Of a stretch of 64,000 nt of DNA, positions 1 through 64,000 are shown piece after piece. This DNA comes from a virus, in the IMG/VR virus record IMGVR_UViG_3300032087_002150, positions 32,001 to 96,000 of that record. One strand, written 5' to 3'. Position 1 is the first letter of the stretch. Every line of letters starts with the position of its first letter. Position numbers and translations under genes: made by a program. Under the pieces are notes generated by a model that ran no database searches, was not told the DNA's origin, and saw only the letters and a list, made by a program, of their open reading frames with translations.

Positions 1-1
1 A

Positions 2-400
2 AGAATTTGAAGTGGTTATGGGCGTTGTTCCTGTGAGAGTCTTTGTCTCACTGACTGAAAGAAAGTTCTCGTCCAAACCTTGAATCAATACAACAGCTGT
101 TGTGTCACCGATTGCACTACTCACAAGACTGAGAGTAGATGCTGACGATGGGAAAGTGTAGTTGCTCGCTTCTTCCCAAGGAGTTCGAAACTCTGTGGTA
201 ACGATATTAGCGGCACCTCCCGTAGTTCCAAAGATGTTACGAACTGAGTACCCTTCAACTGTTCCATCTGCAATAGGAATATTTGCAGACGAACCAAATG
301 AGTTGATGATATTGCCGTCTTTGTCAGCAAGCATCTGGACTTCATAGATGTCCTCGTTGTTGCCGAGCATGCGTTGAAATAGTTTGTTCCACTGTGCCAT
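2..400 (-). CDS. Hypothetical T4-like phage protein, partial (runs off the left edge); possibly virion-associated
   Basis: Not in the ORF track. Manually translated from ATG at 400: MAQWNKLFQRMLGNNEDIYEVQMLADKDGNII..., open to the window edge; starts 1 nt after the stop of the upstream ORF. Confidence 0.65.
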   Translation of the reverse strand, partial: MAQWNKLFQRMLGNNEDIYEVQMLADKDGNIINSFGSSANIPIADGTVEGYSVRNIFGTTGGAANIVTTEFRTPWEEASNYTFPSSASTLSLVSSAIGDTTAVVLIQGLDENFLSVSETKTLTGTTPITTSNS

Positions 401-401
401 T

Positions 402-1664
402 TTAGTAAACCTTTGCGTATGGTCCTGATAGTTCTGACTCGGATCCAGCATAGTTCACTAGACCTGAGGCGAAACGATCCTTATCTTTCTTTGACATTGA
501 TTCGACTATGGAAATAAGTTGGGTTGTCATGATCTTAGAGACAAACCAGTTCATATCTTTTTCCATGACTGCTTTATAAAAATCGTACTCGTCCATCTTA
601 GGTGTATCTGGACAAGCATTGTACCAATCGTAGAACTTTTTGATTGTTTCTTCGTTGCGATCACTAAGTTCTCTTTGAGGTATAAATGTTTTCGATGGTC
701 CAACGATCATATCGACCAACCCTTTGATCGGACCACCAGACATCTTACCCATGTTCGCGTTCTTACCTTTTAGTTCGCCCTGCCATGTAGTGCCGAACTT
801 ACGAAACTGCGCTTTCCCACCATTGAAGAAAAGGTATCCATCTCCGGACTCAAAGAATCCACGGAGACCAGTTGTTGTTTTTTCGTATTTGAACGTCGGT
901 CGTTCCCTACCCAAGTTCAGTTCTTTGTAAGTAACAGTTCCTACACATTTCTTGAGAGAAACACCAACGATATCCTTACTCTTAAAATTCTGAATCAACA
1001 TTTCGTTTAGTTCAACAAAAGTTTTAGCGGAAGTCAGGGGAACGTTCGCTCCTTTTGGTGTGGTCATCCATATGTCAGCAGGACTCCACTTATTCGCGTC
1101 GCCGAACGGTCTACCTGCTTCTCTGTTAAGCAGGTTTACATGCTTATACAACTTGTCGACCCAAGCAGAACCGCGATGATGTGTATAAGATGAGGAAGGG
1201 AACTTCTTCTTCAATTCTTCTGCCACCAACTTGGAAGATGCAATCCAGTCGTCTGGCAGTTTGGTTAGCACGTTGTCGATTTTCTCGTCGACGTCGTACT
1301 TACTGCTGGCACCTTTGAGTCCAGCATGAGTGTATGGTTTCTTGGCGTAGCAAGCAGCGTTATAAACGCATTGAGCAGACTCAGCGAGCTTGGTGATGTC
1401 AGAACCTGCGCCTGATCCCCCGCCACCTTTTATCTTTGCTTCAACGTAATACGTTCCGATTTCGGTACGACCAACAGAGGATGAACCACCTTTGGGGTTG
1501 TACCTTCCCCTCAACTTAGTGGCAATGTTTCTCAATGCACCCTCTCGATCGCCACCCTTTTCGAGTTCGACGACCACCGTGCTTCGAGTCTTGCCTTGCT
1601 TGAGATCTGTGTACCCACACTTGTCGAGTTGGATTTTTAGATCATCTGTTGAACGGATTGCCAT
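402..1664 (-). CDS. Conserved myophage protein, possible PD-(D/E)XK-like fold
   Basis: 420 aa; NKWSPADIW...IVGVSLKK motif; late promoter upstream. Confidence 0.5.
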   Translation of the reverse strand: MAIRSTDDLKIQLDKCGYTDLKQGKTRSTVVVELEKGGDREGALRNIATKLRGRYNPKGGSSSVGRTEIGTYYVEAKIKGGGGSGAGSDITKLAESAQCVYNAACYAKKPYTHAGLKGASSKYDVDEKIDNVLTKLPDDWIASSKLVAEELKKKFPSSSYTHHRGSAWVDKLYKHVNLLNREAGRPFGDANKWSPADIWMTTPKGANVPLTSAKTFVELNEMLIQNFKSKDIVGVSLKKCVGTVTYKELNLGRERPTFKYEKTTTGLRGFFESGDGYLFFNGGKAQFRKFGTTWQGELKGKNANMGKMSGGPIKGLVDMIVGPSKTFIPQRELSDRNEETIKKFYDWYNACPDTPKMDEYDFYKAVMEKDMNWFVSKIMTTQLISIVESMSKKDKDRFASGLVNYAGSESELSGPYAKVY

Positions 1665-1688
1665 AGATACCTTCCCTTTGGATGTATC

Positions 1689-1696
1689 TATTTATA
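1689..1696 (-). promoter_or_regulatory. T4-type late promoter TATAAATA
   Basis: Exact TATAAATA on minus strand about 25 nt upstream of the 420-aa ORF; gp55 is encoded in the window. Confidence 0.75.
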
Positions 1697-2135
1697 TCTC
1701 TTCTTCCATCCACTTCTTGAAGAGTTTTTCTTCTAGGCGTCTCGCCTCTTTCTCCCAAGGAGTGTCGTTCTCGCCATACTTACCTTTTCCGTAATGAATC
1801 TTCCTGCCTTTCCAACGCGAAACAGGCAGATCCCATTCGTCGGGATGCTGAGTAAGTTCTCTTCGGAGATACTGACGAGCATGCACTAATTCGTGTGCAG
1901 TAGTTTTGAGTTTATCTTCGTAGGAAATAGGTTCGCCGAACTGACGAGTCGCAACCTGTATGGAGATTTCACGAGAATCACCTGTACATAATCCAAACGC
2001 ATTATCTTCTAGTTCGCCGTAGTGCCACCTGAAATCAATCCATCCGCGAAGTTTATCAATACCAAGTTCTTCGCAGCACCATTCAACGAACTCCTCAATG
2101 TACTGAGGAGTCCTCGCATGATAATAGACCAACAT
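1692..2135 (-). CDS. Putative zinc metallopeptidase (HEXXH)
   Basis: TTAHELVHARQY plus PWEKEA third-ligand motif. Confidence 0.65.
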   Translation of the reverse strand: MLVYYHARTPQYIEEFVEWCCEELGIDKLRGWIDFRWHYGELEDNAFGLCTGDSREISIQVATRQFGEPISYEDKLKTTAHELVHARQYLRRELTQHPDEWDLPVSRWKGRKIHYGKGKYGENDTPWEKEARRLEEKLFKKWMEEEI

Positions 2136-2482
2136 TAGTATCGACCAAGGATCTTGTCTAACTTCCGTCCCATATCATAAATCTTACGATCAATGCCATG
2201 TTGAATAGAAGTTTCGATCTGCCAAGCAGTTCGATCAACAGTTCTCTGAATCACACGATCAGTCGCTGCTTCTACACGACCAGAACGGTCACAACTGTAG
2301 TGATACAGGGTGTTGGTGGATGCGCGATACGAAGGTTCGCGAGCAGATCCATCAGGTTGACAACCCTTGCCGCCATAAACAACTTTGGCGTTTGAGGGGA
2401 TAGTGATATCAGCACTGTGAGTTTCTTGCGAATGAGCGCCGATCACTAAAACTACAAATATTGCAAACAGATACTTTGTCAT
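2135..2482 (-). CDS. Secreted hypothetical protein
   Basis: N-terminal signal peptide; GGAGG RBS; both early and late promoter upstream. Confidence 0.6.
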   Translation of the reverse strand: MTKYLFAIFVVLVIGAHSQETHSADITIPSNAKVVYGGKGCQPDGSAREPSYRASTNTLYHYSCDRSGRVEAATDRVIQRTVDRTAWQIETSIQHGIDRKIYDMGRKLDKILGRY

Positions 2483-2501
2483 AGGATTTCCTCCTTTGCC
2501 C

Positions 2502-2575
2502 TATTTATAAGACTATTATGACTGAAACTGTATACAAAAGCAAATAGAAAAAAGTCATTTAAAATCAATGACTTG
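2502..2575 (-). promoter_or_regulatory. sigma70 promoter with upstream IHF-like box, plus late TATAAATA
   Basis: TTGCTT(2538-43)-17-CATAAT(2515-20); AATCAA-TGAC-TTG at 2563-2575; TATAAATA at 2502-2509. Confidence 0.75.
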
Positions 2576-2659
2576 TGACTGCGACCCCGTCTACACCGCT
2601 CTCCAAAATATGCGGTGGACACATCAGGACATCTCTACCATGCCCTCGCAGTCGTACCC

Positions 2660-2926
2660 TTACGTTTCCCTCTTTTGACCGGAACCCTGCTCCTTCCTTG
2701 TTAGCAGGTAATCTACGTGATCGAGATTCAACGGTTCTTCGTCGAACGCTCGCATCATGTTACACATATCTTCATACAACTCATCAGGTATATCACCAAA
2801 TGGACTTATAGGATTAGTCGAATAATATTTGACATTGCCCTTATCATCATAATAGATCTCGTGAATCTGATATCCCAGCAGGGGATCAGTCTTAGGGCGA
2901 TGCGCTATCCTGTAGTTCCAACTCAT
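2660..2926 (-). CDS. Hypothetical phage protein (MSWNYRI type)
   Basis: 88 aa; overlaps the end of the exonuclease gene. Confidence 0.6.
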   Translation of the reverse strand: MSWNYRIAHRPKTDPLLGYQIHEIYYDDKGNVKYYSTNPISPFGDIPDELYEDMCNMMRAFDEEPLNLDHVDYLLTRKEQGSGQKRET

Positions 2927-3581
2927 ACTGGTCTCTCAACTTCAAGAACTCACCTACCCATTCGTCACGGTGTTCGATGAATACTTGAGAATCTCCTTCT
3001 TGCGTTGTAATGATTGTGACTAACTGAGTCACAGGTATTCCAGTCATTTCTTCAAACATGACTGCGTATGCAGCTTCCTGCTTGAAGTAGTTATATATCT
3101 TAGATCGAGTCTTTCGCCTCGCAGCAGTTTTCCAGTCAATCACTGAAAGTTTGCCGTCATACTCGGCGACCATATCCACAGTACCTGCTGCTCGCAGATA
3201 CTCAGAATACATTAGTCCCTCAATCAACCTAACATTGTCGATGTGCTCATCAGCAACATCACGCAGGCGACCGAACATGTCGCGAGCGTTTGGCATTATT
3301 ACGCCAGTGGACTCTTTCCCTTGTATGTAGTCCTCTATCAAAGTATGGACTGACGTGCCACGTTGAGTTGCTTGCCGAGATATTTTGTTCGCTTGCTCAG
3401 CACCAACTCGGCGTCGCCATTCATGTAATGCCCTCTTGGTTTTCTTACAAGAGGAAAGGACGGTGGTGACAGAAGGGTACGGAACTGCCTCCCCATCCTC
3501 TTTTACATAATGACGTTTACCGTTGACGGTGACGCGCTTGATCTTGGGTAACTCGATCAAGTCCAAATTAAATTTTTTCAT
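2892..3581 (-). CDS. PD-(D/E)XK exonuclease of T4-like phages (Cas4/RecB-like)
   Basis: YPSVTTVL, RGTSVH, AGTVD...IDWKT and QEAAYA motifs. Confidence 0.85.
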   Translation of the reverse strand: MKKFNLDLIELPKIKRVTVNGKRHYVKEDGEAVPYPSVTTVLSSCKKTKRALHEWRRRVGAEQANKISRQATQRGTSVHTLIEDYIQGKESTGVIMPNARDMFGRLRDVADEHIDNVRLIEGLMYSEYLRAAGTVDMVAEYDGKLSVIDWKTAARRKTRSKIYNYFKQEAAYAVMFEEMTGIPVTQLVTIITTQEGDSQVFIEHRDEWVGEFLKLRDQYELELQDSASP

Positions 3582-3583
3582 AA

Positions 3584-3910
3584 CTAAAAAAGTTCGCCAG
3601 AGAAATCCGTGTTCAAAGTTTTACCAAGAATTCTTTTTGCTTTGCCAAGATGCCCCTTGTTGTGTTTAGACCAGTCCCGAGCATGAAGTCCATCACGCCC
3701 AAAGTCTGCTACTGCTAGAGCATACTTATTATTTAATGTGCGCACCATATGCACTTCTACTGGTGCGTCTTTCCAAGTAAACTCCCATGCCCATCTCAAC
3801 TTACCATATGCGTCGTGATCTGCTTGGGCGTCTTGTTCGAAATATGAAGAAAGAAGTTCTACTGCCACTAGAGCAGATGGGTTGACTTCTTCTATATTTT
3901 CAAGTTCCAT
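3584..3910 (-). CDS. Hypothetical protein
   Basis: 108 aa; abuts neighbouring ORFs. Confidence 0.55.
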   Translation of the reverse strand: MELENIEEVNPSALVAVELLSSYFEQDAQADHDAYGKLRWAWEFTWKDAPVEVHMVRTLNNKYALAVADFGRDGLHARDWSKHNKGHLGKAKRILGKTLNTDFSGELF

Positions 3911-4125
3911 TAAAGTAATCCTGCTACAACCTTAATCGCGTCAATCGCCTTGACTGCTTTGTTCTTAAGATCTTCTGTTTCTAGTTGATCTTGAATACGA
4001 GCGAGGTCAACAATATCTTCGACCAACTCCTCATACTCACCCTGAGTTATGTGTCCAGCGTCCAAGAGTTCTTTGTACTCCCGAACTTTTATTTCCGCTG
4101 CTTTCTGCCAAAGTTCTAAGTTCAT
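3910..4125 (-). CDS. Hypothetical protein
   Basis: 71 aa; start/stop overlaps on both sides. Confidence 0.6.
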   Translation of the reverse strand: MNLELWQKAAEIKVREYKELLDAGHITQGEYEELVEDIVDLARIQDQLETEDLKNKAVKAIDAIKVVAGLL

Positions 4126-4496
4126 TTCCTACCCCCGAAAACTTTAAGTGCTGCTTCAGAGGCATCAGCGATACTGCCTCGCTTGATCTTACAGTACACA
4201 TCACTTGGTTCTTCTTTTTCTGCTAGTTCTGACACCAAAGAGTGCAGGTCATTATAGATCCCTTCAATGTTGTCATTCAACCTATACTTTCCATAGAGAA
4301 CCAACTTGGCGCTCTGTCGTTTCATAAACTGTAACTCTCTAGGATTACACCAGTCTTTCGTTGGCATACCAGCAACGACTTGTATTTCCGCTAGAGTATC
4401 AAACTCGTTGTTATCGTACTTACTAGGAACCCATTTTCCAAGTTCCGCACAACCAACGATGAATGTTGTCGCAACTGCAAATACTAGATATCGCAT
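4122..4496 (-). CDS. Putative lipoprotein
   Basis: Lipobox FIVGC after a hydrophobic stretch. Confidence 0.6.
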   Translation of the reverse strand: MRYLVFAVATTFIVGCAELGKWVPSKYDNNEFDTLAEIQVVAGMPTKDWCNPRELQFMKRQSAKLVLYGKYRLNDNIEGIYNDLHSLVSELAEKEEPSDVYCKIKRGSIADASEAALKVFGGRK

Positions 4497-4500
4497 ATCT

Positions 4501-4635
4501 CTACCCCATAAGTAGAATTGCTTTCAAGTCCTTTACAGACCACCCACTCATCCTCGCTAGTTGTCGAAGGGTCACATCCCAGTGCGTATCAAAATAATCT
4601 CGCACCCTCTGTTCAGTCCAAACGCCTGACGGCAT
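4501..4635 (-). CDS. Small HTH-like hypothetical protein (44 aa)
   Basis: Manual translation MPSGVWTEQRVRDYFDTHWDVTLRQLARMSGWSVKDLKAILLMG; fills the gap between ORFs. Confidence 0.55.
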   Translation of the reverse strand: MPSGVWTEQRVRDYFDTHWDVTLRQLARMSGWSVKDLKAILLMG

Positions 4636-4638
4636 ACA

Positions 4639-4953
4639 TCACCTCCTCATACGGGCAAGATCTTTCGCTTGCTCGTCGTCAATGACAGGTACAGCGTTCG
4701 ACTTATGCATCGTCGCGATACCCTTGACCAGAGTCCCTGTATACTGTTTCTTCTCAGGAGCAGCGCAGGGACCACCCTTCGTACAGTCTACCGAAGCATA
4801 GACCTGACCTTCATCGCGACGAACAGGACCACTACGGGCAGTCATCTCGGAAAAAGCAGGTCGCTTATATTTAGCGTAGACCTCACCCTTGGGTTTACTT
4901 TTCTTGATCTTACGACCAGTAAAATCGTGAGACATAGAACCATAAATGCGCAT
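4639..4953 (-). CDS. Conserved T4-like hypothetical protein
   Basis: YTGTLVKGIATMHKSNAVPV motif; start moved to the ATG following GGAGG. Confidence 0.7.
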   Translation of the reverse strand: MRIYGSMSHDFTGRKIKKSKPKGEVYAKYKRPAFSEMTARSGPVRRDEGQVYASVDCTKGGPCAAPEKKQYTGTLVKGIATMHKSNAVPVIDDEQAKDLARMRR

Positions 4954-4974
4954 AGATGCACCTCCTATACTTTT

Positions 4975-5034
4975 ATTATGCCTCAATCAAGGAGGAAAAG
5001 CAAGAGAAAAAACTCTAGTAAGATCAACGACTTG
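4975..5034 (-). promoter_or_regulatory. sigma70 promoter with IHF-like box
   Basis: TTGCTT(4998-5003)-17-CATAAT(4975-80); GATCAA-CGAC-TTG at 5022-5034. Confidence 0.7.
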
Positions 5035-5635
5035 CTTCGTTCTTGTCCATAGTCATTTTCAAGTTGCCATAATTGAACGAGATAGCAACTCTACTCTTAT
5101 CAGGGTCAACGTCTTTTTGGGGGCGAACCTCATGCTCCAACCAACATGGCCAGCAGTTCAGTTGACCAGTTGTGGGGTAGTGGGTGTACAGCATATCTTC
5201 ACACCTTTCTCCTGGTTCAGAATGAGCAATCAACTGTCCATGAGGATTTCTGTATCTAATCTTAGTTGAGTTTTCGTCCGCATATGGATAATAGGTTCCT
5301 GCGACTAATGCGTATGGATGACTGTGTAATACATGGTCATCACCCTCGTTGTAAACTGAGAACCAATAGTCAAGGAAAGGTGGGCAATCTATTTTTCTTT
5401 TGTCCGCGAAAGTCTTGGCGGCATTCTTCATACAGTTTTCTAATGCGATGCGCCATGGCACTTTTAACTTCATGTACTCATTAAATTTTTTGTCATGATA
5501 ACTTGTATAAGAATTATGTTTAGCAAGAGTCTCCCTAACATAATCACTTATTTCTTCATGAGGCAAATCTACTGTAGTAAACAGTATAGGAATCGGCCAG
5601 ATTTCTTTAAACTCAAAATCCTTGATCATTCTCAT
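5024..5635 (-). CDS. Putative 2OG-Fe(II) oxygenase (TIGR02466-like)
   Basis: HVLHSHP...WLEHEV...RVAISFN. Confidence 0.8.
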   Translation of the reverse strand: MRMIKDFEFKEIWPIPILFTTVDLPHEEISDYVRETLAKHNSYTSYHDKKFNEYMKLKVPWRIALENCMKNAAKTFADKRKIDCPPFLDYWFSVYNEGDDHVLHSHPYALVAGTYYPYADENSTKIRYRNPHGQLIAHSEPGERCEDMLYTHYPTTGQLNCWPCWLEHEVRPQKDVDPDKSRVAISFNYGNLKMTMDKNEASR

Positions 5636-5900
5636 GTTCCAGATCATGTACGTGCAGAGCAATCAAGGCATAGTGGAGAACCTTCAGCAGATCCTTACGA
5701 TTCTTTCCTTCTTTGTTGCCATAACGCTGAGTGTATTTCAAAATGTTACCAAGGCAGAAACCCTCGCCATGACCACCGTCGATAATAAACTCAGTTGCTT
5801 GGTATTTGTTTTTGGAGTAATGCTCGTCGTAAGTTGAGTTGACATAATCTTCCAACTCACTGATCAACGCAAACTCATTATACCGATAATCAATTCCCAT
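5613..5900 (-). CDS. DUF3310 / T7 gp1.7-like protein
   Basis: HY...GFCLGNILKY..RYG.K...DLLK..HY pattern. Confidence 0.75.
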   Translation of the reverse strand: MGIDYRYNEFALISELEDYVNSTYDEHYSKNKYQATEFIIDGGHGEGFCLGNILKYTQRYGNKEGKNRKDLLKVLHYALIALHVHDLEHENDQGF

Positions 5901-6148
5901 CAGTAATCCTCACCATCTTTGTATTGAGTTCGAATGTCTGCAAGAGGATCAAACATTGCGTTCTCTTTAGTCTTACCGCCGATATCCTCAGTGCCGTCAA
6001 CAATGCGTTCCATGTATCCAATCAACGCACTTGCCATAGTTACATCTGCTTCTCCGCAGATTTGTTTAAACTGTGCATGCAGATACTCGGGAACACGAAT
6101 GTTAAACATCCGAGTGTTACCTGATCTGTAACCGTCACCTTTGCTCAT
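5900..6148 (-). CDS. Ribbon-helix-helix DNA-binding protein
   Basis: TRMFNIRVPEYLHAQFKQIC...TMASALIGYM; start reassigned to MSKGDG. Confidence 0.6.
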   Translation of the reverse strand: MSKGDGYRSGNTRMFNIRVPEYLHAQFKQICGEADVTMASALIGYMERIVDGTEDIGGKTKENAMFDPLADIRTQYKDGEDY

Positions 6149-6354
6149 TTGAATGCCAAAATAATCAGTATGCCCAACAATAAAATATTTGTGAATGCTA
6201 TCTCTACCGCAAGGATAGTATGATACCAAACCCACCTTGCCTGATAAACTTCCTGCACTTGTTCATTATCTGCACCAGGAAGTTTCTCAACGATAACAGT
6301 ATCTATAGGGTTTTTATCAAGGGGAGTTCCCAGTAGTTTCTTAATCCACATCAT
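6145..6354 (-). CDS. Small membrane protein
   Basis: C-terminal hydrophobic helix; overlaps both neighbours by 4 nt. Confidence 0.55.
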   Translation of the reverse strand: MMWIKKLLGTPLDKNPIDTVIVEKLPGADNEQVQEVYQARWVWYHTILAVEIAFTNILLLGILIILAFK

Positions 6355-6899
6355 ACGTTCCACCACGCTGGTACTGGTCGCTTTGTCCATTTGGAGAAAC
6401 TTGCCTTCGCTTCTCTGTAATAGTTTCTGTAGGACTCGATGGAGTCTCCTTCCACGATGCATTGAGGGAAGTGCGACATTGCTGGAGGTGGTTCGACAAA
6501 TGGTTTGTCGTCAATATTTTGAGGGGGACGAGATAACGCGACGCCAAGCTTCGACCAAGACATATGAGTTTTTCCATAGCGCCAAGTGTACTCCTCGCAA
6601 AGTTTCGTCCACAACTGATACAACCAATTGTAGTTATTCTTACTTTCGCGAACCCACGCTGCGCTGGGATGATTGATATGACTTGCTTTGTACAGTAGAG
6701 AATCCATAACAGGTTCGGGATGCTTCCATCTTTTGATTCTTCTGCCATTAGCAGTCTTGTCATACCACTCATCCCCGTCGAGTACACGATGTGCAGTCGA
6801 GAGCATCTGTGGATACTCGATGTCCATCTTGACACAGTGCTTGTCGTTGTGCTCTTTGGCGCACTGCTCAGGGTCTTCGTGTAAGTAAAATATATTCAT
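6351..6899 (-). CDS. denV: Pyrimidine dimer DNA glycosylase / endonuclease V-like
   Basis: MNIFYL...DKHCVKM..E..QMLSTAH, YKASHINHPS..W, YRNYY. Confidence 0.75.
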   Translation of the reverse strand: MNIFYLHEDPEQCAKEHNDKHCVKMDIEYPQMLSTAHRVLDGDEWYDKTANGRRIKRWKHPEPVMDSLLYKASHINHPSAAWVRESKNNYNWLYQLWTKLCEEYTWRYGKTHMSWSKLGVALSRPPQNIDDKPFVEPPPAMSHFPQCIVEGDSIESYRNYYREAKASFSKWTKRPVPAWWNV

Positions 6900-6905
6900 A
6901 GATAT

Positions 6906-6934
6906 AGTGTACCGCTATCTGCGATTAATGTCAA
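6906..6934 (-). promoter_or_regulatory. sigma70 promoter
   Basis: TTGACA-17-TACACT immediately upstream of the denV-like gene. Confidence 0.65.
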
Positions 6935-8037
6935 GTTTTCTTTTTGTTCCTTCTTTGCCATTCTACCCAACCCTTTCTCACTTTATCAGTTGGATCATCG
7001 GCAAGGTTGATACCGTGCCCGTCATCTTCGGGTTCAGATTCGATTACTTCCATGTCTTCCATTTCTTCAGCAGGAGGCAAATCTTCAATCTCTTCATACT
7101 GCCCCATGACGTTCGCCGCATCATCTACCGCACTAGGGGGAGAAGGTGCATGATCCCAATCTACTTTAGTCTCTACCACATTTGGTGGATCAAAACTAGG
7201 AGTTGGTGTTTCAGGCAGTAACTCTTCTACATCAACAACGTTCTCTCGGTCAACCTTTAGATTCCCATCATCGGTGAACATCCTAGACTGCTTACGGGTG
7301 GAGAAACCCATGGTTGCGGCGAGGAGGAGGATGACTGCGAGAGGATCGAATACAGTAACAAGAAGGATAATAACGAACCTAACAGCACGATCGAAATGGT
7401 TTTTAGCATCGTCTTCTCCATAGATTAACTCAGCAATATATTTAAGTGGCCCGACTTCAACTTCAATCGCCAGCGATTCTTGCTGGAGCGGTGAGAGGTC
7501 CTCTTGGATTTCGTCAATTCGTGTGTACGCAGCATCGATCGTCTCGTTGAGTGCTTGCCTCTCACTTGATTGACTTTCGCGTACCGCAATCGAACCTGTA
7601 GGGCCACGAATTCTGTCATACTCAATGAGTACAGAGACTTGTTGGTCCAGTTGCGTGAGAACCGTTTCTGCATCTGCAATGATTGATTGCTGGCGTGCAA
7701 TCTGCTTTTCCAAGTTGCTGATTTGAAGTGCATTATTGCCCCCAATTGATATCGAATGTTCCAAGTGTGCCTTCGACAAGAAACCGAAGATGCCCAAGGA
7801 AGTGATCACCATTAACACAAACACTGCTGATGTAAGATAAGTCTTCATCAACAGTGGTACTTTCTTCCAGTTGGCGTGTAACCATGCAGCAGTTACCAGT
7901 TTGCCAACTTCCAATACACCACCCATAATGGCGATCGCTATCGCCGCACCCGAGAAGATTGCCATGAGTCCTACGATACTATACCACGCAGCGACTCCAG
8001 CAATCGACAATGATGTGAGCAATGTTATCCAGTGCAA
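6931..8037 (-). CDS. Conserved phage membrane protein (TM-coiled coil-TM)
   Basis: Three N-terminal TM segments, LEVGKLV, ITSLGIFGFLSKAH, EVGPLKYIAE, VFDPLAV; TTG start. Confidence 0.7.
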   Translation of the reverse strand: MHWITLLTSLSIAGVAAWYSIVGLMAIFSGAAIAIAIMGGVLEVGKLVTAAWLHANWKKVPLLMKTYLTSAVFVLMVITSLGIFGFLSKAHLEHSISIGGNNALQISNLEKQIARQQSIIADAETVLTQLDQQVSVLIEYDRIRGPTGSIAVRESQSSERQALNETIDAAYTRIDEIQEDLSPLQQESLAIEVEVGPLKYIAELIYGEDDAKNHFDRAVRFVIILLVTVFDPLAVILLLAATMGFSTRKQSRMFTDDGNLKVDRENVVDVEELLPETPTPSFDPPNVVETKVDWDHAPSPPSAVDDAANVMGQYEEIEDLPPAEEMEDMEVIESEPEDDGHGINLADDPTDKVRKGWVEWQRRNKKKT

Positions 8038-8313
8038 TTAGTCCTCGCTTGATGACTCCACGATCATCCCTACCTTTTTCAGATCTTCTTGTTCGCCTGA
8101 CATTTTAAAGATACGACCATCTGCTGTTGCTACTGAAATGACCTTCTTCAACATGCGAACATTCCCAGAAGGGTATTTAGGATCTTTTGGATACGGCCAG
8201 CGAAACCCTACGTGGACAACTTCACCATACATTCGATCTGAGTTCAGACTGGGTTTCCAAGAAACCTTTCTGCCAGGAACATCAACTGGGGGTGGGATCT
8301 GCTTCTTTCTCAT
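8038..8313 (-). CDS. Hypothetical protein
   Basis: 91 aa in a tightly packed run. Confidence 0.5.
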   Translation of the reverse strand: MRKKQIPPPVDVPGRKVSWKPSLNSDRMYGEVVHVGFRWPYPKDPKYPSGNVRMLKKVISVATADGRIFKMSGEQEDLKKVGMIVESSSED

Positions 8314-8485
8314 CTTCTACCTCTACAATAAAATCACAGTTGGTGATAAAGTTGCCTGTGTTGTACGAATCCATCGTAGCAACATAACACTCGTGGTCCC
8401 CTACGCGGAGTAAGGGGAAAGATTCTCCTATCTTGTTAGCATACCACTTGCTGCTATCGTCACAAGAAATAACTTTTAGTCTCAT
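8282..8485 (-). CDS. Hypothetical protein
   Basis: 67 aa, coupled to neighbours. Confidence 0.5.
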   Translation of the reverse strand: MRLKVISCDDSSKWYANKIGESFPLLRVGDHECYVATMDSYNTGNFITNCDFIVEVEDEKEADPTPS

Positions 8486-8748
8486 GCCAAAAATATCTCC
8501 AAGTTGAAAGGTCGGGTCATGTACGGTTTTACGAATTCAGTAGGGAGTGGTTCGCGAAGTTCTTTGAACGTGCGATGCTTTTTGCTGAAAGGCAACAACT
8601 TGGTAAACTTCTCCCAATCTTTAGAACCTTTTTTACGCATCGCGATCAGGCGACCGCCATGACCACCCTCTATGAGATAATCATGCTGAGGAACTTCGTA
8701 ATCGACTTTCGAATACGTTGTCGTTTCTCTCAATATTTTCATCATCAA
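8482..8748 (-). CDS. Hypothetical protein
   Basis: 88 aa; ends FNLEIFLA. Confidence 0.55.
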   Translation of the reverse strand: MMMKILRETTTYSKVDYEVPQHDYLIEGGHGGRLIAMRKKGSKDWEKFTKLLPFSKKHRTFKELREPLPTEFVKPYMTRPFNLEIFLA

Positions 8749-8971
8749 ACCTTCTTGCTATGTGCTTTTGCCTACGATCATCCCAGATATAGTATAAACT
8801 AGGACGACCATTAATGTCAAATGATACCGCAGACTTGTAACCCATCTTCTCCATGTGCGGTGTGCCCTCATGAAGAAACTTCACAGGATCCGCCCATTCT
8901 AGAGTTTCGGTCGGGATAGTATCAAGGACTTCGCTTTCAGGAACAACGTCCGCAAACATTCGGAGCATCAT
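8681..8971 (-). CDS. Hypothetical protein
   Basis: Start reassigned to MMLRMF, overlapping the upstream stop. Confidence 0.5.
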   Translation of the reverse strand: MMLRMFADVVPESEVLDTIPTETLEWADPVKFLHEGTPHMEKMGYKSAVSFDINGRPSLYYIWDDRRQKHIARRFDDENIERNDNVFESRLRSSSA

Positions 8972-9309
8972 TAAAGATACTCCGGACCAGTCCAACGAAC
9001 CCAAGAGAAGTCTCCATCGAGGATGTTTCCTCGCGCTTGGTTGCGGGCAGGTGCTGCCCAAGATGCTGCTTTCAGGATATCGCCAGCACGGAACTTCTTG
9101 TCATCTTTTTTGACAATGAAACCCCAAACCATCTCTTGACTGCCCAACTTCTTGACAATCTTGAGATACTTACGACCTTCTTCAACGTGCAGGTTATCGA
9201 CCATTTCGCCGTAGTCGTTCTCGCTACCGTACTCACCACGGGCACGCCAAGCAGCGAAGTCCTTACCAATCGCGTCGAACAAGTTGTTAATAGCAATATC
9301 AATCATCAT
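8971..9309 (-). CDS. Conserved early phage protein
   Basis: EGRKYLKIV...WGF...GDILKAASWAAPARNQARGNI motif; directly behind an early promoter. Confidence 0.7.
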   Translation of the reverse strand: MMIDIAINNLFDAIGKDFAAWRARGEYGSENDYGEMVDNLHVEEGRKYLKIVKKLGSQEMVWGFIVKKDDKKFRAGDILKAASWAAPARNQARGNILDGDFSWVRWTGPEYL

Positions 9310-9336
9310 TTCATCTCCGTTATCAACCATACAGTT

Positions 9337-9397
9337 ATTATGCTTGAAACGGGTATCAAAGTAAAGTCTAAAAAACTTTAGGAAAATCAATAACTTA
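9337..9397 (-). promoter_or_regulatory. sigma70 promoter with IHF-like box
   Basis: TTTACT(9360-65)-17-CATAAT(9337-42); AATCAA-TAAC-TTA at 9385-9397. Confidence 0.75.
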
Positions 9398-10243
9398 GGA
9401 ATACAGCAGAATCTCCCTCGCCTTTTTCGCTTCATAACCTTCTTCAGTTTTCTTTCTCCTGCCAGCAGTGTAGGTTACAGGAAAATATTTGTACGACAAC
9501 TTTCCGCATTTGTCTTCAAACCAGTTGTCGTCAGCACGATTACTGTGATATGTGATCGGTTTATCTTGACAGAAATCAATCAGTTCTAGGCATTGGTCAT
9601 CAGTAAACGCATTACCATAATCAGCAATGCTGTTTCGATAAGGCGGATCGAAGAAAAAATAACAACCTTCACTTGCTTTTTCGGCACATTGTTTCCAGTC
9701 AACGGACGAGAACTCGGCAATCTTTAGTGCATCATGCCACCAAGATAGATCTCCTCTGTTATAGATTGAGTCTGTTTGATTTAATAAACCACTAGGTGTG
9801 CCATAACGACCATTGGTGTTTTTGTTGATCTGGAAGATACCGTTAAACCCAGTCTTCATAAGAAAATACAAAGTCGCTGATTCTTCAACATCATTCCACT
9901 TCTCGTAATCCCAAGCATGCTCCTCTCGTACATCGTAATAAAACTTCTTACGATCTTCTTTGTCCAGTGGAAGATACTTTGCTTCCAGCGAATCTAAACG
10001 GAAAGTGAACTCAGACAAGTTGTCTCTGATTGATGTGTAGATCCTAACGATATCTGGATTGATATCATTCAAAAATGCTTTTTTGATTGGATAGTTTGAC
10101 ATAGCATGTATGAACATTGCACCACCACCAAAAAATGGTTCGCAATATTCAGTCGGAGGATCAATACGAGAAGGAAGGAGAGGCAGATAATGCCTCAACA
10201 TTTTGTTCTTACCACCTGCCCATATAAACAACGGTTTAGGCAC
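9395..10243 (-). CDS. Dam-family N6-adenine DNA methyltransferase
   Basis: WAGGK, EPFFGGG and DPPY motifs. Confidence 0.9.
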   Translation of the reverse strand: MPKPLFIWAGGKNKMLRHYLPLLPSRIDPPTEYCEPFFGGGAMFIHAMSNYPIKKAFLNDINPDIVRIYTSIRDNLSEFTFRLDSLEAKYLPLDKEDRKKFYYDVREEHAWDYEKWNDVEESATLYFLMKTGFNGIFQINKNTNGRYGTPSGLLNQTDSIYNRGDLSWWHDALKIAEFSSVDWKQCAEKASEGCYFFFDPPYRNSIADYGNAFTDDQCLELIDFCQDKPITYHSNRADDNWFEDKCGKLSYKYFPVTYTAGRRKKTEEGYEAKKAREILLYS

Positions 10244-10754
10244 TTACATACTCCAAAACTTCACGCATAATCTTCTCCACCTCTTCATTATTATATCCAT
10301 CTTCGCTGAGATAGCAAGAGTTTTTATTTTCCACAAACTTATTGAATCCATCAAGGTGTGCAACATTAAGCGTTTTTTCTAAGACGTGATCTGGTCGAGC
10401 ACCCTCCCCACTACAGAAAGTCACATAACAAACATCGGGATTGATCAGTCGACAAATGTAATTGTTTTTGAACCATCTTTCTATGGCATTACCGCCAGTC
10501 CCCTGCTTTTTCGCTTCGAAGACAGCAACAACTTTTCCATCTCGCAACCAAACGCCACCGTCAGGTTCACAGGCACCTTTATTACCAGGGATTTGATCTT
10601 TGGTAAGTTTGCGCTGAAGTTGTAGGGCAGGAAACTCTTCCGCGAGTTTATCCTTTAGTGTTTTACATTGTTCGTCTAACTTACGAGCAGCTGCATCAGT
10701 AGCGCACATTCCTTTCTGAATACCGCCACGAAAACCATTTTCCCTTTGACTCAT
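10236..10754 (-). CDS. EcoRI/MunI-like type II restriction endonuclease
   Basis: EPDGG...FEAKKQG...GNAIERWFKN matches EcoRI PDGG/EAKHQG/GNAIER; overlaps the MTase start. Confidence 0.75.
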   Translation of the reverse strand: MSQRENGFRGGIQKGMCATDAAARKLDEQCKTLKDKLAEEFPALQLQRKLTKDQIPGNKGACEPDGGVWLRDGKVVAVFEAKKQGTGGNAIERWFKNNYICRLINPDVCYVTFCSGEGARPDHVLEKTLNVAHLDGFNKFVENKNSCYLSEDGYNNEEVEKIMREVLEYVSA

Positions 10755-10789
10755 ATCACATTAACTCCATAAAACACATTATTATGATC

Positions 10790-10850
10790 ATTATACTCGC
10801 AAGTTAATGGAATAGCAAACAAAAGAAACTATAGTTAAATCAATAACTTA
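10790..10850 (-). promoter_or_regulatory. sigma70 promoter with IHF-like box
   Basis: TTGCTA(10813-18)-17-TATAAT(10790-95); AATCAA-TAAC-TTA at 10838-10850. Confidence 0.75.
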
Positions 10851-10967
10851 CGATTGTTCTTTGCCGATGTCTTTGGTTGCTTCGTATGAATAAACGAGTG
10901 TGACGCCGATTGCTACAGGAGCAATCATCATCACAGCGCCGATTCCAATGATAGGTATTAGTTCCAT
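10848..10967 (-). CDS. Small membrane protein (39 aa)
   Basis: Manual translation MELIPIIGIGAVMMIAPVAIGVTLVYSYEATKDIGKEQS; AAGGA RBS. Confidence 0.5.
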   Translation of the reverse strand: MELIPIIGIGAVMMIAPVAIGVTLVYSYEATKDIGKEQS

Positions 10968-10982
10968 TTACACGGTTCCTTG

Positions 10983-11005
10983 AAAGGGGAGACCGAAGTC
11001 TCCCC
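10983..11005 (-). terminator. Intrinsic terminator with cUUCGg loop
   Basis: GGGGAGAC-TTCG-GTCTCCCC-TTT on minus strand. Confidence 0.75.
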
Positions 11006-11011
11006 GAGTGT

Positions 11012-11206
11012 TTATGCCTTGTTATTTTCTACTTTGCGCTCTTCCACATAGTGCCAGTCACCAGTCTTTGGATCCTGCACGTGGTTCTCTGCTAGTTTGA
11101 TCATAACGATACGAGTATGCCTCGCCTTGACGACGACTTCCTCGATGTCACTTGCAGTTGCGAAAGTAGAAAAGAAACACAAGGCAACGATTGCCAAGTT
11201 TTTCAT
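11012..11206 (-). CDS. Small secreted protein with TonB-box-like motif
   Basis: Signal peptide ...FATA, then SDIEEVVVKAR. Confidence 0.6.
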   Translation of the reverse strand: MKNLAIVALCFFSTFATASDIEEVVVKARHTRIVMIKLAENHVQDPKTGDWHYVEERKVENNKA

Positions 11207-11207
11207 T

Positions 11208-11654
11208 TCAGTCCTCAGTTAAAAGTTGCTTCTTACCCTTGGTTTTACCGATTGGGATAGCGCGAGGCAGCTTCTCTTTTGGGATCTCTACTTTCAGGTC
11301 AATGACCAGTAGTCCATCCACAAAATCCGCTCCGCTTACAACAACGTGTTCTGACAACCTAAATGTTCGTGTAAACTTCTTAGAAGAAATACCACGGTGT
11401 AGATACTCACGTTCTTCGCTTGACTTGTCACCAGCTACAACTAGGATGCCGTCCTTCACTTCAACAGTGAGGTCGTCTTTGCTGTAACCTGCCAAGGCAA
11501 GTTCTACGGTGAAGTTAACATCATCGTGCTTGACTACGTTATGGGGAGGATAGAGTTTGTTGTCTGCCATGTCTGACAGTCTTTCAATCTCATTCCAAAC
11601 GTGATCGAAACCAATGAAGTGTGAACGTGGAAAAGAAAATGCTTTAGATACCAT
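11208..11654 (-). CDS. hsp20: Small heat shock protein Hsp20 (IbpA-like)
   Basis: FIGFD, YPPHNV, ELALAGY, YLHRGIS..FTRTF.L, DGLL.I.L. Confidence 0.95.
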   Translation of the reverse strand: MVSKAFSFPRSHFIGFDHVWNEIERLSDMADNKLYPPHNVVKHDDVNFTVELALAGYSKDDLTVEVKDGILVVAGDKSSEEREYLHRGISSKKFTRTFRLSEHVVVSGADFVDGLLVIDLKVEIPKEKLPRAIPIGKTKGKKQLLTED

Positions 11655-11760
11655 AACGGATCTCCTTATTTAAAAGCAAGATTGTTGTTATACTCTACCA
11701 GACCATTCTGCGTAGAGAACTGATGACCTGTATCCCACAGTATCATCGGTATTATTTATA
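11652..11760 (-). promoter_or_regulatory. Late promoter plus structured hsp20 5' UTR with ROSE-like hairpin
   Basis: TATAAATA at 11753-60; two upstream hairpins; AUCUUGCUU-loop-AAGGAGAU sequesters the SD. Confidence 0.65.
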
Positions 11761-11894
11761 GTATAATATTTCGCTATGAAAGTAAAGTGGAATATTTACT
11801 GATACTATATAATATTGCAGTAATAAAACTGTAATAAAAACGTAATATTTCGCCGTGAGGCGACGGAGCGTCGTGATGACGCAAGGAGAAATCC

Positions 11895-12170
11895 ATGAAA
11901 AAGATAGCACTCATGTTGCTACTAATCCCTGCTATTGCTAACGCAGATGTGATTCCTACTAGAACACTCGAACCAGTTGTTCGAATCGTCGAAGACACAA
12001 TCTATGTCACTGACAAAAAAGGCAACGACTGGGCGATTGTGACTAACTGTCAAATCAATGCTCGAGAGATCAAAGAGTTCACTGTCCGTGGCAAGGTATT
12101 GAGGTCTGGCAGGGTTGTAAAACTCAGCGACCAGAAGCACTGCGAAATCGAGACTATTCAGGCGGCATAA
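11895..12170 (+). CDS. Secreted hypothetical protein, one of very few plus-strand genes
   Basis: AAGGAG RBS, signal peptide ending ANA; divergent from hsp20. Confidence 0.7.
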   Translation: MKKIALMLLLIPAIANADVIPTRTLEPVVRIVEDTIYVTDKKGNDWAIVTNCQINAREIKEFTVRGKVLRSGRVVKLSDQKHCEIETIQAA

Positions 12171-12504
12171 AACTGTTGTTCTGATTGTATCGATCTAACT
12201 TGGGTTCACCGCCATCTGGCATAGTGCAGGTGATGTTTGCTTTCCTGCCTTCAATGTATCTGACTTGGTACACAAACCAACTGAACGGTTCATTGCAGGC
12301 AGGTTCATAACATCGCCCTGCCATAAAGTATCTGTTTTGTCCAGTAAACCCAATCCTGTCATGAGTATTAAGATAGATGCGTTTGGTGGGATACTCGCTC
12401 TTGATCAAATCCCAACAAGTATCTTTCGCGACTTCGTACATATCGTCCTGCGCATGCGCATGGAATGCACATGCAACAAGGATTGTCGCACTAAACTTTT
12501 TCAT
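12154..12504 (-). CDS. Secreted hypothetical protein
   Basis: Signal peptide MKKFSATILVACAFHAHA; Cys residues in the mature part. Confidence 0.55.
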   Translation of the reverse strand: MKKFSATILVACAFHAHAQDDMYEVAKDTCWDLIKSEYPTKRIYLNTHDRIGFTGQNRYFMAGRCYEPACNEPFSWFVYQVRYIEGRKANITCTMPDGGEPKLDRYNQNNSFMPPE

Positions 12505-13087
12505 AACCAAATATTTCAAAGTCTTGAGCGAACCTTTCGTTGATAAGTTTAACTGACTTATCGGTTAAAAAGTTCAATGCTTTTTCCACATCCCAACCTA
12601 TGGTGTAGTTGAAGTCGTAGTCGTAATCTATCATATCAAACCCCAACTTCTTTAAATCTTCTTCTAGGTTTTCTTGGCGGATAATATCAGGTTCAGTCAG
12701 CAACCCTTCATACCAGTAATAACAAGGTCTCCAAGGTTCCCAATATCCTGGGTGATTAACAATCTTGTCTAGGTAACTCGCAAAATCTTGAGCAGGGTTT
12801 CCTTTCTTTTGTTTTTGTTTAACATCGTATGCCCACATAGAACATACTCTAGGATATGGGTGCCTGACAGGCAATATACAAGGGAAATCTAAACCAAGTC
12901 CATAGAACTTTAATGGGCAATGTTTATCCCAGGATGACGATTGTTTTTCTATGTATTCCCTCATCGGGGAAGTTACCATATGAATATCAGGAAAAATATA
13001 TTCGTGCCTACAAGGATCGTGATCTAATATTATCGCCTTTATTGTTGCCCCTGCTGTTTTGGGAGGATGAAGTAAAAGTTTGGTCAC
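12491..13087 (-). CDS. Sulfotransferase family 2 protein
   Basis: HPPKTAGATI, VRHPYPR..S.W and DFEIFGY motifs. Confidence 0.8.
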   Translation of the reverse strand: MTKLLLHPPKTAGATIKAIILDHDPCRHEYIFPDIHMVTSPMREYIEKQSSSWDKHCPLKFYGLGLDFPCILPVRHPYPRVCSMWAYDVKQKQKKGNPAQDFASYLDKIVNHPGYWEPWRPCYYWYEGLLTEPDIIRQENLEEDLKKLGFDMIDYDYDFNYTIGWDVEKALNFLTDKSVKLINERFAQDFEIFGYEKV

Positions 13088-14079
13088 GCGAAGCTCGCAA
13101 TGATATTCTGCTCCAAAGAGAAGTTAGTTCCCAGCATATGTTTCGTTCTGGCATCAGGGTCATTAGACCAAACCAACACTTCGGGATCATCATAAAGGAA
13201 GTCGCAGTTCTTGCAATATTCAATGTCATCAAACCGTTCTTCTTCGTGCGCCTTACGCAACTCATTATACTTTTCGCCCCAGAAGATTTCCTCGAATGTT
13301 TGATCCTCGAAGTGTCCAAGTACAGACTTTGCCTCGTTGGGTGGACCAAGTGTTTGGCAGCAAGGTGTCATCGCGCCAGTCTTGCCGTTGCCTCCTGCGC
13401 GAATAGTAATCTCTGGTCCAAATGGTCGTCCGCAAGTTTTACGAACATCGCCTATCCTAGCATTCCCATTCGGATCATAGTTTCCTGACCAGTTGTGCAT
13501 CTTCCATATGTATGCCTTACATCCAACGTGTTTAATAAAGTTGCCGTTGTACTCACTGATCTCGTACTTTATTTGATTGTTGTCTGTGATGAGGTGATAC
13601 GAACTTACTTCTACAGGTGCCCTAGTGGTAAAAGAGTAATCCATGGTGTCCATTAGATTGGATCTGACTCTGTAAAAGTTATCACAATCCATCCACTTCT
13701 TATATTTTTCTGCATCATAACCAATGACACTGCAACGAATAAAGTCAATTCCCTCATCGACGATACGCTTCATGTAATCGCCGCGAAGGTTGTACCCATT
13801 AGTGTAGATGTAGCACTTGAGTCCTCGCTTCTTTACTTCACGCACGTATTTGTGTAGGTCTTTCGCGAGCGTGGGTTCGCCCGAACCCTCCAGATTGATT
13901 TGAGGAGTCCCGTATTTCGGAACGATTTGGTCAAGGATATTTGTAAATTGTTTGAGCGGCATCTTCCTAGTCCAGTCTTTACCGCGACCAGGATTCGTTT
14001 GTGGGCACATTTGACAGGTGTAGTTGCACCCACCGATTACTTCTAGTACAACCCTTTCTAGGTTTACATCAAACGACAT
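13084..14079 (-). CDS. Radical SAM protein with SPASM/Twitch domain
   Basis: CNYTCQMC, GSGEP, C-terminal C...PCC...CKNC; start reassigned to MSFDVNL. Confidence 0.88.
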   Translation of the reverse strand: MSFDVNLERVVLEVIGGCNYTCQMCPQTNPGRGKDWTRKMPLKQFTNILDQIVPKYGTPQINLEGSGEPTLAKDLHKYVREVKKRGLKCYIYTNGYNLRGDYMKRIVDEGIDFIRCSVIGYDAEKYKKWMDCDNFYRVRSNLMDTMDYSFTTRAPVEVSSYHLITDNNQIKYEISEYNGNFIKHVGCKAYIWKMHNWSGNYDPNGNARIGDVRKTCGRPFGPEITIRAGGNGKTGAMTPCCQTLGPPNEAKSVLGHFEDQTFEEIFWGEKYNELRKAHEEERFDDIEYCKNCDFLYDDPEVLVWSNDPDARTKHMLGTNFSLEQNIIASFA

Positions 14080-14779
14080 TAAATCTGCTCTTTTCAAATG
14101 GCACTGTATTCTTCTCATCATCTGGGTCTTTATAGATGAACCAACCAGTGATGATGTATTTAAACTGCCCCAAGTCAGGGGAAGATCTGTGTGGATGAGT
14201 GTATGCCGCTGGCCAAATAACCAAGTCACCAACACTTGGTTTGATTCTCATGTTTTGATTGGGAAAATCTGTTGTTCCCCCATCGTCAACAGTGTTTAAG
14301 TACAGCATCCATACGCCGAATCTTCTTGAGGTGAAGTAGTCCGGACCTTGCTCAAAATGCATTTGACAAAATCCTCCACCAGGAGGAGTTCTCTGCATTT
14401 TACATTGAATGCGCTCCATGTGTTTCCAACTCCAACCCATCTTGGAACCAGGATCATTCCCTTCCATATGTTTACCCCATACTTCATTATCGTATAGGAT
14501 TAGGCATTGTTGTAGTGCGCTCTTTAGTTCTTCTTCATATCCTTGCAGGGAACCGAACCTTTCCATTAATAGACTGGTGTCTATTCGTTTTTCGTTTTTC
14601 CGAAAAGAAATCCCCATCCACTCACTGTTACCATCGTGATCATCTGGTAAGCAATTTTCGGCGTGTTCTATTTTCTCATTCATCAGTTTCCTGACTTGGT
14701 AGCACCACTGTTCGTCAAAGACTTTTTTAAAGACTCCAACGTTATCAGTCAACATCTGTAATGCGATTTGATTTATCAT
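14069..14779 (-). CDS. 2OG-Fe(II) oxygenase (prolyl-hydroxylase-like)
   Basis: MHFE, YLNTVDDGGTT.F, WPA.YTHPHR, KYIITGW. Confidence 0.85.
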   Translation of the reverse strand: MINQIALQMLTDNVGVFKKVFDEQWCYQVRKLMNEKIEHAENCLPDDHDGNSEWMGISFRKNEKRIDTSLLMERFGSLQGYEEELKSALQQCLILYDNEVWGKHMEGNDPGSKMGWSWKHMERIQCKMQRTPPGGGFCQMHFEQGPDYFTSRRFGVWMLYLNTVDDGGTTDFPNQNMRIKPSVGDLVIWPAAYTHPHRSSPDLGQFKYIITGWFIYKDPDDEKNTVPFEKSRFNVV

Positions 14780-14780
14780 C

Positions 14781-15671
14781 CTACACCTCGAATAGCAAGT
14801 GCTTGGTGTGCCTTGCTAATCTGTAATTGTGATAACTGTGCGCAAGTTCTTGCTCCCTTACAAGAAATCCTTCTTCATATGCACAGTTATGTATAAAGCG
14901 ATAGAACTGTTCCGGAAGTCGAAACACTGGGGCATGAGGATTTGTGACTTGATGTGCTACAGTCATATCAGTTGTAGCAGTGATGAATAGTTTACCGAAG
15001 TTCTTTGCCACTACATGCCACATACCGTCATATCCTATACAAAATGCACATTCGCGAATATGTTCATAGACATCACGGAAGTCATCTCTGTATGTGAGTT
15101 TTACAATCTCGTAATCTGGGAACATGTACCCCAAAGAGTTGTGAAGATCTTGCCAGTGCGCTACACTCAAAGGATGATTTTTATAATCTTTAATCTCTTC
15201 AGCATTTTGATTGGGAGACCAAATACAGATTTTCTTTTCCATAGTTGGCAAATCATCCCAGCGCCACTCTGGACCACAGTATTTATGAAACGGAATACCC
15301 TCCTTCATATCTTCAATGTTGCCGCTCTCTACGATCCAACGTTTCGGTCTATGCTTTCTCCTCAATGCGTTGTCTTCCATCAACAAGTCAACATATGAAA
15401 ACATGTCTGATGCCCACACGTTTTCGTATGAGAACATATCATTCTTCCAGAGTCTTTCATAGACGTGACGATAGCGATCCTCGATGGATTCTGGATCATC
15501 GGGCATTACTTTATAATCGCCAGTGAGTGGATTGCCGTGTCGATCCTTGCCCCAGTGAAGACAAATATGTACATGTCGATTGTAGTGTGCCGCCCATGCC
15601 GCTGCTACATTCAACGCACCAATAATGTCACCTGCGCCTTCGCCGCCTCGTGTATGGATTAGTTCTTCCAT
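14781..15671 (-). CDS. Putative GT-B glycosyltransferase (GT9 heptosyltransferase-like)
   Basis: GAGDIIGAL at the N-terminus; FCIGYDGMWHVVAKNFGK resembles GT9 GxDSGxxHxAxAxG. Confidence 0.55.
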   Translation of the reverse strand: MEELIHTRGGEGAGDIIGALNVAAAWAAHYNRHVHICLHWGKDRHGNPLTGDYKVMPDDPESIEDRYRHVYERLWKNDMFSYENVWASDMFSYVDLLMEDNALRRKHRPKRWIVESGNIEDMKEGIPFHKYCGPEWRWDDLPTMEKKICIWSPNQNAEEIKDYKNHPLSVAHWQDLHNSLGYMFPDYEIVKLTYRDDFRDVYEHIRECAFCIGYDGMWHVVAKNFGKLFITATTDMTVAHQVTNPHAPVFRLPEQFYRFIHNCAYEEGFLVREQELAHSYHNYRLARHTKHLLFEV

Positions 15672-15835
15672 TATCCGAAGTGATCTAACTTTTCAGATTT
15701 TTCTATGAGTTCCTGTAGTACACGAACAGCATCGCGAATCTGCGCTTCTTGATGAGTAATGTTGTCGTCTCGGTTAGTTTGCGGGATGGGACCAAGTTTC
15801 ACACATATATGATAAAGTGCCTCACGTGGCGTCAT
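15671..15835 (-). CDS. Hypothetical protein (54 aa)
   Basis: Manual translation MTPREALYHICVKLGP...; coupled on both sides. Confidence 0.5.
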   Translation of the reverse strand: MTPREALYHICVKLGPIPQTNRDDNITHQEAQIRDAVRVLQELIEKSEKLDHFG

Positions 15836-16176
15836 TTTGTATTACCCTCGCACATGTGTCTCATGTTCTTAACTATATTCCTCAGTTCACCTGCCATATC
15901 AAAGAGAGGTGGTTCATACTGGACTGCTTGATTCGCCCATAGGTGATCAAGCATATCGTCAAATATATCTAGGGTCTTTTCTAAACGCACCCAGTCGGCG
16001 TAGGTTGGGGCATCTTCCATATCAAGAGAGAACTTCGTGTTCTCATAAAATGAAGTGAGATCATCGATGAGTTGTTCCAATCCCAACTTATCGATGATCC
16101 CTTGTACTTCTTCCTCTTTCTTTTGCTTGAAAGATTCTATTGATACAACATTGCTGTCACTATCCACACTGTCCAT
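15832..16176 (-). CDS. Hypothetical protein
   Basis: 114 aa, acidic. Confidence 0.55.
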   Translation of the reverse strand: MDSVDSDSNVVSIESFKQKKEEEVQGIIDKLGLEQLIDDLTSFYENTKFSLDMEDAPTYADWVRLEKTLDIFDDMLDHLWANQAVQYEPPLFDMAGELRNIVKNMRHMCEGNTK

Positions 16177-16477
16177 TGACTTTTTCCAGTACCTTTAGTC
16201 TGCATACATTACTTAGATTGATATGCGTCTTATGCTCATGCTGTATAAACTCGCCTGTGATTGTATCCAGTTGTAGTTCATATCCAACAATGAAACGCAA
16301 TCCATCACCATGATAAAACTCATGCTTCGCAATGTCGTACATGCTTTCCCAGATCTTATAGAGTTTGATTGAACCACCACCAAACTCGATCTCTACATGA
16401 CGATAAGCATCATCATCCTTAGATGAGACTTCATAGGTTTGCACGGTCATGTCCCATAACTTATAATTCGTTTTCAT
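16160..16477 (-). CDS. Hypothetical protein
   Basis: 105 aa; TTGCGT-16-TATAAT upstream. Confidence 0.55.
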   Translation of the reverse strand: MKTNYKLWDMTVQTYEVSSKDDDAYRHVEIEFGGGSIKLYKIWESMYDIAKHEFYHGDGLRFIVGYELQLDTITGEFIQHEHKTHINLSNVCRLKVLEKVNGQCG

Positions 16478-16560
16478 ATATTATATTATACGCGACTTTG
16501 ACAAAGACGCAATACCCTGCGAAAATTTTTTTCTGAACACGTTTTGAAAACTCGCACAGT

Positions 16561-17539
16561 TTCAGGCGAACATGAGTGCCAGTATTCCTAACGCACAAAA
16601 CGTCAGGAACACATACCACACGATTTTAAAAACGAAGGGCACGATAAGATTCAGTGCCCATACCATCACTCCTACGACTGCCAGTAACACCAGTACATAT
16701 GGAGTTGCTATGATGACAGCTGCGAGATCCATTACGAGTTAAGTCTCTTCTCCAATACGGCGATCTCTTTCTGCTGCCGCTCATTTGGTTCTTGCACCTT
16801 CCGCAGTCGCTCCAGTGCACCCTGCCGTCTATTACGGACGTTCTTCTTGTGTACCATCGGTACTCTCCTCTTCATTACATCCATACTCAATGTATGGACA
16901 CTCATTGGTTCGGTTTGGCATTTCAGTCTCGACGTATGTCATCCAGACTGCGAGTAACACCACGAAACCCCACATTACACTCCCTCCGGATTTAACCAGT
17001 GAGACACTTCATGCTGTGCCTCGTCTAGACTGAGATAGCGACACAACTTGCGCATCACTGCCTCCACGCTTTCATGCTCAAGGCACTCTAGTTGGTCCAA
17101 AACCCACTCGCCCATTGTACCACGAGCATACCATTTCACTTCACTCATCACAATCTCCTTGCTTCAATTGAACTCATACTCACACCCGAATAACGACTTG
17201 CGCTACCGAACGTGTTGTAGTATTTCTTTTCGGCACTATACTTTGACATAGCAGTGACCATGATATCAGTTGAAATCCCATCGACAAAGATTAAGTAACG
17301 ATAGAACATCATTCGAAGAACTCTCCTGTCCAAACATCATAGTGATGCCAATCACGTGTATTGACTGCTTTCTGACGCTCTTTACTGATCAATCTTCGTA
17401 GTGCTTGCTCAAACTCTTGCTCTTTACCATTGAGTACAGGAGTCCCATCTCTACGAACGATAATCCAGTGATCAAGAAACATATCAATGTCATCGGGTAA
17501 ACGAGGATCATTGTTTACCTTAATCAACGCATCATGCAT
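16561..17539 (-). other. Run of about six translationally coupled 40-76 aa ORFs
   Basis: MHDALIK, MMFYRY, MSEVKWY, MWGFVVL, MVHKKNV and MDLAAVII (very hydrophobic), with overlapping start/stop codons. Confidence 0.55.
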
Positions 17540-17689
17540 TTTTCTCTCCTAAAATAGATGAGTAGTGAGGTGTCATTATCATATACACCGTTCGAGGGGA
17601 TACAGGTGGTGTCAGTCCCTGCCTCACTACTCGCCCCCATTGAGCAACAACGTCTCGTCACCCATCCTGCGCAGGATACTTTGAAAACT

Positions 17690-17810
17690 GTAGGAGTCCC
17701 GTTGTTCGTTTTGTTCGCGCAGTGAAACATTGGGGGGACCCTAAACCTTGACCCCATTTTGAGTAGGAGTCCCGTGTGACCAATACCCCCCATAGGTTTG
17801 GGGGGGGGGG
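17690..17810. repeat. Direct repeat GTAGGAGTCCCGT x2 plus C6/G11 tracts in non-coding DNA
   Basis: Copies at 17690-17702 and 17763-17775; CCCCCC-ATAGGTTT-G11 ending at 17810. Confidence 0.75.
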
Positions 17811-17821
17811 TCATACTATGA

Positions 17822-18664
17822 TCACTCCTCGTCATCGGTACTCTTACGGAGTCTCTCTTTCATCCAGTCCTTAAGACCAGACTCTCCTCCTAGGCACTTG
17901 ACCTCTAAGGAATATTTCTCTGAGATTTTCTCTACTAGATTAGCACTCGAGAGAACATAGAAATCACTAGGATGTAGCAGTATGTTCTTTGCTTTACCAG
18001 ATGTTGCCCATCTCTCTATGCGTTCAGCAAGAGGTGTTGTCATTGTCAGTAGCACTATTGCTCTCCTCAAATTGATACAAAATACCATACACTAGATCAT
18101 ATGCCTGTTGTATCTCACTCAGGCGAATACGATTCTCATCAGATGGGTTATACTCAACAGCACGTTTTGCTGATTCAAGTCTCCCATGGAATGTGCCTTC
18201 TAGATGTGCACATAATGCGGATGTGCTGATCATATGGCCAACCCCATCATGACGCCGAGTATGACACCCAACGTGGCACATACGAGGATGCCTGACATGA
18301 CGTCCTCATCGGTGTTGGTCTCACGCTTCTTATGCGCATAGTCCTTATACGGTTTCATCAAACTCCTCCATCAGAGCACAAATCTCTTCATGACTTTTAT
18401 GAGGATACAAATCGCGCATATCGTCATAGACACTGTCATATGAGCAGTATACATGATCCCCATAACGAAACGAGTGATTGTAGAAGATTTCCTCGATCTG
18501 AGTCATTATGCTGCCTCCCTCTGTACATCTGCTTCCATGGCCATCAGTTCAGCGAGGATGATGATTCGCTCATCACGGTCAATCAGACCTGCTTTGAAAT
18601 CATCATTTGCTTTCTGCTTACGGCGAGCGATCAGGCGAAGTACAGTAGAAACGGTCATATTCAT
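17822..18664 (-). other. Early operon of five small coupled ORFs
   Basis: 18506-18664, 18345-18506, 18230-18358, 18024-18233 and 17822-18043, downstream of the promoter at 18741. Confidence 0.55.
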
Positions 18665-18740
18665 CTCCAAGAGGGGAAGGTCATTCAGTTAAGTCTAAGA
18701 GGATCATCCTCACCAGTCGACACTTCACCCTACAATACCT

Positions 18741-18799
18741 ATTATACTGATTTCTCAATCAAAGTAAAGCGAAAAAACTCCTGAAAAAACAGCGACTTA
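18741..18799 (-). promoter_or_regulatory. sigma70 promoter with degenerate IHF-like box
   Basis: TTTACT(18763-68)-16-TATAAT(18741-46); AAACAG-CGAC-TTA at 18787-99. Confidence 0.6.
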
Positions 18800-19033
18800 C
18801 ACAACCCCATAGCAATCATTAGCAATTTTCGTGGTTTTTCAGTCGCCCAAGCACCAACTAACGTTCCTGGAGTGCCTCCCATGCCCGATGATCAAGATAT
18901 CGCCTATGAGCAGCGAGGGTATTAGAGGAGAATGCACCAGGAGATTCCAAGAGGAAGTTCTCTAAGTCATTGAAAGTCATACCTAAAAACTCACATTCCT
19001 TATAGAGAATGGTCATAGCACTCTTAAGAGTCA

Positions 19034-19255
19034 TTATGCTACCTCCGCAAAAGCAAGATGAAGATCAATGAGTTCAGCATAGTAACCATAGAATGCTTCG
19101 AGCGAACCCATCTCTTCGATGACACGATCAACACCAAGATGCATCATGATGTCAGCTTCAACGAAGTCCCAGTCAGTATTGCCATCAACGACGTTCTCAG
19201 GATGATCAACATAGTGACGGAACAGTTCAGCGATTTCAGCGCGAATATTTGACAT
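19034..19255 (-). CDS. Hypothetical early protein
   Basis: MSNIRAEI...WDFVEAD; GGAGG RBS. Confidence 0.6.
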   Translation of the reverse strand: MSNIRAEIAELFRHYVDHPENVVDGNTDWDFVEADIMMHLGVDRVIEEMGSLEAFYGYYAELIDLHLAFAEVA

Positions 19256-19458
19256 TATTGTGCCTCCTTCAAGACAGAGAAAAGACAGTTCTGAGCAGCG
19301 ATGCCCCAAGCGAACTGACGAAAAGTCTTAGTTGCTTCAGGACCAAACGCTGCTTGGTATTCCATGAAGTTTGCTCGACAGTTCAACCACTCGTTTTCAG
19401 ACCAAGAGGTGAGTTTTCGCTCAATCATTTCGTCAGTTACTAGGTCAAATGCTTTCAT
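19255..19458 (-). CDS. Hypothetical early protein
   Basis: MKAFDLV; GGGAG RBS, behind a promoter. Confidence 0.6.
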   Translation of the reverse strand: MKAFDLVTDEMIERKLTSWSENEWLNCRANFMEYQAAFGPEATKTFRQFAWGIAAQNCLFSVLKEAQ

Positions 19459-19483
19459 ATCCAACTCCCTATTCAATATAATC

Positions 19484-19544
19484 ATTATACTGGTTATGAG
19501 GAGCAAAGTAAAGACTGATTTTCTCTATATGAATCAGTGAGTTA
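19484..19544 (-). promoter_or_regulatory. sigma70 promoter with IHF-like box
   Basis: TTTACT(19507-12)-17-TATAAT(19484-89); AATCAG-TGAG-TTA at 19532-44. Confidence 0.7.
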
Positions 19545-19872
19545 TGAAGAGTAGGGGATGAGTGGCAGGTTACTGATAATGCTTGACTTTTTCGACAGGA
19601 TAGGGGTTCGGACCCTCCTCTCCGCTATAAAGGTTATTTTCACCTATAAATCCCACACCGTATATGCTTTCGCCCTATTATGAGGCGACGATGAGTGAAA
19701 TCCGCCTATATGATGCTAAACTCTTGTTTTTCCTAGAGTTTTCGCGATATTTTTTAGATTTCACTATAGATTGTAGGATGAATACACGATAATAGACGTA
19801 TGAGTAAGTAAGAGACTGTATAGGAGTTATTTTCACTATACTTTACACATTTTTATTGATTTTCAATAGTGT

Positions 19873-20016
19873 TCATGCACGAGTATTTACGGTTTGACCT
19901 CGTTTGTTCCTATAGTAAAAGAACATATATGCATAATACATCGCCTGTTTAGGATGATGTACTGGATCCGCTTTAGGATATTGTCTTAAAAACTCTTTCC
20001 AGAGGTCATCATTCAT
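19873..20016 (-). CDS. Hypothetical protein (47 aa)
   Basis: Manual translation MNDDLWKEFLRQYPKADPVHHPKQAMYY... Confidence 0.5.
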   Translation of the reverse strand: MNDDLWKEFLRQYPKADPVHHPKQAMYYAYMFFYYRNKRGQTVNTRA

Positions 20017-20390
20017 GATAGGAAGTTCAGTATAGCGATTGAGAGTAATACGAGTGAAACACCGTTCAGTAGGATTAACGCTCTATCTTTCCATAGGATA
20101 CTGACTGCTAACCAACCTACAATACCGAACCATCCAAAGGCGATATCATAAGAGTAGTAATCAGGTCCAGCAGAACGAAAGGTCAGCGAAATAAGAATCA
20201 GAACAGATGATATCCATTTAAGATACCAGTCAAATGTACCTTTAGGAGTAACTGATTTCTGTATTCGATTACTATGTTCTATCTCTCCTACAGTGTATTC
20301 CTGACCTGTAGGTTCATTAGTGATCGTTTCTTCAGGTGCTATCAGAGAACCTTTTAGGTTCTCCTTTTCGAGTTCACTCGTATCGTTCAC
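20013..20390 (-). CDS. Membrane protein (3 TM)
   Basis: DWYLKWISS...GWL.VSILWKDRALILLN. Confidence 0.65.
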   Translation of the reverse strand: MNDTSELEKENLKGSLIAPEETITNEPTGQEYTVGEIEHSNRIQKSVTPKGTFDWYLKWISSVLILISLTFRSAGPDYYSYDIAFGWFGIVGWLAVSILWKDRALILLNGVSLVLLSIAILNFLS

Positions 20391-20586
20391 GGAAGAATCT
20401 CCTTATACGCATTTTACGATATACAGATAAAGCAAAGAAAGTAGCAGTAAAATAGACAGTGATTTCTAGAGCACTCCAGTCTAGATTTACAGCAATAGAC
20501 GCCAATACAAAGTTAATAGGAACACCGATAAGAGTCCCTGCTACGGTATCAGTGAATGCTTCTTTAAAGTCAAGGGTTGTTTTCAT
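20374..20586 (-). CDS. Small 2-TM membrane protein
   Basis: EAFTDT..G...R.F pattern. Confidence 0.55.
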   Translation of the reverse strand: MKTTLDFKEAFTDTVAGTLIGVPINFVLASIAVNLDWSALEITVYFTATFFALSVYRKMRIRRFFRERYE

Positions 20587-21130
20587 AACTGTATCCAAGG
20601 GTTGCTATATCAGCAGCATGCCGTTTCGCGACCTCTTTATACGTTTCAGTGGTATAATACTCAGTGTAGTGTTTGTGCTCGGTAGAGTTCTTGACTCCGA
20701 GCGGTTCGTTACAGTTACAGAGTTCTTGTATCTTAGAAAAGTCAGTGGCGAGATTCTCGAAACGTAATATCAATGCGTTTGGCGGGAAGAAAGACGTTTG
20801 ACGTCTCTTCGCATTTCCCCAAGACGTGTTCATGACAAACTCGTGAAAGTCATCGCTCACCCAGGACGCATTACGAAGGCGATAGTACGCCCAAGTAGAC
20901 ACGAGTCTATCCCAGGGATTGCGAACGACCACTACCACGGTTCCTGGATTCAGACGTCTAGCACGCATATGCGATTTGACTTTAGAGAACTCCCAGTGCT
21001 TACTTCCGAATGAGAGTGGCATATAGTCGGTGCCGTGTGCGTGGGTTTTTAACCACGAGGAAACGGCGGATCCGGCAGTTTTCGGGATGTGAACGAAGGT
21101 GAGTGGAATGTCAGGACAATATACTGCCAT
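20570..21130 (-). CDS. Sulfotransferase family 2 protein
   Basis: FVHIPKTAGSAV, VRNPWDRLVS.W, RFENL..DF. Confidence 0.85.
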   Translation of the reverse strand: MAVYCPDIPLTFVHIPKTAGSAVSSWLKTHAHGTDYMPLSFGSKHWEFSKVKSHMRARRLNPGTVVVVVRNPWDRLVSTWAYYRLRNASWVSDDFHEFVMNTSWGNAKRRQTSFFPPNALILRFENLATDFSKIQELCNCNEPLGVKNSTEHKHYTEYYTTETYKEVAKRHAADIATLGYSYENNP

Positions 21131-21606
21131 TATCTATCTGCCTTAAAACCAAAGGAACAACCAACACGAGGTTCAGTCAATGTAACAACTTCATGTATCG
21201 TGTTCGCAGGAAAGTAAATCGCGTCATTTTCAGAGAGTTTATACTTCATTCCATCTATTTCCCATACTGTCGAACCAACACACTGTATGTATAAAATATC
21301 AGTCTCATCAGAGTGTGCGCCAAATCCAACGAAGTCTGTATCGTAGGCGACATAGAAGTGCGCATCACAGTGAGGAGAATGCGTAGCACTCATTATCTGA
21401 GCACAGAATCGTTTAACGGATTCAGTCGTAATGTAAGCAGTCTGACTACAGTAACCGTGATCGTACAGTTTTATGTTATCAACCGAACGAGCGTAGGTAG
21501 CATCTGCTTCAGCGTCTTCGAGTGTAATGTTCAGATCGTAAAAGTTCGGGAGATATATTACTTCTTCGTTGCGTATCGCAGTTTGTAGATCAAGTGAGAA
21601 GTTCAT
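21130..21606 (-). CDS. JmjC/cupin-like 2OG oxygenase
   Basis: GFGAHSD..D...Q..G...W...IYFP...HEV...R..SFG. Confidence 0.75.
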   Translation of the reverse strand: MNFSLDLQTAIRNEEVIYLPNFYDLNITLEDAEADATYARSVDNIKLYDHGYCSQTAYITTESVKRFCAQIMSATHSPHCDAHFYVAYDTDFVGFGAHSDETDILYIQCVGSTVWEIDGMKYKLSENDAIYFPANTIHEVVTLTEPRVGCSFGFKADR

Positions 21607-22456
21607 AGTTCCTCAACAGGAGTTCCTTACGATTCTTTTCATCCTCGCGATAGTTCTTACCTGAATGTAGTGTGTAGGTCAGATCAAAGGTGTGTTGCTG
21701 CCAGTCATGATACATTGTTTTCAGCAACTCATTGTTATCGTAGGAGATCATCATGTTAGATTTACAGTAAGAAACCTGCGTATGAAACTCCACGTGATCG
21801 AAGTTCTTATGCATGTCACCGTTACGACCGTACAGGAACGATGTACCGTCCTTTCCTACTTTCGCATAGGGTGGATCGAGATAGATAAACGTGTTAGGAT
21901 CATCAATGAGACAGTCAGAGTAGTCAACGTTGGTAATCTTCCAGTTCTTGATATGCTCTCCGTAAAGTAACAGCGAGCGAATGTTATTCTCACTGAAGTT
22001 TGATACGGATGCCTGCTCACTGAAACCTGATGATTCACCCAGACCTGAGAAGGAACACTTGTTACATACCCACCAGCGCCAACCAATATCAAACTTATTG
22101 TTCCATGGTTGACCGCAATCTATTTTCAGTAAATATGCCTTACAGTCCTCGAACAGTTTACGATGACCCACTGCGTCCCTCGCGTCACTTTTGACCTTCA
22201 GAAGCGTTTCTACGAGGTCTGAGGGAGAGTCACGGAGTGTAATCCAGAAGCAATATAGGTTATAATACTTGTCATTGATGTGAATAGGAACGTGAGGGAA
22301 CTGACGTGAAAAGGCGAATGCCATTGACCCGCCACCCACGAAAGGTTCAACGTATTTTCCTATCAGAGAGTTAGGCAGGAACTGAAGCAACGTCTTGGTT
22401 GCTCGAGACTTCCCGCCCATGTATCGAATCGGAGTTTTTAGTTTTCTCGGTAGCAT
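21590..22456 (-). CDS. dam: Dam-family DNA adenine methyltransferase (T4-like orphan)
   Basis: TPIRYMGGKS, EPFVGGG, YLDPPY, MISY. Confidence 0.88.
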   Translation of the reverse strand: MLPRKLKTPIRYMGGKSRATKTLLQFLPNSLIGKYVEPFVGGGSMAFAFSRQFPHVPIHINDKYYNLYCFWITLRDSPSDLVETLLKVKSDARDAVGHRKLFEDCKAYLLKIDCGQPWNNKFDIGWRWWVCNKCSFSGLGESSGFSEQASVSNFSENNIRSLLLYGEHIKNWKITNVDYSDCLIDDPNTFIYLDPPYAKVGKDGTSFLYGRNGDMHKNFDHVEFHTQVSYCKSNMMISYDNNELLKTMYHDWQQHTFDLTYTLHSGKNYREDEKNRKELLLRNYELLT

Positions 22457-22464
22457 AATATAAT

Positions 22465-22492
22465 ATTATACTCAGGAAGGGTCAAATGTCAA
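22465..22492 (-). promoter_or_regulatory. sigma70 promoter
   Basis: TTGACA-16-TATAAT upstream of dam. Confidence 0.65.
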
Positions 22493-22755
22493 CCCATATA
22501 CAGTTTATCAATGTGATCCGAAAATGCTTCAATCTTAGTCAGACGCTCTGGCCAGTAGATATAGTCGCGCTCAGGGTCTTTCTTAAGATTGTTTAGAAGT
22601 GGTTGGATTGCCTTGTAGATGCTGTCGAGTCGTGCTTTAATCTCGTCTGCTTCTGCTGTGGTCGACTCCAACTTGGCGGTAGTCTCTTGGATAACCTCAA
22701 GTTCGTCGAGTGTAACTGCTGTAAAACCAAAGTCAAAGATGTCTTCACTCATCAT
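22489..22755 (-). CDS. Conserved T4-like hypothetical protein
   Basis: FDFGFTAV...PLLNNLKKDPERDYIYWP.R. Confidence 0.7.
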   Translation of the reverse strand: MMSEDIFDFGFTAVTLDELEVIQETTAKLESTTAEADEIKARLDSIYKAIQPLLNNLKKDPERDYIYWPERLTKIEAFSDHIDKLYMG

Positions 22756-22969
22756 CTTCCTCCCATGCTCCGCAATAGTTACAGGTTTCGTTTTTACCGA
22801 TCCACATTACACCCATTTCTACAGTGCAAGAATGCTGCCACATATTGTCATAGTTGACTTCGTGTAGCATAGTGGGTTTCTTAGGTTTACTGAAAATACG
22901 ATCCCAGTTAGATTCAAAAGTTTCTCTATCCACCGAGAAAGGTCTCGGCGTATCACCCTTTCCGTTCAT
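22745..22969 (-). CDS. Hypothetical protein with C-terminal Cys motif
   Basis: GKGDTPRPFSV...NWDRIF; HSC...CNYCG. Confidence 0.6.
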   Translation of the reverse strand: MNGKGDTPRPFSVDRETFESNWDRIFSKPKKPTMLHEVNYDNMWQHSCTVEMGVMWIGKNETCNYCGAWEEDDE

Positions 22970-23238
22970 TGTAAAATGATTCCGCTAGTTTGCTGTTGCC
23001 ATGCTTTTTCAAGTTCAGGTGCAGTTGCAACTACAGCAACAATGCTACCCTTGTAGAATACACCACCAGTCGGATCCTTGATACCTGTCATACAAATACC
23101 AGGAGCGAGACCAGCACCCTCCGATTGATTGACGAACAAACGGGGATCTGCTAGTTCAATAGAATCTACGGTCTCTTCAACAACACGACCAATGATTTCA
23201 CCGATATGAGTCACCAATGTTACAACGTCACCTTTCAT
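22966..23238 (-). CDS. Sm-like hypothetical protein of T4-like phages
   Basis: GDVVTL...GEIIGR...Q.TSGII. Confidence 0.6.
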   Translation of the reverse strand: MKGDVVTLVTHIGEIIGRVVEETVDSIELADPRLFVNQSEGAGLAPGICMTGIKDPTGGVFYKGSIVAVVATAPELEKAWQQQTSGIILQ

Positions 23239-23483
23239 AATTTATCACCTCTATTCACGTAATTTTCTCTGTTTTGCATAATCCAACGATCAAGAGCATC
23301 TTCAAGATCTTCTTGATCAAAAGTACCTTCTTCATGAAGGATTTTAATTATTTTCATGCCACCTTCAGCAGACCCATCTTGATATCCTAGTCGGAAACCT
23401 ACCTGTCCTCCTAGTAATCTACCTATGTAATATGCTCCTGCTAATAAGATTGTGGCGATGAAAGTATGAGTTATAGGATCCAA
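23235..23483 (-). CDS. Small membrane-anchored protein
   Basis: N-terminal TM segment; TTG start. Confidence 0.5.
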   Translation of the reverse strand: MDPITHTFIATILLAGAYYIGRLLGGQVGFRLGYQDGSAEGGMKIIKILHEEGTFDQEDLEDALDRWIMQNRENYVNRGDKL

Positions 23484-23485
23484 GG

Positions 23486-23701
23486 TTATACGCCAAGGAA
23501 ACTTTGAATGGAAGGTAACACTTGAAGTATTACTAAACCACCGAGCACCATGTAAGTTATGCGCTCAACTCGTACGAGACGAGTTTCGATATCATCCAAC
23601 TGTCGCTTTAGCGAGTGTATGGACTCATCGATGTGTTCGATTTTAGTTTTCAACACTGCTACCTCAACCTGTAGTTCAACTTCTGAATCGTCTTGTAACA
23701 T
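23486..23701 (-). CDS. XhlA-like coiled-coil plus TM protein (possible lysis accessory)
   Basis: Heptad region then C-terminal TM; TAAATA late-type core at 23734-39. Confidence 0.5.
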   Translation of the reverse strand: MLQDDSEVELQVEVAVLKTKIEHIDESIHSLKRQLDDIETRLVRVERITYMVLGGLVILQVLPSIQSFLGV

Positions 23702-23736
23702 AATAGGGTTCCGAGAAAGAAATTATGTCACTTTAT

Positions 23737-25152
23737 TTAGGCGATTTGAAATCCCTCAGCACTGATTTTCTTCCCTGAAGAAGTCATATCAAACACAGGA
23801 ACGTCCTCAGTCGGTATCTTTTTACCTGAAGCGACATCTTGAACGAGGTCATGTTCCGCGTCTTCAATGTCAAACAGTTTCATTTTACTTCGATCAATGC
23901 CGATTACGAACCTCTTATGCATGTTAGGATCGCTGTAACGATTCTTCAACTGTTTGACCATAACCTGATTCAACGCATTTAGTTCATCATTTGATACCAA
24001 GGCAAGCATCAGGTCAGCAGTAGCAGGTAGACCAAACGACTCACTTGTATCCTCGAGACCAGGATCGGATGACCCATAACCCGATCGCGTAGTTTGTGTT
24101 GCTGACATGATAGGCAGGTTAAACTCAACCGCCAGTCCACGTAACTCCTCAGCGATTGCCTTCACGAAAGTGTATGAGTTGACTGCACCGCCAACAGATT
24201 TTACTCGTGAAGAAGCACAAATATTCAAATAGTCTATAAAGACTACATCAGGCACGAACTTCTTTTTCAGTTTGAGTTCATTCAACAGAGCACGGAAGTG
24301 ACCAGAATGTGCCTGGGAAGTAGGATACTCTTTGATGACCAGAGTGCCTTGTGTTTTCTCTGCTAGTTTCTGTACCTTACCGACGAACATATCCTTGGAC
24401 AGCGTAGTAATCTGATCCAACGACACGTCCAACAGATTGGCGTCGATACGTTCAGCGATACGCTCCTCTGCCATTTCCATAGTTACATACAACACGTTCT
24501 TGCCTTGACTTAACGCTGCTGCTGCACAATGACACATGAACAGCGACTTACCAACACCTGTACCAGCAAGAATAATGTTCAACGACTTGTTAGGCAACCC
24601 ACCCTTGGTGATCTTGTTCAGATAATCAAGGTCAAAGGGGATACGCTCTTCAACTGTATGATAGAACTCATATCGCTCCTCAGCGTCCTGCAAATAGTCG
24701 TGACCGATATTAGTATCGAAAGTCACCGCAAGTGCCTTTGACAAAATATCTGGCAATGCATTCTTCGTCAGAGTTTGATGCTTACCGTCGATGATAGAGA
24801 TGGACTCCATCACTGCGTTGAACAACGCACGGTCCTGACACCAACTTTCAGTGTTAGAAATCAACCAATCAAGATTAGTCTCAGTATCCTCAACAAAGAG
24901 ATCAGGCAGAATATCCATAGCATGCCTGAATGCTTCTTCGGAGAAACTTTCCTCGCTTTCCTGCACCGAGATACGGAAGGCATCGAGAGAAGGAACGCCA
25001 TTATACTTGGCAACATACTTCGCAAACTCTTTGAAGAGTTGTTGATGCACACCTTCAAAATACTTTGGTTCCATGAAAGGTACAACCCTTCGCATATAAT
25101 CTTCGTTGGTGAAGAAAGAGCGGAGGATCATATTTTGCATGTCTAGATTCAT
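23737..25152 (-). CDS. 41: Replicative DNA helicase gp41
   Basis: GTGVGKS Walker A, MEMAEERIAERIDAN, DYLNI, SESFGLPATAD, KQLKNRY. Confidence 0.96.
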   Translation of the reverse strand: MNLDMQNMILRSFFTNEDYMRRVVPFMEPKYFEGVHQQLFKEFAKYVAKYNGVPSLDAFRISVQESEESFSEEAFRHAMDILPDLFVEDTETNLDWLISNTESWCQDRALFNAVMESISIIDGKHQTLTKNALPDILSKALAVTFDTNIGHDYLQDAEERYEFYHTVEERIPFDLDYLNKITKGGLPNKSLNIILAGTGVGKSLFMCHCAAAALSQGKNVLYVTMEMAEERIAERIDANLLDVSLDQITTLSKDMFVGKVQKLAEKTQGTLVIKEYPTSQAHSGHFRALLNELKLKKKFVPDVVFIDYLNICASSRVKSVGGAVNSYTFVKAIAEELRGLAVEFNLPIMSATQTTRSGYGSSDPGLEDTSESFGLPATADLMLALVSNDELNALNQVMVKQLKNRYSDPNMHKRFVIGIDRSKMKLFDIEDAEHDLVQDVASGKKIPTEDVPVFDMTSSGKKISAEGFQIA

Positions 25153-25556
25153 TCAGTTATTTCTCTTGTCTTTAAAGCACCGTCTTTTTGCCACTCACCA
25201 AGTGCGGTGGTCAGGCAAGAAGTCAGAGTGTTCAGGAAGTGTGTATGGTCAGTGACTACTGTTTCTTTGGGTTCGTAGATCTTGTAGTAATCATATTGTA
25301 GACCATCACCTTCCATCATAATATTTTGAAACTTAACAAGGATATCGGTGTACGGTTCCTTCAATAACAGCATGCACCACTCATCAGCTGCTGATGGATT
25401 AGAACTATCCCTTGCTGCTTCCGGATCAGGCAAAATCAAATAATCATCATACTCACCAACCTCAAATGACTCGATGTCTTTATCTGCCATAATAGTGAGT
25501 GAGTTGAGGTGAGGATACTTGTCAAGGTAATCCTCCATTGCTGCTTTATCAGACAT
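25149..25556 (-). CDS. Hypothetical protein between uvsX and 41
   Basis: Start reassigned to MSDKAA. Confidence 0.55.
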   Translation of the reverse strand: MSDKAAMEDYLDKYPHLNSLTIMADKDIESFEVGEYDDYLILPDPEAARDSSNPSAADEWCMLLLKEPYTDILVKFQNIMMEGDGLQYDYYKIYEPKETVVTDHTHFLNTLTSCLTTALGEWQKDGALKTREITE

Positions 25557-25959
25557 CAATAAACTCTCGATTCTTGATATGTTGTTCGGCAATCTCATCT
25601 TTAGATTGTCCATGATATTCAACAGCGATATGCTTTTCAATCATCATAGCATTAACGCTGCGATATGAGTCAGTCTCACCGTCATAGATCATAAACTCAC
25701 CAAGGATGCGACCGAACTTACCACGACCATCCTTCTTTGTACGGATGATACCTGTTTTACCAAGTGCGTTCTTCAGATAGTTCTTGGCATACAGTCCATA
25801 CTTCTTTTCTTCTTTGTCACGAGTGCGCGACTCAGGCGTGTCGATACCATACAGTCGGATACGTTGGTCTCGTAGGACAACATCGAATCCTAGATCAATA
25901 TCAACATCGACTGTGTCACCGTCAACTACCTTGACAATTTTACATTGATACTCAAACAT
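25549..25959 (-). CDS. Thermonuclease (SNase-like)
   Basis: VVDGDTVD, RLYGIDTPE, GKFGRILG. Confidence 0.88.
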   Translation of the reverse strand: MFEYQCKIVKVVDGDTVDVDIDLGFDVVLRDQRIRLYGIDTPESRTRDKEEKKYGLYAKNYLKNALGKTGIIRTKKDGRGKFGRILGEFMIYDGETDSYRSVNAMMIEKHIAVEYHGQSKDEIAEQHIKNREFIDV

Positions 25960-27004
25960 GTTCTTCCTCTAGTTCTAGTTCAAGTTCTTCGATTTCCCCA
26001 CCAATCTGGTAGGACTTTCTTACGAAATCTTTGAAGTCAGATTCGGTAAGGAGCGGTTCCCAGAAAGTATCTGTTCTTGTGTCTTTCTCTCTGACTTTGT
26101 TGCCAACGAGTTGTCCAGTGCTCTTATCAACAAGTTGATACCACCCGTTGCTAGGTTTAATAACATACCCACCAGCAAGAGCAACATCCAAAAGACCAGA
26201 GTAACGCTCAATACCACCTTCCCAACTAACTGAGACAGGAACTTTCGACTTCTCTCTAACATAACGCGACTTCTCCACGTTGATTATAAAATCGTAACCA
26301 GTGACTTCAGTACCAGTCTTGTTCTGGCGACGACCAATGATCCACACATTATCAGCAGAGTACATGATACCTGTGCCACCTGATACAATATCTTTCGGGA
26401 ACAATCCAATCTCTTTGTATGTGTGATTGATAGCAAGCATCGGGATATCTTTCATAGTCAGATATGGCGTGACCATACGGAACAGACCCTTCAATGCTTT
26501 CGCTCTTGACATATCTGCGACTGACTTCTCATTGATAGCATCCTCAAGTTCTTTCTTCGATGCTAGATTGCCGATAGAGTCAATCACGATTACCACATCG
26601 TCGGTTGCTTCAAGTGCTTCCAACTGAGCAATCAAGTCAAACTTCAACTCCTCGACGTTAGCGATAGGAGTATGCAGTACACGATCAGTGTCGATACCGA
26701 ACGTCTTGAAATATGCTTGGGGTGAACCAAACTCTGAATCATAGAATAACACGACTGACTCAGGTTTCGCTTTCTGATATGCTGCTGCCATCAACAAAGC
26801 GAACGAAGTCTTGAAGTGTTTACTTGGTCCAGCAAGCACAGTCAACCCAGAGGATAGTCCACCGTCAATATCGCCGCTCAAGGCAACGTTGACCATTGGT
26901 ACGCCTGTGTTGATCAGTTCTTTTTCTACGAAGAACTTGGAATCAGACAACGTCTCCGCTGCCTTGATCTTGCTGTTCTTCTTCAGTTTATCCATTACAC
27001 TCAT
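25952..27004 (-). CDS. uvsX: RecA-like recombinase UvsX
   Basis: AGPSKHFKT, FYDSEFG, DSIGNLASKKE, DMSRAK. Confidence 0.96.
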   Translation of the reverse strand: MSVMDKLKKNSKIKAAETLSDSKFFVEKELINTGVPMVNVALSGDIDGGLSSGLTVLAGPSKHFKTSFALLMAAAYQKAKPESVVLFYDSEFGSPQAYFKTFGIDTDRVLHTPIANVEELKFDLIAQLEALEATDDVVIVIDSIGNLASKKELEDAINEKSVADMSRAKALKGLFRMVTPYLTMKDIPMLAINHTYKEIGLFPKDIVSGGTGIMYSADNVWIIGRRQNKTGTEVTGYDFIINVEKSRYVREKSKVPVSVSWEGGIERYSGLLDVALAGGYVIKPSNGWYQLVDKSTGQLVGNKVREKDTRTDTFWEPLLTESDFKDFVRKSYQIGGEIEELELELEEEHV

Positions 27005-28089
27005 GCTGCATCCTCATCAAACATATCAACCTGACCTGTTGTATCCAACACGTCTTCTTCATTCAACACTTCATCAATGTCGTTGCTTACAATCTCAACT
27101 TCTTCTTCTTTGAACCTGACGTTGGCAACTTTCTCACGGTCATCAAGTTCATACTCACTACGGAGTTCCTTGTTGATTTCCTGCACAGTTTCGAGCAGAG
27201 TCATCTTGTCAGTGTAGTTGACGAAAGCAGACAAGTCTTTCGGGAAACAAGCACCACCAAACCCTCGCTTGTTATCTGGACCAGGAACTCGCCAATGAGT
27301 TGGACCAAGTCTTGGTTCATGAGACAATGCCTTTATGACTTCCATCGGATTAACAGACAGGGTCTCATCTTCCAATGCCTTGTACAGTTGATTGAAGAAT
27401 GTCACTTTCATTGCCAAGAAAGTATTGATAGCATACTTGATAAATGATGCTTCAACTGGATGGCAAGTAGTGACCTTGTTGGGATCATTCGGGAACTTCA
27501 TGTAAGTGTTTGATCTATAAAACTCCATCAACTGTTGAGTTGAGTCTGGCAATCCACCCAGCACCATGTACTCGGGATTACAAAACTCATGATCAGCATT
27601 TTTCTCAGTCAAAAACTCCGGAGAGTAGATGAAGCGAGAAGCTGCCTCGGCACCTTCAACTGACCGACAAATCTTATCAATGACGTCAGGCGTAACAGTA
27701 GACTTCAAAACCACAGCAGATTTAGTCAATCGAATCAACTTCAAGACTGCATCAATGGTGACTGCTGCATCAATCCTACCGTTATTCAACACTGGGGTAG
27801 GAGTACAGACAAAACAAAGAGCAGGTTCCTGCTCGATCAACTGGTCGATGTTAGTTTTGTAGTTGGGATCAACTAGGAATCTCTCAATATTCTCATTGAA
27901 TGATCGCTCAACTGCCTTACCCACGAATCCATGACCCACGATACCAACCAAAGGTTTATCACCTTTGCCGTAATCAGGATCAGTGGGGAAGAAGGAAGGT
28001 CTTTCTTGTTCTTGCTCTGCTTGCTGCTGTTGCATTCGAATCATTTCTGCCTGCTGCAAGAGACGCTGTTGTTCTTCAGTTAGTTCCAT
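27001..28089 (-). CDS. UDP-glucose/GDP-mannose dehydrogenase family protein (short phage form)
   Basis: GHGFVG, CTPTP, KSTV.P, SPEFL.E, GFGGACFPKD. Confidence 0.88.
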   Translation of the reverse strand: MELTEEQQRLLQQAEMIRMQQQQAEQEQERPSFFPTDPDYGKGDKPLVGIVGHGFVGKAVERSFNENIERFLVDPNYKTNIDQLIEQEPALCFVCTPTPVLNNGRIDAAVTIDAVLKLIRLTKSAVVLKSTVTPDVIDKICRSVEGAEAASRFIYSPEFLTEKNADHEFCNPEYMVLGGLPDSTQQLMEFYRSNTYMKFPNDPNKVTTCHPVEASFIKYAINTFLAMKVTFFNQLYKALEDETLSVNPMEVIKALSHEPRLGPTHWRVPGPDNKRGFGGACFPKDLSAFVNYTDKMTLLETVQEINKELRSEYELDDREKVANVRFKEEEVEIVSNDIDEVLNEEDVLDTTGQVDMFDEDAA

Positions 28090-28115
28090 TTGATACTCTC
28101 CATAACAATACACAT

Positions 28116-28144
28116 ATTGTACTATAAACTGATTTATTTGTCAA
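28116..28144 (-). promoter_or_regulatory. sigma70 promoter
   Basis: TTGACA-17-TACAAT. Confidence 0.7.
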
Positions 28145-28598
28145 GCGGTACCATCTCTACAGTTACACCGCTCTTTTCAAGGAAATCCAATCCGGATCCT
28201 ATGCTGGCATCATATGTTTGGGCGACATACACCTCTTTGATACCAGACTGATAGATCAGTTTGGCACACTCGATGCATGGGGTGTGAGTGCAGAACAGTG
28301 AAGCACCCTCGCTACTTTCACTGCTCCTTGCTATTTTTGCGATAGCATTCTCTTCAGCGTGGATCACTTCAGGTTTGGTGCGATAGGACAGATCTGGTTC
28401 CCACTCGCCCTCAGACCATTCAGGTGCCTCGCACTCGTTATCCCAACCAGTTGGAGTACCGTTGTATCCTATGCTGATTATACGTTCATCTTTGACTACG
28501 ATAGCACCAACCTTGAGTTTCTTGGCATGACTCAGATTAGCAAAGGTGTGTGCCACCTCCATAAATGCGTTTTTAAACTTATCTTTCATATCTTTCAT
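28134..28598 (-). CDS. cd: dCMP deaminase
   Basis: GYNG.P, HAEENAI, PCIECAK. Confidence 0.92.
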   Translation of the reverse strand: MKDMKDKFKNAFMEVAHTFANLSHAKKLKVGAIVVKDERIISIGYNGTPTGWDNECEAPEWSEGEWEPDLSYRTKPEVIHAEENAIAKIARSSESSEGASLFCTHTPCIECAKLIYQSGIKEVYVAQTYDASIGSGLDFLEKSGVTVEMVPLDK

Positions 28599-29101
28599 TT
28601 CTTCTTTAGCGCAACCAAGGTGCCTACTTGATCTACTACATCATAAAAGTCCAAAATTCTGTCGTACCTAGGACGCTTCATGCCACTACCATCAACAATA
28701 GGACCCCAATCGTGGACAAGCACAATGGAGGTTTCGTCGATCACATTCTGAACTGACTCGGCGACCCATTGCCTAGCGCGACCATCTATAAAGACTACGT
28801 CAAACTTTCTGTTCTGTGTCTTTGGCCAGTCGATGTACTTCGCGAACAAATCCCTTGGAGCGGGTTTAACATTTTTTGTTGGTATGGCAACGTATTCCAC
28901 GTTGGAGAGGTTTCGTATTTTATTTTTGACAACCTTCACCCAGTGTTTATTGTGCTCAATCGACGTCAAGTGCTTTACCTTCTCAGCGAAATACGCGGTG
29001 CTGGCGCCAGAACCATACTCCAACATGGTAGTATCTTGATCGAGGTATTGCTCGATCAGTTCTATTTCGTTTGAATGCATCAGGGGCGTGCTCATATTCA
29101 T
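28595..29101 (-). CDS. Class I SAM methyltransferase
   Basis: LEYGSGAST, SIEH...W, FIDGRAR, VHD. Confidence 0.8.
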   Translation of the reverse strand: MNMSTPLMHSNEIELIEQYLDQDTTMLEYGSGASTAYFAEKVKHLTSIEHNKHWVKVVKNKIRNLSNVEYVAIPTKNVKPAPRDLFAKYIDWPKTQNRKFDVVFIDGRARQWVAESVQNVIDETSIVLVHDWGPIVDGSGMKRPRYDRILDFYDVVDQVGTLVALKKK

Positions 29102-29298
29102 GAGTCTAGAATCTTATCGACACCTTCAACCATTTCGAGAGCATGAACATACTTGTCTACCTGCGCTTCAACCGATTCGACGATGTCAGGATGTTCGCCG
29201 ATACCTACAGCATTATTGTAAACTTCAATGTTTACCAGTGCTTCTTCCATGATCGCCGCGTGCTTTGCTCTCACTGCTTTTAATAGTTTCTCTTTCAT
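29098..29298 (-). CDS. Conserved T4-like hypothetical protein
   Basis: NIEVY...VGIGEHPDI. Confidence 0.7.
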   Translation of the reverse strand: MKEKLLKAVRAKHAAIMEEALVNIEVYNNAVGIGEHPDIVESVEAQVDKYVHALEMVEGVDKILDS

Positions 29299-29364
29299 GT
29301 TTGTAACACCTCCGACAGTTACAACCCTTTATATATTTCCAAATGATGTGATTTTCCCACCACA

Positions 29365-29931
29365 TTAAAATCCTGCGATCCTATGGTTCACCTTGCTGTG
29401 CTTCGCTTCATCTGCCCGCACATATTTTACCATGTCTGATAACATAGCATCCTCGAGCAGTCCATAATACTCAATAGCAAGTTGCGGGGCAGGTACGTTC
29501 TCTATCTCGCCTGACTCAATCAACTCAAGATACTCAGTGTAGGAACGAACTGCCTCCTCCTCAAAATATGCGATCATCTTATGCGCAGTCTTTGGAGCGA
29601 GAATATAGAATACAAGGTAGAAGTGCCAAAAGATAAACTGGGCAATCATAATCAACCTTCGCTCAAACCAGTTTGGTTTGGCGATTTCAATGAAAAACAT
29701 CAAATGCTTGCGTTCGTTCTCTGCCTCTTCCAGCATCTCATGAATCATTGTACCGTTACCACGTTCCATCTTGCGTAGACTACGGAGATGAATCAGCATA
29801 CCAGCAACCATACCAGGAACACCAGCGATAGTTTCTAGTACCACCGCACGGTGTCCGTATCGTTTAGCAAAGAACGTATCGGCGAAGAACCGAAAGAACT
29901 TTGTCATTGATCTAGCAAACCAGTCTCTCAT
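29365..29931 (-). CDS. aox: Alternative oxidase (di-iron ubiquinol oxidase)
   Basis: LETIAGVPGMV, EAENERKHL, EEEAV.SY and RADEAKH iron-ligand motifs. Confidence 0.93.
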   Translation of the reverse strand: MRDWFARSMTKFFRFFADTFFAKRYGHRAVVLETIAGVPGMVAGMLIHLRSLRKMERGNGTMIHEMLEEAENERKHLMFFIEIAKPNWFERRLIMIAQFIFWHFYLVFYILAPKTAHKMIAYFEEEAVRSYTEYLELIESGEIENVPAPQLAIEYYGLLEDAMLSDMVKYVRADEAKHSKVNHRIAGF

Positions 29932-30371
29932 AGCGTTGCAATGTACTCCGCAAGATCGTTCATGTCTTGATCAGATAGTCCTGCTGCCTGACCCCACATG
30001 AGGTTGCTTTGATTACCGACCTTCTCGCCTGCCTTGTATTGATTGAGTCGACCAACGATGTACTCTACAGTCTGACCCGCCAACGCAGGACCAACACCTC
30101 CACCACCTTGCGCGCCATGACACGCACCACAAGCAGCATACTTTGCCTCACCAGGAAGTGCGGCAACTGGTACTACAGCCGTGACTCCATCTACCATTAC
30201 AACGCTAAATGGTTTGATGCGTTCTTCGATAGCGGCACGTTGATCTTTTGTGATACTAATCTTCTTTGCTAGACCAGGATCATTCTGACCACATCCTGCC
30301 AACAGAATGACAGACACAATCGCTATCAATAACAACAAACTTCTTGTTGGAAAACAACTATAAAATTTCAT
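29928..30371 (-). CDS. Lipid-anchored class I cytochrome c (c553/c4-like)
   Basis: Lipobox LLAGC; CGACHG; PALAGQ; distal Met in NLMWG. Confidence 0.88.
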   Translation of the reverse strand: MKFYSCFPTRSLLLLIAIVSVILLAGCGQNDPGLAKKISITKDQRAAIEERIKPFSVVMVDGVTAVVPVAALPGEAKYAACGACHGAQGGGGVGPALAGQTVEYIVGRLNQYKAGEKVGNQSNLMWGQAAGLSDQDMNDLAEYIATL

Positions 30372-30520
30372 CCGAACTTTGCTCCTGAGTTAACTCCGTC
30401 TTTTTTCTTTTGCCATGGTGGTGTGTACTCACCATCAAGGTAATCTCCATAGAGCATACCAAAGAACATGATCAACGGTGCCGCAATCCAAAATACTACA
30501 AATACATCAAGCAGTGTCAT
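30368..30520 (-). CDS. Small membrane protein
   Basis: MTLLDVFVVFW...; coupled to neighbours. Confidence 0.5.
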   Translation of the reverse strand: MTLLDVFVVFWIAAPLIMFFGMLYGDYLDGEYTPPWQKKKDGVNSGAKFG

Positions 30521-30719
30521 TTGACTTCGCCCTCTTTCTACAATACGTGTATGGTTCTTCCCTGATGATTGTACCCTGCATCGGATAAGGCAATCGTTCT
30601 CTTCTCTCGATAATCTCAGTTGTCCACTCAAGGCAAGGTGCCTTCTCTTCTTCAATAGAGGTACAACCAGATAGTAAAATCAGAAGGACTATCCCTCCTT
30701 TTCCAAATCCCATACACAC
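30507..30719 (-). CDS. Small putative lipoprotein
   Basis: LLSGC lipobox; start uncertain. Confidence 0.5.
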   Translation of the reverse strand: MCMGFGKGGIVLLILLSGCTSIEEEKAPCLEWTTEIIERRERLPYPMQGTIIREEPYTYCRKRAKSNDTA

Positions 30720-31027
30720 CTCCTATCTTTGACATCAGGTAAAGGAGTTCTCTTTACCCAAAGATGTCCGTTCTTCTCAGCATCTTGAAAAGTGAGTGCT
30801 GTTATGAAGAATGCGCCAATAACAAGTAAGTGTGCCCCAACACTACCGATTCCGAAATAAATTGTGTACCCAGTCCAAATAGTAAACACAACAGTCCACA
30901 TTACTGACAGATAGAACATCAGAATAAACTGTGTGAATGCGTTTGGAATGTGTCGCAGTGGATTGACCTTCAAACTAAAAAAGAAGTTGTACAGATCATA
31001 AATCCAAAAACCAATTGATTTAAACAT
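30689..31027 (-). CDS. Membrane protein (2-3 TM)
   Basis: NPLRHIP...MW...AHLL...IT..TF. Confidence 0.65.
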   Translation of the reverse strand: MFKSIGFWIYDLYNFFFSLKVNPLRHIPNAFTQFILMFYLSVMWTVVFTIWTGYTIYFGIGSVGAHLLVIGAFFITALTFQDAEKNGHLWVKRTPLPDVKDRRCVWDLEKEG

Positions 31028-32235
31028 TAGAACTGCTCCGCTTCAGTTGAACCTGACAAGGCAGCGGTAGAACTACCAAGTGCCTCAGTGATCACATCAA
31101 AATATCCTACGCCAACTTCTCTTTGATGCTTTGTGCTTGTGTAACCAAACTGCTCTGCGGCAAACTCCTCTTCCTGTAACCAAGAGTATGCCAGCATGCC
31201 ATGCTTCTTGTACGAACGAGCGAACTGAAACACTGCGTTGTTCGTGGCATGGAAACCAGCGAGCGTGATAAACTGAAACTTGAATCCCATCTTGCTCAAC
31301 TCCCACTGGAAGTCAGCAAGTTCTTGATCACCTGGGATGCTCTTGCGCCAGTTGAATGATGGCGAGCAGTTATACGCGAGCATCGCGTCAGGGACAGCAC
31401 CCCTCACCGCATCAGCAAACTGCTTCGCTTCTTTCAGACAAGGTTTTGAGGTTTCGCACCATACTAGATCAGCATACTCTGCATATCGCTGACCGCGTTC
31501 ACAACCGAACTCTAGTCCACGTCCTTCTTGGATGGAGTAGAATCCTTCTGGGGAACGATCTCCGGTGAGGAACTTACGGTCAAGATCGTCGACATCGGTC
31601 GCAAGGAACTTGGCAGATTCTGCGTCCGTTCGAGCAATAACAAGAGTGTCGGTCCCAGCAACATCACTAGCGAGACGAGCAGCATTAAGATTACGAATGG
31701 CTTGGGAGGTTGGGATGAGAACCTTTCCTCCGAGGTGTCCGCACTTTTTTTCTGAGGAGACTTGGTCTTCGAAGTGAACGGCTGCTGCGCCTGCCTCAAT
31801 AAGATTTCGTGCCAGTTCGTAAGCATTTAAGACTCCTCCGAATCCTGCTTCTGCATCCGCGATGATAGGAGCGAACGGAAACCCTTCTCCACCTTCAGAT
31901 ACAGAGATTTGATCTTGTCGGCGAAAACTATTATTGATATTCCTAACGACATCAGGAACAGAGTTAACAGGGTAGAGACTCTGGTCAGGATAAGTTTCCA
32001 GCGCACTATTAGACGACGCTGCAACTTGCCATCCCGATAAGTATATCGCATGAATACCAGCCTTGACATGTTGTACTGCCTGTTGACCGTTGTATGCTCC
32101 GAATGTATTTATATATGGGTGCGTAGCGAACAACTTACGAAGGTTAGTCGCGCCCATCTTTGCTAATGTGTGCTCTACTTGCACCGATCCTTTTAATTTA
32201 TCCACTACCTCTGGACTGTAGTCACGCTTCTTCAT
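31027..32235 (-). CDS. aceA: Isocitrate lyase
   Basis: KKCGHLGGKVL catalytic loop, YLSGWQVAA, DAEAGFGG, ARTDA, YNCSPSFNW, HQREVG. Confidence 0.97.
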   Translation of the reverse strand: MKKRDYSPEVVDKLKGSVQVEHTLAKMGATNLRKLFATHPYINTFGAYNGQQAVQHVKAGIHAIYLSGWQVAASSNSALETYPDQSLYPVNSVPDVVRNINNSFRRQDQISVSEGGEGFPFAPIIADAEAGFGGVLNAYELARNLIEAGAAAVHFEDQVSSEKKCGHLGGKVLIPTSQAIRNLNAARLASDVAGTDTLVIARTDAESAKFLATDVDDLDRKFLTGDRSPEGFYSIQEGRGLEFGCERGQRYAEYADLVWCETSKPCLKEAKQFADAVRGAVPDAMLAYNCSPSFNWRKSIPGDQELADFQWELSKMGFKFQFITLAGFHATNNAVFQFARSYKKHGMLAYSWLQEEEFAAEQFGYTSTKHQREVGVGYFDVITEALGSSTAALSGSTEAEQF

Positions 32236-32647
32236 TGTCTTTCCTCAATGATAACTTTTCTAAACTAATTTTATCTTTCGCCGACATAACGTATGCCGCT
32301 ATTGCCAAAATAAGAATACCGCCACTCTCATAAATTATATTCAAAGGTTCAGTGCCTTTGGTTTGTAGTATGATCATACGAGTCAATGCTGTCATCGCAA
32401 TGATCAATGGGAGTGTTACTGGTAGTCTATGGTCTTTATAGAAGGCACCAACCATGCCCAATATCTCAGCGTAGATAAAGAGTAGGAAAAGGTCAGCAAG
32501 ATCCATCCTACCCTGTGTTGTGAACATACTGATGATATCGTATACAGCCGCCCAGACCGTACCTGCTACAATGAAGAGAAGGAGTGCCTTCTCAATATGC
32601 ATGATGCCTTCACCGACACCATGTTTAATCTTATTTTTACTGATCAT
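32222..32647 (-). CDS. psiE: PsiE-family membrane protein
   Basis: DLFLLFIYAE...PV.LPL.IA.TAL.R; TATAAATA at 32753-60. Confidence 0.8.
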   Translation of the reverse strand: MISKNKIKHGVGEGIMHIEKALLLFIVAGTVWAAVYDIISMFTTQGRMDLADLFLLFIYAEILGMVGAFYKDHRLPVTLPLIIAMTALTRMIILQTKGTEPLNIIYESGGILILAIAAYVMSAKDKISLEKLSLRKDNEEA

Positions 32648-32933
32648 CGTCTTTAACGAAAACACCATCGACCATACGACCTGTACGATCTTTGATGTCA
32701 TTCCACGCGTGGTGCAAACACTCTTCCAAGTTTGTGCCATTACGTTCGGCAATATTTATAAGGACTACCATACAATCTCCGATGTCGTCTTTGATATCTT
32801 TGCCCTTACATACGTTGTCGCTCAACTCACCGACTTCCTGAATCAGTTTACATACCTGATCCTTGTCAGTAGCACCATTGATCAGATTACGATCGTGATG
32901 CCAGCGAGTTACCATGTGAATCAACTCTTTCAT
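32637..32933 (-). CDS. MazG-like NTP pyrophosphohydrolase
   Basis: KL.QEVGEL...DDIGD..VVL...AW.DIKDR.G. Confidence 0.85.
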   Translation of the reverse strand: MKELIHMVTRWHHDRNLINGATDKDQVCKLIQEVGELSDNVCKGKDIKDDIGDCMVVLINIAERNGTNLEECLHHAWNDIKDRTGRMVDGVFVKDDDQ

Positions 32934-33688
32934 AGTTTTTCCTCATACCAGTCAAAGTCTATAAATGTTTTATCCTTCCAAGTTTCTGGATGTTTATTGC
33001 GTTCCCTCGCCATCTCTAATAATTCTTCAACCCCGTCCCAAGTATGAGGATGATAAATGAAATGATCATCATACTCAGTTTTTTCCTGCCCTTCTACAAC
33101 TCTGATTTCTCTACCATATCTGGTTGGACCAATACCCGAACCATCAAGCATCACTCTCTCATATTTCGTCATCAACCTTTCAACGAAAACTCTTGAACCG
33201 CCATGTATGTTTACGAACTCCTCGTCATATCCACGAGTCGCTAGGAAATCTTCCTTGCGAATAACATAGGAGTTGTACTCTACAGGTTCTTCTTTTCCGC
33301 CAGCAAGAGGAGATGCAAACCACATACCTAAAAACTGATTCTCTTGAAGGTTGGGTATGGCGTCTCTTATAAGTTCGATGTTTTTCTTGTCAACTGCTAT
33401 GTCAACGTCAACCAGGAACACCCACTCATTACTTGCCTGTTGTACACCGAGGTTGCGACAACCGTGTCCATTGAACCCGAGATTCTCAGCAACACGCAAC
33501 ACTCTAAACTTACAGTGAGGAGGAACTATCTGTTTCTTGAGGTGCTGCCTCACAATATCTTTAGCATTTTCTACTTCAGATCCATCGTCAATGATAATAA
33601 CTTCGTCAACCAAATCAAAGCAGTCTTGAGACAAATACCTTGTCAACTGCTTCTCATCTTCGAAGTATGGTGTTACTATCGTTAGCAT
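32930..33688 (-). CDS. GT-A glycosyltransferase (GT2/GT7-like)
   Basis: IIIDDGS, RNLG, VDVD, GYDEEF. Confidence 0.82.
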   Translation of the reverse strand: MLTIVTPYFEDEKQLTRYLSQDCFDLVDEVIIIDDGSEVENAKDIVRQHLKKQIVPPHCKFRVLRVAENLGFNGHGCRNLGVQQASNEWVFLVDVDIAVDKKNIELIRDAIPNLQENQFLGMWFASPLAGGKEEPVEYNSYVIRKEDFLATRGYDEEFVNIHGGSRVFVERLMTKYERVMLDGSGIGPTRYGREIRVVEGQEKTEYDDHFIYHPHTWDGVEELLEMARERNKHPETWKDKTFIDFDWYEEKL

Positions 33689-34228
33689 TTAATCTTTTAT
33701 CCACCACCAAACGGGTCCATTCAATCCAAAAGGATGTCCATATTCTGCCACTGATTTAGCAACTCCTGGGAACTTATCGCCATAGTCGTCGCCGGAAACC
33801 AGTCCACCCTTCCTTACTTTAGGGATCCATGCTTTCATATCGTCAAGCACAGCAGGATACTGATGCGAGGCATCAATGAATATGAAGTCTAGAGATTCGT
33901 CCTGGAAATCTTTCGCGGCATCCAAACTCAATTTTCGAATTAAATGCGCTCTATCTTTCGCACCCGCTTGGAACGTGATCCAATTTTGTAAGTCCAGATA
34001 ATACCCATAGTTGACACTTGTTTTATCTTTTTCGAGATCTTCTGAAGTTGATCCATCCCAGCGCACATTTTTTGTCGACCAAATATCAACACCATAAAGT
34101 TCTAGACCTTCACACTTACTGATTAAATGTTTGAACGTAGTTCCTTGTTGAACGCCAATTTCTACGCCAACTTTGTACTTATTTTCTTTAATCATTTTTT
34201 CTAAAAAGTTAAATCTCGCCATTATCAT
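33689..34228 (-). CDS. Class I SAM methyltransferase (Methyltransf_24-like)
   Basis: EIGV..G, DFIFIDASH.Y, GG..SGDDY. Confidence 0.85.
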   Translation of the reverse strand: MIMARFNFLEKMIKENKYKVGVEIGVQQGTTFKHLISKCEGLELYGVDIWSTKNVRWDGSTSEDLEKDKTSVNYGYYLDLQNWITFQAGAKDRAHLIRKLSLDAAKDFQDESLDFIFIDASHQYPAVLDDMKAWIPKVRKGGLVSGDDYGDKFPGVAKSVAEYGHPFGLNGPVWWWIKD

Positions 34229-35151
34229 AGCACCTCATATGAATTAGAATATGCCCATCTGAGAGCAGAAGTTGCCTCAAGTTCTAGTGGGCGGTTTTTA
34301 TACCAGTTCCCTGTTTCCATATCTAGTTCTTTACACATCTGAGCGATCTGCTGAGCAGTGATAGGATACCCTGCTTTTACTGCATTACAAGCAGTCGCTA
34401 CCATGATGCGATACATTTGATGATACCAACCTGTACCAGAAACTGATTTATAGTCCATTGCCATTTTATTAGGAAAGAAGGGGCAGTCAAGATATCCAGT
34501 CCAAGTCACATTAGTATTAGTTAGACTGTTCTTTCGATGCTCAATGACTGACTCTTTAATCTCCTCAGGCAAAACATCAAGTAGAGCATTGCCAGTTTTT
34601 TCCTGGTACGGATATTTCCTCAGGAGAGAACCCACACTAATTGGACTACCAGTGTTAACATGGAAAAAGTTATGAGCGCCCACATATCGCGCTGGTATGT
34701 AATACATACGCGAAGAATCTTTTGTTTGTTTGTCGCCAAGATCGCCGATGGATTTATTAAGAGCATACCAGAAGTGCTTGATTTCGTCTCCCTCAACTCG
34801 TCTGTCCAAATCGAATACAATGCGGAATTTAATTTTTTCTGGCGTCGAAGAAGCAGTACTGTAGATAACAAGATTAGTATCTGCGAACCGATTAATAATT
34901 CCATCAATAGTTCCCTCATAGTCGTCCACGTCAACGCATGCCCAGTTTCCCCAGTACTCGACATTTCTGTTTGCACGTGTTGTCCCCTCTTTATAAACAG
35001 CAGGGGATATTAGTTCAGCATCCTTCTTACCAGCAAGAGGTTGCTTTGATAGTTGTTCAAGAAGATAAACGAATGAATCCCAATCAGGCATGTTCAAATA
35101 CCTGTGGGTTTTATTATCGAATGCGTTCTTGAATATGGTTAGTTCATACAT
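34225..35151 (-). CDS. AEP/PrimPol-like primase protein
   Basis: ISPAVY, CVDVDD, YSTASS...KFRIV, D...KDSSRMYY.P; C-terminal helical domain. Confidence 0.7.
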   Translation of the reverse strand: MYELTIFKNAFDNKTHRYLNMPDWDSFVYLLEQLSKQPLAGKKDAELISPAVYKEGTTRANRNVEYWGNWACVDVDDYEGTIDGIINRFADTNLVIYSTASSTPEKIKFRIVFDLDRRVEGDEIKHFWYALNKSIGDLGDKQTKDSSRMYYIPARYVGAHNFFHVNTGSPISVGSLLRKYPYQEKTGNALLDVLPEEIKESVIEHRKNSLTNTNVTWTGYLDCPFFPNKMAMDYKSVSGTGWYHQMYRIMVATACNAVKAGYPITAQQIAQMCKELDMETGNWYKNRPLELEATSALRWAYSNSYEVL

Positions 35152-35327
35152 TATTTTTCATAGGTTTTAACTATGCTGGACTTAATAACGTCCTCAAGTT
35201 TACCTTCAGTCAGATTCCAAACAACGATGCGTTCGCTGTTAGGGTTAACAGGTAAGTTATGTTCTTTGTACTCAATGGTTTTTTCTTCACCAGTTTTCCA
35301 ATGCTTAAATGTCATATATTTTTTCAT
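35151..35327 (-). CDS. Hypothetical protein (58 aa)
   Basis: Manual translation MKKYMTFKHWKTGEEK...; overlaps both neighbours by 1 nt. Confidence 0.55.
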   Translation of the reverse strand: MKKYMTFKHWKTGEEKTIEYKEHNLPVNPNSERIVVWNLTEGKLEDVIKSSIVKTYEK

Positions 35328-35941
35328 CAATATTCCAAGAAGGCGATAGCATTACAGTCTTTACCCTGACTGTATGGTTGGATGTAACTTATCTCCCATC
35401 CAGAGTTTCTCGCCGCTAGAAGAACATCTGGTTGATCAATGTTATCTATCAACAATTGCTTCACGCCAAAATCTAAACAACATTTCAAATCAATAACAGT
35501 ATTTTGATATGTGTGCGCGCCATCAATCAAGGCGAAATCAAACGGAGCGGATTTGTCTAGATCAGAGTACGCAAAAATTGTTCGTTGACTAACCCAGTTA
35601 AATCTATCGCCATACTTTTCTTTCATTACCTTTGCCATCATCGCTCTAGTATCTGCTGTGTGTTTTTCTAAATCCTCCGGAACCTCGCCCTTTATTTTCT
35701 TCTTTTGCCTTTCTAAAACATGCTTGGCAACAGATTCATAACCAGGACTCACTGTGGTAACTTTTGCTTGTTTAAAGATTTCAAGTAGGTACGTTGTAGA
35801 GTGACCAAGATGAAATCCTATCTCCAGTATGTTTGTAGGTTCCCACCTGCCTTGTATTTGTTCAAAGAAATCAAAAATATGATTTGTTGGAGGCAAGTGC
35901 CCCCAACCATATTCGAGTTCAACTAGATGATCTAAGTTCAT
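35327..35941 (-). CDS. Class I SAM methyltransferase
   Basis: LEIGFHLGHS, FDFALIDGAH.Y. Confidence 0.8.
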   Translation of the reverse strand: MNLDHLVELEYGWGHLPPTNHIFDFFEQIQGRWEPTNILEIGFHLGHSTTYLLEIFKQAKVTTVSPGYESVAKHVLERQKKKIKGEVPEDLEKHTADTRAMMAKVMKEKYGDRFNWVSQRTIFAYSDLDKSAPFDFALIDGAHTYQNTVIDLKCCLDFGVKQLLIDNIDQPDVLLAARNSGWEISYIQPYSQGKDCNAIAFLEY

Positions 35942-38457
35942 GCGAAAAAATCTTCAAGACTTACTGACTCTTCTTCTTTCCAACCTATCGCCTCAAGCAC
36001 AGGTCGTACCACTGCCAGGAATGCCTTTTCAAACTGCTGTTCATAATCTATGTATTTATGCAACCCAAACTCCTCGGGAAGGAAATCGTAGAAAGCAATG
36101 ATGTTTTCCTTGATAGGGTTCTTTTCGTCAAGGTAGAGAAACTTAATCTTCTCCCCGTCCTTGATTATATTATACCTGCGATCCAATCCTTTGTCAAGCA
36201 ATAGTTTGTTATAAAGCAGAGATCCGCGCACGTGAATGGGGCAACCCTTTTTGTAGATTTCCTTCGCGTCTCTCCACTTACCAACGTCAGATACTCCGCG
36301 AGGAAAGGCAATCTCGTGAGGATCAAGATTGATGAAATGTTCCTTGAACATACGAATAGAGTTTTGCGTTTGCTTTTCAGTTCCCGATATCATGACAGAA
36401 AACAATGCCTTCAAGGCATCACGACAAGAGGCGGGAGTGGATGACTTGACTGCCTCAATACCCATGATCTTTAGTTTGGGTTTGGCATACTGTACACCCT
36501 CGCTGTTATGTACGTTGAGGATGTATCGCTTCTTCGCTGTCCAGATACCTGCGTCAGCGATTACCTCGCGACCCATTACCATCTTGTTCTCATATGCGTT
36601 CATGTACTCGGCAAGTTCATTGTACGATCGCTCGAACAGGGGTTCAAACTTTTCCTCGCCAATCTGCGACAGGATCTGTACAGTCTGATCTGTATCAGTC
36701 AGTCCCATCTTCTCAACGAGAGGACCGAAGTTAACATACACCGAATCAGTGTCAATCGCGATAACGTAGTCAACTCCTTCGGTCTCCAATATCTTGTTCA
36801 TGTATTCGTTGACTGCCTTCTCTGCCCAACGGATAGACAACTGACCTGACATCGTAATCGCTTCTGCCATGCGAATGTCATAGTAACGAAACCAGCGATT
36901 ACCCAACCCACCATAAAGTGAGTTCATCATAATCTTGATCGCCATTTGTTGAGTATCAAGTTTGGTCACCATCTTCGAGGCACCTTTATCACCCTTCTCA
37001 ACTTGAGATTGTAGTCCAAGCATATGCTTCTTTATTTGTTTACGCTCGGCATACAGACCATCAATCACTGCTGGTAGAACACCACGGAAGTCTTTGGAGA
37101 AGTGTACACCGTTGGCGGCGATACAGTCATGCGGCGACTTACTATCGGGTCTCTCCCGAGCGAGGCAGTTATCAACAGTGACACCAGAGGTGCGTGTACT
37201 CACGATAGTCTCAGGCGACATATTATACTGCATGATCAGGTGAGGATACAGACTGTTCAAGTCAAACGAGATAACCCATGAGTGACGACCGATATGCGGT
37301 GCCTTCACATAACCACCACCGAAGTCAGTTTTCATATGTTCTTTCTTGGGCGGCACGACGATCTTGCGTTTACACAGTTCGCGATAGATGTAGGTATCCC
37401 ACAACTGCGTAGTCCCGAATGCTTCCTGATAGTTACAACCACCCTTGTACGCGATAGTCATAGCAAGGTCAATCAAACCCATCTTCTCGTCGATGCGCTC
37501 GACCAACTGGACGTCTTTGATGTTGTAGTCGATAAACTTCTGATAATCTTCCTTGTACAGCGTGTACAGATTACCGTGCTCCTCGTAGGATAGTTTCTTC
37601 TCACCGAGTACAACGTTCGCGATATGATCCAGCTTGTATGACTCCTGTACGCCATACGAGTACACGCCAAACTTTTGAAAGAGATCCCAGTAATCTAGTT
37701 GCTCAATGCCGACCAACTCATAGACCTGCTGCTTTCTACCCTTGAGACTGATTACTTTTTCTCGAACGATACCCCATGGCGACATCTTCTTGAAGGCATC
37801 GCCGCCCAGTATATTGTTGACTCGATTGACAAGATACGGGATATCAAACAGTCGGACGTTCCAACCTGTTACGACATCGGGACAGGTATCTTTACCGTTC
37901 CAGAAACCAAGGAACTTGAGGATGAGATCTAGTTCGCCATCGCACTTGATAAACTTGATATGTTCAGGAGCAACGTCGATCTGAGTTTTCTCAGGATCAT
38001 ACTTGTCTTCAAGTGCCCAGATGAAAAAGTCAGGGCGACCATGATACTTGAGACAGATAGATTGTACTTCTTTTTCTGCTCGCTCAGGTTCAGGGAATCC
38101 GTCATCGGACTCAACCTCGATGTCGATGTTAGCAACGAGAATCTGAGCAGGGTCGTACGATATTTCGTTGGGATAATGCTTCTGTATGTACTGAGCGGCA
38201 AAGTTATTGTTACCGTGTACCTCAACATTATCTACGTTGTCATAGTTCTTCCAGAACTCAGTTGCCTCGGACAACGTTTCAAACTGTACCTCAGACACGC
38301 AACGACCGTCGAGCGTCTTCCACTCGGAGTCTGGTTTATTTGCGGGGAGATACATAACAGGTTTGAAGGTGTCGCGATACTGCTTGCGTACACCGTTCTC
38401 GTATCCTCGGTAGCAAATACTGTTACCGATACGAGAAATATTAGTATAAAACTTCAT
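35938..38457 (-). CDS. 43: Family B DNA polymerase gp43
   Basis: DIEV exonuclease motif, SFDLNSLYP, KIMMNSLYG, IDTDS, KKRY; C-terminal clamp tail SVSLEDFFA. Confidence 0.97.
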   Translation of the reverse strand: MKFYTNISRIGNSICYRGYENGVRKQYRDTFKPVMYLPANKPDSEWKTLDGRCVSEVQFETLSEATEFWKNYDNVDNVEVHGNNNFAAQYIQKHYPNEISYDPAQILVANIDIEVESDDGFPEPERAEKEVQSICLKYHGRPDFFIWALEDKYDPEKTQIDVAPEHIKFIKCDGELDLILKFLGFWNGKDTCPDVVTGWNVRLFDIPYLVNRVNNILGGDAFKKMSPWGIVREKVISLKGRKQQVYELVGIEQLDYWDLFQKFGVYSYGVQESYKLDHIANVVLGEKKLSYEEHGNLYTLYKEDYQKFIDYNIKDVQLVERIDEKMGLIDLAMTIAYKGGCNYQEAFGTTQLWDTYIYRELCKRKIVVPPKKEHMKTDFGGGYVKAPHIGRHSWVISFDLNSLYPHLIMQYNMSPETIVSTRTSGVTVDNCLARERPDSKSPHDCIAANGVHFSKDFRGVLPAVIDGLYAERKQIKKHMLGLQSQVEKGDKGASKMVTKLDTQQMAIKIMMNSLYGGLGNRWFRYYDIRMAEAITMSGQLSIRWAEKAVNEYMNKILETEGVDYVIAIDTDSVYVNFGPLVEKMGLTDTDQTVQILSQIGEEKFEPLFERSYNELAEYMNAYENKMVMGREVIADAGIWTAKKRYILNVHNSEGVQYAKPKLKIMGIEAVKSSTPASCRDALKALFSVMISGTEKQTQNSIRMFKEHFINLDPHEIAFPRGVSDVGKWRDAKEIYKKGCPIHVRGSLLYNKLLLDKGLDRRYNIIKDGEKIKFLYLDEKNPIKENIIAFYDFLPEEFGLHKYIDYEQQFEKAFLAVVRPVLEAIGWKEEESVSLEDFFA

Positions 38458-38481
38458 TCACTACTCCATTACAGAGTATCT

Positions 38482-38510
38482 ATTGTAACCTATTTTGAAA
38501 GAAAAAGCAA
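38482..38510 (-). promoter_or_regulatory. sigma70 promoter of gene 43
   Basis: TTGCTT-17-TACAAT. Confidence 0.65.
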
Positions 38511-38513
38511 GTA

Positions 38514-39146
38514 TTATGATATCTTGGATGCCACGACCTCAACAGTTTTACTTCCTTCTGTTCCAACTGCTGCGACTCCTAACACATAGGTTCCATTGAG
38601 ATCAGCATCATCGCCAGTTTCGCCACTAATTGTAAAACGAACAGAATTTGTTAGAAGTTGTTGTGAAGGAACCAACGTTTGGCTTGATCCAAGGGATTGT
38701 GTTACAGTCGGACCAGAGTTGGCGTCAACATATGCTTTTACTGCTGCTTGAGTTGCGATTCTTGTTGAACTATTCGCGGCAAGGTTGGCGTCATTATCCC
38801 ATCCTTCAACATTGATTGCCCCATCATTGAGATTGGCAAAAGTAAGGTCATCAACAGTGAGATTACCAAGGGATCCACCACTAGGACCAGAAAGTCCACC
38901 AGTGATTTCTGTACTACTGCCTGAAACAGAAAGACTTGCTCCTCCTGCTCCAGACAAACTACCACCAGATATTGTCACGCCACCAATGTCGCCTGTTGTT
39001 GCGGTCAGATCACCACTTGCTTGATCAAGAATAATGCTGCCAACGTTGGCGGTGACATCTGAAATGATTTCAGAACCATCGAAGTGCATCTCATCAGTAA
39101 AAAATTCTGATACTAACTCATTATCCAGTAAAGGGTTTCTTGGCAT
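38514..39146 (-). CDS. Gly/Ser-rich fibre-like protein
   Basis: IATQAAVKAYVD motif typical of phage fibre/structural proteins. Confidence 0.5.
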   Translation of the reverse strand: MPRNPLLDNELVSEFFTDEMHFDGSEIISDVTANVGSIILDQASGDLTATTGDIGGVTISGGSLSGAGGASLSVSGSSTEITGGLSGPSGGSLGNLTVDDLTFANLNDGAINVEGWDNDANLAANSSTRIATQAAVKAYVDANSGPTVTQSLGSSQTLVPSQQLLTNSVRFTISGETGDDADLNGTYVLGVAAVGTEGSKTVEVVASKIS

Positions 39147-39167
39147 AACTTATTCCTCCGACATTAT

Positions 39168-40016
39168 TTAGTCTTCAATGATCACGAAGTCTCTGCTCCA
39201 AGTCGGACCAGTTAGTGGATTAACCTTCTCATTAGAGTATGACCCATCCTCTTGTATAAACTTCATAGTGTCGAAAATATTTTCATCCAGTTTATATTTT
39301 GTATTGTTGGTGTTGCCGCCATTTCTAAAGAAGAACTGTTTACAGGCAGGATCTAGTAACTCGTATCCCATGCCTTTTTGACACATGTAAACTGTTTCTG
39401 ATAAACAAGTCTTATCAATATCAACCCTTGCTTTCGTTGGCGCCAACACTTGATAACCATCAAAATCTAGTAGATCTTCCCTCGTCTCCAGATACAACAT
39501 TGTGCCGAATGGACCAGAAACTCTGTGGTCCATATATGGGAAGTTATACAGTAAGTCAACAAACTTCTTGGCGTACCTTTCAGACAACCCATAGAACTCC
39601 ATACAAGTTCCTGGCATAAAAATATCAACCTCACCCCAATACTCATCTACCATGTAACGGAAACTTTCTTCGTTAATCAGGGCAGCGTCATGCTCCATGA
39701 TAGCGATAGGTTCACCAGCGGCGATGCGTTCAATCAACATCAGTTGAGAATGCATGATCGAGTTATGTATTTCGTTGTCGCAGAACGTACCACCAAAGAA
39801 CCTTGCGCGCAAGTAATCTTTCCCATCATCCTCTACATAGAACGGGATTGGTTCTTCGTTCTTTTGAAATCGAATCGGGAGAGTTTTGGGTGTCGTGCAT
39901 TGAACAGGCGTGATGTTAACTATGTCACGAACTGGTTCAAAAGATTTTAGAGAAAGGTCAAGATACCGCATTGACAATTCATTATCAAAGTCACATATTA
40001 TAAATGCTTCAATCAT
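39168..40016 (-). CDS. Putative glycosyltransferase (GT25-like)
   Basis: S.MHS...IAIMEHDAAL. Confidence 0.5.
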   Translation of the reverse strand: MIEAFIICDFDNELSMRYLDLSLKSFEPVRDIVNITPVQCTTPKTLPIRFQKNEEPIPFYVEDDGKDYLRARFFGGTFCDNEIHNSIMHSQLMLIERIAAGEPIAIMEHDAALINEESFRYMVDEYWGEVDIFMPGTCMEFYGLSERYAKKFVDLLYNFPYMDHRVSGPFGTMLYLETREDLLDFDGYQVLAPTKARVDIDKTCLSETVYMCQKGMGYELLDPACKQFFFRNGGNTNNTKYKLDENIFDTMKFIQEDGSYSNEKVNPLTGPTWSRDFVIIED

Positions 40017-40025
40017 GATATAAGG

Positions 40026-40433
40026 TTAGTGCTTGACTCCTATGTTATATTTTGGGCAGAGTTCCCATTCACTTTTTTCTCGGAAAGAAACTACTTTGAT
40101 CTGACGAAGAGGTGCTTTGTCTGCTGCCTTCGATGAGTTGATGATGTTGACCAAACCCCAATCGCTCAGTAGAGTTGCGATTGTATTTCTTCGAGCAACG
40201 TCTGCCTCTTCCAAAGTTGCCTTTTTCCCATCCAGTAGGAATAATTCTTTGAAGTGTACAATAAAATACCTACCCTGTTTGTGCAGGATATGGCAAGATT
40301 GGAATAGTTTCTTTTCCTTTCTAGACGCTATTCCTATTCGCGTTAGTGTTTCGCGAACCTTTAGGAAATCGTCTGGTTCATTCAGCGTGACCTCCAGCAT
40401 ATCTGCTGGCGTCCATGATAGTACCTGTTCCAT
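40026..40433 (-). CDS. regA: Translational repressor RegA
   Basis: DDFLKVRETLTRIG, QSCHILHKQGRY.IVHFKELF. Confidence 0.96.
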   Translation of the reverse strand: MEQVLSWTPADMLEVTLNEPDDFLKVRETLTRIGIASRKEKKLFQSCHILHKQGRYFIVHFKELFLLDGKKATLEEADVARRNTIATLLSDWGLVNIINSSKAADKAPLRQIKVVSFREKSEWELCPKYNIGVKH

Positions 40434-40498
40434 ACAACGGATCCCATATATAAAGTTATACTTGTTATTTTCACTGACAGGTTTATTCTGTCATAGGT

Positions 40499-40879
40499 CT
40501 ATTTAGTGTTTTTCCCTCCTTTGAAAATCCTACTGGACAAGACCTTGAGATCATCTTCGCTGAACAAGTCTAAAACTGCTTCTGCTTTGGCGGTGCTGTA
40601 CCCATACACCTCTTTGATTAAGTCAATCGCATCTATTTTTTCTTTCTTCGCCCACTTACTAAATCGCTTCCTGGGTCTGATCGCATTACGGAGGAAGTCA
40701 AACTGTAGGCGACCATCAAGATGATGATTCCTGTTCATCTCGTTGGCAAGTAGGACGGTATCGCGGAAATAAGAAAGACCACGGTTTACCATGAACGAAG
40801 GATACTTGCTTTCGTTCTCGGCATCAAGCACATCTTTCTTACTGTGGTTTACGCTGTTCAGTACATCAAAGGGATTCAT
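40499..40879 (-). CDS. 62: Clamp loader small subunit gp62
   Basis: FMVNRGLSY..D....NEMN, RKRFSKW.K, YGYS..KA. Confidence 0.93.
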   Translation of the reverse strand: MNPFDVLNSVNHSKKDVLDAENESKYPSFMVNRGLSYFRDTVLLANEMNRNHHLDGRLQFDFLRNAIRPRKRFSKWAKKEKIDAIDLIKEVYGYSTAKAEAVLDLFSEDDLKVLSSRIFKGGKNTK

Positions 40880-40888
40880 AATATAGTC

Positions 40889-42520
40889 TCAAAATAAACA
40901 GATTTCAGGATCTTCTTCGAAAGTTAATCCATCCATGTACATAGTCACTGGCGAGAATTGTAGACCATGCTCCAGTTCATGTAGTTGACTCATTATATAT
41001 CTCGTTCTCGCAATGGTCTCTACATTGTTTGTGGGTGGTGGTTGTTCTTCTGGTGGTAGTACGCAAAAACATCCACCCGTTGTTCCCATTTTTACTGATT
41101 GCCCAGCATACTCGCCTGCTTCGTCGGGATAAGTGCAAGTCAGATCATAGTTTGAGAACCTTCCAGTTGCTAGATCAGCATAAGACATGATTGTACCATA
41201 ACCACCATGTATGCCGTCATACTCTGGATTATCTTTATTTGGATTGTATCCTGGTAGATTGTATGCAAAGGAGTATTCAAATATTCCTGGTCTATCAGCA
41301 TCTTCCCATTCGTGTTGAGCACCTAGCAAATGACCAATCTCATGGGCGAACGTTTCATGTGCTCGTTCATAATATCTTGTAGATGCATTTTCTTGGAACA
41401 CACTATTATGGAAACACTGTGCGATGCCTCGAGTTTTACTCAAACCTTGTGTCGCGTCTAAACTAGCAACACCACACGCAATCGGATTTTCTGGTCTCTT
41501 TTTAAACAAGAACGCTATATCAGCGCCAACCTCTCGTTGCCAGTCGTCCAACCCATTAAACTCATAACGACCACCAAAGAATGCACTATACTGTCGATAC
41601 AAGTCACCTGGTGCTACTTCTACCAACTTGATACCAGCCAACCGAACCAAGGTCTTGGTACCAGAAGAAATATACATGTGATTTGATTCATAGATCTGTT
41701 TGTTCACGAACTCTTCAACAGTCATTCCGTCACGATCTTCTTCGGTGATGTTGGTATCAAACACAATCAACATATCAATCACAGCAGTCTCATACTGATC
41801 AGGATCGTAAGGGAAACTAACACCTGACTTCTGTTTTACACCATCACATGTCAGATAACCGTAACGAGAATCACCAGTGTCGGTAGGTGTGGTAGGACAA
41901 TCTTCTGGTTGTGTCATCTGCTCAAAGCATGTTTGATCGAGGTGTTCCAAACGGTCGGTATAGATGCCACCTTCACCATCCGCATAATCTTGTAGGCGAT
42001 CTTCTCGTAACAAGTGATTGATTCTTTCCGACACTATATCCAAATATTCTAGATCTTCCTCCAACTCAACAGCGCAATATGATTCTCCGATCGGCGTACC
42101 TTCTTCTGGTACAGCAGTCCAACCACATTCTTCGGAATCAGTATCTACAACTTCAGTGTAACTACCACCCTCGCCGTCAGCGAAATCCCTCACCTTGTCA
42201 TACTGTCCCAAGTTTTGTACACTGTTCAGTAGTTCTTGGAACCTCGTTTCAGAAGCATTCGCGCAATATGCATCACCCAAAGGTGTGCCGAACACAGGAG
42301 GAGCGACATATCCACACTTGGTTGAATCTGGAGTTTCTTCTTGAGTTGAACCACCATTACCATCGGCGATAGTTTGAATGAGCGTTGTACCGTCACAAGA
42401 TTCCTCAAGTACGGTTCCTTGTGCTGGGTTTGCTGGGGTGGTAATAGTCCCTTGATCATCAGAACTCCCACCGCCACCACAAGCAGTTAACAGTAGAAGC
42501 GGAAAGAGTATCTTTTTCAT
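40889..42520 (-). CDS. Lipoprotein metzincin (reprolysin/M12-like) metalloprotease with Cys repeats
   Basis: LTAC lipobox, HEIGHLLGAQH, Met-turn TIMSY, three ADG(N/E)GG repeats. Confidence 0.8.
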   Translation of the reverse strand: MKKILFPLLLLTACGGGGSSDDQGTITTPANPAQGTVLEESCDGTTLIQTIADGNGGSTQEETPDSTKCGYVAPPVFGTPLGDAYCANASETRFQELLNSVQNLGQYDKVRDFADGEGGSYTEVVDTDSEECGWTAVPEEGTPIGESYCAVELEEDLEYLDIVSERINHLLREDRLQDYADGEGGIYTDRLEHLDQTCFEQMTQPEDCPTTPTDTGDSRYGYLTCDGVKQKSGVSFPYDPDQYETAVIDMLIVFDTNITEEDRDGMTVEEFVNKQIYESNHMYISSGTKTLVRLAGIKLVEVAPGDLYRQYSAFFGGRYEFNGLDDWQREVGADIAFLFKKRPENPIACGVASLDATQGLSKTRGIAQCFHNSVFQENASTRYYERAHETFAHEIGHLLGAQHEWEDADRPGIFEYSFAYNLPGYNPNKDNPEYDGIHGGYGTIMSYADLATGRFSNYDLTCTYPDEAGEYAGQSVKMGTTGGCFCVLPPEEQPPPTNNVETIARTRYIMSQLHELEHGLQFSPVTMYMDGLTFEEDPEICLF

Positions 42521-42756
42521 CAGTGTATAGTATCCTCAATATATGGTTGAGAAAGCACCCACTGTACATCGGGCAACATACGGTATGTGAAATGAGAACC
42601 GTAGATATCCTCAACCTTTATCAATTCTTCATGAGTAAAGTCTCGCATCAATCTATCAATTACAAGTTGCTGTACTTCAGTAGCGAGGGAATCAACTTTT
42701 AATCTTACGGATTCCACGTCGCTGTCAGTAAAATCGTAGTCAAACAAACTCGACAT
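42520..42756 (-). CDS. Hypothetical protein
   Basis: 78 aa, coupled. Confidence 0.5.
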   Translation of the reverse strand: MSSLFDYDFTDSDVESVRLKVDSLATEVQQLVIDRLMRDFTHEELIKVEDIYGSHFTYRMLPDVQWVLSQPYIEDTIH

Positions 42757-43678
42757 TCGCCATCATCTCCGTTAAACAAGCAACCATATTTAGTTCCGCA
42801 TCAGCAACGAACGCTGCCTTGTATTGATAATCCGCAAGGATTAGAACCAACTGAGGAATGCTGTTCGGCGCAACATACTGAGTCATAGCATCATAGATGC
42901 CACGGAAAATAGCAGCGGACTCAACGTCCATGTTATTGGCAACCCATACCCGCATGTTCTTGAAGTCTTTTTCTTTGATATAGGAAAACAACTCCGCGAT
43001 ACTTTCGCTGTTTGACTTACTGAGAACATCCAGTTGAAGTTCGCCGCCACGAGAGTGACGCTGAAGTTCGTTGATGATTCTTCGCCAGTCAGGAGCGTGA
43101 CGCATAATCAGTTCGGCGAGAACTTTTCCGTTATCAAGTTTGACGTTCTCTTGATCCAGAATAAACTTCGCTCGCTTCATAAACTGTTCGCAAAGTTTCG
43201 CCATGTCTTTCTTGCTGGTGTTAAACTCAATCACACCACAACGAGAATGGAGAGGTTCGATGATCTTGTTCTTGAAGTTACAAGTCAGAATGAATCGACA
43301 GTTCTTCGAGAACTCCTCGATAAACCCACGGAGAGCAGGTTGGGTTGACTGTGCATTCAGATAGTCTGCCTCATCAAGGATACATACTTTGTACCCGCCT
43401 GACAAGGAAACACTGGAAGCGAACTGTTTGATCTTACCACGGAGAGTGTCGATATTACCAGACTCCGAAGCGTTGATCAAGATATAGTCAAGGTCAAGCT
43501 CGTTACAGATAGCACGAGCAACAGTAGTTTTGCCAAGACCAGCAGTACCAGTTAGCAACATGTTCGGCACTTCGCCAGTGCCCACAATCTCTTTAAACTG
43601 TGCCTTCAAGTGATCTGGAAGGATACACTCATCAATCGTCTTCGGACGATACTTCTCAACCCACAATGATTCAACCAT
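42740..43678 (-). CDS. 44: Clamp loader large subunit gp44
   Basis: WVEKYRP, GTAGLGKTT, LDEAD, PLHSRC. Confidence 0.96.
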   Translation of the reverse strand: MVESLWVEKYRPKTIDECILPDHLKAQFKEIVGTGEVPNMLLTGTAGLGKTTVARAICNELDLDYILINASESGNIDTLRGKIKQFASSVSLSGGYKVCILDEADYLNAQSTQPALRGFIEEFSKNCRFILTCNFKNKIIEPLHSRCGVIEFNTSKKDMAKLCEQFMKRAKFILDQENVKLDNGKVLAELIMRHAPDWRRIINELQRHSRGGELQLDVLSKSNSESIAELFSYIKEKDFKNMRVWVANNMDVESAAIFRGIYDAMTQYVAPNSIPQLVLILADYQYKAAFVADAELNMVACLTEMMANVEFV

Positions 43679-43704
43679 AATATAACTCCATCATCAACAT
43701 ACAT

Positions 43705-43733
43705 ATTATACTAAATTTGCCGTTTCCAGTCAA
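43705..43733 (-). promoter_or_regulatory. sigma70 promoter
   Basis: TTGACT-17-TATAAT upstream of gene 44. Confidence 0.7.
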
Positions 43734-44445
43734 ACGTGATTTTCTCTATATTTTTCCATAACTTAGGATCTAGGTTTCTGGACTTAACCAGATCAACCAT
43801 AGGTTCTATGCCTCTTTGATCACGCTGTTTTACCGTCTTGTCGTCTGGGTACTCAGTCCCAGTCACCTCGTTGTCGATCACGATCTTTCGCCCCATACGG
43901 TTGGAAGGGAGGATCGTATCCATCAGTTTCGGGGAAGCAATCTGATCGAGTCGATCCCTGAACAGTTTGTCTCCCATATGCCAACCACGAAGTTCCTCGT
44001 CATACCCACCAGCGGCGAAGAAATCACTTCGGCGACAGGCGAAGATATTCCCTGGGTCACCACCGAACAGATTGCACAGTACATACTCACCTTCCTTAGA
44101 AGCGGCGATGTCCTTCTGTAATGCCTCACAGAAGTCCTCAGTGAGTTCCTGGTCAACGTCCATGAACATCAACCAGTCATGTCCAGCGGCAACAGAAGCA
44201 CCAAGGTTTCTCGCTCCATGAGCGTTGAACCCATAGTCAACTGCGACTCTGTAGAGCATGACCTTCTTTCTGTTACAGCAACATTCTTCGATGTGAGACT
44301 GTACTATAGGTTTGGCGGGATAGTTGGGAGAGGCATCATCGATGATTATAACTTTGTCAAAATACTTGAATGTACAATCATTGTACAAAATACCCTCAAG
44401 TCTATCAGGGTCTTCATAATATGGTATAATCAATGCCGTGGTCAT
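43711..44445 (-). CDS. GT-A glycosyltransferase, paralog of 32930-33688
   Basis: IIIDDAS, ARNLG, MDVD, GGYDEE, FDW. Confidence 0.82.
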   Translation of the reverse strand: MTTALIIPYYEDPDRLEGILYNDCTFKYFDKVIIIDDASPNYPAKPIVQSHIEECCCNRKKVMLYRVAVDYGFNAHGARNLGASVAAGHDWLMFMDVDQELTEDFCEALQKDIAASKEGEYVLCNLFGGDPGNIFACRRSDFFAAGGYDEELRGWHMGDKLFRDRLDQIASPKLMDTILPSNRMGRKIVIDNEVTGTEYPDDKTVKQRDQRGIEPMVDLVKSRNLDPKLWKNIEKITFDWKRQI

Positions 44446-44460
44446 ATAGTTCCTTAAAGC

Positions 44461-44532
44461 GAGCAGTTTTCCCACTTACTCAGGTGACGGTGCGCATACC
44501 GACCAGAGCGAGTTTAGAGTCATCTCGAGACT
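44461..44532 (-). ncRNA. Candidate structured RNA with two H-type pseudoknots
   Basis: AGUC/GACU stem with loop CGAG:CUCG; CGGU/ACCG hairpin; UCAC/GUGG stem with loop GAGUA:UGCUC. Confidence 0.45.
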
Positions 44533-44579
44533 AAATAATAACTGACCATGTGGTCTATAACGACAAAAGGAGTAACAGT

Positions 44580-44672
44580 ATGGAAATGCAACTTCCTCTT
44601 ATCGGAAAACTTCACCTCCCTTCACTATTACTTGGGGGTGGCGCAATGCTACTCTTACTGTGGCTTTTGTAA
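44580..44672 (+). CDS. 30-aa hydrophobic peptide
   Basis: MEMQLPLIGKLHLPSLLLGGGAMLLLLWLL; AAGGAG RBS; TAAATA at 44532-37; terminator downstream. Confidence 0.6.
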   Translation: MEMQLPLIGKLHLPSLLLGGGAMLLLLWLL

Positions 44673-44691
44673 CACTAGATAATCTGGTATC

Positions 44692-44713
44692 AAGGGGAGC
44701 ATCTGCTCCCCTT
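44692..44713. terminator. Terminator between convergent genes
   Basis: AAGGGGAGC-ATCT-GCTCCCCTT. Confidence 0.75.
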
Positions 44714-44875
44714 TCATTTATTTAACCAAGCATCTATCTTTTCGCCCATCACTAAATCTACCCAAGACGCTCCTTTGTAGAGTTTGCCTATACACCAGTA
44801 AGTTGCATCCCAAACCAGTGCTATTGGGGCGATCAATATTATTTTTCCCCATCTAACGAGTTCTTCTTTCGCCAT
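44714..44875 (-). CDS. Small membrane protein
   Basis: Start reassigned to MAKEEL. Confidence 0.45.
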   Translation of the reverse strand: MAKEELVRWGKIILIAPIALVWDATYWCIGKLYKGASWVDLVMGEKIDAWLNK

Positions 44876-45039
44876 AATTCTTTCGACCACTCCGGATGTT
44901 TTACGATCTGTATTTTTTCGTACCCATACCACCATTGCCCTTGTTCGTCCATACACGGGATATGATATTCTCTTGCAGATACGTTCTTCTTTTTTCTTTT
45001 TCTTCCTACAAAAAACTTTTCTGTTAGATTGTCAAGCAT
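44839..45039 (-). CDS. Hypothetical protein
   Basis: 66 aa, coupled. Confidence 0.45.
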   Translation of the reverse strand: MLDNLTEKFFVGRKRKKKNVSAREYHIPCMDEQGQWWYGYEKIQIVKHPEWSKELWRKKNSLDGEK

Positions 45040-45715
45040 CGCATTCGTACACGAACGAACAACCGTGCCTCACTTCAATGTCATAGGGAATGTAAGCACA
45101 ATGCGGTACGTTCGTTTTGTAGATTGTCATGGTTTTGTATTTCGACGGTGCCATGCCTAGAAACTCAAATCCCCAAGTTTCCCAATCATAGTTTATATAT
45201 TGAGTTTTCTTCGGCATATCTTTCAAGCGATTATAACTTTCATTCAATGCGTGGTTGGGGTCTACGCGAAAGTCATACTTGTTGTCAATCATTTCGCCGT
45301 GATACTTGTATAGATTAGTGCCGCTATGTTCCACATCATCAGTCAACCAAAGATTACATGCTATTCCAGTGTCATAAAATCCTTCTTCAATATCTTGATG
45401 AGGGATTAGTGCTTGCTCATAACAACCAAACATTTCCTTCGAGTAATAGTTTGACCAAGAGGAAGTGTTAGCGAAGGTTGGTTTCGCCTCAGAATTAACA
45501 TACTCTCTGTAGAACTCATGTAAGAAATTGTATATCGCTATTGTCCCATCCAGTTGGGAAATCATTTTATTGAAGAAAGGGTTGTATGGATTGCCTTCAT
45601 CAACATACTCGCAGTTTTTAACACCAGCAACGAAAACATCGAAATCTAATATTGAGTCGATGTCTTCAACGACCCAGTATCCCACATCATATTTGAGAGG
45701 ATGGTAGGTGATCAC
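45032..45715 (-). CDS. Putative 2OG-Fe(II) oxygenase-like protein (DUF6445-like)
   Basis: IPHQD, NLWL...SGT.LY, PHCAY, R; start uncertain. Confidence 0.6.
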
Positions 45716-45891
45716 AGTCCGATCAATCCCCAACCGTGATTAGCAATCGCGTTCAATATAATGAAGATACAAGTTGCCATGTGAGTGAACCACCAAATTG
45801 TACGGATGACAGCAACAGAGTCTGCTTGGCGATTAGTTTCGCCAACCTTTTCACCGAGGGACTGCGCCCAGATTCTCCACCATTTTCTCAT
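45712..45891 (-). CDS. Conserved small myophage membrane protein (59 aa)
   Basis: Manual translation [17 protein letters not shown]...AD.VA.IRT. Confidence 0.65.
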
Positions 45892-45897
45892 ATTAGT

Positions 45898-45974
45898 TGG
45901 TCGGGGATGCAGGATTCGAACCTGCGACCTTCCGCTCCCAAAGCGGACGCACTACCAAGCTGTGCTAATCCCCG
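45898..45974 (-). tRNA. tRNA-Pro(TGG)
   Basis: CGGGGAT acceptor stem, anticodon arm TCCGC-TTTGGGA-GCGGA, GGTTCGAATCC T-loop, encoded CCA. Confidence 0.95.
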
Positions 45975-47407
45975 ATTTGATACCTTATAAAATCTCCGTG
46001 GGGCAAGCAATCTTGCCTCATACTATAAACTTGCTGTTTCCTATGATTGTAAAATAGGTTCGCCTCTTCAGATAGGTCTAATATTTGAAGATAGTTTTTA
46101 ACAGCATCCTCACTTATCATACCGAGACCGTTAGCAACTTGCAAGTATCCATGCGAACCGAAACTTGTAATGTTAGAAACAACGTCAAAATCTTTTTCCG
46201 TCAACATAGTATACTTTAATTGTTCATGAAAAGCAACTATCCATTCCGGAGTGGACTCATCCATGTATCGCCAAAAGTCAGTGTCAGTTCTTCTTGTATA
46301 ATAATGAAAACGCAAGAAGTCTAACACTTCATCAAACATCAGGCGACATCGTTTATTGTACATCAACCTTTGATAGGATAGGTTGTCATGTAACAAACAA
46401 TCTGCTAGAAGTTCCGCTTGAATAATGGTAGACTGTATTGTAGTCGCCTCTAATGGTTCAACGAATCCGCTAGAAAGTCCGACTGTTATACAGTTACTGA
46501 TCCACTGTTCTTCAAGATACCCAACCTCAAAGGGCACGACTCGCCCATCAACTTCCTTGCCAACTATTCTGGTGAGGTCATCCATCGCCTCATCATCTGA
46601 CAGGAACTTATCTGAATAGATGTAACCGTTACCGTGTCGATGCTGTAACGGAACTCTCCACATCCAACCATTACCAGTTGCCTCTGCTAGAGTGTAGTTC
46701 GGCAAATCATTCATATCCGCTTCGGTTTGAAACGCGATAGATCTATTGTTTGGTATTAGGTGAGTCTTGTCAATATAGGTTGGATCGAAGTTGTCAATTA
46801 ATAATCGGGAGAATCCAGTGGCATCAATGTATACATCACCAACATGTATTGAACCGTCCTCTAACTCGATACCAGAAATCAATCCATCATAACTTACGAT
46901 GACTTCTTTCAACACCCCATCAACTATCTTGAGGCAATCGGAGCATCTCTTTTGTACATACTCCCCGAACTCAAATGTGTTGATGTGAATAGCATAGTGA
47001 TCTAGATGCGGCGAGCACATTCTACGATCAGTATAATATTCATCGATGCCTACACCAGAAAATGTTGACTTGTTTAGTTTACTGGCGCAGTAGAGTAGGT
47101 TCAACCCAGGATAACTGTTATGATCATCAAACTGTTTGAAGTTGTGATAATAATAAGAACCGTCGTTTAACCAGTTCTTGAACTTAACACCATACTTGAT
47201 GGTGCTATTAGTATTTTCTAACAGATCCTGAGTTGATATTCTTACACGATTAAGGTAAGAATGAATGGCAGGGGTGGTACTTTCGCCGACCCCAATACCT
47301 TTGTTAGAATGGTCGTAGATAATCGTGACATCATAACCAGAGCGAGCAAGAAAAGTTGCTACGATACTCCCGCTGGTTGATCCACCTACAACTACAACCT
47401 TCTTCAT
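45965..47407 (-). CDS. Tryptophan halogenase-family flavoprotein
   Basis: [35 protein letters not shown]. Confidence 0.9.
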
Positions 47408-47419
47408 AGAAAGAGGGTA

Positions 47420-47439
47420 GGTGTTGCCGAAGCAACACC
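47420..47439 (-). terminator. cUUCGg hairpin (terminator or stabiliser)
   Basis: GGTGTTGC-TTCG-GCAACACC after the HTH gene; weak U-tract. Confidence 0.55.
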
Positions 47440-47446
47440 GTCCTAT

Positions 47447-47689
47447 TTACGCACCCAGTGCAGCGTAACCAGCAGCGACTACTGCGCGAGTAGGAGTACC
47501 CATGCGGTAGAACGACTTGGTTTGACCCTTGCTGTTAGTGCGCTCATTTGCGTAGATGGCGAAACCATCTGCTCGCAGAGAACGAACTACTTCGTAGGGG
47601 TTCTTAACGCCGAAACGAGCAGAGATCTGCTTAGCAGTCAGTTGCTCACCAGTTGTAAGTGCTTCAAGCACGCGTGCCTTCGTAGACAT
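47447..47689 (-). CDS. Winged-HTH DNA-binding protein conserved in T4-like phages
   Basis: LTAKQISARFGVKNP...LR..G..IY...YRMGTP. Confidence 0.75.
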   Translation of the reverse strand: MSTKARVLEALTTGEQLTAKQISARFGVKNPYEVVRSLRADGFAIYANERTNSKGQTKSFYRMGTPTRAVVAAGYAALGA

Positions 47690-47743
47690 AATATAACTCC
47701 TCAAGAGTTTTCAAGTTTAACAATGCGCAGAATTGCGCGTTCA

Positions 47744-48292
47744 CTACAATGATTCAAGATAGGAAAGGATGCTCTGAGGAGAAGTGACTTCATATGGATC
47801 ACTTTCACAGTCATCTTCCTTTCCTGGTTCCTCGAACCAATGTAATACGTTTCCGTCATCAATCACAGCGGCATAGCGCCAAGAGCGACGACCGAATCCT
47901 AGATTATCCTTCGCAACCAGCATCTGCATACCATGGGTAAACTGCGCTGATCCATCAGGAAGCATCTTAACATTCTGAACACCTTGCGCTTTCGCCCAAG
48001 CATTCATAACGAAAGAGTCGTTCACGGAGACACAATAGATGTCTTGGATTCCATGAAATCTCTTAAACTTCTGATGCAACTTATCAAAGTCAGGCAACTG
48101 ATAAGTTGAACATGTTGGGGTAAACGCACCTGGCAAAGAAAAGACGAGCACACGGCGACCATGAAAAATCTCGGCGGTGCTTACATCTTGCCAACGATAA
48201 GGGTTGTCACCTTCAATAGATTCATCTCGGACACGTGTCTTAAACACCATATCTGGTACACGAGATACCTTATCAGTCTTGATCTTCTCCAT
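47744..48292 (-). CDS. Peroxiredoxin (Prx5/redoxin type)
   Basis: LPGAFTPTCS, SVNDSFVM.AW, GFG.RSWRY. Confidence 0.93.
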   Translation of the reverse strand: MEKIKTDKVSRVPDMVFKTRVRDESIEGDNPYRWQDVSTAEIFHGRRVLVFSLPGAFTPTCSTYQLPDFDKLHQKFKRFHGIQDIYCVSVNDSFVMNAWAKAQGVQNVKMLPDGSAQFTHGMQMLVAKDNLGFGRRSWRYAAVIDDGNVLHWFEEPGKEDDCESDPYEVTSPQSILSYLESL

Positions 48293-48308
48293 TACTGGAT
48301 TCTCCTAC

Positions 48309-48527
48309 TTACTCGTTTTCGCTGTGGAACTGTTCGCACATCTGAGCAATCTGTACACACTGGTCGCGGAGTTGACCAATCGCGGACATTTCTTCACCTT
48401 TTACTGCGCCTCGCTGACACATAGCATCAAGTACACTGATAGTGGTGCGCGAAGTACGGAAAGAAGCATCATAGATGGGACGAACATCGTCCAGTTTAAA
48501 AGTTTTGGTTTCAGTCTTAGACGACAT
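48309..48527 (-). CDS. Conserved hypothetical protein
   Basis: DA.CQRGA.KGEE.S.IG.LR. Confidence 0.65.
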   Translation of the reverse strand: MSSKTETKTFKLDDVRPIYDASFRTSRTTISVLDAMCQRGAVKGEEMSAIGQLRDQCVQIAQMCEQFHSENE

Positions 48528-48529
48528 AT

Positions 48530-49207
48530 TTATTCTCCATAAGTTGAGGATGGTTCGAGTGCTACGATATATTTGATATCTCCAGTATCTTTCTTCCACT
48601 CGGTGATCATTTTACTGGAAATAGAAACCTCATAGTCGCCCTCAATCATTTTAAGATTGCCGATGTTCGCGACAAGTTTAAAATCATCAATGTCAGATGA
48701 CCCAGGAACGATGAGGTCAAATGAGTTAGAAGTTGGATCAGTCACATCTACAACTGACAACTTGATGCCGTTCTCACTTGGCAGGATACTCATTTTCTCA
48801 TGACCGAGAGCGGATGCTGCTCGGCGAAGTCGATTCAACGTAGTTGAGTTGATATTAAACTTAGCAACTTCATCAGGCAAGGTGATCGACTTTTCAGTGA
48901 AGGTAAGGATCTCCTCAGAAGCATAGTAATACTTACAACTGTTGAGTCCAGTCCCGTCTGAAACTACCAGATGATCGTCATTGAAAGTTAGATGATGATC
49001 ATCCAAGATACTGATTACTGACAAGAACTCTCCCATATCATAAAGACCGAATCGCTTAGGGAAATCCTGATCTAGAGTTGCTTCCGCGAGAATACTTTTA
49101 CCGCCAGATAGACTGTTCAAGGTATTCTGTTCTCGGATCAACATGTTTGGATTAATACTCGCAAAGTTCTGAAGAACCTTTAAAGTGTTTTCATTGAGTT
49201 GCATCAT
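48530..49207 (-). CDS. 45: Sliding clamp gp45
   Basis: TL..L.NFASIN, F.LYD..EFL, NLK...GDY.V.IS, YIVALE. Confidence 0.92.
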   Translation of the reverse strand: MMQLNENTLKVLQNFASINPNMLIREQNTLNSLSGGKSILAEATLDQDFPKRFGLYDMGEFLSVISILDDHHLTFNDDHLVVSDGTGLNSCKYYYASEEILTFTEKSITLPDEVAKFNINSTTLNRLRRAASALGHEKMSILPSENGIKLSVVDVTDPTSNSFDLIVPGSSDIDDFKLVANIGNLKMIEGDYEVSISSKMITEWKKDTGDIKYIVALEPSSTYGE

Positions 49208-49351
49208 TATCTCCTTCTTCAGATTCGATACGCCATAATATATCTTCAACAGCAGTTATGTAACCAGTGATCCATAACTCACTCTGCTCATAGTATCCTT
49301 TCCTTGCTTCCTTAATGATGTTGTAGAGGAAAGGTTTTAAGTCTTCAACCA

Positions 49352-50014
49352 TCATTTAATAAATGCCCACGTGGAGTCGTATGCTATCAAAGAACGAGGT
49401 TCGTCAAGAGTCTCACGGAACTTACGAACCTGATCACGAACTCCTCGATCATTCCAATCATGCCCAGAAAACAATCCACCTGTTTTGACTTTTGGCCACC
49501 ACTCGCGCAGTTCCCGAGCACATTGCTCTTCACTCAGATAGGCGTCTAAGAAAACGAAGTCTAGACTATCATCTTCAAACTGCTTCACTGCTTCGCTGGT
49601 ATCCATCTCCAAATATTCACCACGATCTTGCGCACCACTGTGGCGAAGGAAATGATATGCCATACCTCGCGCAAGTTCCATCTCCTGAATATTGGTAGTC
49701 TTTCCTGCTCGCGTCCCATCGGTACCAATGTAATCTTCATAGGGAACCCAAGCATCGACACCATATAGTTTTTTGATGTTAGGGCAGCATTGTAGCAAAG
49801 CACAGAATGAGTCGCCACGGTACAAACCAACCTCAGCACCAATGATATCTTCACCCAACGTGCCGATAGTCATAATCAAGGCACGGATATCGGGATAAGT
49901 GATCGTGAAGTTGTAGGGTTTATACCCTTCTTGCTTGGTAAACTGGTCACCAATAGTTGGTTCCAGTTCACGGCGACGGTCAACCCAAGTATCTGGTGGA
50001 TATTTCTTCAACAT
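49352..50014 (-). CDS. Class I SAM methyltransferase (Methyltransf_24-like)
   Basis: GAEVG..RG, DFVFLDA, GG.FSGHD; TTGACA-16-TAGAAT upstream. Confidence 0.82.
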   Translation of the reverse strand: MLKKYPPDTWVDRRRELEPTIGDQFTKQEGYKPYNFTITYPDIRALIMTIGTLGEDIIGAEVGLYRGDSFCALLQCCPNIKKLYGVDAWVPYEDYIGTDGTRAGKTTNIQEMELARGMAYHFLRHSGAQDRGEYLEMDTSEAVKQFEDDSLDFVFLDAYLSEEQCARELREWWPKVKTGGLFSGHDWNDRGVRDQVRKFRETLDEPRSLIAYDSTWAFIK

Positions 50015-50037
50015 AACTATATTCTACCTATCCAAAC

Positions 50038-51174
50038 TCAAATGTCAAGCTCTTCAGAGGAATTATTTTCCTCAGTCTCAACTCTGTCGTCGAGTTTAGT
50101 ATATAGGTCACGGAAGGCAAGTTTTGTCTCATCGTCGAAACGATTCGTGCACATCTCGATGGCAGTCATGCGATCACCAAAGATGGCGAATGCCTTGACG
50201 ATATGAACCAGTCGACGCGTCGAGATGATCTCATCAACGCCACCATCCATAAAAGTCTTGCGAATGATATCCGCCCAGTCGACGAGTTTCTGAATGTAAT
50301 CAGGGTCATTGACCTCAACAGACTCAGCAACCTTGTCGAGAATCCTACGCTCGATAGAAACGGAAGGATACTCCTGCTCACAGGTGATCGGATAACGCTC
50401 AAGGAATGCTTCGTTGAGGATGTTAGTACCGATGAAGCGACCATCGTCAGATCCCTTCCCCTTCGTGTTCGCTGTAGCAACCACGGTGAACCCATGAGCA
50501 GGAGTGATATACTCACCAGTTTTCTTGATGAAGTATCCCTTGCCCTCAAGGATAGACTGAAGACACATGACTTTGGCAGGGTTCGCCAAGTCGATCTCGT
50601 CGCAGAGCAGGACGGCACCCTTCTCCATCGCCTTGATGACTGGTCCCTTGAAAAACTTGGTATCACCGTTGACCAAACGGAAACCACCAATCAGATCGTC
50701 CTCGTCAGTCTCGACGGTGAAGTTGACGCGAATGACTTCGCGTTTGGTCGCGGCACATGCCTGCTCAACCATGTAGGTCTTGCCATTACCAGACAAACCA
50801 GTAATGAAGATAGGATAGAACTGCTTCGACTTGATCACGTCACGCACGGTGCGGAAGTTGCCGAAGGGCACGAACAACGCATCCTTGTTAGGAATCAGGT
50901 TGTGCTCAAACCCATCACTGTCCACGATCAATGAAGCAGTGGGAGCGGGAGCGGGAGCAACCACAACTGGCGCAGCAGGCGCAGAACCATCGACAGCAGG
51001 AATGCGGTACATATTACGACCCACACGTGTATCTTTGTTCAGTGCCCAGTGAGGGAATCCCTGACCGATGTTCTCGGCGGTCTCCACCAGTTCGGCACGT
51101 GAATAGTTCTGCTTTTCACCGAAGTTGGCGATCAGTGCTGAAACCAATTCTTTGCGTTGCTCAATCTTGCTCAT
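50038..51174 (-). CDS. MoxR/CobS-like AAA+ ATPase
   Basis: GLSGNGKT, ETDEDDL.GG, DEID, ATANTKG, NEAFLER, STRRL. Confidence 0.92.
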   Translation of the reverse strand: MSKIEQRKELVSALIANFGEKQNYSRAELVETAENIGQGFPHWALNKDTRVGRNMYRIPAVDGSAPAAPVVVAPAPAPTASLIVDSDGFEHNLIPNKDALFVPFGNFRTVRDVIKSKQFYPIFITGLSGNGKTYMVEQACAATKREVIRVNFTVETDEDDLIGGFRLVNGDTKFFKGPVIKAMEKGAVLLCDEIDLANPAKVMCLQSILEGKGYFIKKTGEYITPAHGFTVVATANTKGKGSDDGRFIGTNILNEAFLERYPITCEQEYPSVSIERRILDKVAESVEVNDPDYIQKLVDWADIIRKTFMDGGVDEIISTRRLVHIVKAFAIFGDRMTAIEMCTNRFDDETKLAFRDLYTKLDDRVETEENNSSEELDI

Positions 51175-51209
51175 AACAATATCTCTCTTTTAACTCAATC
51201 AATACAACT

Positions 51210-51270
51210 ATTATGAATGAAAACGTGTCCAAAAGCAAATCTGAAATACTCTAATAGAATCAATAACTTA
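51210..51270 (-). promoter_or_regulatory. sigma70 promoter with IHF-like box
   Basis: TTGCTT(51233-38)-17-CATAAT(51210-15); AATCAA-TAAC-TTA at 51258-70. Confidence 0.75.
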
Positions 51271-53604
51271 GGCAACCTTCGCCACCAAGTCATTGAGCAT
51301 CTTGCGGGACTTCTTGCTACCAACCATTGACTTGCGGAAGGCAGTGCGGAGGCGACTCTTGGTCGCACCCTGTAGGGTATCGTCGATCTTGCTGTCAACA
51401 ATCATCAGGGATGACTTGCGGATCAGGTAGCACTCATCATATCCGACAGCAGGCATAGTGATGAATCCTTCCTTACTGTACTGATGCCAGAGGTCATCCA
51501 TAACAGTCCAATCTTTGAACCCGACCATACTGCCATAGTCACTTTCCATGTGGCGGCGACTGTTCTCAGCGATACGATATCCGATCACGTTGCTACCAGT
51601 TGCATTCTTGTACATGGCGAGAAGCATATCGGTCGCCTGAACATTGCGATAGTCATACTTCTTGTTGCCACGGAAAGTTCGGTTGGTCAACGGGCAGGTG
51701 ATAGTCACATACCCATCGCGATACAGGTTGCTGCGAACAGGACTGTACTGATGACCAACAGCGTCCATCTCGTGAGACATGCCATCCGTCAAGAAGAAGG
51801 TGTTGAGCACGTCGAGTTGATGTTGCTTGCGGAAAGCAATCGCCAAGGGTGTGCCGATAGCGATCGCCTCGTCCATAGGTGTACCGCCAAGACGGAAAGC
51901 ATCAAGTTCAAGGAACCTTCGCGCACAATGCCAGAAAGAACGACCGTTGATGTCGCCGATATTGTTGGCGAGTTCAATCATGCGCTTCTTGCTGACGTTA
52001 CGACAAAACTGAGCAAGCAATGCCTTAGCGATAAGAATCATATCTGGTTTACGCTGATCGCTGCTGAACAACTCAAGGAGGCGACCGTCTTGGACGAGAA
52101 GCGTGCCCTTGTTCATATCACGTTGATCAACAATGTTTCCATGATAGGACAGCGAGTTGGTGAAACCATACACGCGGAAGGGCACGTTGATCTGTCGACA
52201 GAAGTGAGTCAGGAGCAGAGTCTGCTCGACAGTCTCATACATGACGTCGTACATAGAACCTGACATGTCAAGGTACATAATGAAACCATGGTTCTTGCCT
52301 TCAGGTACAATGGTGACTTTCTTAAAGATATCGTCAGAGAACTTGTAGTTGTTCATCTTGACCGTGTCGATGACACCAGTTTTAGAAGTCAAGGAACGAC
52401 GATGTTCGCCAGCAGACTTCTTCATCTCAAACTCTTTGACCATAGCATTGACTGCTTTCTTATTGACACGCGACCACTCGTTGTAGAGCGCAGTGCCAAA
52501 AGTTTCAATCATCTCAAGACGAATCTCGGTCTCTGCCTCAATACGTTCGGAACGCCAAGTTTCTAAATCACGGTCATTTATCTTGTAAGAGATGAGGTCG
52601 CCGTTACGAATCTCATTGACTAAATCCTTGTGCGAGATAACGTAATCGCTCCAGTTGCGAGTGTAGTCATTGACGCGGAGGTTGGTCACCTTACCACCAT
52701 GCGTAGTGTAGATCTCATTGTTGATCGAATCACGCAAGGTCTTGTCGGTGTTAGACATGGGTTCAGCGGGAGCACCACCTGCCTGATCGGAGAAGGAATC
52801 ATAGTCGCCTTCCCACTCACCTTCTTCCTCCTCACCATCTTCATAGTCAGAGGATGTTGGCGAACCTGAGTTGTCGTCGGTGTAGTCGTCACCCTGTTCA
52901 GAAGCAGACTCCCCTGCTTCAGATTCCATGAGTTCTTCATCAGAGTCATCTTCGTCCCAACCCATGGCAGGTTCATCGTCATCCTGCTCCTCGCCTTCTT
53001 CCTCGGCAAGTTCTTGAGCACGTTGCTTCGCTTCTTCCTGTTGCTGCTCAAGTTCTTCCTTACAGAAACCAAACAGGTCGTCGGTGATAGAAACAACGTC
53101 TTCCCAAGTTTCGGCATTTTCAATACGGGGCAACCACTGCTTCTCGTCGTCAGTAAACTTGACGCCAGCAGACATACCGCACTTGAAGTAAGTATTGATG
53201 CGGTCAATCAAACCCATCTGGTTAATCGCGTCGATGTCAGCACCGAAGAAACCATCGGCGAGCAGTTTACGATAAGACTTGATGAAAGGAGCACGCAGAC
53301 CAGGATACTTGCGCTGGATCAACTTCTCGATCCGAGCATCCTCGACCACGTTGAGGAATGACTTGTAACCAGCACCCTTGGCGCATACAGCGTCATGCCA
53401 ACCTTCAAGGGGAGTGTAAAGAGCGTGACCCACCTCGTGACCAATCAGGTGGTCCTCGGTATAAGCAGAAACATCTGCCCACATAGGCAGAGTCAGTACA
53501 CGGTTCTTGACATCAAACATAGCAGTCCGCACGTTGTCCTGTACGACCGTGATGTTCTCGGTCGCTAGAAGTTTGGCGGTAACTGACTTTGCTGCTTGAT
53601 CCAT
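51268..53604 (-). CDS. HEXXH peptidase-like plus vWA (CobT-like) protein
   Basis: GHEVGHAL, NVVEDARIE, acidic linker, MIDAS DMSGSM, GGTP, LTDG. Confidence 0.85.
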   Translation of the reverse strand: MDQAAKSVTAKLLATENITVVQDNVRTAMFDVKNRVLTLPMWADVSAYTEDHLIGHEVGHALYTPLEGWHDAVCAKGAGYKSFLNVVEDARIEKLIQRKYPGLRAPFIKSYRKLLADGFFGADIDAINQMGLIDRINTYFKCGMSAGVKFTDDEKQWLPRIENAETWEDVVSITDDLFGFCKEELEQQQEEAKQRAQELAEEEGEEQDDDEPAMGWDEDDSDEELMESEAGESASEQGDDYTDDNSGSPTSSDYEDGEEEEGEWEGDYDSFSDQAGGAPAEPMSNTDKTLRDSINNEIYTTHGGKVTNLRVNDYTRNWSDYVISHKDLVNEIRNGDLISYKINDRDLETWRSERIEAETEIRLEMIETFGTALYNEWSRVNKKAVNAMVKEFEMKKSAGEHRRSLTSKTGVIDTVKMNNYKFSDDIFKKVTIVPEGKNHGFIMYLDMSGSMYDVMYETVEQTLLLTHFCRQINVPFRVYGFTNSLSYHGNIVDQRDMNKGTLLVQDGRLLELFSSDQRKPDMILIAKALLAQFCRNVSKKRMIELANNIGDINGRSFWHCARRFLELDAFRLGGTPMDEAIAIGTPLAIAFRKQHQLDVLNTFFLTDGMSHEMDAVGHQYSPVRSNLYRDGYVTITCPLTNRTFRGNKKYDYRNVQATDMLLAMYKNATGSNVIGYRIAENSRRHMESDYGSMVGFKDWTVMDDLWHQYSKEGFITMPAVGYDECYLIRKSSLMIVDSKIDDTLQGATKSRLRTAFRKSMVGSKKSRKMLNDLVAKVA

Positions 53605-53628
53605 ATCTTTCTCCTCAACTCAGACTAT

Positions 53629-53689
53629 ATTATGACTGAATCTGGGTACAAAGTAAAGTCTAAAAAACTCTAATGAAATCAATAACTTA
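53629..53689 (-). promoter_or_regulatory. sigma70 promoter with IHF-like box
   Basis: TTTACT(53652-57)-17-CATAAT(53629-34); AATCAA-TAAC-TTA at 53677-89. Confidence 0.75.
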
Positions 53690-53932
53690 GAAATCGAAAT
53701 GCTCAACGCGAGCATATTCAGGGTATTCAGCGGCGAGTTCTTCGGCATGAACCGCATACTCAAAGAAGAAAGTATGCTGATAGTTGTCAGTCCATGTCTC
53801 GAAATGCCATGCTTTTTTAGGCAGGTGTTCTTTGCACCATTCGCGACCTTCAAAGAATAGGTCAGAGTGCAGGTGGCAAGCAGTTCCTGGTCGCCACCTG
53901 AGTTTGTACTCAAAGATTTCTTGAGGTGTCAA
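53687..53932 (-). CDS. Conserved hypothetical protein
   Basis: TPQEIFEYK.RW...HSD...WCK...T..Y.HT..FE; TTG start. Confidence 0.6.
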   Translation of the reverse strand: MTPQEIFEYKLRWRPGTACHLHSDLFFEGREWCKEHLPKKAWHFETWTDNYQHTFFFEYAVHAEELAAEYPEYARVEHFDF

Positions 53933-54498
53933 AGCATAGACTCCAATGAGTTGTGCTGCCAGTCAGAGATACGATCCCATTGAACTTCCCAGAGCATCTC
54001 CTGACCTTCTTCGTCAAACTCGCGTTCTTCAGGGTCAAAGTGCGCTCGAAGTTCTTCATCGTTCTCGAGGCACATGTCGATAAACTCATCGCTCTCAAGT
54101 TCTTCTTGATCTTCCAGACCGCCAGCATCAAAGACTGCGCAACCAATAAAGTTACAGAACTCGTCTTCATATGTCAAGGCGAGGCGAACGCCAGCATCTA
54201 CCACACCAATCTGTTCAGCAAGGTAAGCGCAGAACTCGATACAGGGTGACCAAGCAGAATACATAGACAGACCATACTCATCATGATCTGTAAGGTATGC
54301 CCACTTCGCGCCAACGAGGTCGCACATATTCTCTCGATTCATATCGTCGTAGGAATCAAAGAAAACAAACCCAAGATGCTTCTCACCACCTTGAGTATCG
54401 TCTCGATCCAATCGACCAAGGATTTCGTTCCAAACCTCACGACCCTTCTCATTCAACTCAGAACGGAGACTGAGGTATTGACTCACATGATTTGCCAT
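53929..54498 (-). CDS. YubB/DUF1281-like protein
   Basis: MANHV...GAKW...SAWSP...YEDE. Confidence 0.6.
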   Translation of the reverse strand: MANHVSQYLSLRSELNEKGREVWNEILGRLDRDDTQGGEKHLGFVFFDSYDDMNRENMCDLVGAKWAYLTDHDEYGLSMYSAWSPCIEFCAYLAEQIGVVDAGVRLALTYEDEFCNFIGCAVFDAGGLEDQEELESDEFIDMCLENDEELRAHFDPEEREFDEEGQEMLWEVQWDRISDWQHNSLESML

Positions 54499-54531
54499 AG
54501 TATCCTCCTAGTTTGATAAGGCAACTTTATT

Positions 54532-54592
54532 ATTCTGCCTGAATAAAACCGCAAAGGCAAATCTAAAAAACTTTAAGATAATCAAGGACTTA
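54532..54592 (-). promoter_or_regulatory. sigma70 promoter with IHF-like box
   Basis: TTGCCT(54555-60)-17-CAGAAT(54532-37); AATCAA-GGAC-TTA at 54580-92. Confidence 0.65.
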
Positions 54593-55399
54593 CGCAAAGA
54601 AATCTTCTAGTGAAACGGAACTAGACTTTTCGTACTTGCCTCCACTCTTATCTCGTAGACGAAGTTCAGCGTGCCCAGTAGAACTACGAATGTACATAGA
54701 GCAAAGATCTGGAAACATCTCAGCAATCTTGGTGATCGAATCATGCACATATTGCTCAGTCCTTATAGTTTGTAGTCCACCTTCCTCTTTGTAATAGTTG
54801 GACTTCACTGTGTATTTATCAAGGCGGCACAGTACACCGTGTTTCACATACTGTCGCAGACTATACTCATAGTCCTCGCCATGATTAGTTACACGATCAA
54901 GGTATTCATCATGATCACAAATGACGCCAAACATAGAAGCAATGATATAACAAAGTTTAGAGTAGACTCGATCCTTCATAAAGTATGCGTTCGCAGCTGC
55001 GTAGATACCAAAAGTTTTAGCACCGAGTTCCTCACAGTTTTTAAACCCCTGTTCAATAATCTCAGTGTAGAGATCATCAATGGGTTCTAGAGTTTTCTCA
55101 TCCTTCCTACGTTGTACCTGTTCAATGTCGTCATCAAACATCATCAGGTAAGTGCCCTCTGGGTAATACTTCTCAATCCAGTTACGTTGAGCACCGATAG
55201 TCGGGACACCAACTACAATGTTGCCTCCATACTTGTGTCCAGCAAGTGCCTCTTTGTATACTGCTTCCTCTTCTTCATTCGCAACGAAAACAGTAACACG
55301 TTCAGGTGGGATGTTATGTTCCTCAAATACCTTGAACGTCTTATCTTGAATAGTCTTAGATCGTTGGTAGGAAGGGCAGGCGATTTGATAATCAATCAT
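54590..55399 (-). CDS. TET-associated (TAGT/GREB1-like) glycosyltransferase
   Basis: PSYQR, RNWI, FDDDI, EDYEYSL, GGLQ; ends SVSLEDFFA. Confidence 0.8.
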   Translation of the reverse strand: MIDYQIACPSYQRSKTIQDKTFKVFEEHNIPPERVTVFVANEEEEAVYKEALAGHKYGGNIVVGVPTIGAQRNWIEKYYPEGTYLMMFDDDIEQVQRRKDEKTLEPIDDLYTEIIEQGFKNCEELGAKTFGIYAAANAYFMKDRVYSKLCYIIASMFGVICDHDEYLDRVTNHGEDYEYSLRQYVKHGVLCRLDKYTVKSNYYKEEGGLQTIRTEQYVHDSITKIAEMFPDLCSMYIRSSTGHAELRLRDKSGGKYEKSSSVSLEDFFA

Positions 55400-55799
55400 T
55401 ACAAACTCTCTTTCTTAAATCACTAGAACTAAATCGGTGGTCTCTTTTGTTAAAGTATAGATCGATGTCACGTTTGCGACAAATATCTTTACCAGTAAAA
55501 TCTTTATCCCGATACTCTTCGCCGAGGATACGCACGTTGATATGATACATCGCTAGGATATCTTCTAGGTCTGCCTCAGTAGAGTATGGGATAATCTCAT
55601 CAACGTAGCGAACTGCTTTGAGTTGAGTGTATCTCTCGACGACAGTTTGAATAGGTTGATTTTTGTTAGGACGGTCAAGAGTCGGGTCTACCTGTAGTCC
55701 ACAAATCAAATAATCACATTGGTCTTTGGCATCACGAAGCATTTGTACATGTCCAGCATGCAGCAAATCAAAAGCACTACAAGTAAACCCAACTCTCAT
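55392..55799 (-). CDS. TagD-like cytidylyltransferase
   Basis: SAFDLLHAGH (HXGH), ERY.QL.A..YVDE, R.H.FSSS.LR. Confidence 0.9.
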   Translation of the reverse strand: MRVGFTCSAFDLLHAGHVQMLRDAKDQCDYLICGLQVDPTLDRPNKNQPIQTVVERYTQLKAVRYVDEIIPYSTEADLEDILAMYHINVRILGEEYRDKDFTGKDICRKRDIDLYFNKRDHRFSSSDLRKRVCND

Positions 55800-57220
55800 C
55801 CGAAAAACTCCTCAAGCGAACCTGCTTGTTGGAAAGCATTAGGATGATATTCCATCAACATGGACTTACCACCCTTCTTTTCAAGGTATTCATACCACTC
55901 AGTCTCATCCCACATGCCAGGGGAGACACCATTCCAATACTCGCGCCATAACTTATGCTCTTTGTTAAGTCGGCGGTCATCAACGTATTGTTTACGATAC
56001 GACTCATACTCCCAAGAACCCAACTTATCCATATCCTCGCGGAAGTAATATACCAGAGACATACGCATCAAGTCATCTTCACCTGAGTCGGGTGCTTCGA
56101 TAGGAGTGTTGCCATGGATCACTCGCATGTTATCAACGAGTAGCAGGTCTCCTGGTCGAACGTTGATAGCAACGCGAACCTCTGGACAAACAAGATAACC
56201 ACCCTTCCAGTTTCGCTTACCGTCACTGATCACAGTCAGGTTTGAGAATCCTGGGACGAGCGAACCTTGGTCACGGTGGCATGCCATACGTGCATTACGA
56301 TCCTTGGTGGTTGTGTTCACTGTAATCGTAGTGAAGGTTGTATCCTCGCCGATCAAGAAACGGTTGTCCAATCTATCAGCAAATGCTTTCTGCTTGCTGT
56401 ATCGTTCAGGAAGCAACTCGGCGAAAGTCTTGTCGAGTTTACGAGCGAACGGATATGACTTCTCAAACTTCTCACGGTTGTGGTCAACGTATGAAGTCGC
56501 CCGACCATATGGGATACGTGGGTATCGACCATAGAAACCTGCGATACCTGACCAGATAGCAGTCGCATAAGAAGTATCGGAGATCATGGTATCACGAACA
56601 CGCTGAGCATATATTGATGCTGCATGAATATCTGGAGAATAACCAAGACCCTTGGTCAACTCAGAAAGTCGCACCATTAGTTTCGGAAAGAACCCATCAT
56701 ACTCGCCGAACTCTTTCTCAATAGCAGTCGTCAACCAAACTTCGCCTCTCGCCTGCTCATCGTTGCTGCTTTTAGCAATCTCTTCCAACGGATCAGATCC
56801 GTCGATGCTTGGCGGTTGCCCTTTGATGTACCAATCGAGGACTCTACTTTGAAACGCAGTGACCCACTCGCGACCATATGACTTGCCTTCCCTCGGACCT
56901 GCTGCTAGACCACGATTGTTCGACTCAACTGCTGCGCCATACAACCCTTCAAGAGCACCGTCCTGTTCTTCCTGAGTAAACACACCCTTGCGGAACTTAA
57001 ACGCAATACGATCCTCGTTTAGAGTATCACCTGTCAACGAGTTACTCGGAAGATAAAAATCTGTATCTCTATCAATCAAGATGTCATAGTGTTCCTCGTC
57101 AACAAACTGACCAAGGACTTTGTCTTCAGACTCTATGAAGTTAGCAATGTATACATCTTGACCTTCGTCACCAGTGAACCAGTCCCAAGTGTAGTTTCCG
57201 TGTTTGATTTTTTCGTTCAT
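55796..57220 (-). CDS. TET/JBP-family 2OG-Fe(II) nucleic-acid dioxygenase
   Basis: FTTITVN, ACHRD.G, GGYL..PE...A.N..PGDLL, HGNTPI, RMSLV.YFRE; ends SLEEFFG. Confidence 0.85.
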   Translation of the reverse strand: MNEKIKHGNYTWDWFTGDEGQDVYIANFIESEDKVLGQFVDEEHYDILIDRDTDFYLPSNSLTGDTLNEDRIAFKFRKGVFTQEEQDGALEGLYGAAVESNNRGLAAGPREGKSYGREWVTAFQSRVLDWYIKGQPPSIDGSDPLEEIAKSSNDEQARGEVWLTTAIEKEFGEYDGFFPKLMVRLSELTKGLGYSPDIHAASIYAQRVRDTMISDTSYATAIWSGIAGFYGRYPRIPYGRATSYVDHNREKFEKSYPFARKLDKTFAELLPERYSKQKAFADRLDNRFLIGEDTTFTTITVNTTTKDRNARMACHRDQGSLVPGFSNLTVISDGKRNWKGGYLVCPEVRVAINVRPGDLLLVDNMRVIHGNTPIEAPDSGEDDLMRMSLVYYFREDMDKLGSWEYESYRKQYVDDRRLNKEHKLWREYWNGVSPGMWDETEWYEYLEKKGGKSMLMEYHPNAFQQAGSLEEFFG

Positions 57221-57227
57221 AGTTCCT

Positions 57228-57256
57228 ATTCTACTAAATCACAAATCAAAAGTCAA
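57228..57256 (-). promoter_or_regulatory. sigma70 promoter of the TET operon
   Basis: TTGACT-17-TAGAAT, 7 nt upstream of the ATG (near-leaderless). Confidence 0.65.
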
Positions 57257-57409
57257 TACCTGAGAATCAACCATTGTAAACTTTTGACTTTTGGTTCGTA
57301 TCTCTAATCCGTTGTATTTATGTTTGATCCCGTTTTCAGTCATTTCCTTAGATAAAGAGGCGAGGTCATTGTACTTCATTGATTTCTTCTTGGGAATATA
57401 TTTCTTCAT
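57239..57409 (-). CDS. Hypothetical protein (56 aa)
   Basis: Manual translation MKKYIPKKKSMKYNDL... Confidence 0.45.
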   Translation of the reverse strand: MKKYIPKKKSMKYNDLASLSKEMTENGIKHKYNGLEIRTKSQKFTMVDSQVLTFDL

Positions 57410-57921
57410 TTATTATGTTTCTTTGCACCTTTAAGGTACTCATTACCACAATCAGAATGCGGTCCATTGGCATCAACGTAATGTAAGAAGGATTGGTAAA
57501 CCATACCATCTGGATTAGAATCTCTCCAGTGCATCAATGGGCGGTGGTATACTACTGCGTCACCTTGTTCCATAGCATATGAACCACCATCCCAATGAAA
57601 CTCCCAAGGAGATTTTTCATTGCGAAGGCAAACAGTGACACTGACTTGACAAGCAGGACGATCGCTGTGCTTCTCTAAGGTTTCTCCTACGGAATATATT
57701 CTACAATAGTCGTAAGTTGGAATGAGTTCTAATCCAGTAATAGATTCCATCTTCTCGAGAGAATCTTCTAGTAAGTCCCAGTTTGCACCATAGATTGCCC
57801 AAGAGTTTCTACATTGACCGTCATCAAACTGCATATTTTCTTTCATGCTTTCCATTCTATCTGCGTATTGATTCGCAGTGTCAATGTCCAAGAACCCTTT
57901 TACGACTTGCGCGAGTTTCAT
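57406..57921 (-). CDS. 2OG-Fe(II) oxygenase
   Basis: PTY.Y.RIY, LEKHSDRPAC, GDAVVY....HWR, Q.FLHYV. Confidence 0.82.
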   Translation of the reverse strand: MKLAQVVKGFLDIDTANQYADRMESMKENMQFDDGQCRNSWAIYGANWDLLEDSLEKMESITGLELIPTYDYCRIYSVGETLEKHSDRPACQVSVTVCLRNEKSPWEFHWDGGSYAMEQGDAVVYHRPLMHWRDSNPDGMVYQSFLHYVDANGPHSDCGNEYLKGAKKHNK

Positions 57922-59636
57922 GCTGCTATCTTCGAGAAGTTTTTATCTTTAACGAACTCAATCTTAGAGTCGAACTTACCCTCAAGCATTTCACCTTTGT
58001 GTGAAATGATAAACACATTGGTATCTTCGCCGAGAGTATGAATAATCTTCATTAGGTTTTCGATACCTGCTTCATCTAGCGATGAGTCGAACGTCTCATC
58101 AAGGATGAGAAGATTAGTACTGATACTGTTCTTCATCTTAGCAACCTGTCGCCAAGTAAACAAGAGCGCCAAGTCGATACGTTGCTTCTCGCCCTCAGAG
58201 AAAGAGTCATAGGTAAACGAATCACGGTGGCGCGATCGTATAGTTTCTTGGAAACTTTCGTTAAGGTCAAAGTGAACATAGAAGTCTAGGATAGACAGAT
58301 ACTGATTGACGAGCTTGTTGATAACAGGCAAGTATTGTTTTACGATTTTAGTTTTGATGCCAGTATCCTTCAGCATCTCTGCTATCACACTGTTGTATGC
58401 TGCTGTATCATTTAGTTTATTTCTAGTGTCCATCAACTCATGGTATTCTTTTACTAGAACATCATAATCGTCGTTCGCCTTAGCAAGATCTGATTTATCA
58501 TCGGACAAGTTTTCAATGTCGTACTCAGCAATCTGTATTTCCGAGTTACACTTGTTAATCAAATCTTGATGCGTTTGTATCTCGTTTCTCCATTCTTGAT
58601 TCTGACTTGACCTAGACTCGCCTTCAGCAAGACGCTCGGTTACTTCTGCTGTTTCCTCTGTGATTTTAGCAAGAGATGATTGAAACTCTGTTGCTGTGAC
58701 TTTTGCTTGCTCGATTTTCCCTCTTTTGAGTTGCTCGTCGATGTCTTGCTCACAGGTGGGGCAGGTCTGGTTGTTCTCATAGAATCGTGTTTCCTTGACT
58801 AATGCTTTGATTTTAGTTTTTATTTCAGTATTGGCAGATTGAAGATCGACCAAAGCAGATCTCGCTTGAGTGAGTTCTTCTTCTAATCCTATACTGTTCC
58901 CAGAGATTTTATCAGTCAGTTCTGTGATGCTATTAATATGTGATTCTTTCTCATCCTTGTATCGTTGGATGAGTTCTTCTTTTTCCTGTTTAGCATCATG
59001 ATTGAGTTTAGAGATATCGCGAATGTATTTCTTTTGTGCTTCAGTTTTGGTTTCGTTAATCTCAATGTCATGGTATGCTTGATTAATCTTTTCTTTCAAT
59101 GCTGAGTTTCGTTCTTTCAGCAACGCATTCATCTTAGAGAACACGCCGATATCAAGTAGATCTTCGATCACTTCCCTACGGTTGAACGCAGACAGTTGCA
59201 TAAATGGAGTGAAGGAAGAAGAACCAAGTACCACTACCTGATGAAATGTTTTATGGGTCAACTTCAGAATATTCTGCTCTAGGACTTTTTGATATTCTTT
59301 GTTGTGAGAGTTTTGATTGAGCAGAGTACCGTCAACATATATCTCAAACTTCGCAGGTTTTAATCCACGAAACACCCTGTACTTTTTAGCACCGATAGTA
59401 AACTCCACCTCTACTTCACACTTCTTATCGTTGACCGAGTTGACCAGTTGTGGTTTATTTATGTTTCTGTGCGCTTTGCCGAACAATGCGAACGAGATAG
59501 CATCGAGCATAGTTGATTTACCCGAACCGTTTTGTCCAACAACTAATGTGTGTTTGCTCGCATCTAAACTTATATCCGTCCAGTTGTTACCAGTGGACAA
59601 AAAGTTTTTGTATCTAACCGATGTGAAATATATCAT
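57918..59636 (-). CDS. 46: Recombination endonuclease ATPase gp46 (Rad50-like)
   Basis: GQNGSGKS, CPTC zinc hook, FSEGEK, LDE.FD. Confidence 0.96.
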   Translation of the reverse strand: MIYFTSVRYKNFLSTGNNWTDISLDASKHTLVVGQNGSGKSTMLDAISFALFGKAHRNINKPQLVNSVNDKKCEVEVEFTIGAKKYRVFRGLKPAKFEIYVDGTLLNQNSHNKEYQKVLEQNILKLTHKTFHQVVVLGSSSFTPFMQLSAFNRREVIEDLLDIGVFSKMNALLKERNSALKEKINQAYHDIEINETKTEAQKKYIRDISKLNHDAKQEKEELIQRYKDEKESHINSITELTDKISGNSIGLEEELTQARSALVDLQSANTEIKTKIKALVKETRFYENNQTCPTCEQDIDEQLKRGKIEQAKVTATEFQSSLAKITEETAEVTERLAEGESRSSQNQEWRNEIQTHQDLINKCNSEIQIAEYDIENLSDDKSDLAKANDDYDVLVKEYHELMDTRNKLNDTAAYNSVIAEMLKDTGIKTKIVKQYLPVINKLVNQYLSILDFYVHFDLNESFQETIRSRHRDSFTYDSFSEGEKQRIDLALLFTWRQVAKMKNSISTNLLILDETFDSSLDEAGIENLMKIIHTLGEDTNVFIISHKGEMLEGKFDSKIEFVKDKNFSKIAA

Positions 59637-59887
59637 AAGACAGGGAACCTTTCTATCAGATCATAGAACCCACCAATGAGTTCATCGTCAACCCAAACAA
59701 TTGGTAAGGGTTTATCACTAACCCAATATTTTGCGACTTCTTCCGGAGGATTTTTTGCCATTCCAATATCAAACTTTAGAAACTTGTATTCTATTTCTAA
59801 AAGTCTACAGTGCATTTCGCAACGTTTTGACCAAGCACAAATATCCTCACCAAATGGGCCAGTCATGCCAACTATTACAACCATCAA
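59633..59887 (-). CDS. Glutaredoxin-like protein
   Basis: C.WS...LP.VWVD..LIGGF.DL. Confidence 0.55.
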   Translation of the reverse strand: MMVVIVGMTGPFGEDICAWSKRCEMHCRLLEIEYKFLKFDIGMAKNPPEEVAKYWVSDKPLPIVWVDDELIGGFYDLIERFPVL

Positions 59888-60945
59888 GAGATTTCCATAG
59901 TTTGCGCTTCTACCATCAAGTCTGTCATTTCTTTCTTGATACGTTCTTTATCTAAGATAGTTTCAACGTTGTCAACATACTGTGATAGCAAAGTAGATGT
60001 ATCTTCAACTTCAAGTCCTTCGTCGCTTACCGACTCACCAGTAAACTCATTGAAGTCCTCTTGTATTTTAAGATCATAGATATCGCGTTGCTGAATCCTG
60101 TCGATGAATCTCTCGAAAGTAAACCCATCGGTCTTATTAATCACAACAACCTTCACGAACCTCTTGTCCAGTATGGACAAGTCCATCTCGTTGTAATCTT
60201 CCTTCTCATCATCATAGCGAATGCGATGGAAAAGTGTCAGCGGATTACGAACAGGAGTTAGTTCGCGAGTCTCAGTATCAAACACATGAAAGAACTTGTC
60301 ATCATGTGCATCATTCCAAAAGAACTCCATCTGAGAACCAAGGTAATGAATGTTGCCTTGATTAGACTTACAGTGATAATGTCCAGAGAGTACCAACTCA
60401 AACCTGCGTAGATTATCAGTAGACATACCGTGAGTACAAGGCACGCCCCGAAGCATATCAAACCCATTCAACTCAAAGTGACCGCCTACAACATCTGCCT
60501 TACAGTTTACTAGAAACTCATTTATTTCTTCCTCATTGTCTTGGCATATCCAAGGAACCAAAGCAAACTTCAACCCATCATAATCAAGGACAGTTGCTTG
60601 TTGTACAATGTTCACCTCGTTCATGTAATGACCGAGCAGTTCCTTCAATGAGTTGAGTTCGTTGGTATTCTTATAATAGGTGTCATGATTACCAGGAATG
60701 ATGTCCATCGTAATCTTATCTTTACGCAACCTTTCAAGAAACACCTTACGATTACTGTTCAGTGCTTTGAAGTTAATGAACCTTCGGTGTTCGTAATAGT
60801 CACCAAGGTGCACGATATGTTTGATGTCGTTCTCTTCCAGATATGGAAAGAACACTTCGTTATAGAAGCGTTCTTGGTAATCTATAAAAATATCTGAAGA
60901 GTTCCTGATACCACAATGGGTATCGTTTAGTATGGCAAACTTCAA
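59884..60945 (-). CDS. 47: Recombination endonuclease gp47 (Mre11-like)
   Basis: DTHCG, HLGD, PGNHD, SGHYH. Confidence 0.96.
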   Translation of the reverse strand: MKFAILNDTHCGIRNSSDIFIDYQERFYNEVFFPYLEENDIKHIVHLGDYYEHRRFINFKALNSNRKVFLERLRKDKITMDIIPGNHDTYYKNTNELNSLKELLGHYMNEVNIVQQATVLDYDGLKFALVPWICQDNEEEINEFLVNCKADVVGGHFELNGFDMLRGVPCTHGMSTDNLRRFELVLSGHYHCKSNQGNIHYLGSQMEFFWNDAHDDKFFHVFDTETRELTPVRNPLTLFHRIRYDDEKEDYNEMDLSILDKRFVKVVVINKTDGFTFERFIDRIQQRDIYDLKIQEDFNEFTGESVSDEGLEVEDTSTLLSQYVDNVETILDKERIKKEMTDLMVEAQTMEIS

Positions 60946-60947
60946 AA

Positions 60948-61544
60948 CTATTCCTCTAGGAATTCTGTGAGGTCTGAGTCAACTTGATATGATTTTTTAC
61001 GATTAGCGACCTTGGTCACTTTCTTATACTCATCAACTGCTTTGTCTTTTTCTTTCACGTCATCAATGCGGCGACGAAGATTATCAACAAAGGACTGCAC
61101 TGCTTTTGCTACTTGCGGATCTTCGTCAGGGTCAACCATAAACTCTTCGATGCCTGACTCAGCAAGGAACTTTAGTTTTACGTCTTGTTGTTTCTTTTCT
61201 TTCTTGATACGACGAATGAACGCAAACCAAGAGATCTGAGTAAAGTATCCGAATGCGTTTGGTTTACCCTTTCTAGTTGCTGCTTCAATGTTGTAGTTCC
61301 CCACAGCATTCAAACAGTTTTCAACTGCGTCCATCACCATTTCTTCACGATAGGTGTATCGGACAAAGTTTGATTTATGCGAAAGACCTTCAGCAATTTT
61401 TAGAAAGCAGCGAGCAATGTAATCGGTAACCATCGGATCGGGTTGATTCTTTTCCCTCGCCTCTCTAACGGTCTTTACATAATCTACGACTGCTTGTGAA
61501 AACTCTTTGTTATTCACATAATGTGGACGTTCGCTCGGTTTCAT
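60948..61544 (-). CDS. 55: Late sigma factor gp55
   Basis: HYVNNKEF, NF.RYTYREEM..DA.EN, NAF.YFTQI; TTGACA-17-TACAAT at 61573-61601. Confidence 0.95.
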   Translation of the reverse strand: MKPSERPHYVNNKEFSQAVVDYVKTVREAREKNQPDPMVTDYIARCFLKIAEGLSHKSNFVRYTYREEMVMDAVENCLNAVGNYNIEAATRKGKPNAFGYFTQISWFAFIRRIKKEKKQQDVKLKFLAESGIEEFMVDPDEDPQVAKAVQSFVDNLRRRIDDVKEKDKAVDEYKKVTKVANRKKSYQVDSDLTEFLEE

Positions 61545-61597
61545 AATAACTCCAAAAAATACAACAAATAATATTGTACTCTAAAATGATTGAAATG

Positions 61598-61987
61598 TCA
61601 ATCTTTTGGTTTAAACGTGACTACATTGTTTTCGAGAGGAGTTTTGGGTACTGGTTCGCCGTTACCCAATGCCTCTTGAATAGTCTTACAAGAAGTTAGA
61701 TACTGATCTATGAGAGAATCTGCTGGTGTGCAAAGGCAGACTACTGATATTGGGTTTACTGCGCAATGAGTTTCTAAGTTTTCAGTGTATGCAATAAACG
61801 GTTTCATCACATAATAGTTTCTTCCCTCAATAACTTCAAGGTCGTCATAATCAAGATCATCCAGTTCGTTAACAGTTACCGCATAGTTCAACGTAAAAGA
61901 ATTTTCATCTTGCTCAATCATTTGAGCAATGACGACGTCCCCTGTATTGAGAAGGAATTGCCCGATAGAAGGTCTACTGATATTCAT
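61598..61987 (-). CDS. Conserved protein between uvsW and 55
   Basis: Syntenic position; L.TG..VI...NVVTF.P. Confidence 0.6.
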   Translation of the reverse strand: MNISRPSIGQFLLNTGDVVIAQMIEQDENSFTLNYAVTVNELDDLDYDDLEVIEGRNYYVMKPFIAYTENLETHCAVNPISVVCLCTPADSLIDQYLTSCKTIQEALGNGEPVPKTPLENNVVTFKPKD

Positions 61988-63447
61988 ATATGCACCTTGT
62001 GTAGTTCAAAGTCAAACTTCTCTCTATTGTAGATCTTGATCCGCTCGCCTGAGTGATTCAAAGTGAAGTTCTTTTTCGACTGCCATTGTAAGTCGTCGCA
62101 GAGATCATAGAGTTTTGTGTCTTGACCATTGTCTGCTTTTCTAAGTCCTCTACCGATTGACTGTAGAACTTTGACTTGTGATTTAGATGGACTTGCAAAA
62201 ATAATGTTATGGAGGTTCCTAATGTTAATACCAGTAGAAAAAGTGCCAAGACTTGCAACGATGATAGCATTTTTTGATCCCTCTACGATTCCCCGTATTG
62301 ATTCTCTATCCGAAACGTCAGTACCGCCATGTACATAGAAAACACTGTCAAACTTTTCTTTTATTAACTTATGGAGCACTTCACCATGCTTCTCAACAAA
62401 CTGAAAGAGAACTAGAGTGTTGCCTGTTTGAGTCAATGCGAGATTGCGTATCAAATTGTTTCTAGGTTCATATCCAACAAGGAAGTCCACTTCTTCCTGA
62501 TAAGTTCTCCCTACATTCATTCTACGCAGTTCTTTCGGATAGTCAAGAACTAATACATCTATTTTTAGTTTAGCGAGAGTGCCCTGATCTTGTAGGTCGC
62601 GAGTGAAGGTCACTCTCTTGGTTGGTCCGAATAATCCCTCAAGCACAAGTTTATTCACCTGAGTTCCGTCGAGCGTTCCTGTTGTACCAAACCTATAATC
62701 TGCCTCGAGGCATTTATTCATCAGGGTTGTTAATGACTTCGCCTTAAATAAGTGACACTCGTCGCCAAACACACAACCGAACTGCTCGAACCATTCTTTG
62801 CCCAAGCGATAGACTGACTGCCAAGTTGTGATGACTACCCTCTTGTCAGTCTTTTTATCTTTGCCTGAGTATATGATATGACATTCCTCAGGAGAGTCGA
62901 ATCCATAGTCCTCAAAGTCCTTGTACATCTGCTCAACCAACGATGTTGTTGGCACGACTATTAGTACCGACTTCTCATGTTGATCAAGATACCAACGCAT
63001 TAGGTTATAGATTATGAACGACTTACCAGAACCTGTCGGTGACAGCAAGAGGCAGCGTTTGCGTTCTATACCGTGTACGATAGCATCATACTGATAGTCG
63101 CGAGGAGCGAAAGGCATTCCCCACATTGCTTGAGAAGCAACTAACTTCTGATGATCCACCTTGTTAGTTGCATTGGGTAGACCGTAGGGACTGTCCTTCA
63201 ACTGTATATGGTAGTGACGATCTGCTGCGAACCTACAAAGTTTCGTATACAATCCAACGTTGAGTTCACAAGTCAGCGAGTTGAACAAACGAATCTTACC
63301 GTCCCACTGTCTGCGCCGCACAGCAGGCATAAACTTAGCACCAGGAACGTTGAATGAAAAATACTCACTCAGCTCGTGCCGAACTCCTGGTTCGCAGAGA
63401 ACTGCCATCATAGAATGGTTCTGCATTTGAAGAGTGAGTGTTGCCAC
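61984..63447 (-). CDS. uvsW: SF2 helicase UvsW
   Basis: PTGSGKS, DECH, TGT, QSIGRGLR. Confidence 0.96.
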   Translation of the reverse strand: MATLTLQMQNHSMMAVLCEPGVRHELSEYFSFNVPGAKFMPAVRRRQWDGKIRLFNSLTCELNVGLYTKLCRFAADRHYHIQLKDSPYGLPNATNKVDHQKLVASQAMWGMPFAPRDYQYDAIVHGIERKRCLLLSPTGSGKSFIIYNLMRWYLDQHEKSVLIVVPTTSLVEQMYKDFEDYGFDSPEECHIIYSGKDKKTDKRVVITTWQSVYRLGKEWFEQFGCVFGDECHLFKAKSLTTLMNKCLEADYRFGTTGTLDGTQVNKLVLEGLFGPTKRVTFTRDLQDQGTLAKLKIDVLVLDYPKELRRMNVGRTYQEEVDFLVGYEPRNNLIRNLALTQTGNTLVLFQFVEKHGEVLHKLIKEKFDSVFYVHGGTDVSDRESIRGIVEGSKNAIIVASLGTFSTGINIRNLHNIIFASPSKSQVKVLQSIGRGLRKADNGQDTKLYDLCDDLQWQSKKNFTLNHSGERIKIYNREKFDFELHKVHI

Positions 63448-63626
63448 TAGATACCGTAGATGTCTTTTCTAAAATCTTCACTTTTACCAAACTGCGCTGC
63501 TGCTTCTTCTTTCGCTTTCGCTAGAACGATAGGCGAGTTTGGCTTACGTTTCGCTCGATAAGAACCATGCGAACTTAACTTTGCTCTCTTTCTAACTTTC
63601 AGACTGACTTTCATCGTCTTCGACAT
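63447..63626 (-). CDS. Small basic protein
   Basis: Lys/Arg-rich, coupled to uvsW. Confidence 0.5.
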   Translation of the reverse strand: MSKTMKVSLKVRKRAKLSSHGSYRAKRKPNSPIVLAKAKEEAAAQFGKSEDFRKDIYGI

Positions 63627-63972
63627 ATCGCTTCCACACTCCATCTGTTGTCAATTTAAAACATGCTATAAAAAAATCAGGGCGAGTGTTACTCGTCCAT
63701 TCTTCAGGGGCAATCATACTCATAACATCTTGCCCTTTATTATTGTACAGATAATACTTCTTCCCAATGATGGGAGTAACGCCGATAGCAGCATTCTCCA
63801 CACGTGTAGTATCTTGTACCAGTTTCACAAGAGCATCATACTCCTCTTGTAACTTTTCTATCCTGCCTTCTATATATTGGTTTCCCTTCAGTGGGTTGCC
63901 ATGGTCAACGATAGCAGGAAAAGAAGGTGTCGTACCATAAGCGAGCAGAGATTTTTTATCCCCCTGACTCAA
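63592..63972 (-). CDS. DUF2452-like protein
   Basis: L.YGT....P...P.IGK.YYLY...S.I.PEEW; start uncertain (TTG). Confidence 0.65.
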   Translation of the reverse strand: MSQGDKKSLLAYGTTPSFPAIVDHGNPLKGNQYIEGRIEKLQEEYDALVKLVQDTTRVENAAIGVTPIIGKKYYLYNNKGQDVMSMIAPEEWTSNTRPDFFIACFKLTTDGVWKRYVEDDESQSES

Positions 63973-64000
63973 ACCTTCGTACCTCTATGATATTTCGAAT

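Follow-up and report, generated by a model that had tools for sequence, protein, structure and literature searches.

A marine T4-like virus operon of TET dioxygenase, cytidylyltransferase-like protein, and TAGT glycosyltransferase as a candidate system for base-J-like thymine glycosylation

Hypermodification of phage DNA in general shields it from host nucleases. Several precedents bear on the operon described here, including phage T-dioxygenases, glycosyltransferases (GTs) that act after 5mYOX enzymes, a cytidylyltransferase for heptosyl-5hmC, and phage-made NDP-sugars for DNA glycosylation (PMC13326640). The phage T-dioxygenases of clades C1 and C2 (PMC13229309; TET89, PMC8256090) are PF12851 enzymes without a C5-methyltransferase (C5-MT), with clade C1 marked by a GATase, P-loop kinase, and AADT neighborhood plus a C-terminal extension, and their study ends at 5hmU with the glycosylation step outside its tests (PMC13229309). 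Trypanosome base J depends on JBP1/2 and the base J glucosyltransferase (JGT), with which an R...DDD...EDY motif was aligned by Pyle et al. (bioRxiv 10.1101/2023.12.21.572611). In contig 53 of the same study, HAD/APH, a cytidylyltransferase, and a GT-B enzyme give heptosyl-5hmC and the cytidylyltransferase is needed for the sugar product (bioRxiv 10.1101/2023.12.21.572611). The T2/T6 beta-glucosyl-HMC-alpha-glucosyltransferase adds a second glucose onto glucosyl-hmC, itself the product of a pre-replicative route, and the T4 alpha-GT binds the sliding clamp gp45 (PMC13216743).

The operon lies in a marine T4-like virus record (151.7 kb, 84% complete) and encodes TET, a CTP_transf_like protein (CT), and TAGT. 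It resembles the phage T-dioxygenase systems in its PF12851 enzyme without a C5-MT, in the GATase, P-loop kinase, and AADT genes near TET in its relatives, and in a C1-type extension, but TET is 474 aa long compared to ~290-300 aa for clade C2, is paired with TAGT and CT, and ends in a putative clamp tail, and no ParB was found in the genome. As in trypanosome base J, the predicted route runs from T via 5hmU to glycosyl-hmU and the GT carries the R...DDD...EDY motif, whereas the present system belongs to a phage, brings a putative donor-supply enzyme, and would have TET and TAGT docked on the clamp. Contig 53 is alike in the type of enzyme, a CTP_transf protein inside a 5mYOX-GT cluster, but it was tested on 5hmC and has a GT-B enzyme with a kinase/phosphatase partner.

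The first-pass annotation had assigned the three families and described three overlapping ORFs with their own promoter and a further promoter downstream, and this layout was confirmed (Table 1). All three proteins scored above the curated Pfam cut-offs in HMM searches, i.e., TET on Tet_JBP PF12851 (55.8 bits vs. 34.9), CT on CTP_transf_like (52.7 bits vs. 21), and TAGT on PF20691 (61.8 bits vs. 27.5), with their catalytic motifs intact. TET and CT overlap by 4 nt (ATGA) and CT and TAGT by 8 nt. The promoter 5' of TET is treated as a consensus match only, since the sigma70 scan gave 37 sites vs. 25.5 expected, and, as only 7 nt separate its -10 box from the ATG, the mRNA would be near-leaderless. 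The downstream promoter-like motif occurs in four copies (positions 9369, 51242, 53661, and 54564) in the window, the whole 64,000-nucleotide stretch of DNA that was analyzed. Upstream of the operon are gp47 and gp46, followed by 171-aa and 56-aa ORFs between gp46 and TET. The identical three-gene operon is present in several independent assemblies and is therefore not an assembly artefact, confirming the TET-CT-TAGT operon as real.

Table 1. Coordinates in the window of the operon genes, promoter-like elements, putative clamp tails, and associated replication proteins.
Feature	Position	Strand	Basis or remark
TET	57220-55796	minus	474 aa, ORF + Pfam
CT (CTP_transf_like)	55799-55392	minus	135 aa, ORF + Pfam
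TAGT	55399-54590	minus	269 aa, ORF + Pfam
Sigma70-like promoter, TTGACT-17-TAGAAT	57256-57228	minus	10/12 consensus matches, 5' of TET
Next promoter-like element	54532-54592, core 54564-54532	minus	Bounds operon downstream; repeated motif
TET C-terminal putative sliding-clamp tail SLEEFFG	55799..55819	minus	Motif in 35/41 distinct TET C-termini
TAGT C-terminal tail SVSLEDFFA	54593..54619	minus	Identical to last 9 residues of phage DNA polymerase
DNA polymerase gp43, same clamp tail	35938..38457	minus	Context; outside operon
Sliding clamp gp45-like, predicted docking partner	48530..49249	minus	Own sequence + T4-like gene order

TET and TAGT form a conserved pair across the TAGT family, with TET adjoining almost every TAGT homologue that has flanking DNA. 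TAGT carries the residues R13, D88-D90, and E175-D176-Y177 of the R...DDD...EDY motif, and among the GT-A enzymes matched by its confidently predicted structure are TarS, TarP, and RmlT; a search of the PDB by sequence with the TAGT profile gave no informative match. The T2/T6 enzyme belongs to the same Pfam family (PF20691) but acts on an already glucosylated base of pre-replicative origin, whereas the operon has no GT besides TAGT and a search of the 84%-complete genome for a ThyA-type hydroxymethylase came up empty.

The place of CT beside this pair is less fixed. The first-pass annotation had named absence of the cytidylyltransferase from most homologous loci as a result that would refute its proposal of a CDP-activated donor, and the outcome went against the proposal. 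In TET lineages clustered at 90% identity (46 glycosylating and 20 amino-acid-type), CT was absent from most homologous TET-GT loci, lying ≤2.5 kb from TET in 8/46 glycosylating compared to 0/20 amino-acid-type lineages (p=0.09), and the order is conserved only narrowly. CT anywhere in the fetched locus was found in 14/46 glycosylating vs. 1/20 amino-acid-type (ADDT) lineages (p=0.027, uncorrected for phylogeny), a modest association suggesting that CT is probably linked functionally to glycosylation. CT is directly upstream of the closest TAGTs (84-86% identical; L263, L265, and L266) in all three cases with upstream DNA, and more distant TAGTs occur in the orders CT-TET-TAGT, TET-TAGT-CT, or CT-gp47-gp46-TET-TAGT, where the CTs come from other sublineages. 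Around TAGTs 73-79% identical, a CT is often missing, and TAGT phages with complete genomes of 30 kb carry no CT at all. CT would be an accessory booster and not a family-wide requirement of TAGT.

The best surviving alternative holds that CT is a passenger that feeds other glycan pathways such as virion or host-surface glycosylation, with TET and TAGT using host UDP-glucose alone. This would fit the very common occurrence of CT (at least 596 viral matches; 8000 scored proteins), the four long CT-bearing jumbo-phage records in which a TET profile search with a positive control found no TET, the separate glycosyltransferase/epimerase cluster and UGD-like gene in the present genome, and the CT-free 30-kb phages, but it is unlikely given that CT overlaps both TET and TAGT, that it lies just before TAGT in 3/3 relatives with upstream DNA and a TAGT at least 84% identical, that TET-TAGT pairs have CTs from various sublineages beside them in several arrangements, and that an ADDT-type relative (85% complete) has UGD without CT.

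CT contains an HAGH motif (HxGH) in a TagD-like fold, with a Z of 18.2 and an rmsd of 1.8 over 125 residues to TagD compared to 16.4 and 2.4 over 133 residues to HldC. A CT profile built from an alignment free of HldE rows gave 71.7 bits to CTP:glycerol-3-phosphate cytidylyltransferase vs. 43.7 to HldC, and sequence identity is ~26% to TagD/GCT (PDB 1COZ, 2B7L) and ~23% to HldC/RfaE II (5X9Q, 5XF2). Although fold and HxGH motif are shared with both enzymes, CT falls far below either equivalog cut-off, with tied scores of 63.8 on TIGR01518 (TagD; cut-off 165.4) and 64 on TIGR02199 (RfaE domain II; cut-off 181.5), in a quick tree its clade stands apart from HldE II across a branch that is long and supported, and it has no teichoic-acid-type partners. 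R119, the Arg heading the TagD-type RTEGISTT loop, is retained, and the closeness of the fold to TagD leaves room for CTP use and hence a CDP-hexose. A literature search found no assay or characterized member of the CT family.

The genes behind TET-CT in related phages bear on which donor CT would supply. In the closest phages (TET 87-92% and CT 96-98% identical), TET-CT is followed by a GalE-like epimerase, sometimes a group 1 glycosyltransferase, a 342-aa protein, and UDP-galactopyranose mutase (Glf). The 342-aa protein resembles T4 beta-GT clusters, which is a lead only, and the best matches of the GalE-like and Glf-like enzymes use UDP-sugars. A second lineage (L231-233 vs. L265) shows the swap between TAGT and GalE-GT-Glf again. 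In the lineage of the present operon, TET-CT is a stable unit with the module behind it exchanged. The complete phage C48C1 has the 342-aa GT and the mutase (72 and 78% identical) without CT, and the GT-Glf module can therefore run on other supplies. One CT serving two transferase modules fits a plain NDP-hexose that is used directly or converted to a furanose, and a donor in general use is likelier than one private to TAGT. In the TET phages DLP6 and S-CBWM1, unrelated nucleotidyltransferases occupy the position of CT, consistent with a supply role.

A private donor is the core of the second alternative, a sugar counterpart of the first-pass proposal, in which CT makes a CDP-hexose (e.g., CDP-glucose) for the TAGT subclade and the modified base might nonetheless match base J in mass. 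The TagD-like fold, the retained loop Arg, and the fixed position of CT upstream of the closest TAGT subclade are in line with such a donor, yet we consider it quite unlikely as TAGTs 73-79% identical often do without a nearby CT, the TAGT positions that set CT-linked copies apart were all variable columns, with no CT-linked substitution in a conserved one, and a near-identical CT precedes the GalE-like and Glf-like enzymes with their UDP-sugar-using matches. The idea in the first-pass annotation that the cytidylyltransferase provides the donor was upheld in part, i.e., for the probable CT-glycosylation link (14/46 vs. 1/20) and a possible use of CTP, but not in holding that the donor must be non-canonical.

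TET is a long form with a C-terminal extension, in which H315, D317, and H369 (the HxD...H iron ligands) and the 2OG-binding R386 are invariant columns of the alignment. TETs that are 65-72% identical, some of them from phages with a gp47 ~80% identical, lie among GATase, GNAT, amino acid:DNA transferase (ADDT), and P-loop kinase genes that represent 5hmU machinery, and TET shares the clade C1 traits of this linkage in its relatives and the extension. The C5-methylase noted earlier as missing from the window was not found in the whole 151.7-kb, 84%-complete genome (G000) either, and none was found in G005, G035, C48C1, DLP6, and Cr30 (three complete isolate genomes and two near-complete, with the same TET type); the cognate C5-MT that marks clade A/B 5mC dioxygenases was found in neither the locus, the genome, nor the five relatives. 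In addition, RGCY sites occur at 0.11 of expectation in the genome and most close relatives likewise avoid RGCY whatever their cassette, which would fit unprotected GpC cytosines. The absent C5-MT, the 5hmU-type neighbors of the relatives, and the RGCY avoidance make thymine the likely TET substrate with a predicted T to 5hmU conversion, in agreement with the original suggestion of a DNA hypermodification system, for which thymine was one of the possible substrates named.

The same evidence bears on a third alternative, in which TET acts on 5mC supplied either by a methylase of the host or by a gene within the 16% of the genome not recovered, with glycosyl-5hmC as the end product. The incomplete genome and the oxidation of 5mC in vitro by the assayed phage T-dioxygenases (PMC13229309) lend it some room, but it is improbable in view of the five C5-MT-free relatives, the 5hmU-type neighbors, and the strong RGCY avoidance. 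Neither PF02195 nor a homologue of the GmrSD_N-like genes of relatives was found as a ParB activator in the 84%-complete genome, so that TET activity in E. coli is not guaranteed, and some ParB-less C1 enzymes are inactive in that host (PMC13229309).

With thymine as the likely acceptor, the neighbors of CT point to the nature of its own substrate. In the relative L266 (two assemblies), the gene order is TET, an 89-aa ORF, a eukaryote-type phosphomannomutase (PMM), CT (90%), and TAGT (84%). Among the 79 closest viral CT loci, a PMM lies ≤5 kb away in 51 and an epimerase or NDP-sugar dehydrogenase is near CT in 45, and a recognized sugar or TET neighbor is absent in 23. Distant CTs (59 and 46% identical) adjoin GmhA and GmhB, one also being near an HddA-like kinase, and Bacteroidota homologues (~60-70% identical) are often found among ManC, GMD/Fcl, UGD, GalE, Glf, and Rml, most of them named by eye from sequence. 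A role as a housekeeping GalU replacement in Bacteroidota was considered and rejected, with canonical galU over the cut-off in 0/121 genomes and CT in only 7/121, and CT is therefore accessory there; no assignment as a sugar isomerase was obtained for the cupin beside CT. No PF03332 PMM was found in the present 84%-complete genome, and the host must therefore supply the sugar-1-phosphate.

Based on this genomic context, CT is predicted to be a hexose-1-phosphate nucleotidyltransferase. The TagD fold and R119 favor CTP as its nucleotide, the GalE, Glf, and UGD contexts favor UTP, and the PMM, HddA, and GMD contexts favor GTP; UTP is the leading candidate at somewhat below even chances, followed by CTP as a reasonable possibility, then GTP as an unlikely one, and any other nucleotide as more doubtful still. 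TagB/TagF CDP-glycerol polymerases (PF04464) were found in 0/51 CT carriers including the present genome, with positive controls and most viral records being fragments, and LicD in none of the 5 CT carriers tested. The earlier proposal of a CDP-glycerol or CDP-ribitol donor, from which TAGT would transfer a polyol or polyol-phosphate to the base, is very improbable, for although TagD is the best structural match of CT and K47 aligns near TagD K46, the TIGR01518 score is far under its cut-off and tied with RfaE II, TagF/TagB were found in none of the 51 carriers, a PMM sits inside a sister operon, the CT family neighbors are sugar-1-phosphate makers and NDP-sugar users, and GT-A chemistry takes place at an anomeric carbon, of which CDP-polyols have none.

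TET and TAGT share a further feature with the replication machinery, a C-terminal L-x-x-F-F tail common to TET, TAGT, and the DNA polymerase gp43, with a similar tail on gp55. The motif occurs in 5/192 proteins vs. 0.35 expected. The DNA-acting enzymes of related cassettes mostly end in such a tail, which is found in 0/46 CTs and 0/18 epimerases and is lacking in the mutase. When the clamp and the TAGT tail were modeled as a complex, the result was a weak pass with a score of 0.52 vs. 0.01 for the best control, although passes at ≤0.60 came from only 5/78 solved complexes and from all 4 passing mismatches and the model may draw on a solved clamp-polymerase peptide complex; the mark for such models was reached by 51/78 solved complexes and 2/108 mismatches. 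The runs of the clamp-TAGT tail model had at least 65% of contacts in common and a partner pLDDT of at least 48. Judging from the tail sequences, both DNA-acting enzymes of the operon probably bind the clamp as the polymerase does, for which the T4 alpha-GT offers a precedent (PMC13216743).

Taken together, we propose a post-replicative, base-J-like thymine glycosylation, a reading to which we give an even chance. TET, with its catalytic residues in place, would oxidize T to 5hmU in phage DNA soon after its synthesis; CT would couple an NTP with hexose-1-phosphate, as its genomic context suggests, and so raise the NDP-hexose pool; and TAGT, with its conserved motifs, would move the hexose to the 5hmU hydroxyl to give a base-J-like mark. 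TET and TAGT would ride the sliding clamp with CT as a soluble supply enzyme, and the modified DNA may be shielded from host nucleases. More tentatively, the CT family, which is common in Bacteroidota and marine phages and usually carries the label glycerol-3-phosphate cytidylyltransferase, may represent an unrecognized HxGH-fold hexose-1-phosphate nucleotidyltransferase (possibly producing CDP-glucose). The present phage may use it for placing base J or one of its isomers into DNA at the fork during replication, while sister phages may swap modules to form galactofuranosyl or amino-acid thymine from the same oxidase.

In the literature, no description was found of a T-dioxygenase and TAGT pair with a CT-family supply enzyme, for which Iyer et al. 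2013 may list such neighbors, nor of the probable sugar-phosphate activity of the CT family or of exchangeable clamp-tailed modules, and no paper was found showing the glycosylation step for a phage T-dioxygenase/GT pair. Being just three genes long, the operon lends itself to testing for a base-J-like mark in phages. It also opens a way into the CT family, whose thousands of members may be wrongly labeled as a glycerolipid or teichoic-acid enzyme in surveys of marine phages. The cassettes found behind one type of TET (TAGT, GalE-GT-Glf, and kinase-ADDT) amount to a natural experiment on exchanging one DNA chemistry for another, and the clamp tail points to a way for post-replicative marking to stay abreast of replication.

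Unrelated nucleotidyltransferases of the NTP_transferase fold adjoin TET or TET-TAGT in the cultured phages DLP6 and S-CBWM1, whose TETs are annotated as SNF2 proteins. A further cassette, found in loci of relatives including the cultured phage C48C1, follows the order TET-(CT)-GalE-342-aa beta-GT-like protein-UDP-galactopyranose mutase, with CT present in some loci only; galactofuranosyl-hmU is its candidate product. TET cassettes were repeatedly flanked by GmrSD_N-like genes (450-460 aa) that could encode ParB-fold activators or nucleases; none was found in the 84% complete record (G000). The 171-aa protein between gp46 and TET is retained in close relatives regardless of cassette.

CT also occurs in other settings. 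Jumbo phage contigs carry the block DNA polymerase-cupin-CT-phosphomannomutase-epimerase/UGD-clamp-485-aa TGT/DpdA-like gene; a TET was not found in the four long records examined, and the CT may feed another kind of DNA glycosylation there. Sphingobacterium loci encode tandem pairs of diverged CT paralogues adjoining a ManC-like gene, possibly a heterodimer or two specificities. Within G000, a sugar gene cluster is a candidate alternative consumer of the CT product, and a dehydrogenase-like gene adjoins a recA/uvsX-like gene.

Two sigma70-like promoters stop 6-7 nt upstream of ATG and, judged from this spacing, the transcripts of TET and the Methyltransf_24 gene are probably leaderless. Another promoter-like motif occurs in four copies in the window, each with a conserved 25-nt upstream element.

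Coordinates of TET-associated and other features
Feature	Location	Remark
NTP_transferase-fold nucleotidyltransferase	L031:4235-5926; L033:6058-7139	DLP6; S-CBWM1
TET-(CT)-GalE-beta-GT-like-mutase cassette	L005:7813-11583; L224; L231-L233; L346-L348; L389; L030:7413-9445	L030, phage C48C1
GmrSD_N-like gene	L224:11171-12553; L117:2714-4069; L024:3586-4965	
171-aa protein	window 57406-57921	PHROG 2954, label ferrochelatase; by eye 2OG-Fe oxygenase-like
Polymerase-to-TGT/DpdA-like block	L039-L113	jumbo phage contigs
Tandem CT paralogues	L173:3977-4921; other Sphingobacterium loci	beside ManC-like gene
Glycosyltransferase-like, epimerase, carbamoyltransferase-like cluster	G000 C1:2300-12235	outside window; by eye, epimerase excepted
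UDP-glucose/GDP-mannose dehydrogenase-like gene	window 27001-28113	long N-terminal extension
Sigma70-like promoter end to ATG	window 57228-57220	TET
Sigma70-like promoter end to ATG	window 50021-50014	220-aa Methyltransf_24 protein
Promoter-like motif	window 9369, 51242, 53661, 54564	minus strand
D12-class N6-adenine methyltransferases	window 9395-10243; 21590-22456	
172-aa ORF	window 10236-10754	adjoins methyltransferase 9395-10243

The window encodes two D12-class N6-adenine methyltransferases, one adjoined by a 172-aa ORF that may be an endonuclease. RGCY was extremely depleted across the whole genome (G000; 214 observed vs 1974 expected) and in marine relatives, and CCGG (0.34) and TGCA (0.39) were likewise avoided. 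Since this avoidance is common to most close relatives, whatever their cassette, it is probably a signature of host restriction, and the pattern could point to the identity of the host.

Follow-up and report, generated by a model that had tools for sequence, protein, structure and literature searches.

The C-terminal tails of two putative base-modifying enzymes of this phage, a TET/JBP (5mYOX) DNA dioxygenase and a TAGT glycosyltransferase (GT), follow the pattern [ST]-L-[DE]-x-F-F(-x) and can be read, with a probability of roughly 0.78, as sliding-clamp-binding motifs of the T4/RB69 type that tether post-replicative hypermodification to the clamp gp45. Both were found in the window, i.e. the whole stretch of 64,000 nucleotides that was analyzed. 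In the proposed mechanism the tails would dock in the hydrophobic pocket of a gp45 subunit, at the same site as the tail of the DNA polymerase gp43, and the enzymes would thereby sit on the trimeric clamps that are put by the phage clamp loader on replicating phage DNA. The dioxygenase would oxidise a 5-methylpyrimidine in duplex DNA, probably thymine to 5-hmU, and the glycosyltransferase would then decorate the hydroxymethyl group, with a donor activated by an untailed cytidylyltransferase. Masking of the phage DNA would probably be carried out by clamp-bound enzymes acting on newly copied DNA. Clamp-binding tails are known from replication and transcription proteins of T4; what appears to be new is their presence on TET and TAGT base-modifying enzymes, and a literature search revealed no paper describing such tails on members of these two families.

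Tail-bearing proteins and their identities

All genes described here are encoded on the minus strand. The reference is the family-B DNA polymerase gp43 (35938-38457, 839 amino acids; DNA_pol_B, PF00136, PF03104, phrog_262), which ends with ...EESVSLEDFFA and whose last nine residues SVSLEDFFA (35941-35967) represent the putative clamp-binding tail. GT (54590-55399, 269 amino acids) terminates with ...SSSVSLEDFFA, and its tail (54593-54619) is identical to that of gp43 in 9/9 residues. TET (55796-57220, 474 amino acids) ends with ...QQAGSLEEFFG and has SLE-FF in common with both within its tail GSLEEFFG (55799-55822), and the late sigma factor gp55 (60948-61544, 198 amino acids; phrog_234 at 8e-51) closes with ...DSDLTEFLEE, including the variant tail DLTEFLEE (60951-60974). 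The four C-termini named in the original prediction are therefore all present in the sequence, and so is the expected exception: the TagD-like cytidylyltransferase (55392-55799, 135 amino acids; PF01467 at 6.7e-14, phrog_7878), presumed to make the activated donor, is untailed and reads ...DLRKRVCND at its C-terminus. The genes of TET, cytidylyltransferase and GT overlap in one string. The presumed docking partner gp45 is encoded at 48530-49204 (PF09116, phrog_223 at 1e-61); its start is most likely Met16 of the open reading frame, and the matches to gp45 of RB69 (1b77/1b8h, 7.6e-16) and of T4 (1czd, 7e-12) align from this residue. No gp33 homologue was identified, and three candidates of 76, 88 and 108 amino acids have no PHROG match.

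TET matches PF12851 (Tet_JBP) at 4.3e-15 with 55.8 bits (cut-off 34.9), and its best fold matches are CcTet, NgTET1 and TET2. The iron-binding HxD...H triad (H315, D317, H369) and the 2OG-binding arginine R386 are invariant in alignment A2. Neither a C5-cytosine methyltransferase (PF00145) nor a ThyA/dCMP-hydroxymethylase homologue (PF00303) nor ParB (PF02195) was found in the genome record, which is only about 84% complete, so that the absence of the methyltransferase is provisional. As the first two are missing, thymine is favoured and is probably the target base, giving 5-hmU.

GT is assigned to PF20691 (TAGT) at 1.2e-16 with 61.8 bits (cut-off 27.5) as well as to phrog_842, has no match to PF11440 (the T4 alpha-glucosyltransferase family AGT) and shows an invariant acidic DxD-type motif (D89, D90 and D91 in alignment A1). 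Fold searches return GT-A enzymes, the closest solved ones being the wall-teichoic-acid and rhamnosyl enzymes TarP, TarS and RmlT, and this, together with the adjoining TagD-like gene, could suggest a teichoic-acid-like or surface-glycan acceptor, with a tail irrelevant to DNA modification. We consider such a non-DNA acceptor quite unlikely, because the T-even beta-glucosyl-HMC alpha-glucosyltransferase belongs to PF20691 as well (phrog_842; PMC13216743), the gene shares its overlapping string with TET, and the polymerase-type tail is conserved. Family membership and tail both make DNA a likelier acceptor than a surface glycan, as the original prediction had already proposed from the tail.

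Rarity, conservation and architecture of the tails

The occurrence of the tail exceeds chance. Among the 223 non-nested open reading frames of the 151.7-kb genome the motif [ST]L[DE][DE]F[FLY] is found exactly three times, always at the extreme C-terminus. At the DNA level the pattern L-[DE]-x-F-F-x-stop matches five times in the window versus 0.12 +/- 0.33 times in shuffled sequences, and a stricter pattern three times versus 0.00. Three of the five matches are gene ends; those on the plus strand at 1716-1736 and 59935-59955 are not, as they lie antisense to coding sequence.

A scan of the C-termini of the open reading frames bears out the expectation that the tail does not occur on unrelated non-DNA proteins: the sole loose match among these is a baseplate-hub protein ending with LKGLTDFF, which fails the strict motif and is not regarded as a clamp binder. 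Nor is an open reading frame of 88 amino acids (8482-8748) that ends with NLEIFLA, a loose match lacking any family assignment. A further frame at 53929-54498 (189 amino acids, ending NSLESML) is not counted as a fourth tail-bearer because this ending is confined to relatives of at least 70% identity, and more distant homologues terminate with unrelated sequences. The two D12 methyltransferases of the window have no tail at their C-termini.

Conservation in orthologues, a further expectation of the original prediction, is high for both enzymes, the tail being present in 115 of 120 TET clusters (61-97% identity) and in 110 of 120 GT clusters (63-97% identity). With two or three exceptions, tails bearing the motif have phenylalanine as their second aromatic residue, and the positions ahead of the motif are variable with insertions and deletions. 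In 20 related IMG/VR loci the tail of gp55 is retained in the form DLS[DASN]F[LF]E[EG]. Alignment A1 of GT comprises a conserved domain, an indel-rich segment after D250 and then the conserved tail, which corresponds to a catalytic domain up to about residue 250, a variable linker (251-260) and the tail. In the AlphaFold2 model of GT (pLDDT 90) the confidence drops over residues 251-269, with a short helix at 264-267, and in that of TET it is low at residues 461-474, so both tails are found outside the confidently folded regions. According to these models the tail peptides are joined to folded catalytic domains via short flexible linkers.

Nine identical residues in two unrelated proteins of one genome could also be the by-product of a recent recombination or gene conversion event by which the GT gene acquired its 3' end from gene 43. 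At the nucleotide level this origin is refuted: 7/9 codons of the nonapeptide differ (e.g., serine as AGT vs TCA), the stop codons differ too and the downstream DNA is unrelated. Moreover, the motif in the 110 GT clusters exists in many sequence variants. DNA copying is thus left with a negligible probability, and the codon differences mean that the identity is maintained in the peptide.

Co-occurrence with the gp45 gene and distribution in relatives

The presence of the tail follows that of the gp45 gene: TET is tailed in 6/6 phages or contigs that encode gp45 (the window, C48C1, DLP6, Cr30, Melnitz and contig L100) and in 0/5 phages without it (S-CBWM1, HTVC112P, P12024L, Donny and Altadena), counts that are not phylogenetically independent because a single inheritance event could account for the tail throughout the close TET clade. 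The Melnitz enzyme, which ends with NLNDFLGE, belongs to a distant TET clade. Three of the phages without gp45 carry a TAGT enzyme, which has no tail in Donny and Altadena and ends ambiguously with HELEDLLP in S-CBWM1.

Additionally the tails of polymerase and modifying enzymes vary together. Two lineages have a rare LF variant on gp43 as well as on TET, namely Cr30 (gp43 DLSSLFD, TET ATLF, GT DLSKLF) and L100 (gp43 TLDDLFG, TET SLDDLFG). In the seven genomes of the FF type TET carries FF or FL, and in one genome (G004) STLEGFFS is common to gp43 and TET. The DNA pattern matches in Cr30, and one in Melnitz, are not gene ends.

Short acidic-aromatic C-termini can mediate other interactions, and the loosely similar end of the baseplate-hub protein is a reminder of this. 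The tail might therefore serve another purpose, be it the binding of some other partner, oligomerisation, stability or turnover, while merely resembling that of the polymerase. This seems improbable to us, since the tail is identical or nearly identical to that of the phage's own gp43, its LF variant co-varies, it is restricted to genomes with a gp45 gene, and position and pattern fit the RB69/T4 motif (PMC6212786).

In relatives the same tail is found on GT-B, GNAT-like, D12 N6-adenine methyltransferase and Mom-family enzymes, which suggests that unrelated DNA-acting folds have acquired it independently. Not every neighbour is tailed: in L101 the ADDT, kinase and GATase genes adjoining a tailed TET encode proteins without it. 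A mainly regulatory role of gp45 binding has to be considered here, with the tails competing with gp43, gp55 and gp33 for clamp sites and timing replication or late transcription, or else marking clamps on modified DNA. The clamp offers only three sites, gp55 of this phage is tailed as well, and in T4 clamp binding by alpha-glucosyltransferase barely affected modification ratios (PMC13216743). Nevertheless, the tail has turned up specifically on catalytic enzymes of DNA modification, which represent six unrelated folds. A shared need to reach DNA is the simpler explanation for this, and no small regulator-like protein bearing it was seen in the DNA pattern scans of relatives, which detect only L[DE]xFF(x)-stop. 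We therefore give regulation as the main function little weight and prefer tethering of the modifying enzymes to gp45.

A wider reading is offered only tentatively and is itself rather doubtful. Phages might generally organise the post-replicative hypermodification of their DNA by clamp tethering, the gp45-binding tail having been taken up independently in T4-like phages by at least six families of unrelated enzymes (two TET/JBP clades, TAGT, GT-B, GNAT, D12 adenine methyltransferase and Mom). In this case the trimeric clamp would serve as a tool-belt and align successive modification steps on fresh phage DNA. A ParB-like gene adjoins TET in HTVC112P, Donny and Altadena. ParB is a CTP-dependent DNA clamp, and in phages without gp45 such a ParB-like TET partner could fill the role of the sliding clamp.

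Relation to known systems and biological meaning

In T4 the polymerase gp43 ends with EKASLDFLFG, through which gp45 is bound (PMC6212786), a clamp-binding motif of gp55 has been described (PMC7892883), and motifs of gp43, gp55, gp33 and ligase, the last being an internal loop, bind gp45 (PMC6212786, PMC7892883); a clamp-peptide structure exists for RB69 (1B8H). The tails described here share with those of gp43, gp55 and gp33 of T4/RB69 the short S/T-L-acidic-aromatic peptide, its location at the extreme C-terminus behind a flexible linker and a gp45-encoding phage, and as in T4 both gp43 and gp55 of the window are tailed. In contrast with T4/RB69 the carriers are the base-modifying enzymes TET/JBP and TAGT instead of replication or transcription proteins only, the local consensus is [ST]L[DE]xFF and not SLDFLF, and clamp binding is predicted from the sequence.

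The closest precedent is the alpha-glucosyltransferase of T4, whose interaction with gp45 was reportedly described by Sommer et al. in 2004. The enzyme co-purifies with gp45 and clamp binding was demonstrated in vitro (PMC13216743), so that in T4 a DNA glycosyltransferase is physically linked to the clamp, and it was this case that prompted the idea of modification just behind the fork. No other DNA glycosyltransferase is known to have published gp45 binding. In vivo, modification levels do not depend chiefly on this interaction of the T4 enzyme (PMC13216743). Unlike TAGT, the T4 enzyme is an unrelated GT-B protein (PF11440); it ends with ...KEQFDIITK and thus has no polymerase-type tail, nor has T4 beta-glucosyltransferase. 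Furthermore, no DNA dioxygenase takes part in T4, as its 5-hmC substrate is incorporated before replication, which differs from the TET route proposed here.

Enzyme families and gene neighbourhood are those of the phage pathways of 5mYOX enzymes and glycosyltransferases, in which 5-methylpyrimidines are oxidised post-replicatively and then glycosylated, with a thymine-directed reading where no C5 methyltransferase is present and with a ParB-like activator described for another subclass (PMC8256090; bioRxiv 10.1101/2023.12.21.572611; PMC13229309; PMC8989533). A clamp-binding tail is not mentioned in these four papers. Phage T-dioxygenases of the ParB-independent kind need no partner for their activity (PMC13229309), which makes it unlikely that the tail is required for catalysis. 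In at least one published study the phage TETs and glycosyltransferases carried a His tag at the C-terminus during the assays (PMC8256090; the tag position is unstated in PMC13229309), and all were assayed in the absence of a clamp. Such a tag extends the chain past the tail, which is then no longer terminal, and native processivity and sequence coverage may consequently be underestimated.

If the tails bind gp45 as predicted, this would explain how post-replicative enzymes, acting at or behind the fork, reach the phage DNA fast enough to shield it from nucleases of the host, and how host DNA might be spared through a preference for that of the phage. From a practical point of view, the cognate clamp and its loader could improve TETs and glycosyltransferases as reagents, and the tail would be a cheap sequence marker for DNA-acting enzymes among the unannotated genes of T4-like phages. 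In eukaryotes DNMT1 is coupled to PCNA via a PIP box, i.e. a DNA-modifying enzyme is likewise recruited to a replication clamp by a short linear motif, although clamp and motif are different, the role there is maintenance methylation and there is no evolutionary relationship. The tethering of TET and TAGT to gp45 would be the viral counterpart of this coupling, and base modification would join replication and transcription on the clamp tool-belt.

C-terminal peptides of the modification enzymes

The window (32001-96000) belongs to a single-contig genome of 151,660 bp from a T4-like phage with an estimated completeness of 84%, whose closest deposited relative is Phage C48C1 of the Kyanoviridae. 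Nearly all window genes are carried by the minus strand, including three overlapping ones that encode a TET/JBP dioxygenase (TET, 55796-57220, PF12851), a TagD-like cytidylyltransferase (55392-55799, PF01467) and a TET-associated glycosyltransferase (GT, 54590-55399, PF20691). DNA polymerase gp43 (35938-38457), sliding clamp gp45 (48530-49204) and late sigma factor gp55 (60948-61544) are encoded in the same window. The C-termini behind the original prediction that TET and GT ride on gp45 are exact in the sequence: gp43 and GT both end with SVSLEDFFA, TET with GSLEEFFG and gp55 with DLTEFLEE; the cytidylyltransferase C-terminus shows no such tail. Seven of the nine codons of the common nonapeptide differ between gp43 and GT (including AGT versus TCA for serine); the two genes also have different stop codons, and their downstream sequences are unrelated. 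This rules out a recent DNA copy as its source, and thus the identity is held at the peptide level.

A scan of the genome's 223 non-nested ORFs for [ST]L[DE][DE]F[FLY] gave three matches, which are the extreme C-termini of gp43, GT and TET. At the DNA level the pattern L-[DE]-x-F-F-x-stop was observed five times in the window versus 0.12 expected from shuffles, and a stricter pattern three times versus 0.00; three of the five matches are the ends of the gp43, GT and TET genes. The plus-strand matches at 1716-1736 and 59935-59955 were rejected since they lie on the non-coding strand and neither terminates a plausible gene; the former reads, in reverse complement, as a minus-strand stretch coding for LEEKLFK. 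Of the structural proteins, only a baseplate-hub protein outside the window (phrog_150; G000:C1:147138-147869 of the same genome, minus strand) has a C-terminus that loosely resembles the tails, LKGLTDFF, and this likeness is probably a coincidence.

Three further minus-strand genes lie between gp45 and the TET module. They encode a Methyltransf_24 protein (49352-50014), an AAA ATPase with porphyrin-biosynthesis annotation (phrog_249, 50038-51174) and a 778-aa protein with peptidase or cobalamin-biosynthesis-like annotation (phrog_459, 51268-53604), the last two forming a CobS/CobT-like pair. Directly downstream of GT a 189-aa protein of no known family is encoded (53929-54498, minus strand), with an invariant MANHV N-terminus and the motifs GAKWA, SAWSP and YEDE. 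Its ending NSLESML is kept in close relatives only; distant ones end differently.

Conservation and co-variation with the polymerase

Conservation of the tails in orthologues, on which the prediction depended, was borne out: an ending [ST]LxxF[FLYW] plus 0-1 residue is carried by 115 of 120 TET cluster representatives (61-97% identity) and by 110 of 120 for GT (63-97% identity), where most of the others have near variants, e.g. DLQAFFG or SLEDLF. When GT orthologues are aligned, conservation of the catalytic domain extends to D250; a stretch variable in length and sequence separates it from the conserved tail. AlphaFold2 predicts a confident fold for GT (pLDDT 90, pTM 0.87), matching GT-A glycosyltransferases, and for TET (pLDDT 86), matching TET-family DNA dioxygenases. 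The C-terminal 19 residues of GT and 14 of TET are modelled less confidently, with the motif itself in a short helical turn; both tails are thus built, in these models, like a short linear motif attached by a flexible linker.

Among family representatives at 50% identity a tail variant is present in nearly all members of the full-length TET clade, whereas the distant TET/JBP cores of ~300 residues are mostly tail-less. Two distant tail-positive TETs are located on contigs, both T4-like, one with gp45, gp44, gp62, RegA, UvsX and gp41, the other with UvsY and UvsW. In deposited genomes tail presence tracks gp45 presence. TET ends with ISLEEFFV in C48C1, ATLGDFFV in DLP6, GATLF in Cr30 and NLNDFLGE in Melnitz (a distant-clade TET adjoining a C5 methyltransferase), all encoding gp45. 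No gp45 match was found in S-CBWM1, HTVC112P, P12024L, Donny and Altadena, and the tail is absent from all five TETs as well as from the TET-associated glycosyltransferases of Donny and Altadena; that of S-CBWM1 ends ambiguously with HELEDLLP. With the window and the T4-like contig L100 included, the tailed TET occurs in 6/6 gp45-encoding versus 0/5 gp45-less cases (exact test ~0.002, uncorrected for shared ancestry). Beside the tail-less TET of HTVC112P, Donny and Altadena (L051, L054, L055) a ParB-like gene is found, which agrees with the ParB-dependent subclass described in the literature and suggests that clamp-type partners of two kinds serve as alternatives.

The usual hydrophobic pair of the tails is FF. 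In two lineages gp43 has LF, and so have the modifying enzymes there: Cr30 (gp43 DLSSLFD, TET ATLF, GT-like DLSKLF) and L100 (C-terminal part of a split gp43 ITLDDLFG, TET NSLDDLFG). STLEGFFS is common to gp43 and TET of the IMG/VR genome G004, and the window GT tail SV-SLEDFF-A has residues seldom seen at these positions in GT orthologues, yet the same as in its own gp43. L100 is 220 kb long and has TET encoded between the two gp43 halves, right after the N-terminal part (L100:8550-13293), and LDDLFG ends both TET and the C-terminal gp43 part.

Other carriers of the tail

In relatives the tail also ends a GT-B glycosyltransferase (ATLEDFFG), GNAT-like acetyltransferases (SLEAFL, TLEAFF, SLEEWF) and further TET-associated glycosyltransferases. 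The D12 N6-adenine methyltransferase of C48C1 (L005:3995-4879), encoded just after gp43, has a 13-residue extension ending with STLDAFFG; its window homologue (21590-22456, minus strand) stops before this extension, and neither this enzyme nor the second window D12 methyltransferase (9395-10243, minus strand) has the tail. A Mom-family protein of Melnitz-3 (L092:572-1381; MZ577098.1 69571-70380; PF25680, 7e-49; annotated as DUF465) ends with the polymerase-type LEGFF. Unrelated non-DNA carriers, which would speak against clamp docking, did not appear: real gene-end matches in five T4-like genomes were gp43 and DNA-modifying enzymes only, in DNA pattern searches that are narrower than proteome-wide ones. 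The tail is not universal on DNA-modifying enzymes; it is absent from ADDT, kinase and GATase adjoining the tailed TET of contig L101.

Putative docking on gp45

The gp43 of T4 and RB69 binds a hydrophobic pocket on gp45 through its C-terminal peptide (T4 EKASLDFLFG), as do gp55, gp33 and DNA ligase through similar motifs (PMC6212786, PMC7892883). Docking of TET and GT on gp45 by their tails is the most likely reading of our comparisons. Both enzymes would sit on gp45 trimers that have been loaded onto phage DNA during its replication, and act on duplex DNA from the clamp; we infer the binding to gp45, the timing and a preference for phage DNA alike. The likely chemistry would be oxidative conversion of thymine to 5-hmU and then glycosylation, because searches of the genome (84% complete by estimate) gave no C5 methyltransferase, ThyA-like enzyme or ParB and because post-replicative thymine dioxygenase activity has been demonstrated for ParB-independent phage 5mYOX enzymes (PMC13229309).

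T4 α-GT belongs to another family than the window GT and ends with KEQFDIITK, without the motif, which T4 β-GT also lacks. An internal VSLFDDIEE of α-GT (L098:1402-2604, minus strand), like the RB69 polymerase tail pattern SLFDMF, might speculatively be a gp45 contact. Reportedly, α-GT co-purifies with gp45 (Sommer, 2004). This co-purification is also documented in PMC13216743, according to which clamp binding is not the main determinant of the α/β ratio in T4; a large effect of the tail should therefore not be assumed. In some studies on phage TETs and glycosyltransferases the proteins carried a C-terminal His tag, under which the tail would be buried. In the papers searched on phage TET/5mYOX enzymes and DNA glycosyltransferases a clamp-binding tail is not mentioned. 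The motif and the clamp are thus known, and what would be new is the class of clients.
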